From an uncultured delta proteobacterium (lineage in GTDB: Bacteria > Myxococcota > Myxococcia > Myxococcales > Myxococcaceae), in contig CAVYSY010000025.1 of the NCBI GenBank assembly GCA_963771175.1, positions 1 to 64,000 on the forward strand: a DNA stretch of 64,000 nt, in the 5' to 3' direction. A program made the position numbers and the translations under genes. The notes beneath the pieces were generated by a model. It was not told the origin of the DNA. It saw only the letters and a list, made by a program, of their open reading frames with translations, and ran no database searches. Every line of letters starts with the position of its first letter. The first letter of the stretch is position 1. This document shows positions 1 through 64,000 of this stretch, piece by piece.

Positions 1-596
1 CACCGGCTCGATGCGCACGGGCGCCGGCAGCGGCGGTAGGGTGCCCAGCCGGCGCGACAGGTACGTGAGCCAGCCGACCCGCACTCTTCGCTTCCGCTTC
101 TCCACGAGGTCCACCATCTCCGAGGAACTGGCCATGGCGAAGTCAGGGTCCCACGCGGTGGCCACGCTGGTGAGCACCTCGGCTAGTACGGGTGCGCTCA
201 GCAGGCGCTCCCGCACCGTCCCTGCCCTGGGCGGCTCAAGGCGACACGAATTGGGCCCCCCATGGTGAGTATTCCCCACAACCCATATCGACGTAGGGTG
301 CTCTCCTTCTTCGCAGTTCCACACCATGCGTTGAAACCCAACTCCTCGATGACCTTCTTGCCAACGTCCGTGCGGATCCTCCCACGAAGGAACAACTGCT
401 CCCACTCCTTCACCTCGGGACGGACAGGGTAGCCCGGCAGCTCGCGAGGAAATCCGCGCCCCCCCCGGTACCATTGGGCGAATGACGGGTCACATCGCGC
501 CAGCATGTGGAAGAACAGCTCCGCGCGCCGGGCACACTCCAGCGCCGTCTCCTTGCGCGGTCCCCAGTACGCCCCCACGTAGTAGCCCTCTCCCAT
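1..596 (-). CDS. Imm52-family immunity protein (frameshifted, runs off window start)
   Basis: N-term YYVGAYWGPRKETALECARRAELFF; later frame reads GWLTYLSRRLGTLPPLPAPVRIEPV, typical of myxobacterial Imm52; directly downstream of a REase toxin. Confidence 0.8.
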
Positions 597-605
597 TCGT
601 GCTCC

Positions 606-2187
606 TCACCGCGCTGGCGGCGTATGGCGGACGGTGATGTTGTCCAACGCTTCTTTCCGAAGAGGGTGTGCAGGTGCGTTCGCGACTTCCGCCTCGGCCA
701 CATGCCAGATCACCGGCAGACTCAGCCTCTCAGCAAGCTTCGATTGTTTTTCGGCCTGAGTCCATCAGCTCCTGGAACCCCTTTGATCTCACGTACCAGG
801 GCTTGGGTGTACCGTCCTTCTCGAAGAAGCTCTTGTAGCCAGGGCCCTTGGCTTCCAGCAGTTCCTTGCCGGTGAAGCCGTCGAACTCCACCTCGCCAAC
901 CATGTAGATGCGCCACGCGGGCTGCCCCGTCACCTGTTCCTCGTAGTCCAAGGCCCGCTTGGATCTGGTGGTGGACGTCTTGTACACCCACCTGCCGGGC
1001 CCCTGTGTCGAGGCCGTCTTCCCTGCTTGACCGCTCCCGCCGCCGGGGTTGCCCTGGCTGCTGCTGGCCATGTGGAGGATGGAGACCGCGCCCGTCCCAC
1101 GCCAAGCGTCGTCGTCACCGTCCCCTCCGCCACCACCACCGTCCTCACCGCCAGCACGCCCTCGGCCGTCACGGACAGCACCGGCAGCTCCGCTCCCAGT
1201 CCGCCCATGCGTCCCACCGTGCCCACCGTCCCCGCTCCGCTCCCGTAGAGCATCAGCAGGTGCGTGGACAGCCGCGCCGCCTCGCGTATCTGGTCCTGCA
1301 ACGACAGGGCCCCGTAGCGCGCGAAGTACTCGGGCGAGGAGGCAATCAGCAGCGCCACCGTGGTGGGCAACTGCGCCAGGCCCTCGACGCCGCGGATGGG
1401 GTGGCGCACGGACTCGGCGAGCGCCAGCGCCATCTCCCCCATGGCGTCCTGCGCCCCGTCCAGCGCGGCGTTGAGCCAGTCGCGCTCCAGACCCAGCTCG
1501 GCCCAGGGAATGGAGTCCGCGCGCCGCAGCTCCTCGTCCACCGGGTAGAGGACGCCACCGCGCGAGAAGTAGAAGGCGCCCACCACGAGCCGGCCTACCT
1601 TGAACTCGCCGTCCACCCAGCTCCACCTGCCCCATGCGCTGCAGGGGCCTGCCGCTGAGCGCGGCCACCAGGTAGCCGTCGGGTCGCACCACCACCACCT
1701 GCCAGAAGCGCTCGGTGCGCCGCAGCAGCTCCGCGTACTCCACGGGCCCACCACTCGCGAGCGCCTCACGCAGCAGCCACGAAAGGACGAGGCGTGGGCC
1801 GAAGCTCTTCTGCGTCACGGACCTCTTCGCCACCTGATGCCACAGATGCCGAGCCATGTCGGCCGAGAGCACCGCGCCCGCCGGGTGCCGGGACTCCTCC
1901 TCGAGGCCACTGGCCTCCTGCACCACTTGAAAGGCGTCCGCCTCCTGCCCGAAGAAGCCGCCCGCGCTGCCCTCGTCCTCCGCCAGCGCGGCGGACCCCT
2001 CCGTCCGCCTGGAGTCGGCGGGGAACGAGGGCACCAGCGAGCGGCGGCCATGCCCACTCAGCGAACTCGGGAGTGGGTGCATCGTGGCGCACCCGCCCAG
2101 CAGTACCAGCACCACCAGGGCCCAGAGGAGCGAGCCGGAGCGCCACCACGTTCCACCAGGGCCAACGCCAGCGAGCGAAGCGGACAT
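606..2187 (-). CDS. Lipoprotein polymorphic toxin with C-terminal Tox-REase-5 domain (several frameshifts)
   Basis: Lipobox LVLLGGC; C-term ALDYEEQVTG..VEFDGF..LLEAKGPGY; ends DNITVRHTPPAR* at 606-608; pieces lie in different frames. Confidence 0.8.
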
Positions 2188-2322
2188 GCATGCCTCCCAG
2201 AGAAGACCGCCCCCCCCGAGGCTACCGACCCGCGCTGACACCCGGCCGTCGCACCGAGAAAAAACTCCAGGTTCTCGCCGGAAGCCTGTAGACCGGGCCG
2301 GAAGCGCGGGAGGGGAACTTCG

Positions 2323-3162
2323 ATGAATCCGATCGTGAAGGGAGCGCTCGTGGTGGGCGCCCTGATCGTCGTGGGAGCGGGCCTGGTGGCCGGCCTGCGC
2401 GGCGGCGGGACCTCGCCCGAGCCCGGTGGCGCGCCTGCCCCTCATCCTGCCCAGAAGCAGACACTGACCATCGCCGCGGCCGCCGACCTGAAGTTCGCGC
2501 TGGATGAGTTGGTGAAGGACTTCCGTGCGAAGCACTCCGGCGCGGATATCCAGGTGACCTACGGTTCGTCGGGCAACTTCCTCGCGCAGATCTCCAACGG
2601 TGCGCCCTTCGATGTCTTCCTCTCCGCGGACGTGGCCTACCCGCGCAAGCTGGCCGAGCAGGGCCTCGTGTCCGAGGACGGCGTCTTCCCCTATGCCGTG
2701 GGCCGCCTCGTGGTGTGGGTGCCGAGGGGCTCGCCGTTGGCGGTGGAGACGCTCGGGATGAAGGCACTGCTGGAGCCCGCCGCCAGACGCATCGCCATCG
2801 CCAATCCCCAGCATGCCCCCTACGGCCGCGCGGCCGAGGCCGCCCTGAGGAACCTGGGAATCTACGACGCCATCAAGGACAAGCTGGTGCTCGGAGAGAA
2901 CATCGCGCAGACCGCGCAGTTCGTGCAGAGCGGCTCGGCGGACGCGGGCATCATCGCCCTGTCGCTCGCGTTGGCCCCAGCCATGAAGGAGGGCCGCCAC
3001 TGGGAAGTGCCGCTCGACGCGTACCCGAGCCTGGAGCAGGGCGGCGCCATCCTGAAGCGGGCCCGAGACGTGCAACTGGCGAAGCAGTTCCGGGACTACC
3101 TGCTGGGGACGGAAGGCAAGGCGCTCCTGAAGCGCTACGGCTTCTTCCTCCCGGGAGCGTGA
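2323..3162 (+). CDS. modA: Molybdate ABC transporter substrate-binding protein
   Basis: AAAADLK, YGSSG, APFDVFLSAD, IANPQHAPYGRAA motifs. Confidence 0.95.
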   Translation: MNPIVKGALVVGALIVVGAGLVAGLRGGGTSPEPGGAPAPHPAQKQTLTIAAAADLKFALDELVKDFRAKHSGADIQVTYGSSGNFLAQISNGAPFDVFLSADVAYPRKLAEQGLVSEDGVFPYAVGRLVVWVPRGSPLAVETLGMKALLEPAARRIAIANPQHAPYGRAAEAALRNLGIYDAIKDKLVLGENIAQTAQFVQSGSADAGIIALSLALAPAMKEGRHWEVPLDAYPSLEQGGAILKRARDVQLAKQFRDYLLGTEGKALLKRYGFFLPGA

Positions 3163-3839
3163 AGGTGGACTGGGCCGCCATCGCACTGAGTCTGCGCCTC
3201 GCCGGGTGGACCACCGTCATCCTCCTGGCCGTGGGCCTCCCCATCGCCTGGTGGCTGGCCACCTCGCGCTGGCGGTGGAAGTTCCTGGTCGAGGCCGTGG
3301 TCGCGCTGCCGCTGGTGCTGCCCCCCACGGTGCTGGGCTTCTACCTGCTGCTCGTGCTCGGCCCGCGCAGCCCGCTGGGGCACGCCTTCGAGTCGCTCGT
3401 CGGGCACTCCCTCCCCTTCAGCTTCCAGGGCCTGCTGCTGGCCTCGGTGCTCTACAGCCTGCCCTTCGCCGTCCAGCCCTTCACCGCCGCGCTCGCCGGC
3501 GTGGATCGCCGCCTCATCGAGGCCTCGTGGTCCCTGGGCGTCTCGCGCTTCCAGACGTTCGTCCGCGTCGTGCTGCCCCTGTCCGCCACCGGCATCCTCT
3601 CCGGCATGGTCCTCACCTTCGCGCATACGCTGGGCGAGTTCGGCGTGGTGCTGATGGTGGGCGGCAACCTGGAGGGCCGCACGCGCACGGCCTCCATCGC
3701 CATCTACGACGCGGTGCAGGCGCTGGACTACGCCTCGGCGGGCAGGACGGCGCTGCTGCTGCTCGTCTTCTCATTCGTCGTGCTGGCCCTCACCTACGGG
3801 CTCCAGCGGAGGGTGTGGGCACCATGGCCGACACGCTGA
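3159..3839 (+). CDS. modB: Molybdate ABC transporter permease
   Basis: ALPLVLPPTVLGFYLL, FAHTLGEFGVVLMVGGN; GTG start overlaps modA stop. Confidence 0.95.
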   Translation: MKVDWAAIALSLRLAGWTTVILLAVGLPIAWWLATSRWRWKFLVEAVVALPLVLPPTVLGFYLLLVLGPRSPLGHAFESLVGHSLPFSFQGLLLASVLYSLPFAVQPFTAALAGVDRRLIEASWSLGVSRFQTFVRVVLPLSATGILSGMVLTFAHTLGEFGVVLMVGGNLEGRTRTASIAIYDAVQALDYASAGRTALLLLVFSFVVLALTYGLQRRVWAPWPTR

Positions 3840-4912
3840 TGGTCGACGTCGAGAAGCGCTTCCGCGGCGGCCCCACCGTCCAGGCGGCCCTGGAGCTGCG
3901 GGCCCTCCCCGGCCGGGTCGCGGTGCTGTTCGGCCCCTCGGGCGCGGGGAAGACGACGGTGCTGCGGTGCCTCGCGGGGCTCGACCAGCCCGAGCGCGGG
4001 CGCATCCTCTTCCACGGCGAGCCCTGGTACGACGCCGGGGCCCGCGTGTTCCTGCCACCCCAGCAGCGGCGCGTGGGCTACCTCTTCCAGGACTACGCCC
4101 TCTTCCCCCACCTCACCGCGGAGCAGAACGTCGAGTACGGCCTCGCCCACCTCCCAGCGGCCGAGCGGCGCGAGCGCTCCCGATCCCTCTTCAAGCTGCT
4201 GAACCTGGAGGGACTGGAGGGACGCGGGCCCCGCGAGCTCTCCGGCGGGCAGCAGCAACGGGTGGCACTGGCCCGAGCGCTCGCCATCCGCCCTCGCCTG
4301 CTGCTGCTGGACGAGCCCCTGTCCGCACTGGATGCCCCGTCGCGCGAGCAGCTCCGGGGCGAGCTGCGGCGGCTGCTCCGGGAGCTGGGCGTGCCCACCG
4401 TGGTGGTGACACATGACCGGCTGGAGGCCCTCGCGCTGGGGGACGATCTGGTGGCCATGGAGGGCGGCCGGGTGTGCCAGGTGGGACCGGTGGCCGACGT
4501 GTTCAACCACCCGGCGGAGCTCGCCGTGGCGCGGATGACGGGCATCGAGACGGTGCTGCCGGGCACCGTGCTGAAGCGCGAGGCGGGGCTGGCCACGGTG
4601 GCGGTGGGCTCGCACCACCTCACCGCCCTGGAGCCCACGCAGGGAGGCGACGAGGTCTTCGTCTGCATCCGCTCGGAGGACGTCACGCTGGGTCCTCCCG
4701 AGGCCGCGCCCACCAGCGCGCGCAACCGACTGCCCTGCACCGTGGTGTCGCTCTCCCCCGAGGGTGCCCTGGTGCGAGTGGCGCTCGACGCGGGCTTCCC
4801 CCTGGTGGCGCGGGTGACGCGCTTCTCCATCGAGGAGCTGGGGCTCGCCGAGGGCCGCCCCGTCACCGCCACCTTCAAGGCGCCCTCGGTGCGGCTCGTG
4901 CCGCGCCCCTGA
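3824..4912 (+). CDS. modC: Molybdate ABC transporter ATP-binding protein with TOBE domains
   Basis: GPSGAGKTT, LSGGQQQR, LLLDEP, C-term SARN/TOBE. Confidence 0.93.
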   Translation: MADTLMVDVEKRFRGGPTVQAALELRALPGRVAVLFGPSGAGKTTVLRCLAGLDQPERGRILFHGEPWYDAGARVFLPPQQRRVGYLFQDYALFPHLTAEQNVEYGLAHLPAAERRERSRSLFKLLNLEGLEGRGPRELSGGQQQRVALARALAIRPRLLLLDEPLSALDAPSREQLRGELRRLLRELGVPTVVVTHDRLEALALGDDLVAMEGGRVCQVGPVADVFNHPAELAVARMTGIETVLPGTVLKREAGLATVAVGSHHLTALEPTQGGDEVFVCIRSEDVTLGPPEAAPTSARNRLPCTVVSLSPEGALVRVALDAGFPLVARVTRFSIEELGLAEGRPVTATFKAPSVRLVPRP

Positions 4913-5435
4913 GACCGCGCCGCCGCCCCTGTTCCCGTGCACACCCGCCGCGTCCCCTTCCCCGGGTGAGCCACTCCCCGCGCTCCCTGGCGGCATCCCT
5001 CCTGCTTCTCGTCTCGGTGCCAGGAACCGCCCTGGAGGAAGAGCCGGACGAGGTCAGCGAGGTGGACCACCGCTTGAAGGCTCGGGCCGAAGGAGACCTG
5101 GTGCATCTCCCGGAGCCTCGAACCTTCCGCAACCCAGGCAAGCACGACACCGAGTGGGAGGAGTGACGCGAGCTGCCCCAGGGTGGCACGGTGCATGGCT
5201 TCAACCGCGAGACGCAGGGACAACAGGTGTTCCACCGCTCCGCTCGACGACTCTTCGGATGCTTCGTCCGCTCCGCCGTGCGACTCGAGGCGGGGAATGG
5301 CGCACACCGGGACGAGGGACTGCGACTCGCCCAGCAGGTGCTCACGGATGGGCTGCTCCGCCGGACTTTCGAGCCCCTCTTCGACAACGGGCTGCGGGGG
5401 CTCTACACCGTCACTCCGCTGTTCCAGGACGGTCG

Positions 5436-5916
5436 TCCGGCGGGAGACGGCCAGTTCCAGGGCGGCGGACCGCACATCCTCCAGATCGAAGAGCTGATCG
5501 AGGACGTAGGCCCCGGGAATCCGAGCCATCCGCTCGCGCTGCTTCGGGCTGGTGAAGGCACTGATGAGGATGACGGGCACCTCGGAATGACTGGCGCTCA
5601 GCCGCGCGAGGGCATCCAGGCCGGCGTCCCCCAACATCCGCACGTTGCAGATGATGAGCTCCGGCACCTTGTTGTGATTGTCAGTGAAGCCCTGGGAGAG
5701 CAGCTCGACGGCATCCCGCGCGTCCTCGACCACACCGACCTCGAAGCGCTCCTGCGCGAGCATGTCGCGCACGAGCTGGCAGCGCTCCCTCAAATTCTCA
5801 ACGAGCAACACCTGCCCCTGAAAGGTCACCGTGCGCTTCCGAGGCTCGCCCCGGAGTGCCTGACCTGCCCGCGCCCTGCTCTGAGTCAACACCTCGTTGG
5901 CTCCCATGACCGTCAT
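5436..5916 (-). CDS. Atypical (pseudo) receiver-domain protein; 3' end uncertain
   Basis: VLLVEN..PELIICNVRM..VILISAF..LDQLFDL receiver pattern; the frame stays open into modC antisense, so the true stop is unclear. Confidence 0.65.
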
Positions 5917-6250
5917 TCCATCGTTGCGACTGGCCGAATACAGCAGCAGTCGTGCCGCTCTTTTGCACCACGCTCATAATACGGAAAACAGGGAAATAAC
6001 CAACAGCCCCACTCTGGCTGACCAGTGGGGGGGACAGGAGAACCCCCACGGTGTGGCCTTCCGCCACTCCTTGGAGCACCACCGACTTCGCCTGGGGTGA
6101 ATCCCCGAAAGGCCCTCCTGCGCTCGATGGCCCCGCGCCCCGTCCGGACAGCGTGCGTGCGGGCTCGAGGGCCCATCCCCGCCACCATAAATCGTCACAA
6201 GCACCCCGGGCCGTATCCCCCCATGAGGGAGCTGCCACGGAGAGAGCTGG

Positions 6251-7213
6251 ATGCGTCGATGGGTGCGAACTGCGGCGGTGGGAGGGGTCTTGGCTTGCCT
6301 GGGGAGCATGGGTGCTTCGGCGTCCGCCCCCGCGAAAGATGATTCGAGCGGGTATGGCCCACCGCCCGCCCAGGTGGCGGTCGGTGAGGCCTCCCGCCCG
6401 GTCGACGAGGAGCCCTTCCTCGGCGTGGTCATTCCCAATGACTCCGTGGAGGTGAGCTCCCGCTTCGAGTCGCGGCTGGTCGAGCTCGACGTCGAGGTGG
6501 GCGAGTCCGTGAAGAAGGGCCAGGTGCTCGCGCGGCTGGACACGCGCTCCCTCCAGCAGCAGCTCGCCGCGGCCCAGGCCACCCTCCAGGGCTCGCGCGC
6601 CGAGGAGCAGGCCGCCTCGCTCGCCCTCGCCGAGGCCCGCGAGAAGAAGGGCCGCTACTTCACCCCGCGCTCGCTGGAGCTGGGCGTCTACTCCCAGGAG
6701 GAGCTGGCCAAGGTCCGCTACGAGGAGAGCACCGCCTCCGCCCGCCTGCAGGCGGCCCGGGCACAGTCGCTCGAGCGGCGGGCCCAGGTGACCGAGCTGA
6801 AGGAGAACCTGGAGGATGCCACCCTGGTGGCGCCCTTCGATGGAGTGGTGGCCTCCCGGCTCATCAGCCCCGGGTCCCGCATCGCGCCGGGGCAGCCCGT
6901 GCTCCGGCTGCTCGGCACCAGCGGCTGGAAGGTGCGCTTCGCCATTCCCGAGGACGAGGCACGAGAGCTCCAGCCGGGCTCGCCCGTGGAGGTGCACGCC
7001 CTCCAGAGGGACCTCTCGCTCGCGGGTCTGGTGGAGAGCATCGCACCCGAGGTGGACGCCGCGGCCCGCCTGGTCTTCGCCACCGCCACCTTCAACCAGC
7101 CACCGCCGCCCGAGGTCTCCTCCGGCATGGTCGTCCACGTCCGCTCGGGGCCTCCGGTGCGGCTCGGCGGGCAGGCCACGAGCGGCTCCGCGCCCACGGG
7201 GGCAGCGCCCTGA
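6251..7213 (+). CDS. Efflux periplasmic adaptor (membrane fusion) protein
   Basis: VEVGESVKKGQVLARLD lipoyl half, coiled coil, LVAPFDGVV. Confidence 0.88.
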   Translation: MRRWVRTAAVGGVLACLGSMGASASAPAKDDSSGYGPPPAQVAVGEASRPVDEEPFLGVVIPNDSVEVSSRFESRLVELDVEVGESVKKGQVLARLDTRSLQQQLAAAQATLQGSRAEEQAASLALAEAREKKGRYFTPRSLELGVYSQEELAKVRYEESTASARLQAARAQSLERRAQVTELKENLEDATLVAPFDGVVASRLISPGSRIAPGQPVLRLLGTSGWKVRFAIPEDEARELQPGSPVEVHALQRDLSLAGLVESIAPEVDAAARLVFATATFNQPPPPEVSSGMVVHVRSGPPVRLGGQATSGSAPTGAAP

Positions 7214-7215
7214 CC

Positions 7216-8163
7216 ATGGAAGCCACACAACGGACCCGCCTCTTCCGCGAGGAAGCCCTGCGCCATCACGAAGGCGCGCAGGAGGACGGAGACATCCTCC
7301 GCATCTCCCCGCGGTGGACCCGGTGGACATACTGGGTGCTGCTCGCCCTGCTTGCCTGCGCGGCCCTGTACTCGCTGCTCGGCACCATCCCCGAGTACGC
7401 CTCCGGCCCCGCGGTGGTGAAGGTCGAGGGCCGGAGCGATCTCACCACCGAGCAGCCGGGCATCGTGTCCTCCGTGGACGTGAAGGCCGGGCAGCGGGTG
7501 GAGGCCGGACAGCCGCTGGTGAGCTTCCTCTCCCAGGAGGAGACGTCCACGCTGGAGCGCATCCAGCGTGAGTTCGAATTGCAGCTCGTCCGCGTGCTGC
7601 AGAACCCGGCGGACGAGGCCGCGCGACAGACCCTCACCTCGCTGCGCGCCGAGCGCGAGCTGGCCGAGGCCCGGCAGCGGGCCCGCACGTTGCGAGCGCC
7701 CCAGGCCGGCGTCGTGAGTGCCCTGCGCGTCCGTCAGGGCCAGTACGTCAACCCGGGCGAGAGCGTGGTGTCCGTCGTGGGCGACAACGTCGATGTGACA
7801 CTGGTGACGCTGATGCCCGGCGGCTACCGGCCGAGGCTGACCCCGGGCAAGCCGCTGCGCGTGGAGCTGAACGGCTTCACCCACGAGTACCAGACGTTCA
7901 CCATCGAGTCCGTGGGGGATCAGATCATCGGCCCCAACGAGGTCCGCCGGTTCCTCGGAGCGGACAGCGGCGATGCCGTGCCCCTCTCCGGCCCCATGGT
8001 GGTGGTGCGAGCGAAGATTCCCTCGCCCACCTTCACCAGCAAGGGAAAGACCTTCAACTACTTCGACGGGATGTTGGCCCAGGCCGATGCGCGCGTGCGC
8101 TCGGAGCGCATCCTCGTGACGCTCATTCCGGGCCTGAAGGGAGCACTGGGAAATGAGGACTGA
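7216..8163 (+). CDS. HlyD-family secretion adaptor
   Basis: LFREEAL start, TM helix, VKAGQRVEAGQPL and LRAPQAGVV lipoyl halves. Confidence 0.88.
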   Translation: MEATQRTRLFREEALRHHEGAQEDGDILRISPRWTRWTYWVLLALLACAALYSLLGTIPEYASGPAVVKVEGRSDLTTEQPGIVSSVDVKAGQRVEAGQPLVSFLSQEETSTLERIQREFELQLVRVLQNPADEAARQTLTSLRAERELAEARQRARTLRAPQAGVVSALRVRQGQYVNPGESVVSVVGDNVDVTLVTLMPGGYRPRLTPGKPLRVELNGFTHEYQTFTIESVGDQIIGPNEVRRFLGADSGDAVPLSGPMVVVRAKIPSPTFTSKGKTFNYFDGMLAQADARVRSERILVTLIPGLKGALGNED

Positions 8164-10381
8164 GGCCGCCCGGCATCCCGGGCTCACCGAGCGCTTCCCC
8201 GCGTTCCGCAACCTCCACGTGAAGGGCCGCACGCGTCGGATTCCGCTCGTGCGCCAGCTCTCGGAGATCGAGTGCGGCGCGGCCTGCCTGGCCATGGTGC
8301 TCGGCTACCACGGGAAGCAGGTGCGCCTGGAGGAGGTCCGCCAGGCGATGGGGGCGGCGCGCGATGGGGTCTCCGCGCTCGACATCCTGCGCACGGCCCG
8401 CACCTTCGGCCTGCGCGGACGCGGCGTCTCTGTGGACGAGGACGCACTGAACTACCTGCCGACCGGCACCATCCTGCACTGGCAGTTCTCGCACTTCGTC
8501 GTCTTCGAGAAGCTGGGCCGGGACGGCGTCCACCTGCTCGACCCGGGACACGGCCGGCGCAAGGTTTCCCTGGAGCGCTTCCGCCAGTCCTTCACCGGCG
8601 TGGCCCTGCTGTTGGAGCCGGGCGAGAACTTCGAGACGGGCAAGAAGGAGCGCCCCCGCTCGGTCTCGCGGTACGCCCTGCAGGTGCTCCAGCAGTCGCA
8701 CGTCCTCCAGCGCATCATCGTCGTCTCGCTCGTCCTTCAGCTCTTCGCGCTGGCGGTGCCGGCGCTGACGGGGCTCATCATCGACCGCGTGGTGCCGAGG
8801 GGAGACACGCACCTGCTGCTGGTGGTGGGCCTGGGCTTCCTCTCGCTGGCCGGCTTCCAGCTCCTCACCTCGCTCATTCGAGGCCACCTGCTGCTCGAGC
8901 TGCGCACGCGCATGGACTCGAGCATGACGCTGGGCTTCCTGGAGCACCTCGTCGGCCTCTCCTACGCCTTCTTCCAGGTGCGCGCGGCGGGAGACCTGAT
9001 GCAGCGGCTCAACAGCAACGCCACCGTGCGGGAGATCCTCTCGTCCAGCACGCTCTCCGCCCTGCTCGATGGCGCCCTGGTGGTCCTCTACCTGGTGCTG
9101 CTGCTCGTGGTGAGCCCGCCCATGGCACTCATCGTCCTGGGACTGGGCACCCTGCAGATCCTCATCCTCCTGCTCTCCACGCGGCGCCAGCGCGCGTTGA
9201 TGTCGGAGAACCTGGAGGTGGAGGCGAAGAGCCAGAGCTACCAGATCGAGATGCTCACCGGCATCCAGACGCTGAAGGCCTTCGGAGTGGAGCACCAGGC
9301 GGTGCAGCGCTACTCGGAGAACTTCGTCAACGTGCTCAACGTGTCGCTGAAGCGGGGCCGGCTGTCGGCGTGGGTGGACTCACTCACCGGCACGCTGCGG
9401 CTGGTGGCCCCGCTGGTGCTGCTCACCTTCGGCGCCCTCCAGGTGCTGGGGGGGCACATGACGCTGGGCACCATGATGGGGCTCAACGCGCTCGCCGGGG
9501 CGCTGCTCGTGCCGCTGGGCAACCTGGTCACCACCGGCTCCCAGCTCCAGCTCCTGCGCAGCTACATCGAGCGCATCGACGACGTGCTGGACACCCCGCC
9601 CGAGAGGGACCCGTCCCGCCCCGGCCGTCCGGCGAAGCTGCGAGGAGGCATCGAGCTGGAACGGGTGTCCTTCCGCTACTCGGGCACGTCGCCGCTGGTG
9701 GTGCAGGACGTGTCGGTGAGCATCGAGCCCGGCCAGGCGGTGGCGATCGTCGGGCGCTCCGGCGCGGGGAAGACGACGTTGGCCAACCTGCTGCTCGGGC
9801 TGTACCTGCCCACGTCCGGGCGCGTCCTCTTCGACGGAGAGGATCTGACGGATCTGGACCTGCACGCGGTACGCGGTCAGATGGGGGTGGTGCCCCAGGA
9901 GCCAACCTTCTTCAGCTCCACGGTGCGCGGCAACATCGCCATCACCGACCCGGCCGCGCCCCTGGAGCCCGTCATCGAGGCGGCCCGGCTGGCCCAGCTC
10001 CACGATGAAATCATGGCCATGCCCATGGGCTACGACACGCCCCTGGTGGACCGGGGTGCATCGCTCTCGGGCGGGCAGCGACAACGTCTGGCATTGGCCC
10101 GGGCACTGATGCAGAGGCCGGCGGTGCTGCTGCTGGATGAGGCCACCAGCGCGCTCGACGCCATCACCGAGAGCCGGGTGCAGCAATCGCTCGCATCCCT
10201 GCGCTGCACGCGCGTGATCATCGCCCACCGGCTGAGCACCGTGGTGGACGCGGACCTCATCCTGGTCATGGACGAGGGCCGGCTGGTGGAGGCCGGCAGA
10301 CACCAGGAACTGCTCCTGCGCGGCGGCATCTACTCGGAGCTGGTACGCGCCCAGGTGCGCACGGGCGGGCGTCTGGAGTAG
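8153..10381 (+). CDS. lanT: Peptidase-containing ABC transporter (C39 + TMD + NBD), LanT-type
   Basis: QLSEIECGAACLAM catalytic Cys, HFVV His, DP Asp; GRSGAGKTT; LSGGQRQR; LLLDEATS. Confidence 0.95.
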   Translation: MRTEAARHPGLTERFPAFRNLHVKGRTRRIPLVRQLSEIECGAACLAMVLGYHGKQVRLEEVRQAMGAARDGVSALDILRTARTFGLRGRGVSVDEDALNYLPTGTILHWQFSHFVVFEKLGRDGVHLLDPGHGRRKVSLERFRQSFTGVALLLEPGENFETGKKERPRSVSRYALQVLQQSHVLQRIIVVSLVLQLFALAVPALTGLIIDRVVPRGDTHLLLVVGLGFLSLAGFQLLTSLIRGHLLLELRTRMDSSMTLGFLEHLVGLSYAFFQVRAAGDLMQRLNSNATVREILSSSTLSALLDGALVVLYLVLLLVVSPPMALIVLGLGTLQILILLLSTRRQRALMSENLEVEAKSQSYQIEMLTGIQTLKAFGVEHQAVQRYSENFVNVLNVSLKRGRLSAWVDSLTGTLRLVAPLVLLTFGALQVLGGHMTLGTMMGLNALAGALLVPLGNLVTTGSQLQLLRSYIERIDDVLDTPPERDPSRPGRPAKLRGGIELERVSFRYSGTSPLVVQDVSVSIEPGQAVAIVGRSGAGKTTLANLLLGLYLPTSGRVLFDGEDLTDLDLHAVRGQMGVVPQEPTFFSSTVRGNIAITDPAAPLEPVIEAARLAQLHDEIMAMPMGYDTPLVDRGASLSGGQRQRLALARALMQRPAVLLLDEATSALDAITESRVQQSLASLRCTRVIIAHRLSTVVDADLILVMDEGRLVEAGRHQELLLRGGIYSELVRAQVRTGGRLE

Positions 10382-10458
10382 CGCGTCACCAACGCCACCC
10401 ACCCCACTCCATCCAGGTGCCTGCTTCAATTTCGGGGCAGGCGCTTCAAGGAGACATC

Positions 10459-10689
10459 ATGAAGAAGGAGCAGATCATCAGGGCCTGGAAGGATCCGGAG
10501 TACCGAGCGAGCCTCACCTCCGAGGAGCGCGCCACCCTCCCCGAGAGCCCTTCCGGCAGGGCGTTGACGGAGCTCGATGAGTCCGAGCTGCTGGGGATCA
10601 TCGGCGGCAGGGCGTCGGAGTTGGAGCCCAACACGGGTTGTACCGACGGCCGGCCCACGTGCGGCATCGTCAACTGCACGCTCCTCTAA
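10459..10689 (+). CDS. lanA: Class II lanthipeptide precursor (mersacidin/lichenicidin-type leader), 76 aa
   Basis: RBS AAGGAG; leader MKKEQIIRAWKDPEYRASL...ELDESELLGIIGG; core RASELEPNTGCTDGRPTCGIVNCTLL. Confidence 0.93.
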   Translation: MKKEQIIRAWKDPEYRASLTSEERATLPESPSGRALTELDESELLGIIGGRASELEPNTGCTDGRPTCGIVNCTLL

Positions 10690-10730
10690 GCCAGCATCTG
10701 ACCACGTCCTCCTGGCCGAAGGTGGCACCC

Positions 10731-13700
10731 ATGCAAGTCATTGCACCTGTCTTTCCCTGGAAGAAGGCGACGTTCCTCCACGAGAGAGCCGTATCAAAGG
10801 GAGGTAGCACCCCTTCGGGGAACCCCCGGGAAGGACTCGAGGACAGTGGTGCATGGGTGTCCCTCGTCCAGGACGTCATCGAGCAGCGACATGCTGGAGA
10901 GCCGCTGCCCCCCTCCCTCCAGCCCCCAGCCCAGGCGGGGCAACCCGGCCTGCCGTTCTCCGGCTTCCTCCAACCGTTCCTCCGGATCGCCGCCGCGAGG
11001 CTGCGCACGGTCGTGGCCGCGCTGCGGGCCCGCTACGGGCTGGAGCAGTCGCTGCTGACGCCCGATGCCGAGGCCGCGCTGCTGGAGGGCCTCGCACGGC
11101 GGCTCCACTACCTGGCCTCCCGGACGCTCATCCTCGAGCTCAACGTGGCCCGGATGCTCGAACAGCTCCCCGGCGACACGCCCCAGGAGCGGTTCCACTA
11201 TTTCTCGACCCGCCACTTCCAGGAGCCACGGGCGCTCGTGGCCCTGCTGGAGGAGTACCCCGTCCTCGCCCGACTCCTGGCCACCGCCACTGAGCGGTGG
11301 CTCACCGTGAGCCTGGAGCTGCTCGATCGCCTCGCCGTGGACCGCGAGCTGCTCGGACAGGCGTTCCTCGGGGGCGAGGACATTGGCATCCTGGCCAGCC
11401 TCCAGACGGGTGTCTCGGACCTGCACCGCGAGGGCCACAGCGTGGTCCTGCTCCAGTTCAGCTCCGGCCTGCGGCTCGTCTACAAGCCGAAGTCACTCGC
11501 GGTGGACGTGCGCTTCCAGCAGCTCCTGCGGTGGATGAACGCGGAGGGGCTGCGCCACCCGCACCGCGTGCTCATCGCGCTGGATCGGGGCGACCATGGC
11601 TGGGTCGAGTTCGTGGAGACCGCGGGCTGCGACTCCCGCGAGGCGCTCCAGCGCTTCTACTGGCGCCAGGGCAGCTCGCTCGCCCTGCTCCACCTGCTCG
11701 CGGCGGTGGACTTCCACCTGGAGAACCTCATCGCCGCTGGCGAGCACCCCGTCCTCGTGGACCTGGAGGCGCTCTTCCACCAGCGGCTCCCGGTGGACGA
11801 GGGGGACTCGGCCCCGCGGCGAGCCTGGGCCCAGCTCGATCGCTCCATCATCTCCGTCGGCATGCTGCCCATGCTCATCTTCGGCCGGGCGGGACGCGCG
11901 GGCATCGACATGAGCGGGCTGGGCGGTGAGGCCGGGCAGCTCTCGCCGCAGGCCGTTCCCATGGTGGAGGACGCGTACCGCGACACCATGCGCCTGGTCC
12001 GCCGTCAGGGCCGCACGTCCGGCTCGAGCAACCGCCCCCTGCTCCAGGGCCAGCCGGTGGACGCCACCGAGTTCACCGAGGACATCGTCCAGGGCTTCGA
12101 GGAGACGTACCGGCTGCTCCTGCGCCACCGCGAGGCCCTCGAGCACCGGCTCCGGGACTTCGCGGACGTGGAGGTCCGCCACATCGTGCGCGCCACCCAG
12201 CGCTACGCGCTCCTCCTGCAGGAGAGCCTCCACCCCGACTTCCAGCGCGAGGGACTGGAGCGCGACAAGGTGCTGGACAACCTCTGGGCCGAGGCCTCCG
12301 TCATGCCCGCGCTGCGGCGGCTCGTCCCTTACGAGCACGCGGACCTGCGGCTCGGGGACATTCCGCTGTTCACCACGCGCCCCGGCCAGCGTCACCTGTG
12401 GAGCAGCACCGGCGAGCGCATCCCCGACTACTTCGCTCGCGACAGTCTCGGCGAGGTGCGGGAGCGGCTCGCGGAGATGAATGAGAGGGATTGCGCGTGG
12501 CAGGCCTCCCTCATCCGCAAGTCCATGGTCTCGCTCGACAAGAACCGGGGCCCCGCGCGCTCCGCCGCCCGCGAGGACCCGACGCTCTCCCCGCCCCCCG
12601 CCTCGCGCGAGGACTGCCTCGCCGCCGCGGTCGCCATCGGCGAGGACCTCGCGGCCAAGGCCATCCGCGGGCACACGGACGTGTCCTGGATCGGCATGAG
12701 CCTGGAGGACCTGGGCACGTGGCGCTGGAGCCTCGCGCCCCTGGGGACGGACCTGTACGAGGGCATCGGCGGGCTCGCCCTGTTCTTCGCGTACCTCGCC
12801 CGGGAGACGGGGCGCGCGGACTTCGAGGACCTCGCCCGCGCGGGCCTGGAGACCGTCCGCGACGCCTGGCACAACCCCGACCCGAATGACGCCGGCGTGG
12901 GAGCGTTCGTCGGCCGGGCCTCCGCCCTGTACGTGCTCGGCCACCTGTCCATGCTCTGGAACGAGCCGGCCCTGCTGGACGAGGCGCTCCCGGGGCTCTC
13001 CGCCCTGGAGCCGCTCGTCGACGCCGACACGCGGTTGGACCTGCTCAGCGGCTCCGCGGGCTGCGCGCTCGTCCTGCTCGGGCTGCACGCCCGGTCCGGG
13101 GACACCCGGCTGCTGGAGCTGGCGAAGCGGTGTGGAGAGCGACTCATCGCCACGGCCGTGCCAGCGGGCCCGGAAGGCGGAAGAGGCTGGAAGGGCACGA
13201 CGTCGGAACAGCCCCTGGCGGGCTACTCCCATGGGGCCGCGGGCATCGCGTCCGCACTCCTGGAGCTGGCCTCCGCCACCGGGGACGCACGCTACCGGGA
13301 GCTCGCGCACCAGGCTCTCACCTACGAGCGCTCACTCTTCGTCCCGGAGCGCGCCAACTGGCGAGATCTGCGCGAGCCCGAGGGAGTCCAGGACGGTGTC
13401 CTCACCGGCTTCATGGTGAGCTGGTGCCATGGCGCCCCGGGCATCGCGCTCGGGAGGCTGGGCTTGCTGCGACACCTGGATGGACCCCAGGTGCGCGCGG
13501 AGCTGGAGACGGCACTCCACACGACGATCCGCGAGGGATTCGGCGGCAATCACAGCCTCTGCCACGGAGACCTGGGCAACCTGGAGCCGCTGTATATCGC
13601 GGGCGAGGTGCTCGGCGAGTCGCGGTGGAGCCACGCCGCCCAGGAGCGCGCGGCCCGTGTCCTCCACCAGGGACGAGAGAGCGGCTGGCGCTGCGGGCTG

Positions 13701-13817
13701 CCCCGGGGCACGGAGACGCCCGGGCTGATGATGGGGCTGGCCGGCATCGGCTACGGCCTGTTGCGGCTGTCCGCCCCGGAGCGGGTGCCCTCCGTGCTCT
13801 CGCTCGCGATGCCCTGA
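10731..13817 (+). CDS. lanM: Class II lanthipeptide synthetase
   Basis: Dehydratase motifs VYKPK, DFHLEN, DLEALF; cyclase zinc ligands WCHGAPG and LCHGDLG. Confidence 0.96.
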   Translation: MQVIAPVFPWKKATFLHERAVSKGGSTPSGNPREGLEDSGAWVSLVQDVIEQRHAGEPLPPSLQPPAQAGQPGLPFSGFLQPFLRIAAARLRTVVAALRARYGLEQSLLTPDAEAALLEGLARRLHYLASRTLILELNVARMLEQLPGDTPQERFHYFSTRHFQEPRALVALLEEYPVLARLLATATERWLTVSLELLDRLAVDRELLGQAFLGGEDIGILASLQTGVSDLHREGHSVVLLQFSSGLRLVYKPKSLAVDVRFQQLLRWMNAEGLRHPHRVLIALDRGDHGWVEFVETAGCDSREALQRFYWRQGSSLALLHLLAAVDFHLENLIAAGEHPVLVDLEALFHQRLPVDEGDSAPRRAWAQLDRSIISVGMLPMLIFGRAGRAGIDMSGLGGEAGQLSPQAVPMVEDAYRDTMRLVRRQGRTSGSSNRPLLQGQPVDATEFTEDIVQGFEETYRLLLRHREALEHRLRDFADVEVRHIVRATQRYALLLQESLHPDFQREGLERDKVLDNLWAEASVMPALRRLVPYEHADLRLGDIPLFTTRPGQRHLWSSTGERIPDYFARDSLGEVRERLAEMNERDCAWQASLIRKSMVSLDKNRGPARSAAREDPTLSPPPASREDCLAAAVAIGEDLAAKAIRGHTDVSWIGMSLEDLGTWRWSLAPLGTDLYEGIGGLALFFAYLARETGRADFEDLARAGLETVRDAWHNPDPNDAGVGAFVGRASALYVLGHLSMLWNEPALLDEALPGLSALEPLVDADTRLDLLSGSAGCALVLLGLHARSGDTRLLELAKRCGERLIATAVPAGPEGGRGWKGTTSEQPLAGYSHGAAGIASALLELASATGDARYRELAHQALTYERSLFVPERANWRDLREPEGVQDGVLTGFMVSWCHGAPGIALGRLGLLRHLDGPQVRAELETALHTTIREGFGGNHSLCHGDLGNLEPLYIAGEVLGESRWSHAAQERAARVLHQGRESGWRCGLPRGTETPGLMMGLAGIGYGLLRLSAPERVPSVLSLAMP

Positions 13818-13848
13818 GCCACGGCCAGGAGCCGCGACTCCTCGTTCA

Positions 13849-13888
13849 ACCCGGGGGCCGCCCGCGACGCCGCGCCCGCCCCCCGGGT
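13849..13888. terminator. GC-rich hairpin between convergent lanM and fruA
   Basis: ACCCGGGGG (13849-57) / CCCCCGGGT (13880-88) inverted repeat. Confidence 0.5.
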
Positions 13889-13896
13889 CCAGTTCA

Positions 13897-14586
13897 CTAG
13901 AGATCCGGCGGCGGCCGGACACCCAGGTGACATGCGCGCAACGCCAACTGGGTCCGGTTCTCCGCTCCCAGCTTGCGGTAGAGCTGCGTCACGTGCGACT
14001 TCACGGTGCGCTCGGCGATCTGCAGGTGTGCGGCGATCTTCAGGTTGTCCGCGCCTCCCGCCACGTACGCCAGCACCTCGCGCTCACGCTGGGTGAGGGT
14101 GAGCAGCACGCTCGCCGTGGCCGCGGCCACCGGCGGGTGCTCGAAGTCATTGCGCAGCAATTGCACCGGGAAGAGCTTCTCCCCTCGCACCAGTGCGTTG
14201 ACCGCCGTGCAGACCGCGTTCGTCGTCAGGTTCTGCCGGAACAGGTAGCCCGAGGCACCCTCCTCGAAGCAATGGGAGATGAAGTCCTGTGCGTGTGCAG
14301 AAGACAACACCAGCATCCGCACCTCCAGCCGGCGTTTGCGTGCCTCCCGCAGCAGGTTCAACCCCTCCGTGGCCGAGCAACCCATGTCGGCGTTGCCCTC
14401 GGGCTCCACGTCCAGAATGGCCACCTGAGGTGGATCCGTCCCGATCCCGTCGAGGAGCGTCCGCACGTCCCGGGTCACCCATAGGACCTGCAGACCTTCT
14501 CCCCGCAGCCCATCGGCCAGGCTCTGCCAGGCCGCCCACGGTCCTTCCAGCAATCCCACTCTCACTTCAGCTTGATTCGATGCCAT
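13897..14586 (-). CDS. fruA: FruA, atypical LuxR/FixJ-type developmental response regulator
   Basis: 229 aa; MASNQAEVRVGLLEGPWAAWQ start and C-term TLTQREREVLAYVAGGADNLKIAAHLQIAERTVKSHVTQLYRKLGAENRTQLALRACHLGVRPPPDL, recognised as M. xanthus FruA-like. Confidence 0.93.
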   Translation of the reverse strand: MASNQAEVRVGLLEGPWAAWQSLADGLRGEGLQVLWVTRDVRTLLDGIGTDPPQVAILDVEPEGNADMGCSATEGLNLLREARKRRLEVRMLVLSSAHAQDFISHCFEEGASGYLFRQNLTTNAVCTAVNALVRGEKLFPVQLLRNDFEHPPVAAATASVLLTLTQREREVLAYVAGGADNLKIAAHLQIAERTVKSHVTQLYRKLGAENRTQLALRACHLGVRPPPDL

Positions 14587-15086
14587 GCGAAGGCCCCCCA
14601 GCCGTCATGGCGTACTGCCGCATCGGATACACCCTACGGTCGGTCTCGGTAACACCATGCGGAACCAGATGTGGGTCAGGCTCGTGTCTCCCGCAAGGGT
14701 GTTCGTCTCACCGGCCAACCACGTCCTCAACCAGTTGACGCTTCTGCTCCTCCTCAGACTCACCTCCACCGTCTCCTGGAAATAGTCCTCTCAAACAGAC
14801 CACCGGTTCACCCACCGTGAGACCGAGGCCGCCCACGAATGCTCATCGATACGACCAAAGTCCAGTCGCAGGGCACGCCAATTTGCCGCTAATTGTGCAA
14901 GGGCAGACCGGGAGACCCTAGAGGTGTTGGCTGGTGAGCACCCCATTGCTCGCCAGGTCGCTATCCTTCAGGGACAGCACCCGGCCTCGGGAGGCGCCTT
15001 GTGCGTGAGCATCCCCGATCTACCCTGAGTGTGGGGGCCGCACTCCAGCGCGGGTGTGACCCGAACACCCCAAGGAGGAAAGGGTC

Positions 15087-15599
15087 ATGGCAGATCTTCC
15101 TGTGCGTCGAGGAGGTATTGGATCGGCACTCGGACGGTTGAGTCGGGGGTTTGATCCCTTCGAGCGGATGCGGGAAGTTGATGGGGCTCGATCCGTTCGA
15201 GCAGATGGGCCGCATTGTCGGTGGCCCGGAGCAGACGTGGAACTTCGTCCCCGCCTTCGAGGTGAAGGAGACGAAGGACTCCTACATCTTCAAGGCGGAC
15301 TTGCCCGGAGTGAAGGAGAGCGACCTGGACATCACCCTCACGGGGGACCGCCTCACCGTCAGCGGGAAGCGGGAGACGGAGAAGGAGGATGAGTCGGATC
15401 GCTACTACACCTACGAGCGGAGCTACGGCTCGTTCACCCGCTCGTTCACGCTGCCCGAGGGCGTGGACAGCGAGCACTGCGCCGCCGAGCTGAAGGACGG
15501 CGTGCTCAACCTGCGGCTGCCCAAGGTCCCCGAGGTGCAGCCCAAGCGGATCACCGTGGGCGGAGCGGCGCCGAAAAGCAGGGCAAGGTGAAGGCCTGA
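15087..15599 (+). CDS. Hsp20/alpha-crystallin small heat-shock protein (frameshifts near 15175 and 3' end)
   Basis: FVPAFEVKETKDSYIFKADLPG, ERSYGSFTRSFTLP, LKDGVL. Confidence 0.9.
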
Positions 15600-15634
15600 G
15601 TCACGGCGTGAAGACCGCGAGAGTGTCCGGACAG

Positions 15635-15660
15635 AGGGGGCTGGAGGAATCCGGCCCCCT
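15635..15660. terminator. Hairpin between convergent hsp20 and DUF2267 genes
   Basis: AGGGGGCTGGA-GGAA-TCCGGCCCCCT stem-loop. Confidence 0.6.
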
Positions 15661-15675
15661 TCGCCTTTCCGGCCC

Positions 15676-16206
15676 TCAAATGGCGCGCTGCCACAGCTCG
15701 CGCAGGTCGGTGGGGAGCTGGCCGATCACGTCCTCGATCTCCCCCTCGGAGACCTGGTCCCTGAGCGCGGAGAAGACGGCGCGGATCTGCTTCTCGGCCT
15801 GGAAGGCAGTCCACGCCCAGATCCTCCGTCACCATCCGGATGAAGTCGTCCTTGCCGAACTTGCTGGCCGGCTTGCCGATGTGCCGCTCGCACCGCACCA
15901 GCAGGTCCTGCAGCTTGCCAGGAAGCTGGGCCTCCAGGTGCGCCGCCTCCTCGCCGAAGAGCCGCTGCTCCAGCACGCACAGCACCGACACCGCGGCCTT
16001 CTCCGCCTCCTCCTCGTTCATGGAGCCAATCACGCAGAGGTTCTTCAGGAAGGTCTTGTAGGTCTGGCTGCGGCGCGTCTCCCGGCGCAGCTCGCGGCGT
16101 GCCTCCAGGTCCACGCCCGAGGCCCGCCGCGACTCGCCCTCCTGCCCGGTGCCCTGCGTCGTCCTGCTTCCTGCCCCGTTCCGGTCCGATCGTCGATGTT
16201 CGCCAT
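15676..16206 (-). CDS. DUF2267-domain protein (frameshifted)
   Basis: EAEKAAVSVLCVLEQRLFGEEAAHLEAQLP; IRAVFSALRDQVSEGEIEDVIGQLPTDLRELW. Confidence 0.8.
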
Positions 16207-16370
16207 GTGCGCCTCCGTCGGGATGGGGAAGGTTCCCCCCGTCATCACCCTGACCTTGACCATGCCCACCCGGGCGTGCAGAGGGGGCGGCACGATGGGG
16301 GGCTCGCCCTGGCGCCTGCCCTGCCGGAAGGGGGCCCACCCGTGTCCATTCCGGGTAATCTCCCGGAGGA

Positions 16371-17132
16371 ATGGATTCCGCAGCCTCTCCGAGTCTCGAC
16401 GTCGCCACGCCCGAACGGGTGTCCCTCTCTCTCCCCGTGGCCGGCATCGGCTACCGATGCCTCGCCTACCTGATCGACATCGCCCTGCTCTTCGGCTTCT
16501 GGGTGGTGGCCTACTTCACCTTCACCCTGCTGGTGAGCGACGTGCTCGGCTTCATGCAGGGGCTGTCCGGCTTCACCCAGACGCTGATGGTGGTGGGGCT
16601 GTTCGCCACCCAATGGATGTACTGGACGCTGGCCGAGGTGTTCATGGGAGGGCAGACGCCAGGCAAGCGCCTCATCGGCATCCGGGTGGTGCGACTGGAC
16701 GGCTCGCCCGTGGGCCCGCTGGAGAGCGCGGTGCGGAACCTGGTGCGCGTGGTGGACTTCCTCCCGGGGCTCTATGCCACCGGCTGCCTGAGCATGCTGC
16801 TGACGCGTCAGCACCGGCGGCTCGGGGATCTCCTCGCGGGCACGCTGCTGGTGCGCGAGGAGCGCTTCGATCTGGACAAGTACACGACCGCCGCCGAGGC
16901 CCCGGCCGTGTCCGCCACTCCAGGCACCGTGCGGCTCGGCCCCGAGGACGTGGAGCTCGTGCTCGCCTTCCTCACCCGAGCGCCCCAGCTCGAGCCCGCG
17001 GCGAGGGCCCAACTGGGCGCGAGGCTGGTGGACCGGTACGGGGGCCTCGGAGAGAGCGAGCGTGCCACCGTGCTGGCCTCGCCCCAGGCCACCGAGTCCT
17101 TCCTGCGGGCGCGCGTGCAGGCGGAGCGCTGA
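16371..17132 (+). CDS. RDD family membrane protein
   Basis: ATPERVSL, AGIGYRCLAYLID, GQTPGKR, RRLGDLLAGT. Confidence 0.9.
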   Translation: MDSAASPSLDVATPERVSLSLPVAGIGYRCLAYLIDIALLFGFWVVAYFTFTLLVSDVLGFMQGLSGFTQTLMVVGLFATQWMYWTLAEVFMGGQTPGKRLIGIRVVRLDGSPVGPLESAVRNLVRVVDFLPGLYATGCLSMLLTRQHRRLGDLLAGTLLVREERFDLDKYTTAAEAPAVSATPGTVRLGPEDVELVLAFLTRAPQLEPAARAQLGARLVDRYGGLGESERATVLASPQATESFLRARVQAER

Positions 17133-17133
17133 C

Positions 17134-18126
17134 GTGGCCACGCCCCTGCCCGCCTTTGTCGCCCGCCGTCGCCCCGACTGGGACGCACTGAAGGACCTGC
17201 TCACCCGGCAGCGCGCGGGCACCCTGCGGCTGGAGGAGCTGCGCACGCTCGACGTCCTCTACCGCCGGGCGGCGGCGGACCTGGCGCAGGCACAGACCTT
17301 CTACGCGGGCACGGACGTGCACCGCTTCCTCAACCAGCTCTGCAGCCAGGCCTACGGCGCCATCTACCAGCCCCCGCGCGAGCGGCTGGCGTCCACCCTG
17401 GCCTTCTTCCGCCACGACTTCCCGCGCACCCTGCGCGCCAACGGGGCCTTCGTGGCCGCCAGCGCGGGCCTCTTCGTGCTGGGGATCCTGCTGGGGGCGA
17501 TGGTGGTGCTGCTGGAGCCGCGAGGCGCGGAGCTGCTCGTCCCCCAGCACCTGCGCGACTACATCGCACGCAAGGAGATGTGGACGGACGGAATCCTCTC
17601 GGTGGCGCCACCCAACGCGGTGGCCTCGGGCATCGCCACCAACAACCTCACGGTCACCATCGTCACCTTCGCCTCGGGCATCCTCCTGGGGCTGGGGACG
17701 GTGTTCACGATGCTCAACAACGGGGTGCATCTGGGCTCGGTGGGCGCGCTGTGCGTGCACGAGGGGATGGGCCCCAAGCTCTTCGACTTCATCGCCGCCC
17801 ACGGGCCGGTGGAGCTGTCCATCATCGTCATCGCCGGAGGCGCGGGGCTCATGGTGGGCCAGGCGCTCATCGATCCCGGCGAGCTGCCCCGAGGCCAGGC
17901 GCTGGTGCTGCGCGGGCGCGAGGCCGTGAAGCTGGTGCTCGGCTGCGCGCCCTTCCTCGCCCTCATCGCCGTGGTGGAGGGCTTCGTCTCCCCCGGCGAC
18001 TTCTTCCCCTCGTGGGTGAAGGCCGTGCTGGGCCTCACGCTGGGAGGCTTCTTCTGGGCCTACCTGCTGCGCGCTGGCGGGAGCGAGGCTCCAACAGTCC
18101 GAGCTACTGACCTTTCGAGCCGGTAA
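17134..18126 (+). CDS. SpoIIM/DUF95-family membrane protein
   Basis: LYRRAAADLA, IATNN, NNGVHLG, HGPVEL, EGFVSP. Confidence 0.88.
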   Translation: MATPLPAFVARRRPDWDALKDLLTRQRAGTLRLEELRTLDVLYRRAAADLAQAQTFYAGTDVHRFLNQLCSQAYGAIYQPPRERLASTLAFFRHDFPRTLRANGAFVAASAGLFVLGILLGAMVVLLEPRGAELLVPQHLRDYIARKEMWTDGILSVAPPNAVASGIATNNLTVTIVTFASGILLGLGTVFTMLNNGVHLGSVGALCVHEGMGPKLFDFIAAHGPVELSIIVIAGGAGLMVGQALIDPGELPRGQALVLRGREAVKLVLGCAPFLALIAVVEGFVSPGDFFPSWVKAVLGLTLGGFFWAYLLRAGGSEAPTVRATDLSSR

Positions 18127-18153
18127 CACGGGTTCGAATCCCGTCGGGGACAC
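18112..18153 (+). pseudogene. 3' half of tRNA-Glu(TTC); att-site-like remnant
   Basis: CTTTCGA anticodon loop, GCCGG, ACGGG-TTCGAAT-CCCGT T-arm, CGGGGAC acceptor 3' strand; no matching 5' acceptor strand. Confidence 0.75.
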
Positions 18154-18341
18154 TTCAATCGGGGCCGGAAGCTGCTGGAAGCTCAGCGGTTTCCGGAGAG
18201 CGCCACGACCTCGGCGGCCTTCTCTACCAGCGGCCCAGCGTCAACGTGGCCCTGGAAGGCATGCGGCATGTGCTTGAGATTGTTCAGCTTTTCCTGGAGG
18301 CCATTGCAGCCCGCACGGACTGGGGCTAGTCATGCCGCGAA

Positions 18342-18464
18342 ACGCCGAGTCCCGCCGTCAGCGGGAGCGGGGGACCCAGGTTCGTTGGGGCGAATCGCTC
18401 GGCACCGAGCGTAGGGCAGGTTCCCAGCCCGAGTCCGTCAGCTAACCCCGCAGGCGTCGAGGAG
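18342..18464 (+). ncRNA. c-di-AMP (ydaO/yuaA) riboswitch
   Basis: CGCCGAGTCCCGC..GCGGGAGCGGGGGACCCA..TTGGGGCGAATC..GTAGGG..CCCGAGTCCGTCAGCTAACCCCGCAGGCG; P1 ACGCC/GGCGT; abuts RBS of a K+ transporter. Confidence 0.88.
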
Positions 18465-18470
18465 AACACG

Positions 18471-20460
18471 ATGTCTTCCGACCCCAGCAGTCACGGGCCG
18501 GGCTCGCCAACGTCCGCGGGCTCGGCCGCTCCCATTTCCACTCCGTCTTCCTCCCACCGTCACCGTGCTGTCGGAGCGGGGCCCGAGCCGTTCGCCCGGC
18601 TGGCGCCCCTGGCCCTCGGCGCGCTCGGCATCGTCTACGGAGACATCGGCACCAGCCCGCTGTACGCGCTTCGCGACTGCTTCAGCGGTGAGCACGGCAT
18701 CGCTCCCACGCCAGAGAACGTGCTGGGCGTGCTCAGCCTGGTCTTCTGGAGCCTCATCATCGTCATCTCCGTGAAGTACCTCGGCTTCGTCATGCGGGCC
18801 GACAACCGTGGCGAGGGCGGCATCCTCGCCCTGCTGGCGCTGGTGGTGCAGCACGGAGGGCGTGAGGGCAGCGGCGCGCGGCGCATGGTGCTGCTGACGC
18901 TCGGCCTCTTCGGCGCCGCGCTGCTCTACGGCGACGGCGTCATCACGCCGGCCGTCTCCGTGCTCTCCGCCGTGGAGGGGCTCGGCGTGGCCACGCCGCT
19001 CTTCACGCCGTACGTGCTGCCCATCGCCCTGGTCATCCTGCTCGCGCTCTTCCTCGTGCAGAGCAAGGGCACGGGCGGCATCGGCCGGGTGTTCGGCCCG
19101 CTGATGGTGGTGTGGTTCGCCGTCATCGCGATGCTCGGGCATCCACGAGCATGTCGCGCAACCTCGTCCGTGCTCCATGCCGTGGTGCCCACGCACGCGG
19201 TGCGCTTCTTCGCGCAGAACGGCGTGGCACGGCTTCCTGGTGCTGGGCGCGGTGTTCCTCGTCGTCACCGGCGGCGAGGCGCTCTACGCGGACATGGGCC
19301 ACTTCGGCTACCGGCCCATCCGCCTGGCGTGGTTCGCCGTGGTGCTGCCGGCGCTGCTGCTCAACTACTTCGGGCAGGGCGCGCTGCTGCTGCGAGACCC
19401 GTCCGCCGCCGTCAATCCGTTCTTCCACCTCGCGCCGGACTGGGCCCTCTACCCGCTGGTGGCGCTGGCCACGGTCGCCACCGTCATCGCGTCGCAGGCG
19501 CTCATCTCCGGGGTCTACAGCATCACCCGGCAGGCCATCCAGCTCGGCTACTGGCCGCGGCTCGAGGTGGTGCACACCTCCGCCGAGGAGCAGGGGCAGA
19601 TTTACCTGCCGGGCGTCAACATCGCGCTGCTGCTGGGCGTGGTGCTGGTGGTGCTGGGTTTCCGCTCCTCCTCCGCCCTCACGGCCGCGTACGGCATCGC
19701 GGTGACGGCCACCATGGGCATCACCACCTGCCTCGCCTACGTGGTGGCGCGCGAGCGCTGGGGCGTGCGGCGCGCCATCGCCGTGCCGCTGGGCGTGGCC
19801 TTCCTCGCGGTGGACCTGGCCTTCTTCGGCGCCAACTTCGTCAAGGTGGCCCACGGTGGCTGGCTGCCGCTGACGATGGGCGTCATCCTCTTCGCCCTGA
19901 TGACCACGTGGAAGCGCGGGCGCGAGCTTTTGGGACAGAAGCTGCGCACCGGCGCCATCGGCCTGAAGGACCTGCTGGAGAGCTTCGGCGACAACGCGCC
20001 CCACCGCGTGCCGGGCACCGCCATCTTCATGACGGGCAACCCCGAGATCGTCCCCAGTGCGATGCTCCACAACCTGAAGCACAACAAGGTGCTGCATGAG
20101 CAGACGCTGCTGCTCACCATCACCACCGAGGACGTCCCGCACGTGCCGCCGACCGAGCGGGTGACGGTGGAGAGCCTGCCCCTGGGCATGCGCCGCATCA
20201 CCGCGCGCTACGGCTTCATGGATGACCCGTCGATTCCGGACATCCTCAAGCGCTGTCGCGAGGCGGGCCTGCCCTTCAGCGTCATGAACACCAGCTTCTT
20301 CCTCGGCCGCGAGACGCTCATCGTCAGCAAGCACCCGGGCATGGCGCGCTGGCGCGAGGCGCTCTTCGTCTGGATGAGCCGCAACGCCCGCTCGGCCACC
20401 GCGTTCTTCCGCATTCCGCCCAACCGCGTGGTGGAGCTGGGCGCTCAGGTGGAGCTGTAG
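18471..20460 (+). CDS. kup: Potassium uptake transporter Kup (frameshifts near 19140-19225)
   Basis: GIVYGDIGTSPLY, DNRGEGG, YGDGVITPA, EALYADMGHF, LHNLKHNKVLHE. Confidence 0.95.
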
Positions 20461-20513
20461 TCCCGCGCGTCGCGAGGTGGCGGCAGGCATGGCCCGCCAC
20501 CTCGCACGGGCCT

Positions 20514-20670
20514 CACGGCGTCTTGAGCGACAGGGCCTGCGTGGGGCTCAGGCCGAACGTCGCGTCGTGCACCTGGATGAAGGTGTCCCAGTAGAACCCA
20601 TCGCCGTCGATGAGCGCCGCCGGACGCGAGTCCACCGGGAGGATGCGGCCCTGGCCCGGGTGCACGCTCG
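20514..20670 (-). pseudogene. Internal fragment resembling immune inhibitor A (M6) metalloprotease
   Basis: SVHPGQGRILPVDSRP..W..IQVHDATFGL; begins exactly at an IS-end-like sequence. Confidence 0.4.
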
Positions 20671-20708
20671 GCGTATAGGAGGGATGGGGGCCCTGTTGAG
20701 GGTGAGGG
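20671..20708 (-). mobile_element. IS91/ISCR-like terminal (oriIS-like) remnant
   Basis: Reverse complement matches 41542-41579 (3 mismatches) and ends CCTATACGC. Confidence 0.7.
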
Positions 20709-20897
20709 AGGGAGCGGAAGGGGCGAGGAAGGCCGCTGAGGGCTTCCTCTGCCTCCCGGTGAAAGTCGTCTGCCTGCCGGTCCGGCCCCCACGCTTGGGG
20801 GCAAGACTCCCGTGGGCGCCATGCCGTTCGCCGACCGGCGCCTCATCCATACCCATGACGAGTTGGAAATCCTGCTTGATACGAAGGAGTGAGAGAC

Positions 20898-21422
20898 ATG
20901 TCCAAGATCACCCCATGCCTCTGGTTCGACGGCAATGCCGAGGAAGCCGCGAAGTTCTACGTCTCGCTGCTGCCCAATTCCCGGATCGACAAGGTGACGC
21001 GCTCGCCCGCCGATAATCCGAGCACGCCTGCGGGAGCAGTGCTGACGGTCGAGTTCACGCTCGCTGGGCAGCCGTTCATGGGCCTCAATGGCGGCCCGGC
21101 GTTCCACTTCACCGAAGCCGTGTCCTTCACCATCAACTGCGAGGACCAGGCCGAGGTCGATCGACTGTGGGAGGCGCTGCTGCAGGGCGGCGGCTCGCCC
21201 TCGGACTGTGGCTGGCTCAAGGACCGGTTCGGCCTCTCGTGGCAGATCACCCCGCGGCTCCTTCCCCAGATGCTGAGCGATCCCAACCGCGAGGCCGCAG
21301 CCCGCGCCATGAAGGCGATGATGCAGATGGGCAAGCTCGATATCGCGGCCCTCCGGCGCGCCTATGAGGGCCAGCCCGGTTACCTCGGCGAAGCCTCCGA
21401 GGCCCAGCACGCCCCCCACTAG
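20898..21422 (+). CDS. VOC/PhnB-like (3-demethylubiquinone-9 methyltransferase-like) protein
   Basis: KITPCLWFDGNAEEAAKFY, LNGGP, CGWLKDRFGLSWQI. Confidence 0.9.
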   Translation: MSKITPCLWFDGNAEEAAKFYVSLLPNSRIDKVTRSPADNPSTPAGAVLTVEFTLAGQPFMGLNGGPAFHFTEAVSFTINCEDQAEVDRLWEALLQGGGSPSDCGWLKDRFGLSWQITPRLLPQMLSDPNREAAARAMKAMMQMGKLDIAALRRAYEGQPGYLGEASEAQHAPH

Positions 21423-21467
21423 CCCTCTGCATGTGGCCTGCTGAGCCACCAGCAGGCCCGCCAGGTG

Positions 21468-21694
21468 AACAGCACCCGCATACCCGGCCCGAGCGCCTCA
21501 ATCGGAGCCCTCGGCCGTTAGGGCATGCCTCGACGCGCCAGGCATTGAAGGAGTTGCGTGAGCAGTACCGGGCCTTCGTCGCGGCATTCCGAGAGGCGGC
21601 AGCACGGTGGATGCGAGGGGAGTTCTCGGTCAGCTTTCCGCTCTTCTCTTTTCCGCCGCGTGTCGTGCCGGGTCGCGTCACTCGAATTCTCTGA
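21468..21694 (+). pseudogene. C-terminal remnant of myxobacterial IS200/RAYT-like transposase
   Basis: QHPHTRPERLNRSPRPLGHAST..LREQYRAFVAAFREAAARW..FPLFSFPP. Confidence 0.6.
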
Positions 21695-21741
21695 CACCCT
21701 CGCTGGGGCCCTAGCCCCCGGGGGCCGCGACGTTTCGCGAT

Positions 21742-21763
21742 TGTCGGCGACATGTCGCCGACA
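21742..21763. promoter_or_regulatory. Perfect 22-bp palindrome; candidate enhancer-binding-protein site
   Basis: TGTCGGCGACATGTCGCCGACA, about 70 bp upstream of a sigma54 motif. Confidence 0.6.
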
Positions 21764-21831
21764 GCCGCTCCACCCCCTCCCAGACCCTTCCCCGAGGGGG
21801 TTCTCCTCTGAAGAGCCCCCCATGGGCGTGC

Positions 21832-21847
21832 TGGCACGGCGCGTGCT
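21832..21847 (+). promoter_or_regulatory. sigma54 (-24/-12) promoter
   Basis: TGGCACGGCGCGTGCT = GG-N10-GC, one mismatch to TGGCACG-N4-TTGCW. Confidence 0.7.
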
Positions 21848-21888
21848 CAAGGATACCCCGAGTTCACTGAAGACTCCCCGAACCCGGA

Positions 21889-23073
21889 ATGCCCACCATG
21901 ATGCACACCCCCCGTTGGAAGAAGCTGATGTTCGCCGCCAGCCTCGCCGTCCTGCCCGCCTGCGGAATGGAGGAGCCGAACAGCCCCGAGGCCAAGGGGC
22001 TCGACCCGAAGGCTCCCACGGAGCTGGGCCAGACGCGGGCCGAGCTCGTCCTTGGCTCCGAGACCTATGCGCTCCCGGCCCGTGGTGAATACGGCGGAAC
22101 GCCCGCGACCGTAGCGTGCCCGGCCAACCACGTCGCCGTGGGCCTCCACGGCACCGTCAACACCTACATCACCAGCCTCGGGCTGGTGTGCCGGGCCCTG
22201 AACGCCGATGGCACCCTCGGCGCCTCGGTCTCCATTGCGGCCGCGGGGGGCGCCTGGGGCAACCCCTTCAGCAGCCAGTGCCCGGATGGAATGGCCATCG
22301 TGGGCTTCCCGGGCCACTACGGCTGGTATGTCGATTCGCTGGGCGTCCACTGCGCCGCCCCCAACGCCTGGAGGACCAGCGGCCAGGTGCAGGCCTCTGT
22401 CGCCGAGGTGGGGTACTCCTACTCCGGCAATCCCTTCTCGGATGTCTGTCCCTCGCAGAGCGTGGTCACCCAGCTCAACGTGCGCCACGGAGACAACCTC
22501 GACCAGGAGCAGGCCACCTGCACCCGCTACGCGGTCCCGTCGGAGGTCTACGTTCCGGTGAACTTCGAGTTTGGGGATGCGCGCCGCACCACCTCCACCG
22601 GCGACTGGGCCTTCTCCAACTACAAGTCCGAGTGTGCCAGCGGTGAGAGGGTTACCGGCCTGTCCCTCAACCCCACCTCGCGGAATACCCGCACCGCGTT
22701 GTGCAGCGCCAGCGGTGACTCGCGCTTCCCGCACAACAGCTGCTACGCCCGGGACTTCTCCGGCACCCCCGCCAACGGCGACTGGGACCCCTGGTACTAC
22801 AAGGCGGAGTGCGGCACGAACGAGTTCGTCGCCGGTGTGGCCCAGGACACCAGCCACAGCATCACCTCGATCCTCTGCTGCCCCGGCACCGTGGCCCGCA
22901 ACTCCTGCGCCGCCCTCGTCTTCGACGGCGGGGATGCGCGCGAGTCCTCCACCTCGGGCGACTGGGACGTTGGCAGCTGGAAGGGCGAGTGCGGTCCTGG
23001 CCGCTACGCCGCGGGCCTCTCCCGCAGCACCTCCAGCGGCACGCCCCACGCGCTGCTCTGCTGCAGCCCGTAA
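21889..23073 (+). CDS. Cys-rich lipoprotein with two three-fold-repeat (lectin/beta-prism-like) domains
   Basis: Lipobox LAVLPAC; three G.P...CP repeats, then three GDW...K.EC repeats. Confidence 0.8.
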   Translation: MPTMMHTPRWKKLMFAASLAVLPACGMEEPNSPEAKGLDPKAPTELGQTRAELVLGSETYALPARGEYGGTPATVACPANHVAVGLHGTVNTYITSLGLVCRALNADGTLGASVSIAAAGGAWGNPFSSQCPDGMAIVGFPGHYGWYVDSLGVHCAAPNAWRTSGQVQASVAEVGYSYSGNPFSDVCPSQSVVTQLNVRHGDNLDQEQATCTRYAVPSEVYVPVNFEFGDARRTTSTGDWAFSNYKSECASGERVTGLSLNPTSRNTRTALCSASGDSRFPHNSCYARDFSGTPANGDWDPWYYKAECGTNEFVAGVAQDTSHSITSILCCPGTVARNSCAALVFDGGDARESSTSGDWDVGSWKGECGPGRYAAGLSRSTSSGTPHALLCCSP

Positions 23074-23205
23074 CGAGACATCCGTCGCACGGGGTTGATA
23101 CACCCACGCGGGCTGGCACCTGTGAGCTCGGGAGCCGGCCCGCGCCGTACGCATAGATGGATAGCGGGCGGTAATAGCACTCGCCGTAAGCCTCCGATCC
23201 AGCCC

Positions 23206-23244
23206 AGCGAGGCTCCAACAGTCCGAGCTACTGACATTTCGACC
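23206..23244 (+). repeat. Direct repeat of 18082-18120
   Basis: AGCGAGGCTCCAACAGTCCGAGCTACTGAC identical over 30 bp, then 7/9 match. Confidence 0.9.
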
Positions 23245-23429
23245 TGGCCAACGGCAACATTCAACTCCGGTCATGGAAGGGTGACTACCTGCACCGCCCC
23301 GACAGTCCTCAGGGCGTCACCACCTGGGACCAGGGCGAGTGGACGGTCGAAGTCGTCGTCAACTGAGCTCCAATCCAGAGCCGCCCCGAGCGGAACGAGT
23401 CGTTTGGCACCTGTTCATTCAAAAGGGTA

Positions 23430-23623
23430 TCTCGCGGTGTGAGGGCGACCACGGCGGGGGCAACTGCGAGAAGAATGGCTTGATTGTGTATCCCAAGTGC
23501 AAGCCGGGCTTCCACAGTGTGGGTTGCTGCGTGTGCAGCCCCGATTGTCCCTCGGACACGACGGATATCGGGGTGTCCTGTCAGAAACACACCTACGACC
23601 GCGGAGTCGGCTGCTTGCCGTAG
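23430..23623 (+). pseudogene. Fragment of Cys-rich repeat protein
   Basis: CEKNGLIVYPKCKPGFHSVGCCVCSPDCP..TDIGVSCQK.TYDRGVG. Confidence 0.6.
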
Positions 23624-23861
23624 TGTTCACCGGCTCGCCCCTCTCGCACACCAGGGCGCGCCTCCAAGGAGGGCCCTCCAGCCGCTACTGGTGGGCCTTC
23701 CGTCTTTTCAGGACGCGCGCGGCCGAGGACTCCACCAGCACGCTCTCCCCCTCAACTTCTCGGCCGAACCCACCTCAGGGAGTGGTCTTGAAGTCAGGCA
23801 ACTCCCGGCGACCCATGACCAGGAATCAGCGCTTCCTGGTGACCATCAACACTGGAGGAGC

Positions 23862-24752
23862 TCACTCGAGAAACGCGAGGACGCGGCGATTGACCTCGTC
23901 GGCTCGCACGACGAAGAAGTCGTGCCCGGTGCCGGCCATGAGCTCGGTTTTGACGTGAGGCGACAGCGCCGCCACGCGCGCGAGGCTCTCGGCGGCGGGG
24001 AAGATCACCTCGCGATCTCCGGCGAGGAGCAGCGTCGGCACGCGGAGGCTCTTCCACTGGTCGTCTTCGAGCGGCAGCGGCGGGACCATGCGGCGCGGCT
24101 TGAAGGAGCGGTGCGCGAGCCAGGAGTCGTCCGCCATTTCATCGAGGCGCGCCTTGGCCTCTTCGCTCACGCCGTCCGTCACGCGGATCCAGTTCATGAA
24201 ATTGGCCATGAAGAACCGCGCCGGGATGGCGCACAGGAGGCCGCGCCAGATGAAGCCCCAGGGGATCGGCGCCACCGTGCCCGCCGGCGCGAGGAGCACC
24301 AGCTTGCGGACCCGCTCGGGGAAGCGCAGCGCGTAGTGAGAGAAGATCCATCCCCCGTACGATAGCCCCAGGAGGTCCACCTTCCCGTCGAGGCCGAGGC
24401 CGTTCCGCAGCTCGTCGAGCCAGCGCGTGAAGTCGTCCGCGCTCTTCACCGGCGATGTCTCCACGCTGCGGCCGTTGTCATGGATGTTGTCGATGAAGTA
24501 CGTGGTGCGGCCCGCCGAGAGCGCCTTCGCGCTCATCGACAACGAGAGCCCGGGCGAGCCGATGCCGGGCAGGAGAAGCAGCGGCGGCGCGCCTTCGGGC
24601 CCGCTCACGCGGACGAACGTTCGGCCAAACGACGTCTCGACGATGCGCTCGGTGGAAGGCACCGGCCATGCGGCGGCGCGCAGGGCGTACCGGTCGAGGT
24701 AGCGCTGTTTGGCTTTCTCCGAACGGAACGGGTGATGTGCGGGAGTATTCAT
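23862..24752 (-). CDS. Alpha/beta hydrolase (carboxylesterase-like)
   Basis: GPEGAPPLLLLPG, GLSYGG nucleophile, AGTGH. Confidence 0.9.
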   Translation of the reverse strand: MNTPAHHPFRSEKAKQRYLDRYALRAAAWPVPSTERIVETSFGRTFVRVSGPEGAPPLLLLPGIGSPGLSLSMSAKALSAGRTTYFIDNIHDNGRSVETSPVKSADDFTRWLDELRNGLGLDGKVDLLGLSYGGWIFSHYALRFPERVRKLVLLAPAGTVAPIPWGFIWRGLLCAIPARFFMANFMNWIRVTDGVSEEAKARLDEMADDSWLAHRSFKPRRMVPPLPLEDDQWKSLRVPTLLLAGDREVIFPAAESLARVAALSPHVKTELMAGTGHDFFVVRADEVNRRVLAFLE

Positions 24753-25133
24753 GGGCGAGCACCAACCTAAACATGGCGAGGGCGCGGTCAATGAGCGGAT
24801 CGCCGGACTCACTAGCGGAGGCGAGCGAGGTCGGGCTGGCTGGAGTTGCATGGAGGGCCGCTGAAGCAGTGCGCCAGCGAAAGAAACCGTGCGACCTCGG
24901 GCGGACACGCATTGGACGGTGCAGGAGGGCCCCGAGGAGGCCCGCCCGTCGCGCTCCAGGCACACCCTCCCCTGCGCAGGCGACCGGTCGCCTTGGGCTC
25001 CGCCAGAGAGCGCATCCCTCAGCCGTGCGTCACTCCCACTGCTCCTGCTGCGCTGGCCCCCTGGCTGGTGCCTGGGGTGGGGGCAGCAGGGGTACGCGGT
25101 CGCCGATGGCCAGAGTCCGCGTCAACGCATGGG

Positions 25134-25607
25134 TCACATCGCGAAGCCGAGCACGTACAGCTCGACGCCGGTGATGCCCGTGAGCGCCATGGCCAGCATG
25201 CCGATGCGGCCGAGCAAGCGGTGCCGGGCACTGTAGGGGCCCGGCCGAGGCTCCCGGCCGAAGCCGCGCAACGCCGCCACCAGCATCCACCCCCAGAGCA
25301 CGGCCGTGCCGATGGCCAGCACCGTGTGGCCCCAGATGGACATGTTCAACAGCGCCGTGCCCGCGTAGCGGCTCTGGCGCGTGAGCGTGAAGATGCCGCC
25401 CGACAGGCGCAGGTCCACCTCGAAGAGCAGCACCACGACGCCCAGTCCCGAGCCCAGCGCCACCTGCACCGTCCGGTGCGTGGCCCATCGCCGGGTGAGC
25501 GCCAGCCGCCACGAGACGGCGAGCACGGGGAGGATGATGACGAGCGAGACGATGACGACATCCATCAACACATCGGCACGAGTGCCGAGAAAACCCTGAG
25601 GAAGCAC
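25134..25607 (-). CDS. DUF420-family membrane protein
   Basis: GFLGTRADVLMD, H..VQ, FEVD.R, H.VLA, HR.LG. Confidence 0.8.
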   Translation of the reverse strand: MLPQGFLGTRADVLMDVVIVSLVIILPVLAVSWRLALTRRWATHRTVQVALGSGLGVVVLLFEVDLRLSGGIFTLTRQSRYAGTALLNMSIWGHTVLAIGTAVLWGWMLVAALRGFGREPRPGPYSARHRLLGRIGMLAMALTGITGVELYVLGFAM

Positions 25608-25633
25608 GTGGGGACTCCAGGTGGGGATTCAGC

Positions 25634-26857
25634 TCAACCGGGGTGGGGCTCGGACGGGCGGGACAGAGCGGGCAGCAGCAGGGCCGCGGACAACATCACC
25701 GCGCCGGCGGCCACGTAGGGCAGGGACTCGCCCAGGTCGAAGAGGACGCCCGCGGTGATGGGCCCCAGCCCTCGCGCCGCCGCCGAGAAGGACTGGCCCA
25801 GCCCGAGCGTCCCGCCCTGCTCCTCCCGGGATGCCAGACGCGACAGCAACGTGCTGAGCAACGGGTTGAGCAGGCCTTGCGACGCGGCGAGCACCCCGAG
25901 CACTCCCACGGTCGCCCCGAGCGAGGGGGCGTACGGCAGCGCCGCCAGCATGGCCGCCGAGACGATGCCTCCGGCCACCGCCAGAGAGACCTCGCCGAAG
26001 CGCTTCGACAGCCGGCCCACCATCCCGCCCTGCACCACCACCATCACCACGCCCACGAAGGTGAAGATGCCGCCCAGGCCGCCCGCGCCCAGGTGGAAGC
26101 GACGCTCGCCCAGCAGGGCGAAGGTGGACTCCATCGCCACGAAGGCGAACGTAGACAGGAAGGTGGCGGCCAACACCCGGCCGAGCCTCGGGTGCGCGAG
26201 GGCCGAGCGCAGCGCCGCCAGGTCCATCCGCGCCCGCCCCTGCCCGCGCGCCCCGGGGGGATGGGACTCGGGCAGCTTGAAGGCCGCCACCACCAGGTTC
26301 ACCGCGCCGAGCCCCGCCGCCGTGAGCGCCGCCGCGCCGAAGCCGAACCGCGACAGCCCCGCCCCCATCGCCGGGCCGAACACGAAGCCCAGACCGATGG
26401 AGGCCCCGAGCAGGCCCATGTACTTGGAGCGCTCCTCGGGCCGGGTGGTGTCCGCCACGTACGCCTGAGCCACCGAGATGCTGCCGCCAAACAGCCCCGC
26501 CAACGAGCGCCCCACCAGCAGCACCGGCAGGCTCGTGGCCAACCCCGTCAGCACCAGCGAGCCCACCGAGCCCACCAGGCTCGACAGCATGGCCGGCCGG
26601 CGGCCGAACCGGTCCGACAACCGGCCCAGCACCGGCGCCCCCACCAGCTGCGCCGCCGAGTAGCTCGTCATCAGCGCCCCGACCCACACGCCCGTGGCCC
26701 CGAAGCGCTCCGCGAAGAAGGGCAGCTGAGGAAGGATGATGCCGAACCCCACCAGGTCCAGGAACACCGTCACGTAGACGACCGCAAGCGCCGCGAACGT
26801 CGGCCGCGCCGGGTGGGTGGCGTCATTTTGGACTTCGGATGTCGAAATTGAACTCAC
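25634..26857 (-). CDS. MFS drug efflux transporter (TetA-like)
   Basis: FLDLVGFGIILP, GRLSDRFGRRP motif A, AQAYVADTT. Confidence 0.92.
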   Translation of the reverse strand: MSSISTSEVQNDATHPARPTFAALAVVYVTVFLDLVGFGIILPQLPFFAERFGATGVWVGALMTSYSAAQLVGAPVLGRLSDRFGRRPAMLSSLVGSVGSLVLTGLATSLPVLLVGRSLAGLFGGSISVAQAYVADTTRPEERSKYMGLLGASIGLGFVFGPAMGAGLSRFGFGAAALTAAGLGAVNLVVAAFKLPESHPPGARGQGRARMDLAALRSALAHPRLGRVLAATFLSTFAFVAMESTFALLGERRFHLGAGGLGGIFTFVGVVMVVVQGGMVGRLSKRFGEVSLAVAGGIVSAAMLAALPYAPSLGATVGVLGVLAASQGLLNPLLSTLLSRLASREEQGGTLGLGQSFSAAARGLGPITAGVLFDLGESLPYVAAGAVMLSAALLLPALSRPSEPHPG

Positions 26858-26861
26858 GAGT

Positions 26862-26898
26862 TCAAGATTGACTCTTCGCGTCCGGATGTCAACCTTGA
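26862..26898. promoter_or_regulatory. Inverted repeat: divergent promoter / putative TetR operator
   Basis: TCAAGATTGAC-N15-GTCAACCTTGA, with TTGAC on both strands. Confidence 0.55.
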
Positions 26899-26904
26899 GT
26901 GGAG

Positions 26905-27531
26905 ATGAGCCAGGTTTCGGAGCGGGTGGCCCGGCGCAGGGCGCGGGACAAGGAGCGGATCATCTCCGTGGCGGCGGCGCGTTTCGCCGAGCGGGGCATC
27001 GAGCGGGTGCGCCTGGACGAGATTGGCGCCGAGGCGGACCTGGCCCGCGGCACGCTCTACAGCCACTTCGCCACCAAGGAGTCACTGGTGGAGGCCATCG
27101 TCGGGCCGGTGCTCGACGAGGGCATCGCGCGCATGGCCGAGTTGGAGAAGGAGCCCCGGGCGCCGGAGGAGGCGGTGGACGCGCTGCTCGACGTGTACCT
27201 GGCGCTCCACCGGGCGCACCCGCACGCGTTGCGCGTCTCGTACCAGGTGCAGTCGCAGCCTCTCGGTGGGTTGGCGGCGCAGCATGGGGCGTTCGTGCAG
27301 GCGGTGCTCGCCGTCCTCGGCGCGGCGGAACGGGCCGGACTGTTGAGGACGGGGGACCCCGTGCTGGCGGCCCGCGTGCTGGCTCGCACCGCGGTTCCCC
27401 TGCTGGAGCTCTATGCCACGCACCCCAAGGGGGACGCGCTCTTCAAGGAGAGTCTGCGCGGGCTGCTCCTGCGCGAGCGGCCGGAGCCCGCCTCCGGAAA
27501 GCCCGGAGCACGAGGACGACGGGAGCGATGA
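26905..27531 (+). CDS. TetR/AcrR family regulator
   Basis: AAARFAERGIERVRLDEIGAEADLARGTLYSHFATKESL HTH. Confidence 0.92.
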   Translation: MSQVSERVARRRARDKERIISVAAARFAERGIERVRLDEIGAEADLARGTLYSHFATKESLVEAIVGPVLDEGIARMAELEKEPRAPEEAVDALLDVYLALHRAHPHALRVSYQVQSQPLGGLAAQHGAFVQAVLAVLGAAERAGLLRTGDPVLAARVLARTAVPLLELYATHPKGDALFKESLRGLLLRERPEPASGKPGARGRRER

Positions 27532-27951
27532 GCCCACGTCGAGGAGGGCCCGAGGCGCGCGAGCCGAGCGCCCCAGGCCCCCAGGAATGGCGTTGCTACT
27601 GGAGAATAGGCGGCATGAAGGCGCTGCGTTCAGCGGTAGCGGCGATCGGACTCCTGGCGCTCCGGGTCGCGCGTGTTCCAAGCGTTCTCGGCCGCCTTCA
27701 CCTTCGCCCGCGCCGTCTCCTCGGTGAAGGGCGGGCGGAGGATGGTCGGGGCTGAAGGAGGGTTCGGGGATCGCGTGTCGATTCGGGACATGGATGTTCC
27801 CGGATAGCAGCTCCCATGCCGACGCCCCCGGGGTACGACCCCCTGTCAGATCAACCCGTTATCCACCTGGCTGGCTCCAGGGAGACCACGAGACCTCGTG
27901 GTCCACGGGTTTTCGTTGCGACACCACGAGCTCTCGTGCAGGAGGAGGCCC

Positions 27952-28614
27952 ATGCTCTCGGACGCGCTCCAGTCCATCGCGCTGGCGGTGGCCCAGATGC
28001 ACTCGGTGGACGAGGTGCTCGGCACCGTGGTGCGGGGGCTGACGGCTCAACCGGACTGCGCCCTCGCGCGCCTATGGTTGGTGGGGCCCGGCGACGTCTG
28101 TGCATCCTGCCCCATGCGCGCCGAGTGCCCGGAGACTTCGCGCTGCCTGCACCTGGTGGCCAGCGCGGGCGCATCCCGGGACGGGGGAGCACCATGGACG
28201 CGCCTCGAGGGCCGCTTCCGGCGCTTCCCCCTCGGCGTGCGGAAGGTGGGGCACATCGCCGTCACCGGCCAGGGCGTGCTGCTGCGGAGATTGAGCGGGG
28301 GCTCGGAGTGGCTCGCCGACCCGGCCTGGGCCGAGCGCGAGGGCATCCGCGGCTTCGCCGGCCAGCCGCTCGTCTTCCGGGGCGAGGTGCTGGGCGTGCT
28401 GGCCGTGTTCTGGCGCCAGGAGCTGGGCGAGCGGGAGTTCTCCTGGCTGCGCACCTTCGCGGACCATGCGGCGGTGGCCCTCGCCAACGCGCGGGCCTTC
28501 GAGGAGCTGGCGCGGCTGCGCGAGCGGCTGGAGCAGGAGCGGGACTACCTGCGCGAGGAAGTGAAGGACGCGCCAAATTACTCACGAGTTCGGCGTGGCG
28601 TCGGAACCGATTGA
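27952..28614 (+). pseudogene. GAF-domain N-terminus of FhlA-like sigma54 activator, truncated before AAA+
   Basis: Cys-rich GAF (CASCPMRAEC..CLHL), ANARAFEELARLRERLEQERDYLREEV, then unrelated sequence. Confidence 0.75.
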
Positions 28615-28656
28615 CCGCTCGATAGAGAACTCGCCACCCTCGAGGAGGGATCCCCT

Positions 28657-28851
28657 GTGGCATCGGCAGAGGCCCAAGGCATCGCGCGTGCAACGGAGCT
28701 CGAGCAGCGCCATGGCTTCACGGCCACCTACCGCTATAGCTCGGCCATCAAGGGCTTCGCCGCCCGGCTCCCGGCCAACACGGTGGCCGCCCTGCGTTGC
28801 GAGCCCGACGTGGCCTACATCGAGGAGGATGCCGAGGTGCATGTGGAGTGA
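28657..28851 (+). pseudogene. Peptidase inhibitor I9 (subtilisin propeptide-like) fragment
   Basis: YRYSSAIKGFAARL..VAALRCEPDVAYIEED. Confidence 0.7.
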
Positions 28852-28904
28852 CGGCGCTCGCTCCGTCTCGTCAGCGGGAGGGGCTCCTCTGGACGGAGGG
28901 GCCC

Positions 28905-29636
28905 TCAACCGCTGATCACAAGCTGGTTCTCCACCCGGTCGACGCCCCACACGCACCAGGCATCGCGCTCGGCGGCCTCGCGCGCGTCCTCGCTGTTCAC
29001 CGCGCCGGCCAGGGTGACCACGCCGCTCCGGGAAGAGATGGAGACGCTCTCGGTGCTCACCAGAGGGTCCTTCTCCAGGGCGAGCCGCACGCCATCCGCC
29101 ATCTCCCCGTCGTTGTCCTGCTCGTGGGGGCTGACCCCCAGCCCGTTCACGACGTCGCGCACGCCCGGCACCCACCATGCGAGCACGCCCGCCAGGCGCT
29201 TGTGGCCAAGCCCCGTCACGTCCCCATCGAGGGTGACCACCCCGTCCTCCACCCGGACCTCGATGGCGCCGCGGGCGTCCGGGCCAGCATCACGCCAGGT
29301 CCGCACCTCTTCTCCCACGCGGGTCCGCAGGGTGAAGGGCTGCAGGGCGGACTCAGCCGAGAGGTCGCGGCAGACGTGCTCGCACACCTGATCGTCCGGC
29401 AGGCGGCGGTCGGGGATGACGTGGAGCTCGTCGATGATGTGGTCCACGCCTGGCACCGCGGCCGCCCGCTCCAGAGCGAGCTTCTTGGACGCCACGTCGG
29501 GGACCTCCCCCGCCATGCCGAGGTCATTCCACTCCCACCACAGCCGGATGGGGTAGCGCCGCAAATCGAGGCGTGGCTCCCGGGCGAGCGCCTCGCGTAC
29601 GGCCGTGAGCAGGGAGTCCACCGTGTCCATCGCCAC
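28905..29636 (-). CDS. BON-domain protein (three BON domains)
   Basis: VEDGVVTLDGDV, VPGVRDVVNGL, GVVTLAGAV, GVDRVENQL. Confidence 0.88.
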   Translation of the reverse strand: MAMDTVDSLLTAVREALAREPRLDLRRYPIRLWWEWNDLGMAGEVPDVASKKLALERAAAVPGVDHIIDELHVIPDRRLPDDQVCEHVCRDLSAESALQPFTLRTRVGEEVRTWRDAGPDARGAIEVRVEDGVVTLDGDVTGLGHKRLAGVLAWWVPGVRDVVNGLGVSPHEQDNDGEMADGVRLALEKDPLVSTESVSISSRSGVVTLAGAVNSEDAREAAERDAWCVWGVDRVENQLVISG

Positions 29637-29827
29637 CTCGCGGAGGAGATCGCGGCGCGGGCTGCGCCGGGCCGGACAGCATCAAGGGAAAGCTAGGGAT
29701 GTGGCGCGCGCCCCCGCCGCTTGGCCGCGCCTCCCGTCCCCCCCAGTGCCGTGCGAGATAGCCCTCCCCCGCCGCCAAGGCTGGCGGCTGACCTTGCATA
29801 CCCCTCAAGTCTCGTGGGGGCTGGGCA

Positions 29828-29990
29828 CGGGGGCAATTCGACGATCTGGAGCCAATGCCTGTCGAGCACCTTCACGACCTCGACGAGCCCCTCGAAGGTC
29901 ACCGGCTTGGTGATGAAGCAGTTCGCCCCCAGGTTGTAGCTGCGCAGGACGTCCTCCTCGGCCTTGGAGGTGGTCAGCACCACGATGGAG
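29828..29990 (-). pseudogene. C-terminal half of single-domain response regulator
   Basis: IVVLTTSKAEEDVLRSYNLGANCFITKPV; N-terminal half absent. Confidence 0.75.
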
Positions 29991-30054
29991 GGCACGCCGC
30001 CCTCCCGCGGCACGAAGACCTATAGTGGCGCCCTTCGATGAGGGAGGTGAAGGG

Positions 30055-32698
<2,644 letters not shown>

Positions 32699-32732
32699 GC
32701 GGGCGGCACGTGGGTGTTCTCCACCAGTCCGC

Positions 32733-34056
32733 TCAGCGGAACTCGATGATCCCGGAGTAGGGGTTGTGGCGGACCTTGCGTTCGTCGTGCGGGAGGCATG
32801 AGGCGCCGGGCGGGCACGGCGGATTCCCATCGTCCGCCTGATCCGAGGTCACCAGGAGGCGCTTGCCGACCCGCTGGACGATGCCGAACGGGTTCAGCCC
32901 GCCTTCCGCGTCGAGCGTGTTCGTCTCCTGGAGCCCGGGTGACCGCCATGTCGGTCCGCTAAGCCGGTTCTTCGGGATGCCAGCGGTGGACCAGCGGCAC
33001 GCCTCGCCGTGGCCGGGGAAGAACAGGCGCAGCGACGTCGCGTCAAAGACGAAGACGCCGTTCGGCGCGGCCTCCACGGAGATCCCGGCGGGCAGCGGGT
33101 GGCTCGCGAACGTGAGCGTCTTCGGGTCGAGTTGGTACAGCACCTTCGGGCGTTGAGGTCCTTCGGGCTGATCGATCCAGGCGCCGGGAGCACCTTCCAC
33201 GGTGAAGTACGTCAAGCGATCCGGCTCGAGGATCGCGAGCTGCTCGTCGGCGATCGGCAGCCAGCGTCGCGCCTCCAGGTCGTAGACCGAGGCCTTCACC
33301 TGTGCCGGCGGCGGCGTCTGCCCGACGACGAGGAGCTGGCTTCGCCGTCAGCTTCCAGACGAGCACGTGTCCTACGAGCGCCGGAAAGCCGTCGAACGAG
33401 ATGGGCGTTTCCTTTCCGCTCAGGAGCGACACCTCCGCGCCCGTGCGCGAAATGGGATCGATCGCGACGACCGAGCGCCCAAACGGTAGCCAATGGCCGC
33501 CGAGCCGCTGCAGCGCGGGAGGCGACGGCTTGAAGGTGCCCCGCTGCGCGTCGAAGCGGTGGGACGGAGACACCCACTCGTGGTCGGTGATGACGTTGGG
33601 CCGCATCGTGAGCCCTTCGGGCAGGTCGACGCGCGTCCACGACAAGCGATCGGGGTCCACGACCGCGAACCCGAGCGAATAGCTCCCGACGAGCCTGCGG
33701 CCGATCGGGAACCAGTTGATGGAGTAGTGGTTGTAGCCGACGACGAGCGCCGGGCCGCCGTTGGGATCGAGCGGCCTGGATTCGAGCGTCTCCGCGTCGA
33801 CGACCGCCACGCGCGGGCGGTAGTCGGGGGGGCTCCCGGAGCCGACGGAGAACAGCACCTCGCTGGTCGAGAAGAGCTCGCCGTACGGGAGCGACACGGG
33901 GCGCGCGACCAGCTCTCCACAGCGGCCCGGTGACGGCTCCAGAACGCCGGGGCCTCCAGGTCGGGATTGAGCCGCCGGCGTGGCCGCACCATCCGGCGTG
34001 GAGACGCACGACGTTGAGAGAGCCATCACCGCGGTAAGCACCAGAGCCTGGTTCAT
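32733..34056 (-). CDS. Hypothetical lipoprotein, beta-rich (frameshift near 33300-33340)
   Basis: MNQALVLTAVMALSTSC lipobox; RBS AGGAGG; continues in ORF 32733-33299. Confidence 0.65.
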
Positions 34057-34149
34057 GGAGTTCCCCTCCTATGACTCTGCCCCGGGCGCCGCGGTGCCGT
34101 CGAGCGCTGGCCGCGATGGAACCTGACTGAGCCTGCCCCACGTAACCGG

Positions 34150-34400
34150 GGCAAGCCCAGGTGCAGGTGGCGAAGAATGCGCCGGATGACGCTGCCCTGG
34201 GTGAGGTACCCCAGCACCCGCCGCCTTCCTCCGCACCTCGGGCAGCAGAAGACTTCCACTGCGAACGTCTTGCGGAGCAACCCCGCCCATTCCAGCCTCC
34301 GGGCGCGCTGACGCTTCCGGCACATGGCCCGAGCTGCCGCATCTGAAGCTGGTGCCTCCTCCTCGCCGGCATCGAGCTCAGTACAGCCGCCGGGGAGTTG
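34150..34400 (-). mobile_element. IS91-family transposase C-terminal remnant
   Basis: [41 protein letters not shown], homologous to the end of 39988-41376. Confidence 0.8.
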
Positions 34401-34407
34401 CCCCTGA

Positions 34408-34696
34408 TGCCCTCGAATCACGGCATGTCGATGACCCTGAACCAGCTCAAGGGCCCCAGTAACGCGCTGACGTGCTGCATCAACAAGACCTGCGACTGGG
34501 GCGCTGGCAACTGCGAATCCTGCAAGACCCAGTACCAGGTGGACTGCGCGGATCCCTCGTTCCGCGCCAGCCCCCAGGACGTGGGTGGTGCCTACAGCGA
34601 CCGATGCGGCAGCGCGAGCATCCCGGGAAGTACGCCTGCACTGTGTGGGTGCGCGATGATGAGGTGGTGGCGACGAAGGGGTTCTGCTTCGACTGA
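34408..34696 (+). pseudogene. Cys-rich protein fragment
   Basis: TCCINKTCDWGAGNCESCK..; no signal peptide; frameshifted. Confidence 0.35.
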
Positions 34697-34826
34697 GCGC
34701 GCCGTCAGAAGGACCCGCGCCAGCGGCAGGGGTCAGAGGATTCGAGTCCCGCCCGGAACGAGTCCTTTGACACCTTCCCCGGCCCCGAGCCGCGCCAGGG
34801 GGCGTGGTGCCCGCGGGATTGCCTCG

Positions 34827-35201
34827 TCAGCGGAGGATGTAGAGCACCAGCACCGTCGCAATCAGAATCTGCAGGATCACCGTCCAGACCGTGACCTCTC
34901 GGAGCGGGAAGAGAAACGCCTCTCCGACCTGCTCGCGATCGAGCCGCACGCGCAGCTTCCGGCCCGTCTTCAATGCCGACCACATCAGCGCGTAACCCAG
35001 GATGACGAAGGCGGAGGAGAGCATGACCACCACCCAGCGTGGCCACCCCTTGACGAGCAGCTCGGTGACGAGCGCGCCACCGCCCGAAATTGCCGCTCCT
35101 GTCCGCAACAGCGCGAGCAGGGTCCGCGTCGCCGCCATGTGGGTGTTGTCGAGCGTGAATTGGGACGCATTGCCGGTCGAAAGCTGAGAGGAGTTGTTCA
35201 T
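34827..35201 (-). CDS. DUF202/YidH-like membrane protein
   Basis: THMAATRTLLALLRTG, three TM helices. Confidence 0.7.
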   Translation of the reverse strand: MNNSSQLSTGNASQFTLDNTHMAATRTLLALLRTGAAISGGGALVTELLVKGWPRWVVVMLSSAFVILGYALMWSALKTGRKLRVRLDREQVGEAFLFPLREVTVWTVILQILIATVLVLYILR

Positions 35202-35384
35202 GCGAGAGCCCAGCGTTGCACGAGCACCGCACGGAGGCCCCTGGCTCTGTCGAGGATGCGGTCACGTTTTGACAAGTACATGACTCCGCGACTGTTACCG
35301 CGCAGCTTGGATGGGGGAGATCGGCCCGGAATCGGACCGACTGGATGATGGGAGGAGCCGTAGGGGCGTAGGGCCCCCCTCCTC

Positions 35385-35411
35385 CACGGGTTCGAATCCC
35401 GTCGGGGACAC
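35385..35411 (+). repeat. Second copy of tRNA 3' end (att-like direct repeat of 18127-18153)
   Basis: CACGGGTTCGAATCCCGTCGGGGACAC, 27/27 identical; similar hairpin follows both copies. Confidence 0.9.
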
Positions 35412-35607
35412 AAAAGCCGAGGCCGGAAGCCGCTGAGCAATCAGGGGTTTCCGGCCTTGGTGTTCTTGGGCTCCTTCTCCCCCTACCCCAGGTGCATTTA
35501 CCGCATGGTGGTGCGGAGGCTGCGGTTGCCTGCCAGCTCCTTGATCGCGGGCCAGGCAACCGATGGCGCCGGCGGCGCCGCGAGCAGGGCACCGGCGGCG
35601 CGACGAG

Positions 35608-36372
35608 CTACTCCGAGTAGTCCTGCCTGGCGACGAGGCGCCAGTCACGGTTGTAGATGTGGAGCATGGAGAACCAGCCGCTGTGGCAGCTGCCGCTGTT
35701 GCTGGCGGTGTAGCCGTAGACGAAGCCGTTGTGGACGCGGGCGTCGAGGCGGGGCGAACCGGGGTTCTCGCAGGGCTGGTCGACGCGGACGGCCTGGTAG
35801 GCGGCCTCGGCGAGCACTTCTTCCTGGCCCTCGAAGTCGTAGATGGAGTGGACGCGGTTGGCGGTGAAGGTGACGAGCTGGCTGGCCTGCTGGGCGTCGC
35901 TCAGCGTGAGGAAGGACTGCAGGTTGGCGAGGGTGGCGGCCTCGGAGGTGATCGAGCCGATGAGGCGGTGAACGGCGCCGTCATTGTCGGAGAGCGCGGC
36001 GCGGATGGCGGTGATGCCGGACGTGTCCTGGTAGACGGAGGTGTCGCCCCAGGTGAAGCTGAAGGCGGTACCGGCGGTGTAGGCGTTGAGCGCGCAGGAG
36101 CCGCCGGCGCCGGCGGTCTCGACGAGGATGATCTTGCGGAGGCGGTGCTCGGGGTTCAGGAGGGCGATGCACTCGTCGCCGGCGACACCGTCGTAGTTGG
36201 CGGCCGGGAGCACGGCCTCGACGATGTTGTAGACGCGGAACGCGGGATCCGTGGCCTGTTGCGCGGTGGTCTGGAGGGTGTCGAGGGTGTCAGTGTCCGT
36301 CTCGGCGCCGAGGCAGCCGACAGCGACGGAGGAGGCGAGGAGGAGAGAAGAGAGCCGGAGAGAGGTATGCAT
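35608..36372 (-). CDS. Hypothetical lipoprotein
   Basis: MHTSLRLSSLLLASSVAVGC lipobox; strong GC3 bias. Confidence 0.75.
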   Translation of the reverse strand: MHTSLRLSSLLLASSVAVGCLGAETDTDTLDTLQTTAQQATDPAFRVYNIVEAVLPAANYDGVAGDECIALLNPEHRLRKIILVETAGAGGSCALNAYTAGTAFSFTWGDTSVYQDTSGITAIRAALSDNDGAVHRLIGSITSEAATLANLQSFLTLSDAQQASQLVTFTANRVHSIYDFEGQEEVLAEAAYQAVRVDQPCENPGSPRLDARVHNGFVYGYTASNSGSCHSGWFSMLHIYNRDWRLVARQDYSE

Positions 36373-36654
36373 GGCCGCGGAAGCTAGCACGCGTGATTCG
36401 CTCGATCCCGAACATGTCCCCTCCGGCGGCCTCCACCGGTACTCCCACCCGTGCGCCCCTGGTTCTGTCTCCAGAATGTCTCCAAAACGGGAGGGGACTC
36501 CAGGCGACAGGCGGGAATGGCGGGAACAGGCCCGTGGACTCGAAGAGACCGGATTCACTCGCGATTGCTCGAAAGGCGTGTGCCGTCCCCGACTCGTCTC
36601 CAGTGGGAACGTCAGGGCACCCGGCCTGGACGGGTCGCGCGGGCCAGCAGCTCC

Positions 36655-37000
36655 AGGATGTGGGTCCGCAGCGCCGGGTCGTCCCGCTCCTCCACCGAGC
36701 CCGCCGCCCCCAGTCCGTCCAGCAGCAGCCGGTTGTAGCGGGCCGACTCCGCGTCCTCCCCTCCCCGCCGCCGCCCCCAGCGCGTAGGCGCTCGCGTTGC
36801 GCAGGTGCTCCTGTTTCTCGCTCCGCGCGCTCTCGTACTTGCGCACCAGGTACTCCAGTGACTCCTTCTCCGGCCGCTCCACCAGCCCCAGCCGCTGCAG
36901 GAGCAGCTCGTAGGCCTGCGGGTCCTCGTGCGCCGCGCGCGTCTCCAGCATCTCGCGCATCACCGCCTGCGCCTGGGCGTGTCCCGCGCTGGCCAGTAGA
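36655..37000 (-). pseudogene. Internal fragment of HEAT-repeat-like protein
   Basis: LLASAGHAQAQAVMREML..NASAYALGAAAG; no start or end. Confidence 0.5.
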
Positions 37001-37591
37001 TCCAACCGCCGAGGGAAACCCACGGGACCTACAGAAGAGCCCTTTTTCCTGGTGCTCCCTCGTGCCGGGTTCTTCGATGCCTGCTCTTCTCCGCGTCGCC
37101 ATTCATCCCTTGCCCTCGCGTCCGGGTAGAGATTGACTCCTCGGGGAGTGACTGACCCTCCCACCTGGTGGGTGTGAATTCCTTCACATCCCTAGCAATT
37201 ACAAGCAGCTCCACCGTGAGGAATGCTCCACGAGGCCAGCGAAACGGCGTGGCACCCTTCTGGCAATTGATTGCACTCGCATCCAATCAGGAGCGCGGGT
37301 GGGGTGCCTCGAAGGCAGGACCATTCAGGAACTGTCACTTCGATGTGTTGGTTATTCAGACTTCGAGGGGATCATGCGGACCATTCCATTTGTTTCAGTT
37401 CTCGTTCTCGTGATGGATTTCCAGGGTTCCAGTAAGGCGTCGGATTCCTGCTGCGACACGTCGTCACCCGCGTTGACCGCGGAGATGCCTGGTCAAGCGG
37501 GACGGGCGCTGACGCTAGCAACACTTCCACGAGTCCATCCTGGTCCCCGCTGGGTCCACCGTGTCGAAGTAGAGCGGGCGCGCCCGGTCAT

Positions 37592-38590
37592 TCAGGGTTG
37601 ATGGCGATCGCGGTAGTCCACCGGGACGAACGTGTAGCCCTGCTCCTCCGCGCGGATGTGGCCAATCCCCGGGTAGGGCAGGTGCGGCGCCGCGACCAGG
37701 GCGCGATTGCCCGCCGCCGCGGCGAACTGCTTCTCACGCTGGGCCGCGGCATCCCTGGGGCTGACGTCGTAGACAATCGTGATCGCCGTGTTCGGGAACT
37801 GCACGGAGGCCACGTGGACGATGTCGCCAATGAACGTGATGGATTCGCCCCTGCTCTCCACCCGGTAGAAGCCGTGCCCGGGGGTATGGCCGGGCGTTGG
37901 GATGGCCTTGATGCCGGGGAAGAGCTGGGTTTCGCGGGTGAACCCCTGAACCTGCCCGGCCTTCATGTACGGCCCGACCGTCTTGACTGCTTCCTCGAAG
38001 TACTTCTTGTCGTAGCCATTGACGCCGCCCTGGTTCGCGGGATTGAGGAAGAAGTCCAGGTCCGGATTGCCAGCGTGCAACGTGGCATTGGGGAACACCC
38101 GGTTGCCTTCGCTGACGAGGCCGCCACTGTGATCCGTGTGGATGTGCGTCAGCAGGATGTCGTTGATCTGCTCCGGCTCGTAGCCCGCCAACTTGAGGCT
38201 GCCGAGGAGCTTGCCGCCATAACCCGGCCCGAACAAGCCGCCGGCGCCGGTATCGACCAGGATCAGCCGGCTCCCCGTATCGATCAGGAAGGCCGTGATG
38301 GACGCCTCGACAGGATTGCTCAGGAAGGCATGGTGGAGCATCTTGTCGACCTCCGCGGGTGATGCGCCCCTGAGGAGTTCGTGCAGGTCCTGCGGCACGG
38401 TGCCGTCGGACAGCGCGGTCACCTGGAAGTCACCGACGCGGTAGCGGTAGACACCTGGTACCTGCGCTCGTGCCTGGGCCACGCTGGTACCGGTTGCCGG
38501 CGGCGCCGCCTCGGTGGTGAGCGGCATGGCGCTGGAGAACAGGGCCGCTGCCGCGACCACGCTGTCGAGAAGAAGTCGATGGAAACGCAT
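37592..38590 (-). CDS. Secreted MBL-fold metallohydrolase (methyl-parathion hydrolase/lactonase-like)
   Basis: Signal peptide; LTHIHTDHSGG; PGHTPGH; GDIVH; HLPYPGIG. Confidence 0.9.
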   Translation of the reverse strand: MRFHRLLLDSVVAAAALFSSAMPLTTEAAPPATGTSVAQARAQVPGVYRYRVGDFQVTALSDGTVPQDLHELLRGASPAEVDKMLHHAFLSNPVEASITAFLIDTGSRLILVDTGAGGLFGPGYGGKLLGSLKLAGYEPEQINDILLTHIHTDHSGGLVSEGNRVFPNATLHAGNPDLDFFLNPANQGGVNGYDKKYFEEAVKTVGPYMKAGQVQGFTRETQLFPGIKAIPTPGHTPGHGFYRVESRGESITFIGDIVHVASVQFPNTAITIVYDVSPRDAAAQREKQFAAAAGNRALVAAPHLPYPGIGHIRAEEQGYTFVPVDYRDRHQP

Positions 38591-38700
38591 GTTTTCTCCT
38601 GTAGGGATGCCGTGGGTTCGGTGCGAACCCCGGTGGGAGATACATACGGTTTCCCCGCGCCCATCGTGAGTTGCGCGCGTTTATAGGAGGTATAGACGGG

Positions 38701-39612
38701 ATGGATATCCGGCGGGCGGACCTGCCCTTGCTCATTTCCCTGGACGTGTTGCTTGAGGAGCTGAACGTGACACGTGCGGCCCGCCGGTTGAACGTGAGTC
38801 AGCCGGCACTCTCCGCCCAGCTCGGCCGCTTGCGCGAGTTGTTCAAGGATCCCCTGCTCGTTCCTTCCGAGGCGGGTCGCGGAATGACCCCCACACCGCG
38901 GGCGCTCGAGTTGCAGCCGGCCTTGCACCAGGCGCTGCTCGATCTGCAAAGCGCCGTCGTGAGCCGCGTGGAGTTCATCCCTCAGGAGGCGCAGCGCCAT
39001 TTCACGATCGCGCTCAACGACAACTTCTTCACGACCATCGGTCTCGGCGTGGCCCGGGAAGTCCTTGGTCTTGGTGGACCCGGTCTCCGTCTCAGCTTCG
39101 TCGCGTCGGCCGAGGAGAATCTGACCTACCGGATGGAACGTGGAGAGATCGACCTCTACGTCGGGCTTTCAGCCAAGATTCCCGACGCGCTCAAGAGCCG
39201 CCGCCTGCTCACCGACGGGTTCTGCTTCGCCCAGCGAAAGGGGCATCCCAGAGGCCAGAAGGCGCCCACACTCGAGGACTACTGTCAGCTCAGTCATGTC
39301 ATGGTTTCCCAGGGGGGTGGTTTTCATAGCGCGGTCGACGACGTCCTCGCGCGGCATGGCAAGGCGCGCCGTGTCGCCATCACCGTCCCGAACTACAACC
39401 AGGTTGCCCTCGTCCTCGCCGATACGGACTGTGTCGCCACGCTCCCCAGCAGGCTTCTCCAACGCTACGCATCGGGCCTCGACCTCATGCCAGTGCCCTT
39501 CTCCATGCAGCCATTCGACATCGCGATGGGTTGGCATGCCCGTGCACAGCACGATCCCTCGCATCAGTGGCTGAGGGAGCGCTTCGTTCGCGCGGCCAGC
39601 CACGGGGAGTAG
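38701..39612 (+). CDS. LysR family regulator
   Basis: LDVLLEELNVTRAARRLNVSQPALSAQLGRLR; DPSHQWLR. Confidence 0.93.
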   Translation: MDIRRADLPLLISLDVLLEELNVTRAARRLNVSQPALSAQLGRLRELFKDPLLVPSEAGRGMTPTPRALELQPALHQALLDLQSAVVSRVEFIPQEAQRHFTIALNDNFFTTIGLGVAREVLGLGGPGLRLSFVASAEENLTYRMERGEIDLYVGLSAKIPDALKSRRLLTDGFCFAQRKGHPRGQKAPTLEDYCQLSHVMVSQGGGFHSAVDDVLARHGKARRVAITVPNYNQVALVLADTDCVATLPSRLLQRYASGLDLMPVPFSMQPFDIAMGWHARAQHDPSHQWLRERFVRAASHGE

Positions 39613-39643
39613 GCTCCGGGGGGCGATGTTGACGCTGACGCCC

Positions 39644-39918
39644 TCAATGGCAGCACAGGACGTGCAGCCGCAGCTCCGCGCCGTCCTCGGGCACCAGGGC
39701 GAAAGGGCGTGCGCCCGCGTGGACGAACTCACGCACGTCCAGGCTCGCCTCGGTGCGGTAGCCCAGCTCCTCACACAGGTGTTGCGTCAGGGCATGCGAG
39801 TTGACCGTGACGACGCCCCGATACCCGCGTGCGCGGGCCGCGCCGATCACCGTGGTCTCGAGTTCGCGCGCGACCCGAGCCACCTCTCGCTGCCCCGTGG
39901 CCGCCAGCAGCAGCACGT
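39644..39918 (-). pseudogene. GNAT-like C-terminal fragment truncated by IS
   Basis: ARARGYRGVVTVNSHALTQHLCEELGY; 5' part replaced by IS. Confidence 0.5.
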
Positions 39919-39919
39919 A

Positions 39920-41662
39920 GACCCATTCACCTGGATCCGGTTCGGACGGCTATTCATCTCCAGCAGAGTGTGGCTGGGGAGGGGCAGGTGGGGGAGCACG
40001 GGTGGGCGTACCGGCGGAGGCGGCCGGAGGGGACGGTGCTGTACGAGGCGATGAGGGACAACCTGGCCACGCTGCTGGAGGAGGCGAGCGAGGTGGGGCG
40101 CGGCCTGCCCCGGTACGTGGAGCGGGACTTCGCCCGGTACCTGGAGTGCGGCGTGCTGGCGCACGGCTTCGCGCGGGTACGCTGCGAGAGTTGCAAGGAC
40201 GAACTGCGCGTCGCCTTCTCGTGCAAGGGTCGAGGGGTGTGTCCCTCATGCAACGCGAAGCGCGCGCAGGTGACAGCGGTGCACCTGGTGGAGCGGGTAC
40301 TGCATCACGTGCCCTACCGGCAGTGGACGCTGTCCTTTCCGCATCGGGTGCGGTGGGTGCTGCTGAAGGAGAGGAGGCTGCTCTCGGACGTCCTCACCCT
40401 CTTCCTGCGGGCGGTGTTCGCCCTGCAGCGGCGGAGGGCACGGCGGCAGGGCGTACGCGGTGGGCAGACCGGGGCCGTCTCTTTTCTCCAATTCTTCGGC
40501 TCGGCGTTGCAGGTAACCCCTCACTACCATGCGCTGGTACCGGACGGAGTCTTCGTGCCAGGGGAGGGAGGCGTGCGCTTCGAGGCGTTGCCGCCGCCCA
40601 CGCAAGGTGAGGTGGAGCGGATGCTGAGGGTGGTGCATCACCGGGTGCTGCGCCTGCTGGAGAAAAGAGGGGCCCTGCCCGCGCAAGGGCCCGAGGACGC
40701 GCTGCAGGCATACCAGGCGCACTCGCTAAAGCAGCGGCTGCGCTGGACGGAGGTGGACGTCCGGCCCCCTCCCAGCAAGCAACCCCGGTGCGCCTTCCTG
40801 GAGGGCTTCTCCCTGCATGCCAACACGCACCTTCACGCGAACGACAGGCAAGGGCTGGAGCGGCTGGTCCGCTATGGAGCACGCGGAGCGTTGGCGCTGG
40901 AGCGTTTGTCACGAGCGGAGGACGGCCGCATCGCCTATCGGATGAAGCGCCCGCTGCCGAACGGCACCACGCACCTGCTATTCACCGGGCTGGAGCTTTT
41001 ACGGCGTGTGGCATCCCTGGTGCCTCCGCCTCGGGCAAACCTCACGAGGTTCCACGGCGTCTTCGCTCCAGGCTCGAAATTGCGGCCATTTCTGGTCCCC
41101 CAAGCAGGTGAGGAGGGGGCGAGCGTGGCACCTAAGGCAGCGGTCAGGAAGGAGCCGAAGAAGGAGCGGATGCCGCGAGTGGACTGGGCGAAGCTGCTGC
41201 GCAGGACGTTCGCATTGGATGTCTTCACCTGCCCCCGGTGTGGAGGCAGGCGCCGGGTGTTGGCGTACCTGACGGCACCCAACGCAGTGCGCGCCATTCT
41301 GGAGCACCTGTCACTGCCCACGCGGCCTGCTCAGCTGGCTGCAGCGCAGGGGCCACCCCAGCACGCGTGGTGTTGAGCCTCGAGCAGTCACGGTGCCAAA
41401 GACGCCCACGCCCCTGCTGCCTCCCCCTGGGGGGCCACCTGGGCCAGCGTGTGCCCAATGGGGCTGCACCGCGTCTCCACCGGCCCGGCGCACAGCCCTC
41501 GTGGCACCCGTCAGCAGCCCTCCTCGACCCCTCGGCTCCAGCCCTCTCCCTCAACACGGCCCCCATCCCGCCTATACGCGGGCGAAGTACGAGCGTTTCT
41601 GCTCCTCGGCCCCTCGGCACCTGCCCTCCTCCCTCAACAGGCCTTCAATCCGTCCTATGCTC
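39920..41662 (+). mobile_element. IS91/ISCR-like rolling-circle insertion sequence (left end approximate)
   Basis: Intact transposase plus downstream CCTAT(A/G)C oriIS-like ends; no terminal inverted repeats seen. Confidence 0.75.
39988..41376 (+). CDS. IS91-family HUH transposase
   Basis: Zn-binding [36 protein letters not shown] Tyr; [16 protein letters not shown]. Confidence 0.93.
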
Positions 41663-41711
41663 CTGTCGTTCCCGGTGACTTCGCCATGGACGTGCGGTCC
41701 AATGCGCCGCC

Positions 41712-43010
41712 ATGAAAGCGCTTGCCCTTCGTGAGGACCGATTCCTGGATGTGCTCCGGCGTCTCATCGCCCTGACGCCGAAGCTGCAGAACAACCCCAG
41801 CGCGGGGCTGGTGCCCGAGGAGCGGTTCGCCGCGCAGGTGGTGCTGGACGTGCTCGCGCCGCACATCCAGAGCGGCTTCATCCAGGCCGAGTCGCTCGCG
41901 GGGCCCGGCAACGAGTCCCGGCCCAGCCTGGTGCTCACCGTGAAGGGCACGGGCGACGGCGCGCTCGGCTTCGTGGGCGCGCACTTCGACGTCGTGCCCG
42001 CGGACGAGAAGGGCGAGGGCTGGGAGCGCAACCCCTTCGCGCTGTGGGAGGGGCCCGGCGGCGTCCTCTACGGGCGCGGCGTCACCGACTGTCTCGGCCA
42101 CGTGGCGGTGATTACGGATTTGCTCGCGCAGCTCGCCGAGCGTGACGCGCGCCCGATCCGCACGCTGAAGGTGGTCTTCATCTCCAACGAGGAGTCCACG
42201 GAGCTGCCGGGCCTGGGCCTGGGCTACGTGGCCGAGCAGGGGCGGCTGAAGGACCTCGTCGGGCAGCCGGTGTACTGGCTGGACAGCGCCAACTTCGGCC
42301 CCACGCTGGGCACCGGCGGCAACGCCATCTGGGAGCTGAAGGTGACGGGCGTGGGCGGGCACTCGGGCATGCCGCAGAACTGCGTCAACGCGCTGGAGTT
42401 GGCCATGGCCGTGTCGCTGGAGCTGGGCGGCTTCTTGCGCGCGGTCTGCTGCCCCGCCACCGAGGACGAGAAGACGTGGGGCTTCCTCTCCTCGTCCAGC
42501 TTCAAGGCGACGGTCATCGAGGCCCCCAACAGGAAGGAGACGAAGATTCCCGCGGACGTCACCGTGCGCGGCGACATCCGCGTGACGCCCTTCTACGACA
42601 TGAAGCAGGTGCAGCAGAAGGTGGAGCACTTCGTGCGCGAGCTGGAGGCGCGCCTCCAGCGCGACGAGGTCCCTCCCGGCTTTCCGCGCGCGCGCACCGA
42701 GGCGGGCAAGACGTGCTCGCTGGCGTTCCGCTTCCTGGGTGGAGGTAAGGAGGGCATCGCCTGCCGGCTGGACTCGCCGGGGCTGCGCGCGCTGAAGGAG
42801 GCGATTCAGCAGGTGCGCGGCGTGGCGCCGACGCCGTTCTCCCTCACCGGCTCGCTGCCGCTCGTGCGCGACCTGCAGCGCCAGGGCTGCGACGTGCAGA
42901 TAACGGGCTTCGGGGAGATGGCGTACTACCACGCGCCCAACGAGCAGGCCCGGCTGGAGGACTTCCGGCAGGGCTTCGCCATCCTCCGCGAGCTGCTGGT
43001 GCGGCTGTGA
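41712..43010 (+). CDS. M20 metallopeptidase, acetylornithine deacetylase-like
   Basis: GAHFDVVPA, LYGRGVTDCLGH, SNEE, GHSG, YHAPNE. Confidence 0.88.
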   Translation: MKALALREDRFLDVLRRLIALTPKLQNNPSAGLVPEERFAAQVVLDVLAPHIQSGFIQAESLAGPGNESRPSLVLTVKGTGDGALGFVGAHFDVVPADEKGEGWERNPFALWEGPGGVLYGRGVTDCLGHVAVITDLLAQLAERDARPIRTLKVVFISNEESTELPGLGLGYVAEQGRLKDLVGQPVYWLDSANFGPTLGTGGNAIWELKVTGVGGHSGMPQNCVNALELAMAVSLELGGFLRAVCCPATEDEKTWGFLSSSSFKATVIEAPNRKETKIPADVTVRGDIRVTPFYDMKQVQQKVEHFVRELEARLQRDEVPPGFPRARTEAGKTCSLAFRFLGGGKEGIACRLDSPGLRALKEAIQQVRGVAPTPFSLTGSLPLVRDLQRQGCDVQITGFGEMAYYHAPNEQARLEDFRQGFAILRELLVRL

Positions 43011-43038
43011 GACAGTCAGCGAAAGGAAAGAAAAAGAC

Positions 43039-43242
43039 ATGAGCAGCCGTGATCGATACGCGCCGGGGGCCGCTTCTGGTGCTGAGGTTCGAAAAGAGGG
43101 AGAGAGGTGGACGCTCGTTCTCGTCCGCGATCTCTCCCACCCGCCTGCCAGGGTTTGGCAGGCGCTCACGGAGCCCGAGCATCTTCGCGAATGGGCTCCC
43201 TTCGATGCTGACCGAAACCTCGGAGCTGCTAACCACCCGTAA
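43039..43242 (+). pseudogene. Truncated SRPBCC/AHA1 protein
   Basis: WTLVLVRDLSHPPARVWQALTEPEHLREWAPFDADRNL, then junction. Confidence 0.75.
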
Positions 43243-43256
43243 GCACTGGGTAAAAC

Positions 43257-43284
43257 AGTGGAAGCGGCAGGAATCGAACCCGCC
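43257..43284 (-). other. tmRNA/tRNA 3'-end-like fragment (att scar)
   Basis: Minus strand GGCGGGTTCGATTCCTGCCGCTTCCACT, close to ssrA-type GCGGGTTCGATTCCCGCCGCCTCCACCA. Confidence 0.6.
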
Positions 43285-43339
43285 GCCGGAGGCTTCCTCG
43301 TGTCGCCTGCCGGCAGCCGCAGCCTGCACAGCACCCCAC

Positions 43340-44690
43340 GGGAGAGGTCTTCTACAGCTACGACGCCTTCGGCCGTCAGGACACGCGGACCTTCACCGAC
43401 ACGCTGGGCGGCACCTACGTCGAGAAGTCCCAGCGCCACGCCGACGGCACGCTCGGGGTGCTCGAGTTCTACCTGCCCGACGCGTCCTACAAGCCGGAGA
43501 GGGTCTACTACACCTACGACTCCGCCCGCCGCCTCAACGCAATCCAGTACACGGATACGCGTGGCGCGAGACAACTCTTCACGGCGGAGGACATCGATCC
43601 GTTCGGCCACGTGCGCAAGGCCAACCACGGAGGCGTGGCCACCTTCGAGGCGCTCTACTCCGACCTGGGACGCCGGCTGCTGAACCAGGCGGCCGTCTCC
43701 TCCATCCACGGCTCCCGGAGCATCATCTACCTCGGGTACGATCCCCTGGGCCGCGAAACGGTGCGGCGAGAGATCACGAATGGCGCCCTCACGGGCCCCA
43801 AGACCAACGTCGGCTACGACGCGCTCGGCAGGCTCTCGTCCTCACTGCGCACCACCGGAAAATTCATCCACTCCAACTGGCAGTACACGTATGACGCGCT
43901 CGGCAACGTGCTGACGCAGAACGATCTGCTGGGCTCCAGCGATGCGACGCTCAGCTACCGCACGGGCGACCGCGACCGGCTGTGCCGCATCGGGTATGGC
44001 AACAACGGCCTGGGCGGCACCTCCTGCAACGTGAGCCATGATGGCCTGGGCAACGTGTTGGAGCAGCCGACACGGACGGGCGTGCGCAGGCTCCAGTACT
44101 TCCCGTCGGGCGACGTGCGCTCCATCTCCGAGCCGTCCGGAGATGCCTTCTTCCGCTACGGCGCGCTTGGCACCGTGCGGGAGCTCGATCTGCGGGTCAC
44201 CGCCGCCGAGGCCCGGAACGAGTGGAAGTTCGGGGGCCTCATCGAGCGCAAGGAGCAGGTGATCGGCGGCACGCTCACGTCGGTCATCACCCGCAACATT
44301 CCGGGCCCGGGTGGCATCGTCGCCAGCCGGCGAGGCACCGCGGACGACTGGATCTTCCACTTCGGAGAGATGCGTGGCGCACGGTTCTCCACCGACAACA
44401 GGGGAGCCTTCGTCCAGGACATCGACTACCAGCCGTTTGGCGAGGCGTGGTCCACCGGGCTCGCGCAGCCGGGCACCCTGCTCTACTCGAGCGCCCAGTG
44501 GAATGGGGGAGACACGCTCGCGTCCTTCAGCCTGTCACAGCTCGGCGCGCGCCTCTACGATCCGGTGGTGGGCCGGTTCCTGAGCCGGGATCCCCTCTTC
44601 GTCCCCCGTACCGCGGCCACCACCAATCCCTATGCGTTCGCGATGAACGACCCGATCAACCTGTCCGATACCACCGGCCTGGATCCGTCC
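43340..44690 (+). pseudogene. RHS/YD-repeat protein fragment (core C-terminal part, no toxin tip)
   Basis: YDALGR, YTYDALGN, DYQPFG, GARLYDPVVGRFLSRDP, NPYAFAMNDPINLSDTTGL. Confidence 0.88.
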
Positions 44691-44811
44691 TGCATCGCGC
44701 GGCCTCTGCACCGGCCGGGCTCACAACTCGGGCGGCCTCCATCAGCGGCCCTCCTCGGCCCCTCGGCTCCTGCCCTCCTCCCTCAACAGGCCTTCACTCC
44801 GTCCTATGCTC
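44690..44811 (+). mobile_element. Solo IS91-like terminal (oriIS-like) segment
   Basis: 44751-44811 matches 41602-41662 at 59/61; upstream part resembles about 41465-41520. Confidence 0.8.
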
Positions 44812-45549
44812 TGAAGGAGTGGTAGGTGGTGTCGTTGCGCTGCCACTCCCAGTTGCGCGGGTAGCGCAGGCCCCCGGCCTTGAGCGACCAGGACTGGAAG
44901 AACAGGCGGGTGCGTACGTCGCCCCAGACGCTCCAGAACATGTCGGACGGGTGGGCATCCTCGGCCTCCACCAGCGTGGGCAGCCCCGTGTGGGCATTGA
45001 GATAGAGGCGCACCGCCGCGCGGCCGTGGTGGAACGTCACCACGTGGTGCGGCACGTCCTGCAGCACCGAGTCCGGCGCGCCGCGCAAGTCCGCGGCGTC
45101 CAGGGCGGTGAGCAGCACGCGCTCTGGGGCGAAGTCGAGCCGCTCGCGCATGTCCTGGAGCTGGGCGCCGCCGGCGGGGCGCGGCTTCCCTTCGACGTCC
45201 ATGGCGACCACGTCGCCGTCCATCAGCATCGTCAGCGCCCGCCAGGTGCCCGGTCTCCCGGCGCCCCGGCGCCCCGGCTCTCCGTCTTCTGGCGCAGGCG
45301 GTGGCGGGCGGGGACGAGCAACTCGTCGAGCTGCTCGTAGATGACGAGCCAGGGCGCGGCGGGGCGCTCGAACTGCTCGAACAGGTTCCAGTGGCCGATG
45401 CCCTGGACGCGCAGGCTGGAGAGGGCCCGGAGCCGGGCCTCGCCGCCCATGGCCTCGGCGGCGGCCCGCACGCGGGCGCGGGCGTCGTCGGCGGCGGAGG
45501 CGGGGAGGGCAATCAATAGCAGCAGGGAGAGGAGGACGGTTCTTCGCAT
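44812..45549 (-). pseudogene. Secreted protein N-terminus truncated at IS end
   Basis: Signal peptide MRRTVLLSLLLLIALPASA, AAAEAMGGEARLRAL; frameshift; cut at 44811. Confidence 0.65.
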
Positions 45550-45763
45550 GGCGCCAGGATGGCGCGGCACGAGGCCCCGCTTCCGCCCCATGCTGCCAAG
45601 GGGAGGCGGTCCACGGAGCTCTGGATGATGCCCCATTGCAGCAGCAGGTGGAGCAGGCAGAAGGACTCGAGGGAGTCGCGGACGCCGCGAAAATACCTCG
45701 ATAAATCCAGCGGGACGCTTCCCGACGTAGCCGAGGATGAAACACAGACAAGGAGCGTCACAC

Positions 45764-46108
45764 ATGCTTCGTTCTCATCGTCGGCGCTTCACGTCCGTCA
45801 TTACTGCGGCCGTCTTCATCCCCGCCTTCGTATCCAGCGCCGCCCTCGCGGCCGATCCATCCGCGGAAACATCGGACTCGGGAGTGCTCCGTCCGTGCGA
45901 TACCCGGCCACGCACCACGAGCGGCTTCGGTTTCGAGTGCCCGGAGCCGTACGCACTGGCAAACGCGTTGTGCTCCCTCGACCCTCAATTCAACGGCGCC
46001 ATCGTCGACTCGTTCAGCTGCAAGCCCATCCCGGGCTCCACGCTCTTCAGCTACTCGCTGACCTACCGTTGCACTCGGCCGGAGCCGTGCAGAAGAGGCA
46101 TCGACTGA
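45764..46108 (+). CDS. Small secreted six-Cys protein
   Basis: RBS AGGAG; signal peptide ending ALA; 6 Cys in mature part. Confidence 0.7.
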   Translation: MLRSHRRRFTSVITAAVFIPAFVSSAALAADPSAETSDSGVLRPCDTRPRTTSGFGFECPEPYALANALCSLDPQFNGAIVDSFSCKPIPGSTLFSYSLTYRCTRPEPCRRGID

Positions 46109-46109
46109 T

Positions 46110-46315
46110 GCTCCGCCGCCGAAGCCACAGGAGGCGAGCCCAGCGCCTGAGGCAGCGGCGAAGGCGGAACCGAAGAAGGAGCGGACGCCGCGATTGGATG
46201 GGGCCGGGCTGCGACGCAGGACGGAAAGCGCTGGAGGTGTTCGCCTGCGTCCGGTGTGGAGGCAGGCGCCGGGTGCTGGCGTACCAGACGGCACCCGACA
46301 GGGTGCGCGCCATTA
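46110..46315 (+). mobile_element. IS91-family transposase C-terminal remnant
   Basis: [37 protein letters not shown]. Confidence 0.8.
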
Positions 46316-46710
46316 CCAGAAGCCCACGCCCGAGGACTGCCAGGAAGCGCTCGTCCACTCTACCGCGATCGAGAATCGCGAGCGGTGGTTTAGCTGTTCC
46401 AGCTCGGCACTGTGCTTCTCGTCGCCTCCCCCTTCTGCTTGCTCTGGTTGGTGCGTCCCGGTGTCGCCGCCATCGTGAGTGCAATGACGTTCCAGGGTCG
46501 AGGTCACCGTCTCGAGACGGTAGCGCCGGTGCCCTTCCGTGGCCCCTTCGATGTCCTGGCGCGGATCTTCGTCGAGCAGTGGGTGACGTTTCCCCGCTTC
46601 GTGTTCTCGGGCGGCTTCGCCCGCGCGTGACGCGCGACGCGGAGCGCCGGTACTCCTCACGATGGCGTAGGCTCGGGGGATGCAGCGCAACTCAAGAGAG
46701 GACGGTCGTG

Positions 46711-47160
46711 ATGAAGGACCCGGTGCAGAGCAACACGTCGACGAAGACGCAGATCCGCGTCACCCACCGTTTCAGCGCCTCGGCCGAGCGCGTCTTCGAT
46801 GCGTGGCTGGACCCGGCCCGGGCGGGGCGCTGGCTGTTCGCGACCCCCACGGGCCAGATGGTGCGCGTGGAGATCGACGCCCGGGTGGGCGGCGGCTTCT
46901 CCATTGTGGAGCGTCGCGACGGCGAGGACGTGGCGCATGTGGGCAAGTACCTGGAGCTCGAGCGCCCCCGCCGCCTGGTCTTCACGTTCGCCGTCCCGAA
47001 GTACTCGGCGGACTCCGACGTCGTCGAGGTGGACATCGTGCCGCTGGAGGGGGGCTGTGAGCTGACGCTCACGCAGATGCTGAGCCCCGAGTGGAAGGAA
47101 CAGACGCGGCAGGGCTGGGCCACCCTGCTCGAGCGGCTTGCCGCCGTGGTGGGAACGTAG
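46711..47160 (+). CDS. SRPBCC/AHA1-domain protein
   Basis: FSASAERVFDAWLDP, IDARVGG, YLELERPRRLVFT, GWATLLERL. Confidence 0.9.
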   Translation: MKDPVQSNTSTKTQIRVTHRFSASAERVFDAWLDPARAGRWLFATPTGQMVRVEIDARVGGGFSIVERRDGEDVAHVGKYLELERPRRLVFTFAVPKYSADSDVVEVDIVPLEGGCELTLTQMLSPEWKEQTRQGWATLLERLAAVVGT

Positions 47161-47221
47161 GCTCTTCAGCGCGTGTGCTATAAGAGGGTAGAATGAAGGG
47201 GATGCCTCTTGGGCTCCTCAC

Positions 47222-47686
47222 ATGGGTTCGCCGACTTCTATTCTCGTGGACGATTCGCTCTGGCCCCTGCTCCGGGTGACGTTCCCGCGAGTGATCACCC
47301 ATGAGCAACAAGGCGAGCTGTTCCAGCGCATCCTGTCCTATCTGAGGCGGGGGGAACGGCACGTCACCTTGGTGGACTTCCGCCTGCTCCAATCGCTCAC
47401 CTTCGAGCAGCGCGAGCAGCAGTGGACCTTCCTGCGATCGCAGGAAGTGCTGATGCGCCAGTGGTCGATGGGGATTGTGGCACTCATCAACTCTCCGCCC
47501 CTGGCGCTGGTCGCCCGGATCGTCGTCCACCGCGTCAAGCCCTCGGTCGTGCCGTATTCCATCCTGGCCTCGTGGCCGGCGGCGGTGTCGTGGGCGGCGC
47601 ACCGGCTGGAGGATAGCGGTCTGGGCGAGCACGCCTGGCGGGTACGGCAACGTCTCGGCGCATCTTCCGCGGGTCTCGTGGGCTGA
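47222..47686 (+). CDS. Hypothetical myxobacterial STAS/SEC14-like protein
   Basis: DDSLWPLLRVTF..YLRRGERHVTLVD..AAVSWAAHRL. Confidence 0.65.
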   Translation: MGSPTSILVDDSLWPLLRVTFPRVITHEQQGELFQRILSYLRRGERHVTLVDFRLLQSLTFEQREQQWTFLRSQEVLMRQWSMGIVALINSPPLALVARIVVHRVKPSVVPYSILASWPAAVSWAAHRLEDSGLGEHAWRVRQRLGASSAGLVG

Positions 47687-47736
47687 GTGCTGGATGCGGT
47701 GGTTGTGGAAAAGATCAGGAAGGACCCGGAGTGCCA

Positions 47737-48348
47737 GGTGAGGAACGGCTTGTCGCGGCGCGCGCTGGCCTGGTGGATGGCCTGGGCCGCCTGGCTCTTG
47801 CCAGTGCCCGTCTCCCCTCCCAGCAGCACGGTGACGTCGGCGGCGGCGGCGCGCTCCATCCGCGCGAAGCACGCGCGCATGGCCGCCGAGGCGCCCACCA
47901 ACGAGCCGAAGCGGGTGGACTCGGAGAGCGGCAGCCGGTTGCGCTCGGGGCTGAAGTCGAAGCGCACCGTGACGCGCCCCAGCCTCAGGACGCTCCCGCC
48001 CCGCAGGAAGCCCTCCAGCACCTGCACCCCATCCACCACCACCCCGTTGAGGCTGTCCAGGTCTCTCACCCGCGCCCCGTCCTGGCCGATCCGCACCTCG
48101 CAGTGGAAGCGCGACACCGTCTCGTCGTCGAGCACCACGTCATTGAGCGGGTGCGAGCCGAGGGAGCAGCGATCCGCGCCCGACTCCCAGACCGCGCCTG
48201 GCAGGGGGCCCTCGACGACGGTGAGTCGGAAGCGGCGCACCGAGGCCGGGTCGAGGCGCCTCCGCGGGCCGTGGGGCTGGGTGACGTGGGGCTCGGAACG
48301 GTGGAAGGCAGGCCCGGACGCGGCGGGGACTGCGGCCTTTGGGTCCAT
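47737..48348 (-). pseudogene. FHA-domain sigma54 activator truncated just after Walker A
   Basis: GSHPLND..VSRFH..DLDSLNG FHA; GETGTGKS; no GAFTGA or HTH. Confidence 0.8.
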
Positions 48349-48446
48349 CTCGCGGTGGGTTGTCCGGCTCACGGATGCGCCGCTTGCTCTCGACAACCCC
48401 GCCGCTGTGCTATTTCCCTGCGGGTCTTCAACCAGGAGGAAGCCAT

Positions 48447-49028
48447 ATGGCGGGCAAGAAGCTGCTGATGCTGGTGGGCGACTATGTCGAGGACTACGAG
48501 GTGATGGTGCCGTTCCAGGCGCTGCAGGCGGTGGGGCACACCGTCCATGCCGTCTGCCCGGACAAGAAGGCTGGCGACACGGTACGCACCGCCGTGCACG
48601 ACTTCGACGGAGCGCAGACGTACAGCGAGAAGCCGGGCCACAACTTCGCCGTCAACGCCACTTTCGCGGAGGTCGAGGCCGCTCACTACGACGGCCTGGT
48701 GATTCCGGGTGGCCGGGCCCCGGAGTACCTGAGGCTCAATCCGAAGGTGATCCAGGTGGTCCGCCACTTCGCCGAGGCGAACAAGCCCATCGCCGCCGTC
48801 TGCCACGGGCTGCAGGTGCTCGCGGCCGCTGGGGTGCTCGAGGGCAAGCGCTGCACGGCCTACCCTGCCTGCGGCCCCGAGGTGACGCTCGCCAAGGGCA
48901 CCTACGTGCAGGTGCCGGTGGATGACGCGGTGGTTGACGGCAACCTCGTCACCGCGCCCGCCTGGCCCGCGCACCCGAAGTGGATCGCCGGCTTCCTCCA
49001 GGTGCTGGGCACGCGCATCCAGCACTGA
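48447..49028 (+). CDS. DJ-1/PfpI family protein
   Basis: [24 protein letters not shown]. Confidence 0.93.
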
Positions 49029-49138
49029 GTTGCCTCACCTGGCAGTCCCGCGAACCGCGAACCGCCGACAGCCCGTGTGACGCTCCACGGGCTGACACTC
49101 ACGCCATTTCGTGTATCCGGTGATGGGGGGATGTAACC

Positions 49139-50026
49139 ATGATTCATGGCATCAACGAGGGTGTGACACCGCCCGAACGACAGGCGACGATGCGGCTGCG
49201 TGATGGTCGCGCGCTCTCCTGGTCCGAGTGGGGCTCCGTCGAGGGCCTCCCCGTCTTGTTCTGCACCGGAGCCGCGATGAGCGGGTGGCTTGGCTTTGGC
49301 GCGAACGACCTCCCGAGCCTCGGCTTGAAGCTCATCGCCATCGACCGGCCCGGCCTGGGCTCGAGCGACGCGCACCCGGACAAGACCCTGTCCTCCTGGG
49401 TGGAAGACACGCGGGAGCTCATCGCGGCGAATGACTTGCAGGACGTGACCGCCGTTGGCTTCTCGCAGGGAGCACCCTTCGCGCTGGCGCTCGCGGGGCA
49501 TGGCCTCGTGAAGGCCGTGGCGCTCGTGTCCGGGCAGGACGAGCTCGCTCACCCGCGCATGTTGCCGCTCCTCCATCCGGATGTGGCGGGGATGGTCCGT
49601 GCTGTTCAGCACGATGCCACGGGGTTCGAGCAGGCCTTCGCGCGGATGGCCACGCTGGAGGGATTGTGGCAGCTCATCATCGGCATGAGCGCGGAGCGCG
49701 ACCGCGAGCTGTACCTGAGTGAGCACTTCGGCGAGGCATACCAGCGATCCTTGCGGGAGGGATTCTCGCAAGGCGCGCGGGGGTACGCGCGAGACCTCGT
49801 CAACGCCCTGGGTCCGTGGCCGGTGGCGCCGGAACACATCACCGTTCCGGTGGATCTCTGGTACGGCGGCGCGGACACGAGCACGGTCCACTCCCCCGAT
49901 TTCGGCGCCACCCTCGCCTCACGGCTGCCGAACGCCTCACATACCGTGGATGCCGAGGAGGGCGGGTCGATCCTCTGGACGAGAGCCCGGGATATCCTCG
50001 CGAAACTCAAATCCAGACGTTCCTGA
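49139..50026 (+). CDS. Alpha/beta hydrolase
   Basis: LRDGRALSWSEWG, IDRPGLG.S, GFSQGA. Confidence 0.88.
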   Translation: MIHGINEGVTPPERQATMRLRDGRALSWSEWGSVEGLPVLFCTGAAMSGWLGFGANDLPSLGLKLIAIDRPGLGSSDAHPDKTLSSWVEDTRELIAANDLQDVTAVGFSQGAPFALALAGHGLVKAVALVSGQDELAHPRMLPLLHPDVAGMVRAVQHDATGFEQAFARMATLEGLWQLIIGMSAERDRELYLSEHFGEAYQRSLREGFSQGARGYARDLVNALGPWPVAPEHITVPVDLWYGGADTSTVHSPDFGATLASRLPNASHTVDAEEGGSILWTRARDILAKLKSRRS

Positions 50027-50055
50027 CCCCCTCGTGCCGCTGGGAGGTTCCCCCG

Positions 50056-50745
50056 ATGAGCCACAGTGGTCCCATCCTGGTCGTGGAGGATGATCCTCCC
50101 ATCGCCGCGGGCCTCGTCCGTGGGTTGAAGCTCGCGGGCTTCCAGGTGGTGCTCGCCACCGACGGGCAGCTCGCGCTCGAAGCGGCGGAGCGGGAGAGGC
50201 CCACCCTGGTGGTGCTCGATCTCAACCTCCCGGAGCTGGATGGCTTCGAGCTGCTCGAGACCTGGCGGACGCGCCTGCGCGTCCCCATCATCGTCCTCAC
50301 CGCGCGGCAGGAACTCGAGGTCCGGCTGCGCTCCTTCGGGCTCGGGGCCGCCGACTACCTCGCCAAGCCCTTCTGGATGGAGGAGCTGGTCGCTCGCATC
50401 CGGGCGCGGCTCCAGCTCGTGGAGGAGGGCCCTCGGCGTGTGCTGCGCTGGGACGATGTGACGCTGGACCTCGATGCCCGGGTGGTGAGCCGCGAGGGCG
50501 TGGGCCCCCTGCCATTCACTCGCCATGAGCTGGACGTGCTCCTGTTCCTCGCCGAGCGCCCTGGCCGTGCCCTCACCCGGGAGCAGATCGGCAACCAGGC
50601 GTTGCCCGCCAACGAGGAGCGGGACGAGCGGACGCTGGACTCCCACATCGCGCGCATCCGCAAGAAGCTCGGGCCCGCGGGGGCGCGCATCAAGACGGCC
50701 TGGGGCATCGGCTACCGCTTCGAGCTGCCGGGGAGCGCGTCTTGA
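50056..50745 (+). CDS. OmpR-family response regulator
   Basis: ILVVEDD, VLDLNLP, LTAR, AKPF, DSHIARIRKKL, TAWGIGY. Confidence 0.93.
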   Translation: MSHSGPILVVEDDPPIAAGLVRGLKLAGFQVVLATDGQLALEAAERERPTLVVLDLNLPELDGFELLETWRTRLRVPIIVLTARQELEVRLRSFGLGAADYLAKPFWMEELVARIRARLQLVEEGPRRVLRWDDVTLDLDARVVSREGVGPLPFTRHELDVLLFLAERPGRALTREQIGNQALPANEERDERTLDSHIARIRKKLGPAGARIKTAWGIGYRFELPGSAS

Positions 50746-52124
50746 GGCTCTGGGGGAGCCTGTCCCGGCGCATCCTCGTCTCGTCGGCCGTGCTGGGGCT
50801 GCTCGGGACGTTCGGCGCCTCGCTCCTGTCCATCATGACGGGCGTGGAGAGTGGACTCCGGCTCAGCACACGGGCCATGACCGAGGTCCTCTTGCGCGAC
50901 CAGGGAGAAGCCTGCCGCTCCTCTCTGGAGGGCTGGTCCATCCAGACGCGGGAGGGTGTGAGGGTGGAGGCTTTCGACGTCGCGGCCGCGTCCGGCAGGC
51001 GCCCGGATCCCGAACTGCTCGCGCGTCTGGCCCGGGGTGAAGAGCAACCCATCGCGTTCTACTTCCCGCTCTTCGACAGGAGCGCCACCTGGGGCGGGGC
51101 CGCGCTGGTCCGGGTGGCGGATGCCGGCCCCTGCAGCCTCATCCAGTACCGGTGGCCCATCTCCCCCGAGCGTCAGACTCGCGGCCGGTGGCTGTTCCTG
51201 GCTGCCGCGCTCACCTCCATCATCGCGGCGGCGCTGTCCACGCTCGTCGTCGTGCGCCCGCTCCTGCGGCGGTTGCGCGAGTTGCACCGCGCCGCGGGTG
51301 GCCTCGGGAGCGGCTCCTACGCGTCGGCGAGGGATGAGCTGCCCGACGAGATGGGCGAGCTGTCCCGGGTGCTCGATGCCACCCATGAGCGGGTCCTGGC
51401 GGACGCCGAGCGCATCGAGTCCCAGAAGCACGCGCTGGAGCGACACCTGGCGGACGTCTCCCATGACCTGAAGACGCCCCTCGCCTCGTTGCAGCTCGCG
51501 CTCGAGCTCGCGTCGGCGGCGCCCTCCGAGGAGGTCTCCGGGCTGCTGGTGCGGGGCCTCGAGGACACCGTCTACCTCACGGCCCTGGTGGAGAACCTCC
51601 GCCTGGCCTGTCAGCTCGGCGAGGGGGTGGATCCGCTCGCGGGGGATGCCCGGGCCGAGTTGGGACAGCTCGTCGAGCGCGTCGTCCGGCGGCTCGGGTT
51701 GCTGGCGCGGCGGCGGGAGCTCTCCCTGGAGGCCGCGCGACCCGACGACGAGGTCTGGGTGCACTGCAATCCCACGATGATGGAGCAGGCCATCGTCAAC
51801 CTGGTCCAGAACGCCCTCGCGTACGGGGACAAGGACGGCCACGTCGTGGTGGTGCTCCAGACCGTGGAACCCGGGCGCTTCCGGCTCACCGTGCTCGACG
51901 ATGGCCCGGGGCTGTCACCGGCCGAGCTGACGCGACTCGGGGAGCGCGCGTTCCGCTCGCCCGAGGCCCGACGGAGGGATCCTCGCGGGAGCGGGTTCGG
52001 GGTGGCCATCGTCCACGAGCTGTGCCGGCGTGTTGGCTTCGCGCTCTCGTTCAGCACCAACACGCCGCACGGCCTGAAGGTGGTCATCGAGGGAGCGAGC
52101 CTCCACACTCCCTCGGGACCTTGA
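50742..52124 (+). CDS. HAMP sensor histidine kinase
   Basis: DVSHDLKTPL H-box, NLVQNA, DDGPG, GSGFG. Confidence 0.93.
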   Translation: MRLWGSLSRRILVSSAVLGLLGTFGASLLSIMTGVESGLRLSTRAMTEVLLRDQGEACRSSLEGWSIQTREGVRVEAFDVAAASGRRPDPELLARLARGEEQPIAFYFPLFDRSATWGGAALVRVADAGPCSLIQYRWPISPERQTRGRWLFLAAALTSIIAAALSTLVVVRPLLRRLRELHRAAGGLGSGSYASARDELPDEMGELSRVLDATHERVLADAERIESQKHALERHLADVSHDLKTPLASLQLALELASAAPSEEVSGLLVRGLEDTVYLTALVENLRLACQLGEGVDPLAGDARAELGQLVERVVRRLGLLARRRELSLEAARPDDEVWVHCNPTMMEQAIVNLVQNALAYGDKDGHVVVVLQTVEPGRFRLTVLDDGPGLSPAELTRLGERAFRSPEARRRDPRGSGFGVAIVHELCRRVGFALSFSTNTPHGLKVVIEGASLHTPSGP

Positions 52125-52138
52125 TCGCGCCAGGTGCA

Positions 52139-53737
52139 TCACCCGGCATCGAGCCATGCCAGGGACACCTCCTGGGCTCCCGGCTCGAGGTAGACGACGT
52201 CGCCTTCCGAGTCGATGGCGAGGTCGGCGATGGGCGCGTAGGCGCCGCGCGAGGCATCCGGCAGGGGAACCACCTGACCGCGCCGGCGCAGGGTGCGCTT
52301 CACCTCCACCCCACCTGCTCCCGAATGGCTGGCGGCAATCACCAGCTCGATCCACGTGCCGATCCGCCGGGCCGAGACGCGGGCCTTGTCTGGGATTGTG
52401 AAGCTCTCGCCCTCCACCTCCACGAGCCGGCTCCCCGCGGGACCTTCCTTCCAGCGCAGCACTTGCTGCTTCGAGAGGTCCACGCTCTTGCGCGGCCGCT
52501 GCAGCTTTCCGTTGACCAGCTCGGCGATGACCTTCTGCTCGCCATCCCGTGAAGTAACAGAGAGCAGGCCGTCATCGAGGGAGAGCGCACCCATCAAGCC
52601 CTCGCGCGGGAGGTCGAGCGTGCGGAGCAGTTGCCCTCCGGGGCGGTAGAGACGGAGCTGATGCCGGGAGCCATCCATGACGATGATGTCGCCCTGGCGG
52701 GTGAAGCCCAGGCCATCGGCGAGCCCGGCCTCGAAGGCACCGCGCGGGCCCTCCCGGCCGAGGACCAGGACCCGACGACGGACCCGGTCATAGAGGGCAA
52801 CCTCCCCCTTGGGACCCGCCACCAGGTAGTCAGGACCCACGGCCTGCGCGTCCTCCGACATGGGCTCGAAGCCCACGTCGACACCGTAGCGAAGCGAGAG
52901 TCGAGTAACGGCCGGCATGCTGGTCGTGGTGGTGGCCGAGGCAAGGACCACCTGGGGCGAAGCACCGGCCGGGGGAGGAGCCGAGACCGTGGCGACCGGG
53001 GGTGGAGCGCTGGCAACCGGGGGCGGAGCGCTGGCAACCGGGGCTGGGAGAGGAGGCGCTTCCGGAGCCGGATCCGGCCTGGCGGGGGTGCTCGCGGATG
53101 CGACCGCGGGCGGGTCCTCGATGCCCGGGTACCGGATGGGCACATAGCCGGCGAGATACGACCAGCTCGGAGTCGCCATCCGCACGCGCGAGGCGCTTCC
53201 GGACGCCTCGTAGATGATTGGCTTGCCGTCGGCGCTGGTCCCAGCGAAGAGCACGACGTGGCTGCCCGCCTTGTTGAGTGCATCGCCGGGACGTAGCTCC
53301 TCGAGCGAGATGGAGCGGGTCACGGTGCCGAGGGTGGACGTGGATTGACGCTTCTCGAGCCGCCAGACCTGCGAGATGAAGCCCGAGCAGTCGACCCCCG
53401 CGACACACGTCAGGATGCCGTCACGGCTGTGGCTGCCAGCGCCCTGCCCCGCGCTGAGGCGTCGACCGAACTCGGCCAGGTCCATCGAGCCTCCCCAGGC
53501 ATAGGGGACACCGACCTGTTTGCCGGGTGCGTGATCGCTGCGGTACTCCCCCTGGCAGGTCCCCTTCTGGTTCGCGGTGCGCATCTCCCAGGCGTGCTCC
53601 GCGAACCGGGCGGCGTCCGCCATCACCTCCTCGCGGCTCCGGGCCCGCGCGGTCACGGGCAGGAGTTGGAGCGAGGCAAGGAGCAGCAGCAAGGACCTCC
53701 GTGGGCTGCGACAAATGGATGCAATCTGTGGGTGCAA
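52139..53737 (-). CDS. Secreted NlpC/P60-like cysteine hydrolase + Pro-rich linker + propeller-like domain (start approximate)
   Basis: GVPYAWGG, GVDCSGFISQVW, LRPGDAL..SHVVLF; PVASAPP repeats. Confidence 0.75.
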   Translation of the reverse strand: MHPQIASICRSPRRSLLLLLASLQLLPVTARARSREEVMADAARFAEHAWEMRTANQKGTCQGEYRSDHAPGKQVGVPYAWGGSMDLAEFGRRLSAGQGAGSHSRDGILTCVAGVDCSGFISQVWRLEKRQSTSTLGTVTRSISLEELRPGDALNKAGSHVVLFAGTSADGKPIIYEASGSASRVRMATPSWSYLAGYVPIRYPGIEDPPAVASASTPARPDPAPEAPPLPAPVASAPPPVASAPPPVATVSAPPPAGASPQVVLASATTTTSMPAVTRLSLRYGVDVGFEPMSEDAQAVGPDYLVAGPKGEVALYDRVRRRVLVLGREGPRGAFEAGLADGLGFTRQGDIIVMDGSRHQLRLYRPGGQLLRTLDLPREGLMGALSLDDGLLSVTSRDGEQKVIAELVNGKLQRPRKSVDLSKQQVLRWKEGPAGSRLVEVEGESFTIPDKARVSARRIGTWIELVIAASHSGAGGVEVKRTLRRRGQVVPLPDASRGAYAPIADLAIDSEGDVVYLEPGAQEVSLAWLDAG

Positions 53738-53751
53738 GGCTTTTCTCCCGC

Positions 53752-54690
53752 TCAGAACGTCCAGGTGTAGCCGCTGCTGACGGCGACGCTCGCCTCGCCG
53801 CCGCCACCCACGCACACGACGATGCCCGCGAGCTTGAAGTCCATCGACAGCCACTCCTTCTCCGACTTCGGCATGGAGAAGATGATCTGGATGCCCCCTC
53901 CCACTTCGGTCTCGAACTCGAGGCCCACCGCGAGGTAGGGGCCCTCGAGCTTCTTCGGCTCGTCGAACCACACGCCGATCTGCAGGGTCCCGGACCCGCC
54001 GACCGAGCCGACGACCCCGCCCATGCCGAAGAATCCCTGGATCTTCGAGGCGTCCGGGAGCCCGAAGGCGAAGCCATAGCAGCCCTCGCCGCCAGCGCCG
54101 TAGGCCAGGCTTCCTCCGAAGCCGAAGGACATGGCGCCGAAGCCCTCCTTCTTGGCCTTCTCGTTGGACTGCTTCATGTCCTGGCTCTTCGCCAGGGACT
54201 TGACTGTCTTGTCGGACTCGGAGTCCTGCTTCTTGCTGGCCGCGTGCTTGAACAATCTCTCGAGTTCATTGCGGCTGCGGGGGTCCTCCAGCAACCCGTG
54301 CCCGGCCTTGCACAGGCTCTCGATCAGCGCGAGGTGGTCACGATAGATGCCCTCCGCCACCTTGACCGCGATCTCGGTCAGGGCATCGGTCAGCCAGCGC
54401 TCCGAAAGCTCGACGACCTCGTTCCAGGCCGACTCCCCCGCCTCCAGCGCATCGCGATAGGCCTTTTCGGCGACATGGCCCAGATCGTCGGAGATCTTCT
54501 CGAACTCGCGCGTCAGGTCGGTGGTGCCACGCTCCACCTCGTGCGCCACCGTGTTGGCCGCGCCCGTGACCGCGTTCGCCGTCTTGTTGGCGGCGTCCTT
54601 GGTGGTATCGGCCACCTTGTTCACCGCCTTCTTCGTGGACTTCTTGACCTTCTTGACGGTCTTCTTGAACGCCTTCGTAAAGCTCGACAT
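53752..54690 (-). CDS. Hypothetical protein: Lys-rich amphipathic N-term, Gly/aromatic beta-rich C-term
   Basis: 312-aa ORF, RBS GAGGTG, strong codon bias. Confidence 0.8.
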   Translation of the reverse strand: MSSFTKAFKKTVKKVKKSTKKAVNKVADTTKDAANKTANAVTGAANTVAHEVERGTTDLTREFEKISDDLGHVAEKAYRDALEAGESAWNEVVELSERWLTDALTEIAVKVAEGIYRDHLALIESLCKAGHGLLEDPRSRNELERLFKHAASKKQDSESDKTVKSLAKSQDMKQSNEKAKKEGFGAMSFGFGGSLAYGAGGEGCYGFAFGLPDASKIQGFFGMGGVVGSVGGSGTLQIGVWFDEPKKLEGPYLAVGLEFETEVGGGIQIIFSMPKSEKEWLSMDFKLAGIVVCVGGGGEASVAVSSGYTWTF

Positions 54691-54841
54691 CGCAGCACCT
54701 CGTTGGCTGAACCACTCACCATCGATTCACGGCGCCACCCCACGGGTGACCGCGTCGACTTGCCAGCCAAGGTCGCACGGAGTTGTTGAGGGAGTGTGGA
54801 GGCGCTCCCTTCCACTCGGGTGTTCGATACCCACCAGAGCA

Positions 54842-55936
54842 TCACCGCCCGGTGGATGCCTCCCGCTCCTGGTCGAGCAGCCACGAGGCGATGGCCCGCT
54901 CGCACTGCTCGTGGCGGTCGAGGAAGGCGAAGTGCCCGCTGTCGACCTCGACATAGGTGGCGAGGCGACCCGCGCGGCGAGCGACCTCTCGCATCAGGCG
55001 CGCGGGCATCATGGAGTCGTGCTTCCCCTCGACCAGGAGCACGGGGACGCGAGGGAGTGACACCTTCGACGAGGCCCCCGAGAGCAGCACGAGCCCGCGG
55101 AGCTCCAGTCCAGGATGCGCCGCCCGCCCGGCCAGCACGCTCACGCCCACCCCTCCATTGGAGAGGCCCCCGAGGTACACCCGCCGGACTCCGCGCCGCG
55201 CGAGCCATGCGAAGGTGCGCTCCAGCGTCTCCTCGCCGTGCTTCGACCACCAGTCCCCCGAGGGCCCCACCGACGGGCAGACGGTGAGCGCCGAGATGGC
55301 TCGGGCCGCGCGCGACATCTGCCAGCAGTACACGGCGAAGTTGCCGGCATAGCCATGGAGCATCACGACGGCGACCTCGGGCGAGGCCGTGCCCTCGGGA
55401 GGGATGACGACGGCATCGAAGGCCTCGGGCGACTGGAGCCCGAGCCACGTCGCGATGGCGGGCGTGGCCACCGGGCCCTCCGCATCGCGAAGCCGGTCGA
55501 AGGCCCCCTCGAGCGCGGGGATGAACTCGCGCGCATCCGAGCGGGGAATCCGGCCCGAGAACAGGAGGGCATGTGCCGCGAGGAGCGTCCCATCCCGCTC
55601 ATCAACGAGGCGGTTCGTGAGCCTCCTGCCCTCGTCTGGCAGCCGCAGGGTGTGCAGGCCGTTCCCCTCCACGAAGAGGAGCCGCGCACTGGCGACGAGG
55701 AGCAGGAGGCCAAGCCCCACCCGCGTCAGGCCTCGGCGCCTCCGCCAGCGTTTCGTGAGCAGCCCGGCCGAGGTGATGGCGGCACCCACGGCATACCCCC
55801 ATCCCGACGCCGACGCTCCGATGACGCCTGCCGCCACGACCAGGAAGGCGGCGACGGGGCTGGTGACGAGGCCGAGCCAGAAGGCACGCCACGAGGCCAC
55901 GGACGGAGATGGGTTCCGACCTGTTGCTGAATCCAT
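54842..55936 (-). CDS. Membrane-anchored alpha/beta hydrolase
   Basis: Three N-terminal TM helices; LHGYAGN; GLSNGG; SGHF. Confidence 0.8.
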   Translation of the reverse strand: MDSATGRNPSPSVASWRAFWLGLVTSPVAAFLVVAAGVIGASASGWGYAVGAAITSAGLLTKRWRRRRGLTRVGLGLLLLVASARLLFVEGNGLHTLRLPDEGRRLTNRLVDERDGTLLAAHALLFSGRIPRSDAREFIPALEGAFDRLRDAEGPVATPAIATWLGLQSPEAFDAVVIPPEGTASPEVAVVMLHGYAGNFAVYCWQMSRAARAISALTVCPSVGPSGDWWSKHGEETLERTFAWLARRGVRRVYLGGLSNGGVGVSVLAGRAAHPGLELRGLVLLSGASSKVSLPRVPVLLVEGKHDSMMPARLMREVARRAGRLATYVEVDSGHFAFLDRHEQCERAIASWLLDQEREASTGR

Positions 55937-56114
55937 GCACCCAGTGTGGAGCGCCCCAGGAGGCAAGAGCTCCCCAGCCGACCGAGCGGTCTGGAGCAGG
56001 CCCCCGTCGGTCGCACCGCGCCCCTGGATGGCCAGCCCGGTCAGGAAATTCGCGCGTCCCGCGTCAAATACCTCATGAGGACGAGGCGCTCGGTTGCTCC
56101 TCCCTCTGAGATAT

Positions 56115-56185
56115 AGGCCGGTCGTTCAGTGGAAGGACCGCGGTCTCCAAAACCGCTGACGGGGGTTCGATTCCCTCTCGGCCTG
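56115..56185 (+). tRNA. trnW: tRNA-Trp(CCA), CCA tail not encoded
   Basis: Acceptor AGGCCGG/TCGGCCT; GCGGT-CTCCAAA-ACCGC; TTCGATT loop. Confidence 0.9.
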
Positions 56186-56190
56186 TTGAC

Positions 56191-56261
56191 AGGGACGTAG
56201 CTCAAAGGAAGAGCACCTGCCTGATAAGCGGGAGACAGCAGTTCGAGTCTGCTCGTCCCTA
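56191..56261 (+). tRNA. trnI: tRNA-Ile(GAT)
   Basis: AGGGACG/CGTCCCT; CCTGC-CTGATAA-GCGGG; TTCGAGT loop. Confidence 0.88.
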
Positions 56262-56270
56262 TTCACAGAC

Positions 56271-56341
56271 ACGCGAGTCGCTCAACAGCAGAGCACCGGT
56301 TTGACATACCGGAGATCAGGGTGCGACTCCCTGCTCGCGTA
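56271..56341 (+). tRNA. trnV: tRNA-Val(GAC), atypical D and T loops
   Basis: ACGCGAG/CTCGCGT; CCGGT-TTGACAT-ACCGG; T-loop TGCGACT; no GG in D-loop. Confidence 0.8.
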
Positions 56342-56345
56342 ATTC

Positions 56346-56416
56346 GGGGTCATCGTCCAACAGGAAGATGCCGCCATCGCAAGGCGGAGATCCGGGTGCG
56401 ACTCCCGGTGACTCCA
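56346..56416 (+). tRNA. trnA: tRNA-Ala(CGC), atypical
   Basis: GGGGTCA/TGACTCC with G3:U70; CCGCC-ATCGCAA-GGCGG; T-loop TGCGACT. Confidence 0.82.
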
Positions 56417-56427
56417 CTCTTCATCTC

Positions 56428-56496
56428 GGGCTGACCGCTGGGGCGGAGCCGGACCTTGCACGTCTGGCCTGTCGGGTTCGATTCCCGGTCGGTCCA
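56428..56496 (+). tRNA. tRNA-Ala(TGC)-like RNA with aberrant D-arm
   Basis: GGGCTGA/TCGGTCC with G3:U70; CGGAC-CTTGCAC-GTCTG; TTCGATT; D hairpin CCGC-TGGG-GCGG follows position 7 directly. Confidence 0.65.
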
Positions 56497-56505
56497 CTCC
56501 CTCCC

Positions 56506-57945
56506 TCACCAGGCCCAGAAGGCCAGCAGGGCTCCCGCGACGGTGGCCACCACGTTGACGGTGTCGTTGCCCAACCAGGAGAAGCCTCGGTGCGACCGGG
56601 TAGGCCGGCCACAGCGGTGAATTCTGCGCTCGGTCTCCCGGCCGCAGGTGTCGCACCACCGCACGTCCTGCACCGTGGCGCCCAGGAGGCTGTCGATCAG
56701 CGAGCCCACCACTCCGGCCAGGATGAGCCAGGGCACGAGCGACCACCGGGCCCCCGCGAGCGCGGCCGCCAGTCCCACGAAGGTGGCGCCCGCGGTGGCC
56801 GCCAGCAGCCCCACTCCAGAGACAGCCCCGGACGTGCCCGGCGCCACCGGTCGCAGCGTGGTGAGCAGCCTCGGGGGCGAGCGGGAGAGAACGCCCAACT
56901 CCGTGGCCCACGTGTCCGCGTTGGCGGCGACCAGGGCGCCCAGCATGGCCAGGGCGTAGCGCTCGTCTCCGGTGACGCCCAGCAGCACCGCCGCCAGCCC
57001 CGCCACGCCCCCATTCGCCAGTGCCTGCCCCAGGTCGCGCGTCCCCGTCTTGGCGTACTCCTCCTCCACGCCGGCCTTCCGGGCGCGGAAGGACTTGGAG
57101 AGCACGCTGGAGGAGATGAAGAAACCGAGCAGTGCCGCGGCCCCCACCGCACCCGCCAGCCCGAAGACGGGCGTGCCGATGAGGATGGCGCCCAGCACAC
57201 CGCTCGGGGTGAGTGAGCCCCGGGCCCAGGACGCCACGCCGATGAGGAGGGCCACTCCCGCGCCCACGCCCAGGCCCGCGGCGTGCGCGGGCGGGACGAG
57301 GAAGAGGACGGCCCCGGCGGCCAGCGGCACCCAGAGGTTGTCCCGGCCCCGGGTGCCGAGTGCCTCGGCGCAGGTGGCCACCACGGCGCACAGCAGGGCC
57401 AGTGGCACCTTCGGCATGTCCGGGGCGAGGCCCGGCATCCACGTCAGCGTGGCCAGCACGGCCACGAAGGTGCCCGCCAACATGGCCAGCGAGCCCTCCA
57501 GGCTCTTGCGCTCGCCGCCGAGCGTCTCGTACGGGTGGCGCCCGAAGCGCCGGCCCACCAGCGAGGCCAGGGCATCCCCCACCGCCATGGCCATGACACC
57601 GCCCGCCGCGGCCGCGGGCTTGTCCCACGCAAGCCACACCAGCAACGAGAAGGACACCGGGAACCAGACCGTGCCCAGGTTGTCGGGCTCGGCCTCCACG
57701 GACTTCAACAGGCGCTTGCGGTGGATGAGCCAGTTGCCCGCCACCGCCGTCACCGACGGCACCACGGCCAGCGCAGGGTTCCGGAAGAGCAGCAGCGTGC
57801 CGAAGATCCAGAAGCCCACGCTCACGTGGACGAGCTTGCGTGCGAGCTCTCGCGACAGGCCCGCGCGCAGGGCCAGCTCACCCGCGACCACGCAGACCCC
57901 GATATACCCATAGGACCAGAGGAGTGCCTGAACGTCCTGACTCAT
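56506..57945 (-). CDS. Fusion of phytol/dolichol kinase-like (CTP-transferase) domain and DUF92 domain
   Basis: ARKLVH, GDALASLVGRRFG, KSLEGS, DNL; then RDLGQALANGG, ANADTWATELG, GTSGAVS, DSLLGATVQ, NDTVN. Confidence 0.88.
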   Translation of the reverse strand: MSQDVQALLWSYGYIGVCVVAGELALRAGLSRELARKLVHVSVGFWIFGTLLLFRNPALAVVPSVTAVAGNWLIHRKRLLKSVEAEPDNLGTVWFPVSFSLLVWLAWDKPAAAAGGVMAMAVGDALASLVGRRFGRHPYETLGGERKSLEGSLAMLAGTFVAVLATLTWMPGLAPDMPKVPLALLCAVVATCAEALGTRGRDNLWVPLAAGAVLFLVPPAHAAGLGVGAGVALLIGVASWARGSLTPSGVLGAILIGTPVFGLAGAVGAAALLGFFISSSVLSKSFRARKAGVEEEYAKTGTRDLGQALANGGVAGLAAVLLGVTGDERYALAMLGALVAANADTWATELGVLSRSPPRLLTTLRPVAPGTSGAVSGVGLLAATAGATFVGLAAALAGARWSLVPWLILAGVVGSLIDSLLGATVQDVRWCDTCGRETERRIHRCGRPTRSHRGFSWLGNDTVNVVATVAGALLAFWAW

Positions 57946-57964
57946 GGACCCGAGTGTACCCTGC

Positions 57965-58954
57965 CTATTTCGAGGTCTCCGGGTAACAGCCCGCCAGCCG
58001 GGCTCGCTCGCGCACCAGCACCAGCACCAGCTCGCAGGTCGGCATCGGCTTCCCGACGAGGTGGCCGAGCTCCACCACCGCACCCAGCAGCGCGTCGATC
58101 TCCATCGGCCGGCCGCGCTCGAGGTCCTGCAGCATCGAGGTCTTGTGCGCGCCGACCTCCGCCGCCCCTTGGATGCGCTTGTCGACGTCGATCGGGAAGC
58201 GCACGCCGAGCGCCTCGGCGACGACCTGGGCCTCCACCATCATCGCGCGCGCAACCGCCCGCAGGTCGTCCCTCCCCGCGAGCCGCTCGAGCGTCGCGCC
58301 CGTCAGCGCCGAGAGCGGATTGAAGGCGAGGTTGCCCCAGAGCTTGACCCAGATCTCGTCGCGGATGCGCGCCCGGACCGGCGCCTTGAAGCCCGCCGGA
58401 TCACAGGCGCGACAGGGCCTCGATGCGCGGCGCTCTTGCTGCCGTCGGCTCGCCCAGGGAGAAGCGATCGCCATAGGTGTGCTCGATCACGCCGGGCTCG
58501 ACCACCTCGGCCGCCGGATAGACGCACGCGCCGATGACGCGCGATGGCTCCAGGGTCCGGCAGAGCTCGCCGCCCGGATCGACGCTCTCGCACCGGCCGG
58601 TCACGGTAGGGCCCTTCGAGCCCGTGGAAGTACCACCAGGGCACGCCGTTGATGCCGGTGACGAGCGCGGTGTCGGGGCCCAGCAGCGGCGCGATCTGCG
58701 GCGCGGCCGCCGGCAGGGAGTGCGCCTTCAGCGTGACGACGACGTAGTCCTGCGGCCCCGCCTCGGCCGGGTCGTCGGTGCAGCGCGGCCGGACGGTGAC
58801 GCTCTCGCCCCCGCTCCGGAGCGTGAGGCCCCGCTCGCGCATCGCCGCGAGATGCGCCCCGCGCGCGATGAGGGTGACCTCGGCGCCGGCCTGGAGCAGC
58901 CGGACACCGATGAAGCCGCCGATCGCGCCGGCGCCGAAGATGGCCGATCCTCAT
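57965..58954 (-). CDS. panE2: Ketopantoate-reductase-family enzyme, probable oxalyl-CoA reductase (frameshifted)
   Basis: [42 protein letters not shown]; coupled to upstream acyl-CoA ligase. Confidence 0.75.
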
Positions 58955-60502
58955 GCCGTCAGCCCCAGCTTCTCGGCGAGGCCGATGCGCTGCAGCTTGC
59001 CGGTCGCGCCCTTGGGGATCTCGGCCAGGAAGACGATCTTCCGCGGCACCTTGAAGTCGGCCAGGCGCGCGGCGGCGAAGTCGCGGAGCTCCCGCTCGCC
59101 GGCGCTCGTGCCCTCGCGCAGCACCACGGCGGCGGCGACCTCCTCGCCGAGCTTCGCGTGCGGCATGGCGAAGGTGACCGCCTGCGGCACCGCCGGGTGG
59201 TCCATCAGCACCGTCGTCGACCTCGAGCGGGCTGATCTTCTCGCCGCCGCGGTTGATGAGTCTCCTTGAGCCGGCCGGTGAGCCGCAGGTAGCCCGTCCT
59301 CGTCCATCACGCCCTGGTCGCCGGTGCGGAACCAGCCGTCGGTGAAGGCCCTGGCGTTGGCCTCGGGATTGTTCTCGTAGCCGGCCGTGACGTTGCGGCC
59401 GCGGATGACGACCTCGCCCGAGCGCGCCCGCGGGCAGCAGGTTGCCGTCCTCGTCCATGATGGCGACCTCCGGCCCCGCGGCGAGGCCGACCGAGCCCGG
59501 CTTCCGCGGCCGCGGCGGCAGCGGGTTCGAGGCCATCTGGTGCGCCGCCTCGGTCATGCCGTAGCTCTCGATCACCGGCACGCCGAAGACCCGCTCCAGC
59601 TCCTCCATCACCTGCGGCGGCAGCGACGCGGAGGAGGAGCGGATGAAGCGCAGCCGCCCCGCCCGGATGACCTCGGCGTTGCGCGCGGCGCGCGCGAGGA
59701 TCGCCTGGTGCATGGTCGGCACGGCCGTGTACCAGGTCGGCCGCGCCTCCTCGAGCCAGGCAGAAGAAGTGGAGCGCGTTGAAGCCGGGCGTGCAGACCA
59801 CCGCGCCGCCCGCCGCGAGCGACGCCAGCACCGCCGCGATCAGCCCGTGGATGTGGAACAGCGGCATGATGTTGAGGCAGACGATCCGTCGCGCGTCAGC
59901 GCGAGCGTGCGGCCGATGTGGCACGCGGAGGCCGTGACGTTGACGTGGCGCAGCGGCACGATCTTCGGCCGCGAGGTCGTGCCGGAGGTGTGCAGCACGA
60001 GCGCGACGTCCTCGGCCGCGGCGAAGCCAGCTCGGGCCGGCGCGCCAGCGAGCGGCCGCTCCGGCCTCAAGGTGAAGACACCGGCCGGTCCTCCCGGGTC
60101 GGGCATCAGCTCGAGCACCGGAATGCCCCGCGCCGCTGCGACGGCGCGGGCCGGGCTCTCCTCGCCCTCCAGGAGGACGAGCGCCTTGGCGTTCAGGTCG
60201 GTGAGGTAGAACTCGAACTCCTCCGCCCGGTAGGCCGGGTTGAGCGGCGCGGTGGTGGCGCCGCACGCGAGGGAGACGAAGGCCGTCGCCATCTCCGGCC
60301 CGTTGGGCAGCACGATGGCCACCCGGTCGCCGCGCCCGATGCCCATGCCGTTCAGCGCCGCGACGGTGCGCCGGGCGAGGTCCCTCAAGCCGCCATGGGT
60401 GAGGCCGGGCCGTCCCGGAGCTCCGACCGCGAGATCGCCCTCGCGCCCGTGCTCGATGAGTCCCCCGACCGTGTCAGCGAGGTACATGCTCGAAGCCTCC
60501 AT
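58951..60502 (-). CDS. Acyl-CoA synthetase, probable oxalate-CoA ligase (frameshifted)
   Basis: [57 protein letters not shown]. Confidence 0.85.
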
Positions 60503-60582
60503 GCTGGAGGTTCTCCGATATGCGCTCCGAGACCACCGCGCAACCGGCCAGCTCAGCGGCCCACGAAAGAAGCAAGCGCCAG

Positions 60583-60969
60583 CTATTCGGGCACGAGCTG
60601 CACGTTCACCACGCGACCCTCGTAGCCACAACTACAGCAGCCGGTGCGCTCCACTGCGGCCACCTCCTCCACGAGATGGACCGACCGGTAGCCTGGAGCC
60701 TGGATGTCGAGCTCGTAGCGGCCCGGCCCGTTCTGGGAGAGGTAGCAACTGGCGACGTTCCCGTCCGGAGAGCACGAGCCCTGCCCAGCCCCCAGCACCA
60801 CCTCGGGCACGGGTTGTCCGGAAGCACCGCTGACGCGCAGCGAGAGCGCGGGAGGACAGGGGCCGCACAGGACGGCGGCGCATTCATCGTTCTGTGCCCA
60901 GGGCAGGCCACAGGCCGAGAGCGAGAGGACGAACAGCGTGGTGCGGAAGAGCGTCGGGAAACGGTTCAT
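60583..60969 (-). CDS. Small Cys-rich lipoprotein with carboxypeptidase-regulatory-like domain
   Basis: LSLSAC lipobox; PGRYELDIQAPGY. Confidence 0.7.
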   Translation of the reverse strand: MNRFPTLFRTTLFVLSLSACGLPWAQNDECAAVLCGPCPPALSLRVSGASGQPVPEVVLGAGQGSCSPDGNVASCYLSQNGPGRYELDIQAPGYRSVHLVEEVAAVERTGCCSCGYEGRVVNVQLVPE

Positions 60970-61101
60970 GACGCGTGCAGCGAGCAACGTATGTGCCACG
61001 CCCTGCCCTCTCGGGAGCCCCCCGAGGAGGGCCTCGCGGCTCCCTCGGAAATCCGAGCCGGTGGGGAAAGTCCGAGGGGGTGCGCCTCCGGGTGCCCTCG
61101 C

Positions 61102-61623
61102 CTACCGGCCGCGCGCAGGCAGCACCGTGGCCTCGCGCACCGGCGCCGAACCCGACTCCAGCGCCTCAATGCGCTTGCGCTGGCGGTGACGCAGGATCTT
61201 CTCGTAGGCCACGTTCAGCTCGCGCATCTTCGCCTCCGAGCCACCCCGGTCCGGGTGCCGCTCCAGCGCCAGCTCGCGAAAGCGCGCGCGGATGACCTCC
61301 GGCGGATCCATCGGCGACACGCCCATGATCCGGTACGGATCCTGGTCGTCGAGCGCCGCCAGCCACTGGTCCAGCCGGTCCTTCACCGCGATGAAGCGCT
61401 CGTCCGCCTCCGTCTTCTCCTTCACCGGGTGCGTGCGCATCTTCGCGTCCGCGCGGAGGACGTCCGAGTAGGTGCTCGACACCCAGCGGTGGCACGAGCC
61501 GCAGCGGAAGTACTTCACCCGGGGGCCCGAATGGCCGGTCATCCGCACCCCACAGTGGGTGCACTCGACCTCGACGTTCTCCAGGGTCCGCCAGTTCCAG
61601 CTCGTCGCAACCGCCGCGCTCAT
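61102..61623 (-). CDS. Zn-ribbon + J-domain protein
   Basis: CTHC/CGSC; DPYRIMGV..HPDRGG..LNVAYE. Confidence 0.9.
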   Translation of the reverse strand: MSAAVATSWNWRTLENVEVECTHCGVRMTGHSGPRVKYFRCGSCHRWVSSTYSDVLRADAKMRTHPVKEKTEADERFIAVKDRLDQWLAALDDQDPYRIMGVSPMDPPEVIRARFRELALERHPDRGGSEAKMRELNVAYEKILRHRQRKRIEALESGSAPVREATVLPARGR

Positions 61624-61780
61624 GGGTGTGAGACCTCTTCGCTCGTGCGCTACAGCTCTGTAGCTGGCGTCAAGGTCCCACGATCCGATCCTACGTCAAG
61701 AAAATTGGCAATCGGACGGTACTCGCTCCCCCAGCCACACGGCCCGTCCGAACGACCGGGTTTCACGGTAAACCGTGTGG

Positions 61781-62616
61781 ATGCTCGAACAGACGATCGC
61801 CTTCCTCGGCGCCGGCAACATGGCCGAGGCGCATCATCAAGGGCCTGCTGCGCGCCGGCACCGCCAGGCCCGAATCCATCATCGCCACCGGCCGCCGCGC
61901 GGAGCGGCTGGACGCAGCTCCACGCCGACCTACGGGGTGCGCACCACCCTGGACAACCTGGCCGCCGTGCGCGAGGCGGACGTCGTGGTGCTCTCGCGTG
62001 AAGCCGCAGGCCCTGGACAAGCTGCTCGTCCAGGTGGCACCGGCGATCGACCCGCACAAGCTCGTCATCTCCGTGGCCGCCGGCGTGCCCATCGCGGCCA
62101 TGGAGCGGCGGCTCGGCGCCGGGGCGCGCATCGTCCGCACCATGCCCAACACCCCCTCCCTGGTGGGCGCGGGCGCCTGCGCGCTGGCTCGGCGGCGAGC
62201 ACGCCACCGACGAGGACCTGACGCGTCGCCACCGCGCATCTTCGAGTCGGTGGGCATCACCACCGTGGTGGACGAGAACCTCCTCGACGCGGTCACCGGC
62301 CTGTCCGGCAGCGGCCCGGCCTACATCTTCCTCATCATCGAGGCCCTCTCCGACGCGGGGGTGAAGGTGGGCCTGCCCCGCTACACCGCCCTCAAGCTCG
62401 CCGCCCAGACGGTGCTGGGCAGCGCCAAGCTGCTCATCGAGACCGGCGCCCACCCCGGCCAGCTCAAGGACCAGGTGACCAGCCCCGGGCGGCACCGCCA
62501 TCGCCGGCCTGCACACCCTGGAGGCAGGCGGGCTGCGCACCACCCTCATCAACGCGGTGGAGGCCGCCACCCGCCGCGCCAAGGAGCTGGGCGAGCAGTT
62601 CCTGGAGAAGTCCTGA
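61781..62616 (+). CDS. proC: Pyrroline-5-carboxylate reductase (frameshifted)
   Basis: [36 protein letters not shown]. Confidence 0.92.
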
Positions 62617-62642
62617 GGGCTGGCCTATACTGGGGGGCCGCC

Positions 62643-63173
62643 ATGAAGATCACCCCTCTCGACATCCGGCAGAAGCGCTTCGAGACGGCCCTCCGCGGCT
62701 TCTCGAAGCGCGAGGTCGAGGCCTTCCTCGAGCTCATCGCCGGCGAGTTCGAGGAGGTGGTGAAGGAGAACATCGCGCTCAAGGAGGAGCTCAAGCGCAC
62801 CCAGCTGCGGCTCGAGCAGCACCTCGAGCGCGAGCGCACCCTGCAGGAGACGATGGTCACCGCCCAGCGCATCAGCGAGGACCTGAAGGCCGCCGCCAAG
62901 AAGGAGGCGGAGATCATCCTCGCGGACGCCGAGCACCAGGCGGAGAAGATCGTCCACGGCGCCCACCAGCGGCTGGTGCAGGTGGTGGAGGACATCAACG
63001 AGCTCAAGCGCCAGCGCGTGCAGTTCGAGTCCCAGGTGCAGCTCCGTGGTCGACGCGCACCAGAAGCTGCTGGAGACGTTCAGCGGCCGCACCTTCGCCG
63101 ACAAGGACTACGCGCGCGTCGAGGACAACGTGGCCTTCCTCACCCAGAAGAAGGCCGCAGCAACGGCGAGTAG
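62643..63173 (+). CDS. divIVA: DivIVA-domain protein (FruD-like; frameshift near 63040)
   Basis: MKITPLDIRQKRFETALRGFSKREVEAFL + coiled coil. Confidence 0.92.
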   Translation: MKITPLDIRQKRFETALRGFSKREVEAFLELIAGEFEEVVKENIALKEELKRTQLRLEQHLERERTLQETMVTAQRISEDLKAAAKKEAEIILADAEHQAEKIVHGAHQRLVQVVEDINELKRQRVQFESQVQLRGRRAPEAAGDVQRPHLRRQGLRARRGQRGLPHPEEGRSNGE

Positions 63174-63176
63174 CCC

Positions 63177-63478
63177 GTGGCCGCCTCCTGGCTCAAGGAA
63201 GTCCCCGGCGGGGTCGAGCTGGCCGTGCTGGTGCAGCCCCGCGCCTCGCGCACCCGGGTGGTGGGCGAGCACGACGGGCTGCTGAAGATCCAGCTCGCCG
63301 CCCCGCCGGTGGACGGCGAGGCCAACGCCGCGCTGGTCGAGTTCCTCGCCAAGCGACTGGGCGTCCCCCGGCGGCAGGTGACCCTGGTCGGCCGGTGACA
63401 CCTCGCGTCGCAAGCGGGTGCGAGTCGAGGGGCTTGACGCGCGCGGAGGCCGAGGCTGTTATGTCTGCGGGCACGTGA
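63177..63478 (+). CDS. yggU: DUF167/YggU family protein (frameshifted)
   Basis: [22 protein letters not shown]. Confidence 0.9.
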
Positions 63479-63485
63479 GGCTCCC

Positions 63486-64000
63486 ATGCGCCACCTGCTG
63501 CTGCTCCTGACGTTGCTGCTGTCGCCCATCGCGGGCAGCCCAGGAGGGCTACGTCGGCCCCGCCCCGGTGGCCGGCCATGCCAACGGAGGCGCGGAGCCC
63601 GCGCTGGTGCCCCTCCCCCGGCCCGCGCTGGTGGCCGGCGAGCTGTCCACGCCGCGCTTCCGCATCCTCTACACCGCCAAGCGCCGAGGGCTGCCGCGCG
63701 CCAGCTCGCCGGCGCCATCGAGTCCGTGCGCGACAGCTTCGTGGGCGTGCTGGGGCGGGACTGGCCGGGCGTGACGGAGCTGCGCGTGGGCGTGGGCCGC
63801 GAGGAGTTCGAGGCCCTGGCGCTCCCCGGCGGCGCGCCCCCGGGCTGGGCGGTGGCGCTCGCCTACCCCATGCACCGGATCGTCCTGCTCAACGCGCTGA
63901 CGCTCTCGCGGCCCCGAGGGCCTGGCCACGCTGCGCCACGAGCTGGCGCACGTGGCGCTGGGGCAGCTCGGCGAGGAGCTGGCCGCGCTGGTTCCAGGAG
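63486..64000 (+). CDS. Peptidase MA-like metalloprotease (partial, frameshifted)
   Basis: Signal peptide; PGWAVALAYP; LRHELAH HExxH. Confidence 0.75.
   Translation, partial: MRHLLLLLTLLLSPIAGSPGGLRRPRPGGRPCQRRRGARAGAPPPARAGGRRAVHAALPHPLHRQAPRAAARQLAGAIESVRDSFVGVLGRDWPGVTELRVGVGREEFEALALPGGAPPGWAVALAYPMHRIVLLNALTLSRPRGPGHAAPRAGARGAGAARRGAGRAGSR

Follow-up and report, generated by a model that had tools for sequence, protein, structure and literature searches.

The five clustered tRNA genes described here are, on the evidence of sequence comparison, real, spare and under purifying selection. They form one conserved part of a spare tRNA set and stand behind a promoter motif that is common to their sister modules, to RNA-repair genes and to the gene of a candidate ECF sigma factor. 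We therefore consider it probable that the cluster belongs to a backup set of tRNAs that is transcribed under stress. In the following, the window denotes the whole stretch of DNA that was analysed (64,000 nt), and G000 denotes the genome from which it derives.

ARAGORN identified five forward-strand tRNA genes in the window at positions 56115-56496, namely Trp(CCA) (56115-56185), Ile(GAT) (56191-56261), Val(GAC) (56271-56341), Ala(CGC) (56346-56416) and Ala(TGC) (56428-56496), with intergenic gaps of 5, 9, 4 and 11 nt, thereby bearing out the gene order Trp-Ile-Val-Ala-Ala and the 4-11 nt spacers of the original prediction. Rfam RF00005 matched four of the five (53.8, 67.7, 60.8 and 48.6 bits; E 2e-7 to 1e-12) and did not detect Ala(TGC). 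An alpha/beta hydrolase gene and a DUF92 gene flank the module. The Trp gene is near-canonical (79% identity to housekeeping Trp) and occurs in only 2 of 12 orthologous clusters, and the Ile gene has a canonical fold. The remaining three genes are aberrant. Val carries a G55 T-loop and AG in place of the D-loop GG; Ala(CGC) combines a G55 T-loop with A32, a 3-bp D-stem and G3:U70. Apart from the AG of Val and the 3-bp D-stem of Ala(CGC), these features had been described before, and the genome-wide comparison confirmed that the TGCGACT T-loops of Val and Ala(CGC) are the only two among 80 Rfam tRNA matches in the genome that do not start with TT, and that Val alone among these 80 lacks the D-loop GG. 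The A32 of Ala(CGC) was likewise read correctly, but C32 is found in 3 of 13 homologues. The G3:U70 pair was confirmed in both Ala genes. Ala(TGC), whose peculiarity had been overlooked, is the oddest gene of the module, with a 7-bp anticodon stem, a 4-bp D-stem, a 4-nt D-loop, a 3-nt variable loop and no 8/9 linker.

None of the five genes is followed by an encoded CCA, as predicted, but this trait is not distinctive. CCA is encoded by just 20 of the 61 housekeeping tRNA genes and by 1 of the 19 auxiliary Rfam matches in G000, and the genome carries two genes of the CCA-adding/poly(A)-polymerase family. Because CCA-less genes are the rule in this genome and CCA-adding family genes are present, the missing CCA carries little information, and it was rejected as a marker of odd tRNAs since 41 of the 61 housekeeping genes lack it as well. 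Several other elements of the window were recorded. A tRNA-Thr called by ARAGORN within the hydrolase ORF (49189-49279) lacks Rfam support and is probably false, and a c-di-AMP riboswitch (93.6 bits) lies at 18333-18471 on the forward strand. Genes broken across reading frames are frequent at 57900-64000 and at the RtcB loci; they point to sequencing indels in the assembly, so that single gaps in G000 need careful reading.

Canonical genes for Trp, Ile (three copies), Val(GAC), Ala(CGC) and Ala(TGC) (two copies) are located elsewhere in the genome. The possibility that the module holds the sole housekeeping copies was thus rejected, and its predicted auxiliary status was upheld by comparison with these isoacceptors. 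The cluster was found in 12 of 18 genomes of the genus (Archangium), and 10 of these clusters lie next to the same DUF92 gene; two further genomes carry a lone Ala(CGC) elsewhere, and four yielded no match. Among database records, those bearing the same Ala(CGC) belong to Archangium, Vitiosangium and one Myxococcaceae genome (10 of 10 matches), and on this basis the window is assigned to Archangium. The Ala(TGC) gene gave no match in a metagenome scan, and its covariance model matched 1 of 149 other genomes of the phylum. The leading gene of the orthologous clusters is Trp in two, Glu(TTC) in four and neither in six (n = 12). Since the first gene varies in this way, the earlier reading of the cluster as supplying only hydrophobic amino acids was not borne out.

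The predicted action of selection received support from two sides. In seven relatives, identity reached 70-71/71 for Ala(CGC), 64-69/71 for Val, 62-68/71 for Ile and 56-60/69 for Ala(TGC), whereas fourfold sites of the neighbouring DUF92 gene were 67-74% identical in the same relatives (seven of nine rows; L002 and L011 were left out, having no valid DUF92 comparison). Compensatory changes were also present. Over nine distinct rows, 6 of 23 pairs in Ala(TGC) had changed on both sides, four of them within the 7-bp anticodon stem, with 99.5% of cells paired, and Ile showed two-sided changes in 5 of 21 pairs; the rows are kin, so that shuffle counts overstate the signal. Ala(CGC) varies too little to show covariation (84 of 500 shuffles reached the same level), G15/C48 in place of A15/U48 in G027 being read by eye. 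Val also varies too little within the genus, and its three two-sided changes all come from one distant row, that of G037. Against these signs of constraint, the module could be regarded as the remnant of a tRNA array that was acquired horizontally and has since fallen silent and begun to decay. The cluster is missing from 6 of the 18 genus genomes and damaged in 3 of the 12 that have it (Val and Ala are fused into a hybrid gene in G009, Ala(CGC) is truncated in G016 and Val is absent from G006); its features are aberrant, and its nearest relatives are found in phage and other arrays. However, identity far above neighbouring silent sites, the compensatory changes in Ala(TGC) and Ile, and a promoter motif kept in all 12 clusters make a relic very improbable. 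The hybrid of G009 (L012:1400-1600, reverse strand) apparently arose when the stretch between the T-arms of Val and Ala(CGC), which are nearly identical, was deleted; it could be an assembly artefact.

Positions U33, purine 37, G18 and U55 are invariant in tRNA decoding and in the tRNA elbow, and synthetase identity elements include G3:U70, the discriminators A73 and G73, and the anticodons. Among Val(GAC) orthologues, C33 occurs in 7 of 10, U37 in two and a U-U acceptor mismatch in five, and these features are poor for decoding. The loss of such invariant features while stems and anticodons are kept raises the alternative that, within the same regulon, the odd Val and both Ala act as decoys or sponges for tRNA-cutting nucleases, or as charged or uncharged signals, and seldom decode. 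The co-regulated RtcB, RNA ligase and RlaP described below would suit nuclease attack, and the accessible part of PMC8421152 raises a sponge role for the operonic tRNAs of Anabaena, some of which are cleaved. We nevertheless regard this alternative as rather unlikely: G3:U70, A73, G73 and the anticodons are retained in all intact orthologues, the five modules of the genome avoid anticodon overlap, and in Anabaena charging was seen for 23 of 26 array tRNAs, those tested being found on polysomes (PMC8421152, accessible part).

A conserved motif upstream of the module had escaped the original prediction. It lies at 56040-56065 on the forward strand and resembles an ECF-type promoter, with GTCAGGA at 56040-56046 as the predicted -35 element and CGTC at 56062-56065 as the predicted -10 element. 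The motif GTCAGGA-N14/15-CGTC (GTCAG-N16/17-CGTC) is situated 14-49 nt 5' of the first tRNA gene in all 12 orthologous clusters, despite their differing upstream genes. Neither a sigma-70-like promoter nor an intrinsic terminator was found at the module locus. The motif of the module scores 21.6 bits, and only 10 of 20000 random windows reach 18 bits. All five auxiliary tRNA clusters of the genome are preceded by the motif (21-30 bits) vs 1 of 47 other ARAGORN clusters at 18 bits or above. The matrix was built from sites of 32 relatives that are orthologues of three of the five modules; the scores of these three modules are therefore not independent, and the weight falls on the held-out sites. 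These comprise the Cys module, where the motif is also present in three of five relatives, and, in G000, a locus of R2K ATP-grasp and Ro60/TROVE genes, a Band-7 gene, a Ubl/ThiF pair and a phosphoesterase gene.

Further held-out sites come from the related genome G004, where 23 strict matches were obtained vs 11 for the reversed control pattern. They include six auxiliary tRNA modules and the genes of an RNA ligase, RlaP, an EF-Tu paralog, a phosphoesterase and Ubl/ThiF proteins, and about 6 of the 23 seem unrelated. RlaP is reported to help restore repaired tRNAs (PMC12776372, accessible part). RtcB loci of five relatives are likewise held-out sites: the motif stands upstream of 14 of 26, in three of the paralog families, at fixed distances (about 65, 219 and 310 nt) ahead of the start positions estimated for the genes. 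Being short, the motif shows no genome-wide enrichment, and its right-spacing counts of 9 and 10 barely exceed the 3 to 10 at other spacings. The proposed tie to RNA repair and translation stress is supported through a shared promoter motif and not through the neighbourhood. The statement that no RtcB or Ro60 gene adjoins the module holds for its flanks, but three RtcB paralog families and the Ro60/TROVE locus carry the same motif. It also precedes canonical tRNA genes in both G000 and G004, namely a Pro-Arg-His-Arg cluster (G000:C26:30374, reverse strand) and an Ala(GGC) copy (C46:153811, forward strand). Because these are housekeeping genes, the sigma factor may serve a role broader than damage response.

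Three further loci were noted in connection with the motif. The EF-Tu paralog of G000 (C37:48594-49916, reverse strand) has its own leader and a weak motif variant of 8.1 bits; in G004 the match is complete. An RNA of about 125 nt (G000:C24:286003-286165), conserved in all five relatives searched, stands behind the same motif. In its fold, a long closing helix that contains an internal loop encloses three hairpins, one of which is a T-arm, and we take it to resemble a bacterial Y RNA; its interpretation as a decayed tRNA-Ser was dropped, since the element is conserved and folds differently. Between the motif and the Band-7/slipin gene lies a structured leader (G000:C37:47150-47408, reverse strand) that includes a T-arm-like hairpin and is kept in five of five relatives. 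Rfam gave no family match for either the Y-like RNA or the Band-7/slipin leader RNA.

Only one of the 33 genes with a sigma-70 region 2 (Pfam, G000) has the core motif within 700 nt upstream. This candidate ECF sigma gene (G000:C26:361857-362516) is located 17 kb from the main sister array and is present in 29 of 61 genomes, which include all 18 of the genus and four other genera with motif-led odd tRNA clusters. The core motif lies upstream of the candidate sigma in 26 of the 29 genomes; in all 18 genomes of the genus the distance is 195-197 nt, and in-gene controls scored 9.4 bits or less. A profile built from homologues of the candidate sigma matched itself alone. In 28 of the 29 loci, the candidate is followed on its 3' side by a conserved gene of about 390-420 aa, with named homologues in Myxococcus, Corallococcus and Stigmatella. 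This partner protein, a putative anti-sigma factor, matches zf-HC2 with an E value of 0.0014, weaker than the curated cut-off; its predicted structure comprises helices, two zinc-finger-like motifs and a beta-sandwich, and fold searches with it returned no informative match. On this reading, the candidate sigma would directly recognise the promoter motif.

The promoter could be real and yet respond to a trigger other than RNA damage or translation stress, such as development, starvation or spore germination, or be served by another sigma factor. The motif ahead of housekeeping tRNA genes is consistent with this reading, as are the partner protein, whose predicted structure holds no known RNA sensor, and G037, whose arrays are motif-led but whose sigma gene has the core motif nowhere within 400 nt. 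However, the held-out protein targets are mostly RNA-repair and translation genes, the sister modules bear an attenuator that is read by the ribosome, the motif is found at only 1 of 33 sigma genes, and one genome with a tRNA array lacking the motif (G031) has no match to the candidate sigma. We consequently hold another trigger or sigma to be unlikely and favour the stress-transcribed backup set.

The leader of the module differs from those of its sisters. A 5' hairpin is predicted at 56072-56110 on the forward strand, lacks a U-tract and was observed in this genome and G011 alone; the G011 sequence can form the same hairpin by reading. A 13-codon ORF (window 56075-56116) without a Shine-Dalgarno sequence starts 9 nt past CGTC and spans the hairpin; it has a GTG start in G011, several relatives have an ATG at the same place, and others lack that ATG. 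A leader-peptide attenuator, with Shine-Dalgarno sequence, leader ORF, antiterminator and terminator, is absent at this module. In contrast, three sister modules (attenuators at C26:379732, C3:19588 and C54:50971) have a Shine-Dalgarno sequence and a leader ORF. Across 23 loci, the leader ORF remains open for 32-62 codons and its ends are conserved; at the 20 loci with a terminator-like hairpin its last bases pair with the 5' arm of the hairpin (-15.6 to -21.8 kcal/mol); the U-tracts of these hairpins are weak. In classical attenuation, a ribosome at the stop codon leads to termination and a stalled ribosome to read-through. By analogy, a ribosome reaching the stop of the sister leaders would permit termination, and a stalled one would permit read-through.

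The promoter-plus-leader unit occurs in 49 of 151 genomes of the family, representing eight genera. Outside the genus, it leads into tRNA genes in all 27 cases checked, with the strict hairpin pattern in 10. The codons of the leaders track the downstream tRNAs with a modest signal (match 0.27 vs 0.19 shuffled, with 0.7% of shuffles as high; 57 leaders, nine clusters), which at the amino-acid level is 0.40 vs 0.32 shuffled (2.3% as high) and is partly driven by the Glu/Asp/Gly/Leu modules. In G278, the 50-codon leader of a 22-gene array holds all 20 amino acids.

Five scattered modules of G000 together provide 25 tRNA genes with 25 different anticodons for 19 amino acids, without Ser. In addition to the present module, the set comprises the main sister array of 14 genes followed by an HNH gene (C26:380045-381301), a Gly-Leu-Leu module (C3), a Glu-Asp module (C54) and a Cys module (C47); the His gene of the main array (C26:381055) is a 31.5-bit Rfam match with the anticodon read by eye. 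Under a crude model of uniform draws from 45 anticodons, the chance of 25 disjoint anticodons is 0.003. The description of the module as a minimal set and as restricted to hydrophobic amino acids was accordingly not sustained, since four other modules in the genome add 20 tRNAs and Trp leads in fewer clusters than Glu(TTC). The auxiliary set of G000 cannot replace the housekeeping set because Ser, Thr(GGT), Ala(GGC) and Arg(ACG) are absent from it. In five other genomes, the modules retrieved, a non-exhaustive collection, span 14 to 19 amino acids with some duplicated, and among them Ile and Ala are supplied solely by this module, whose Ile gene is also the sole Ile of the auxiliary set in G000.

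The origin of the module was considered from its nearest relatives. The closest to Val is a Val(GAC) in the 25-gene array of G037 (75%), that to Ala(CGC) is a G55 tRNA-Ala on a 176-kb viral contig (75%), and that to Ala(TGC) is an array Ala of G031 (74%), while Trp is closest to the Trp gene of the host itself (79%). Val and both Ala thus share 74-75% with array or viral tRNAs vs 59-66% with host isoacceptors, at a locus that is syntenic in the genus. In phage and plasmid collections, no record covers more than 18% of the cluster, and individual tRNAs, chiefly Trp, account for all matches. The genomes G278 and G203, from other genera, hold contiguous arrays of 22 and 24 genes with the same promoter and leader. 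The array Ile and Ala belong to other lineages than those of the module, and this Ile type was found in none of the 18 genus genomes; the idea that the module is a broken-off piece of the long array of the family is therefore not supported. Judging by these similarities, the module was probably recruited separately from the phage/L-array gene pool. A different, array-type Ala occurs in exactly those 4 of 18 genus genomes without a match to the module Ala genes; this exclusivity looks like replacement and may reflect a single event. In G031, a 9-gene odd tRNA array without the motif (L190:8475-9463) lies 1.4 kb past a tRNA-Leu(GAG), and its Ala(CGC) also has an extended anticodon stem.

The backup set that we favour would operate as follows. 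A signal would free the ECF sigma from the zinc-finger protein encoded next to it, and the sigma would start transcription a few bases past CGTC at its own gene, at the repair genes and at each tRNA module. The transcript of the present module would be cut in the 4-11 nt spacers, CCA would be added enzymatically and host synthetases would charge the tRNAs, in which the identity elements (G3:U70, discriminators, anticodons) have been retained. Upon RNA damage or faltering translation, these tRNAs would supplement the pool in use, with this module supplying the Ile and Ala that the other modules lack. Because it has no attenuator, this module would respond to the sigma alone, whereas the three sister modules would additionally need a ribosome stalled in the leader ORF. 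Related genomes are not independent samples. A more far-reaching and speculative possibility, to which we attach little probability, is a second translation kit of myxobacteria switched by the ECF sigma, which would comprise scattered modules of spare tRNAs, ribosome-read attenuators whose codons sample the downstream tRNAs, RNA-repair enzymes, Y-like RNAs and a diverged EF-Tu handling reshaped tRNAs such as Ala(TGC), which would still decode despite its 7-bp anticodon stem and missing acceptor-D linker.

In the accessible parts of the literature compared, experiments on inducible spare tRNA sets come from one cyanobacterium only. With the present system, a family that includes cultured strains would offer a second case, wired independently of the first, for which a candidate regulator can be named, the promoter is exact and the targets are listed. 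It also indicates that small odd tRNA clusters that escape a 20-gene definition can be parts of one set, and Ala(TGC) probes how far a bacterial tRNA may stray from the cloverleaf. The promoter, the sigma, the split layout in myxobacteria and the shape of Ala(TGC) were not found in open-licence literature.

The closest known system is the 26-gene trn operon of Anabaena sp. PCC 7120, which is induced 100- to 1000-fold by ribosome-targeting antibiotics (PMC8421152); here and below, the sources are compared as far as their accessible parts extend. Like such L-arrays, the module is made up of closely spaced supernumerary isodecoders; the main sister array (C26) has an HNH gene behind it, and RNA-repair genes appear to be co-regulated. 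Unlike L-arrays, the module has five genes and no adjacent HNH gene, the set is split over five chromosomal loci whose position is kept within the genus, and an apparent ECF sigma promoter with sister attenuators takes the place of direct repeats over a sigma-70 promoter. Owing to its length and the lack of an HNH neighbour, the module is not filed as an L-array. Archangium gephyra DSM 2261 is already listed in the dataset of PMC8421152 with 80 tRNA genes and one 12-gene array. In Anabaena, HNH and rtcB are co-regulated with the tRNA operon (PMC8421152) by the repressor TrcR (PMC10272220). In both systems, an autoregulated regulator appears to join tRNA arrays with rtcB, HNH and slipin genes. 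According to the accessible text of PMC10272220, TrcR is restricted to cyanobacteria and two cyanophages; it is a repressor of the ribbon-helix-helix type, whereas the candidate here is an ECF sigma that would act as an activator, has a zinc-finger protein as its partner and is linked to its targets by prediction. A tRNA array unit has been defined as at least 20 genes at a density of at least 2 per kb (PMC5966550, accessible part). The arrays of 22 and 24 genes in G278 and G203, behind the same promoter and leader, are comparable to such units, whereas both this module and the main array with its 14 genes are too small for the definition and would escape it.

Regarding the promoter, a -10 element CGTC with a TGTCA-like -35 element has been described, CGTC being a common ECF -10, and a conserved upstream motif is taken as a sign of autoregulation for ECF sigmas (supplement of PMC7826278, accessible part). 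In the present case, a bipartite motif of fixed spacing precedes the first tRNA gene and the same motif precedes the sigma gene. It shares with ECF41/ECF42-type promoters the -10 CGTC, a -35 starting with (T)GTC and autoregulation, and differs in its -35, GTCAGGA vs TGTCACA or TGTCGAT (PMC7826278); the text GTCAG was not found in the accessible part of that supplement. As for the reshaped alanine tRNA, Ala(TGC) shares with tRNA-Pyl and mitochondrial tRNA-Ser(UGA) an extended anticodon stem, a short D-loop, a shortened acceptor-D linker and a 3-nt variable loop (PMC1851642, accessible part). It differs from tRNA-Pyl in its 7-bp rather than 6-bp stem, its 4-nt D-loop, the TTC kept in the T-loop, the TGC anticodon in place of CUA and its Ala identity, and so, as far as its predicted fold indicates, Ala(TGC) resembles tRNA-Pyl in shape only.
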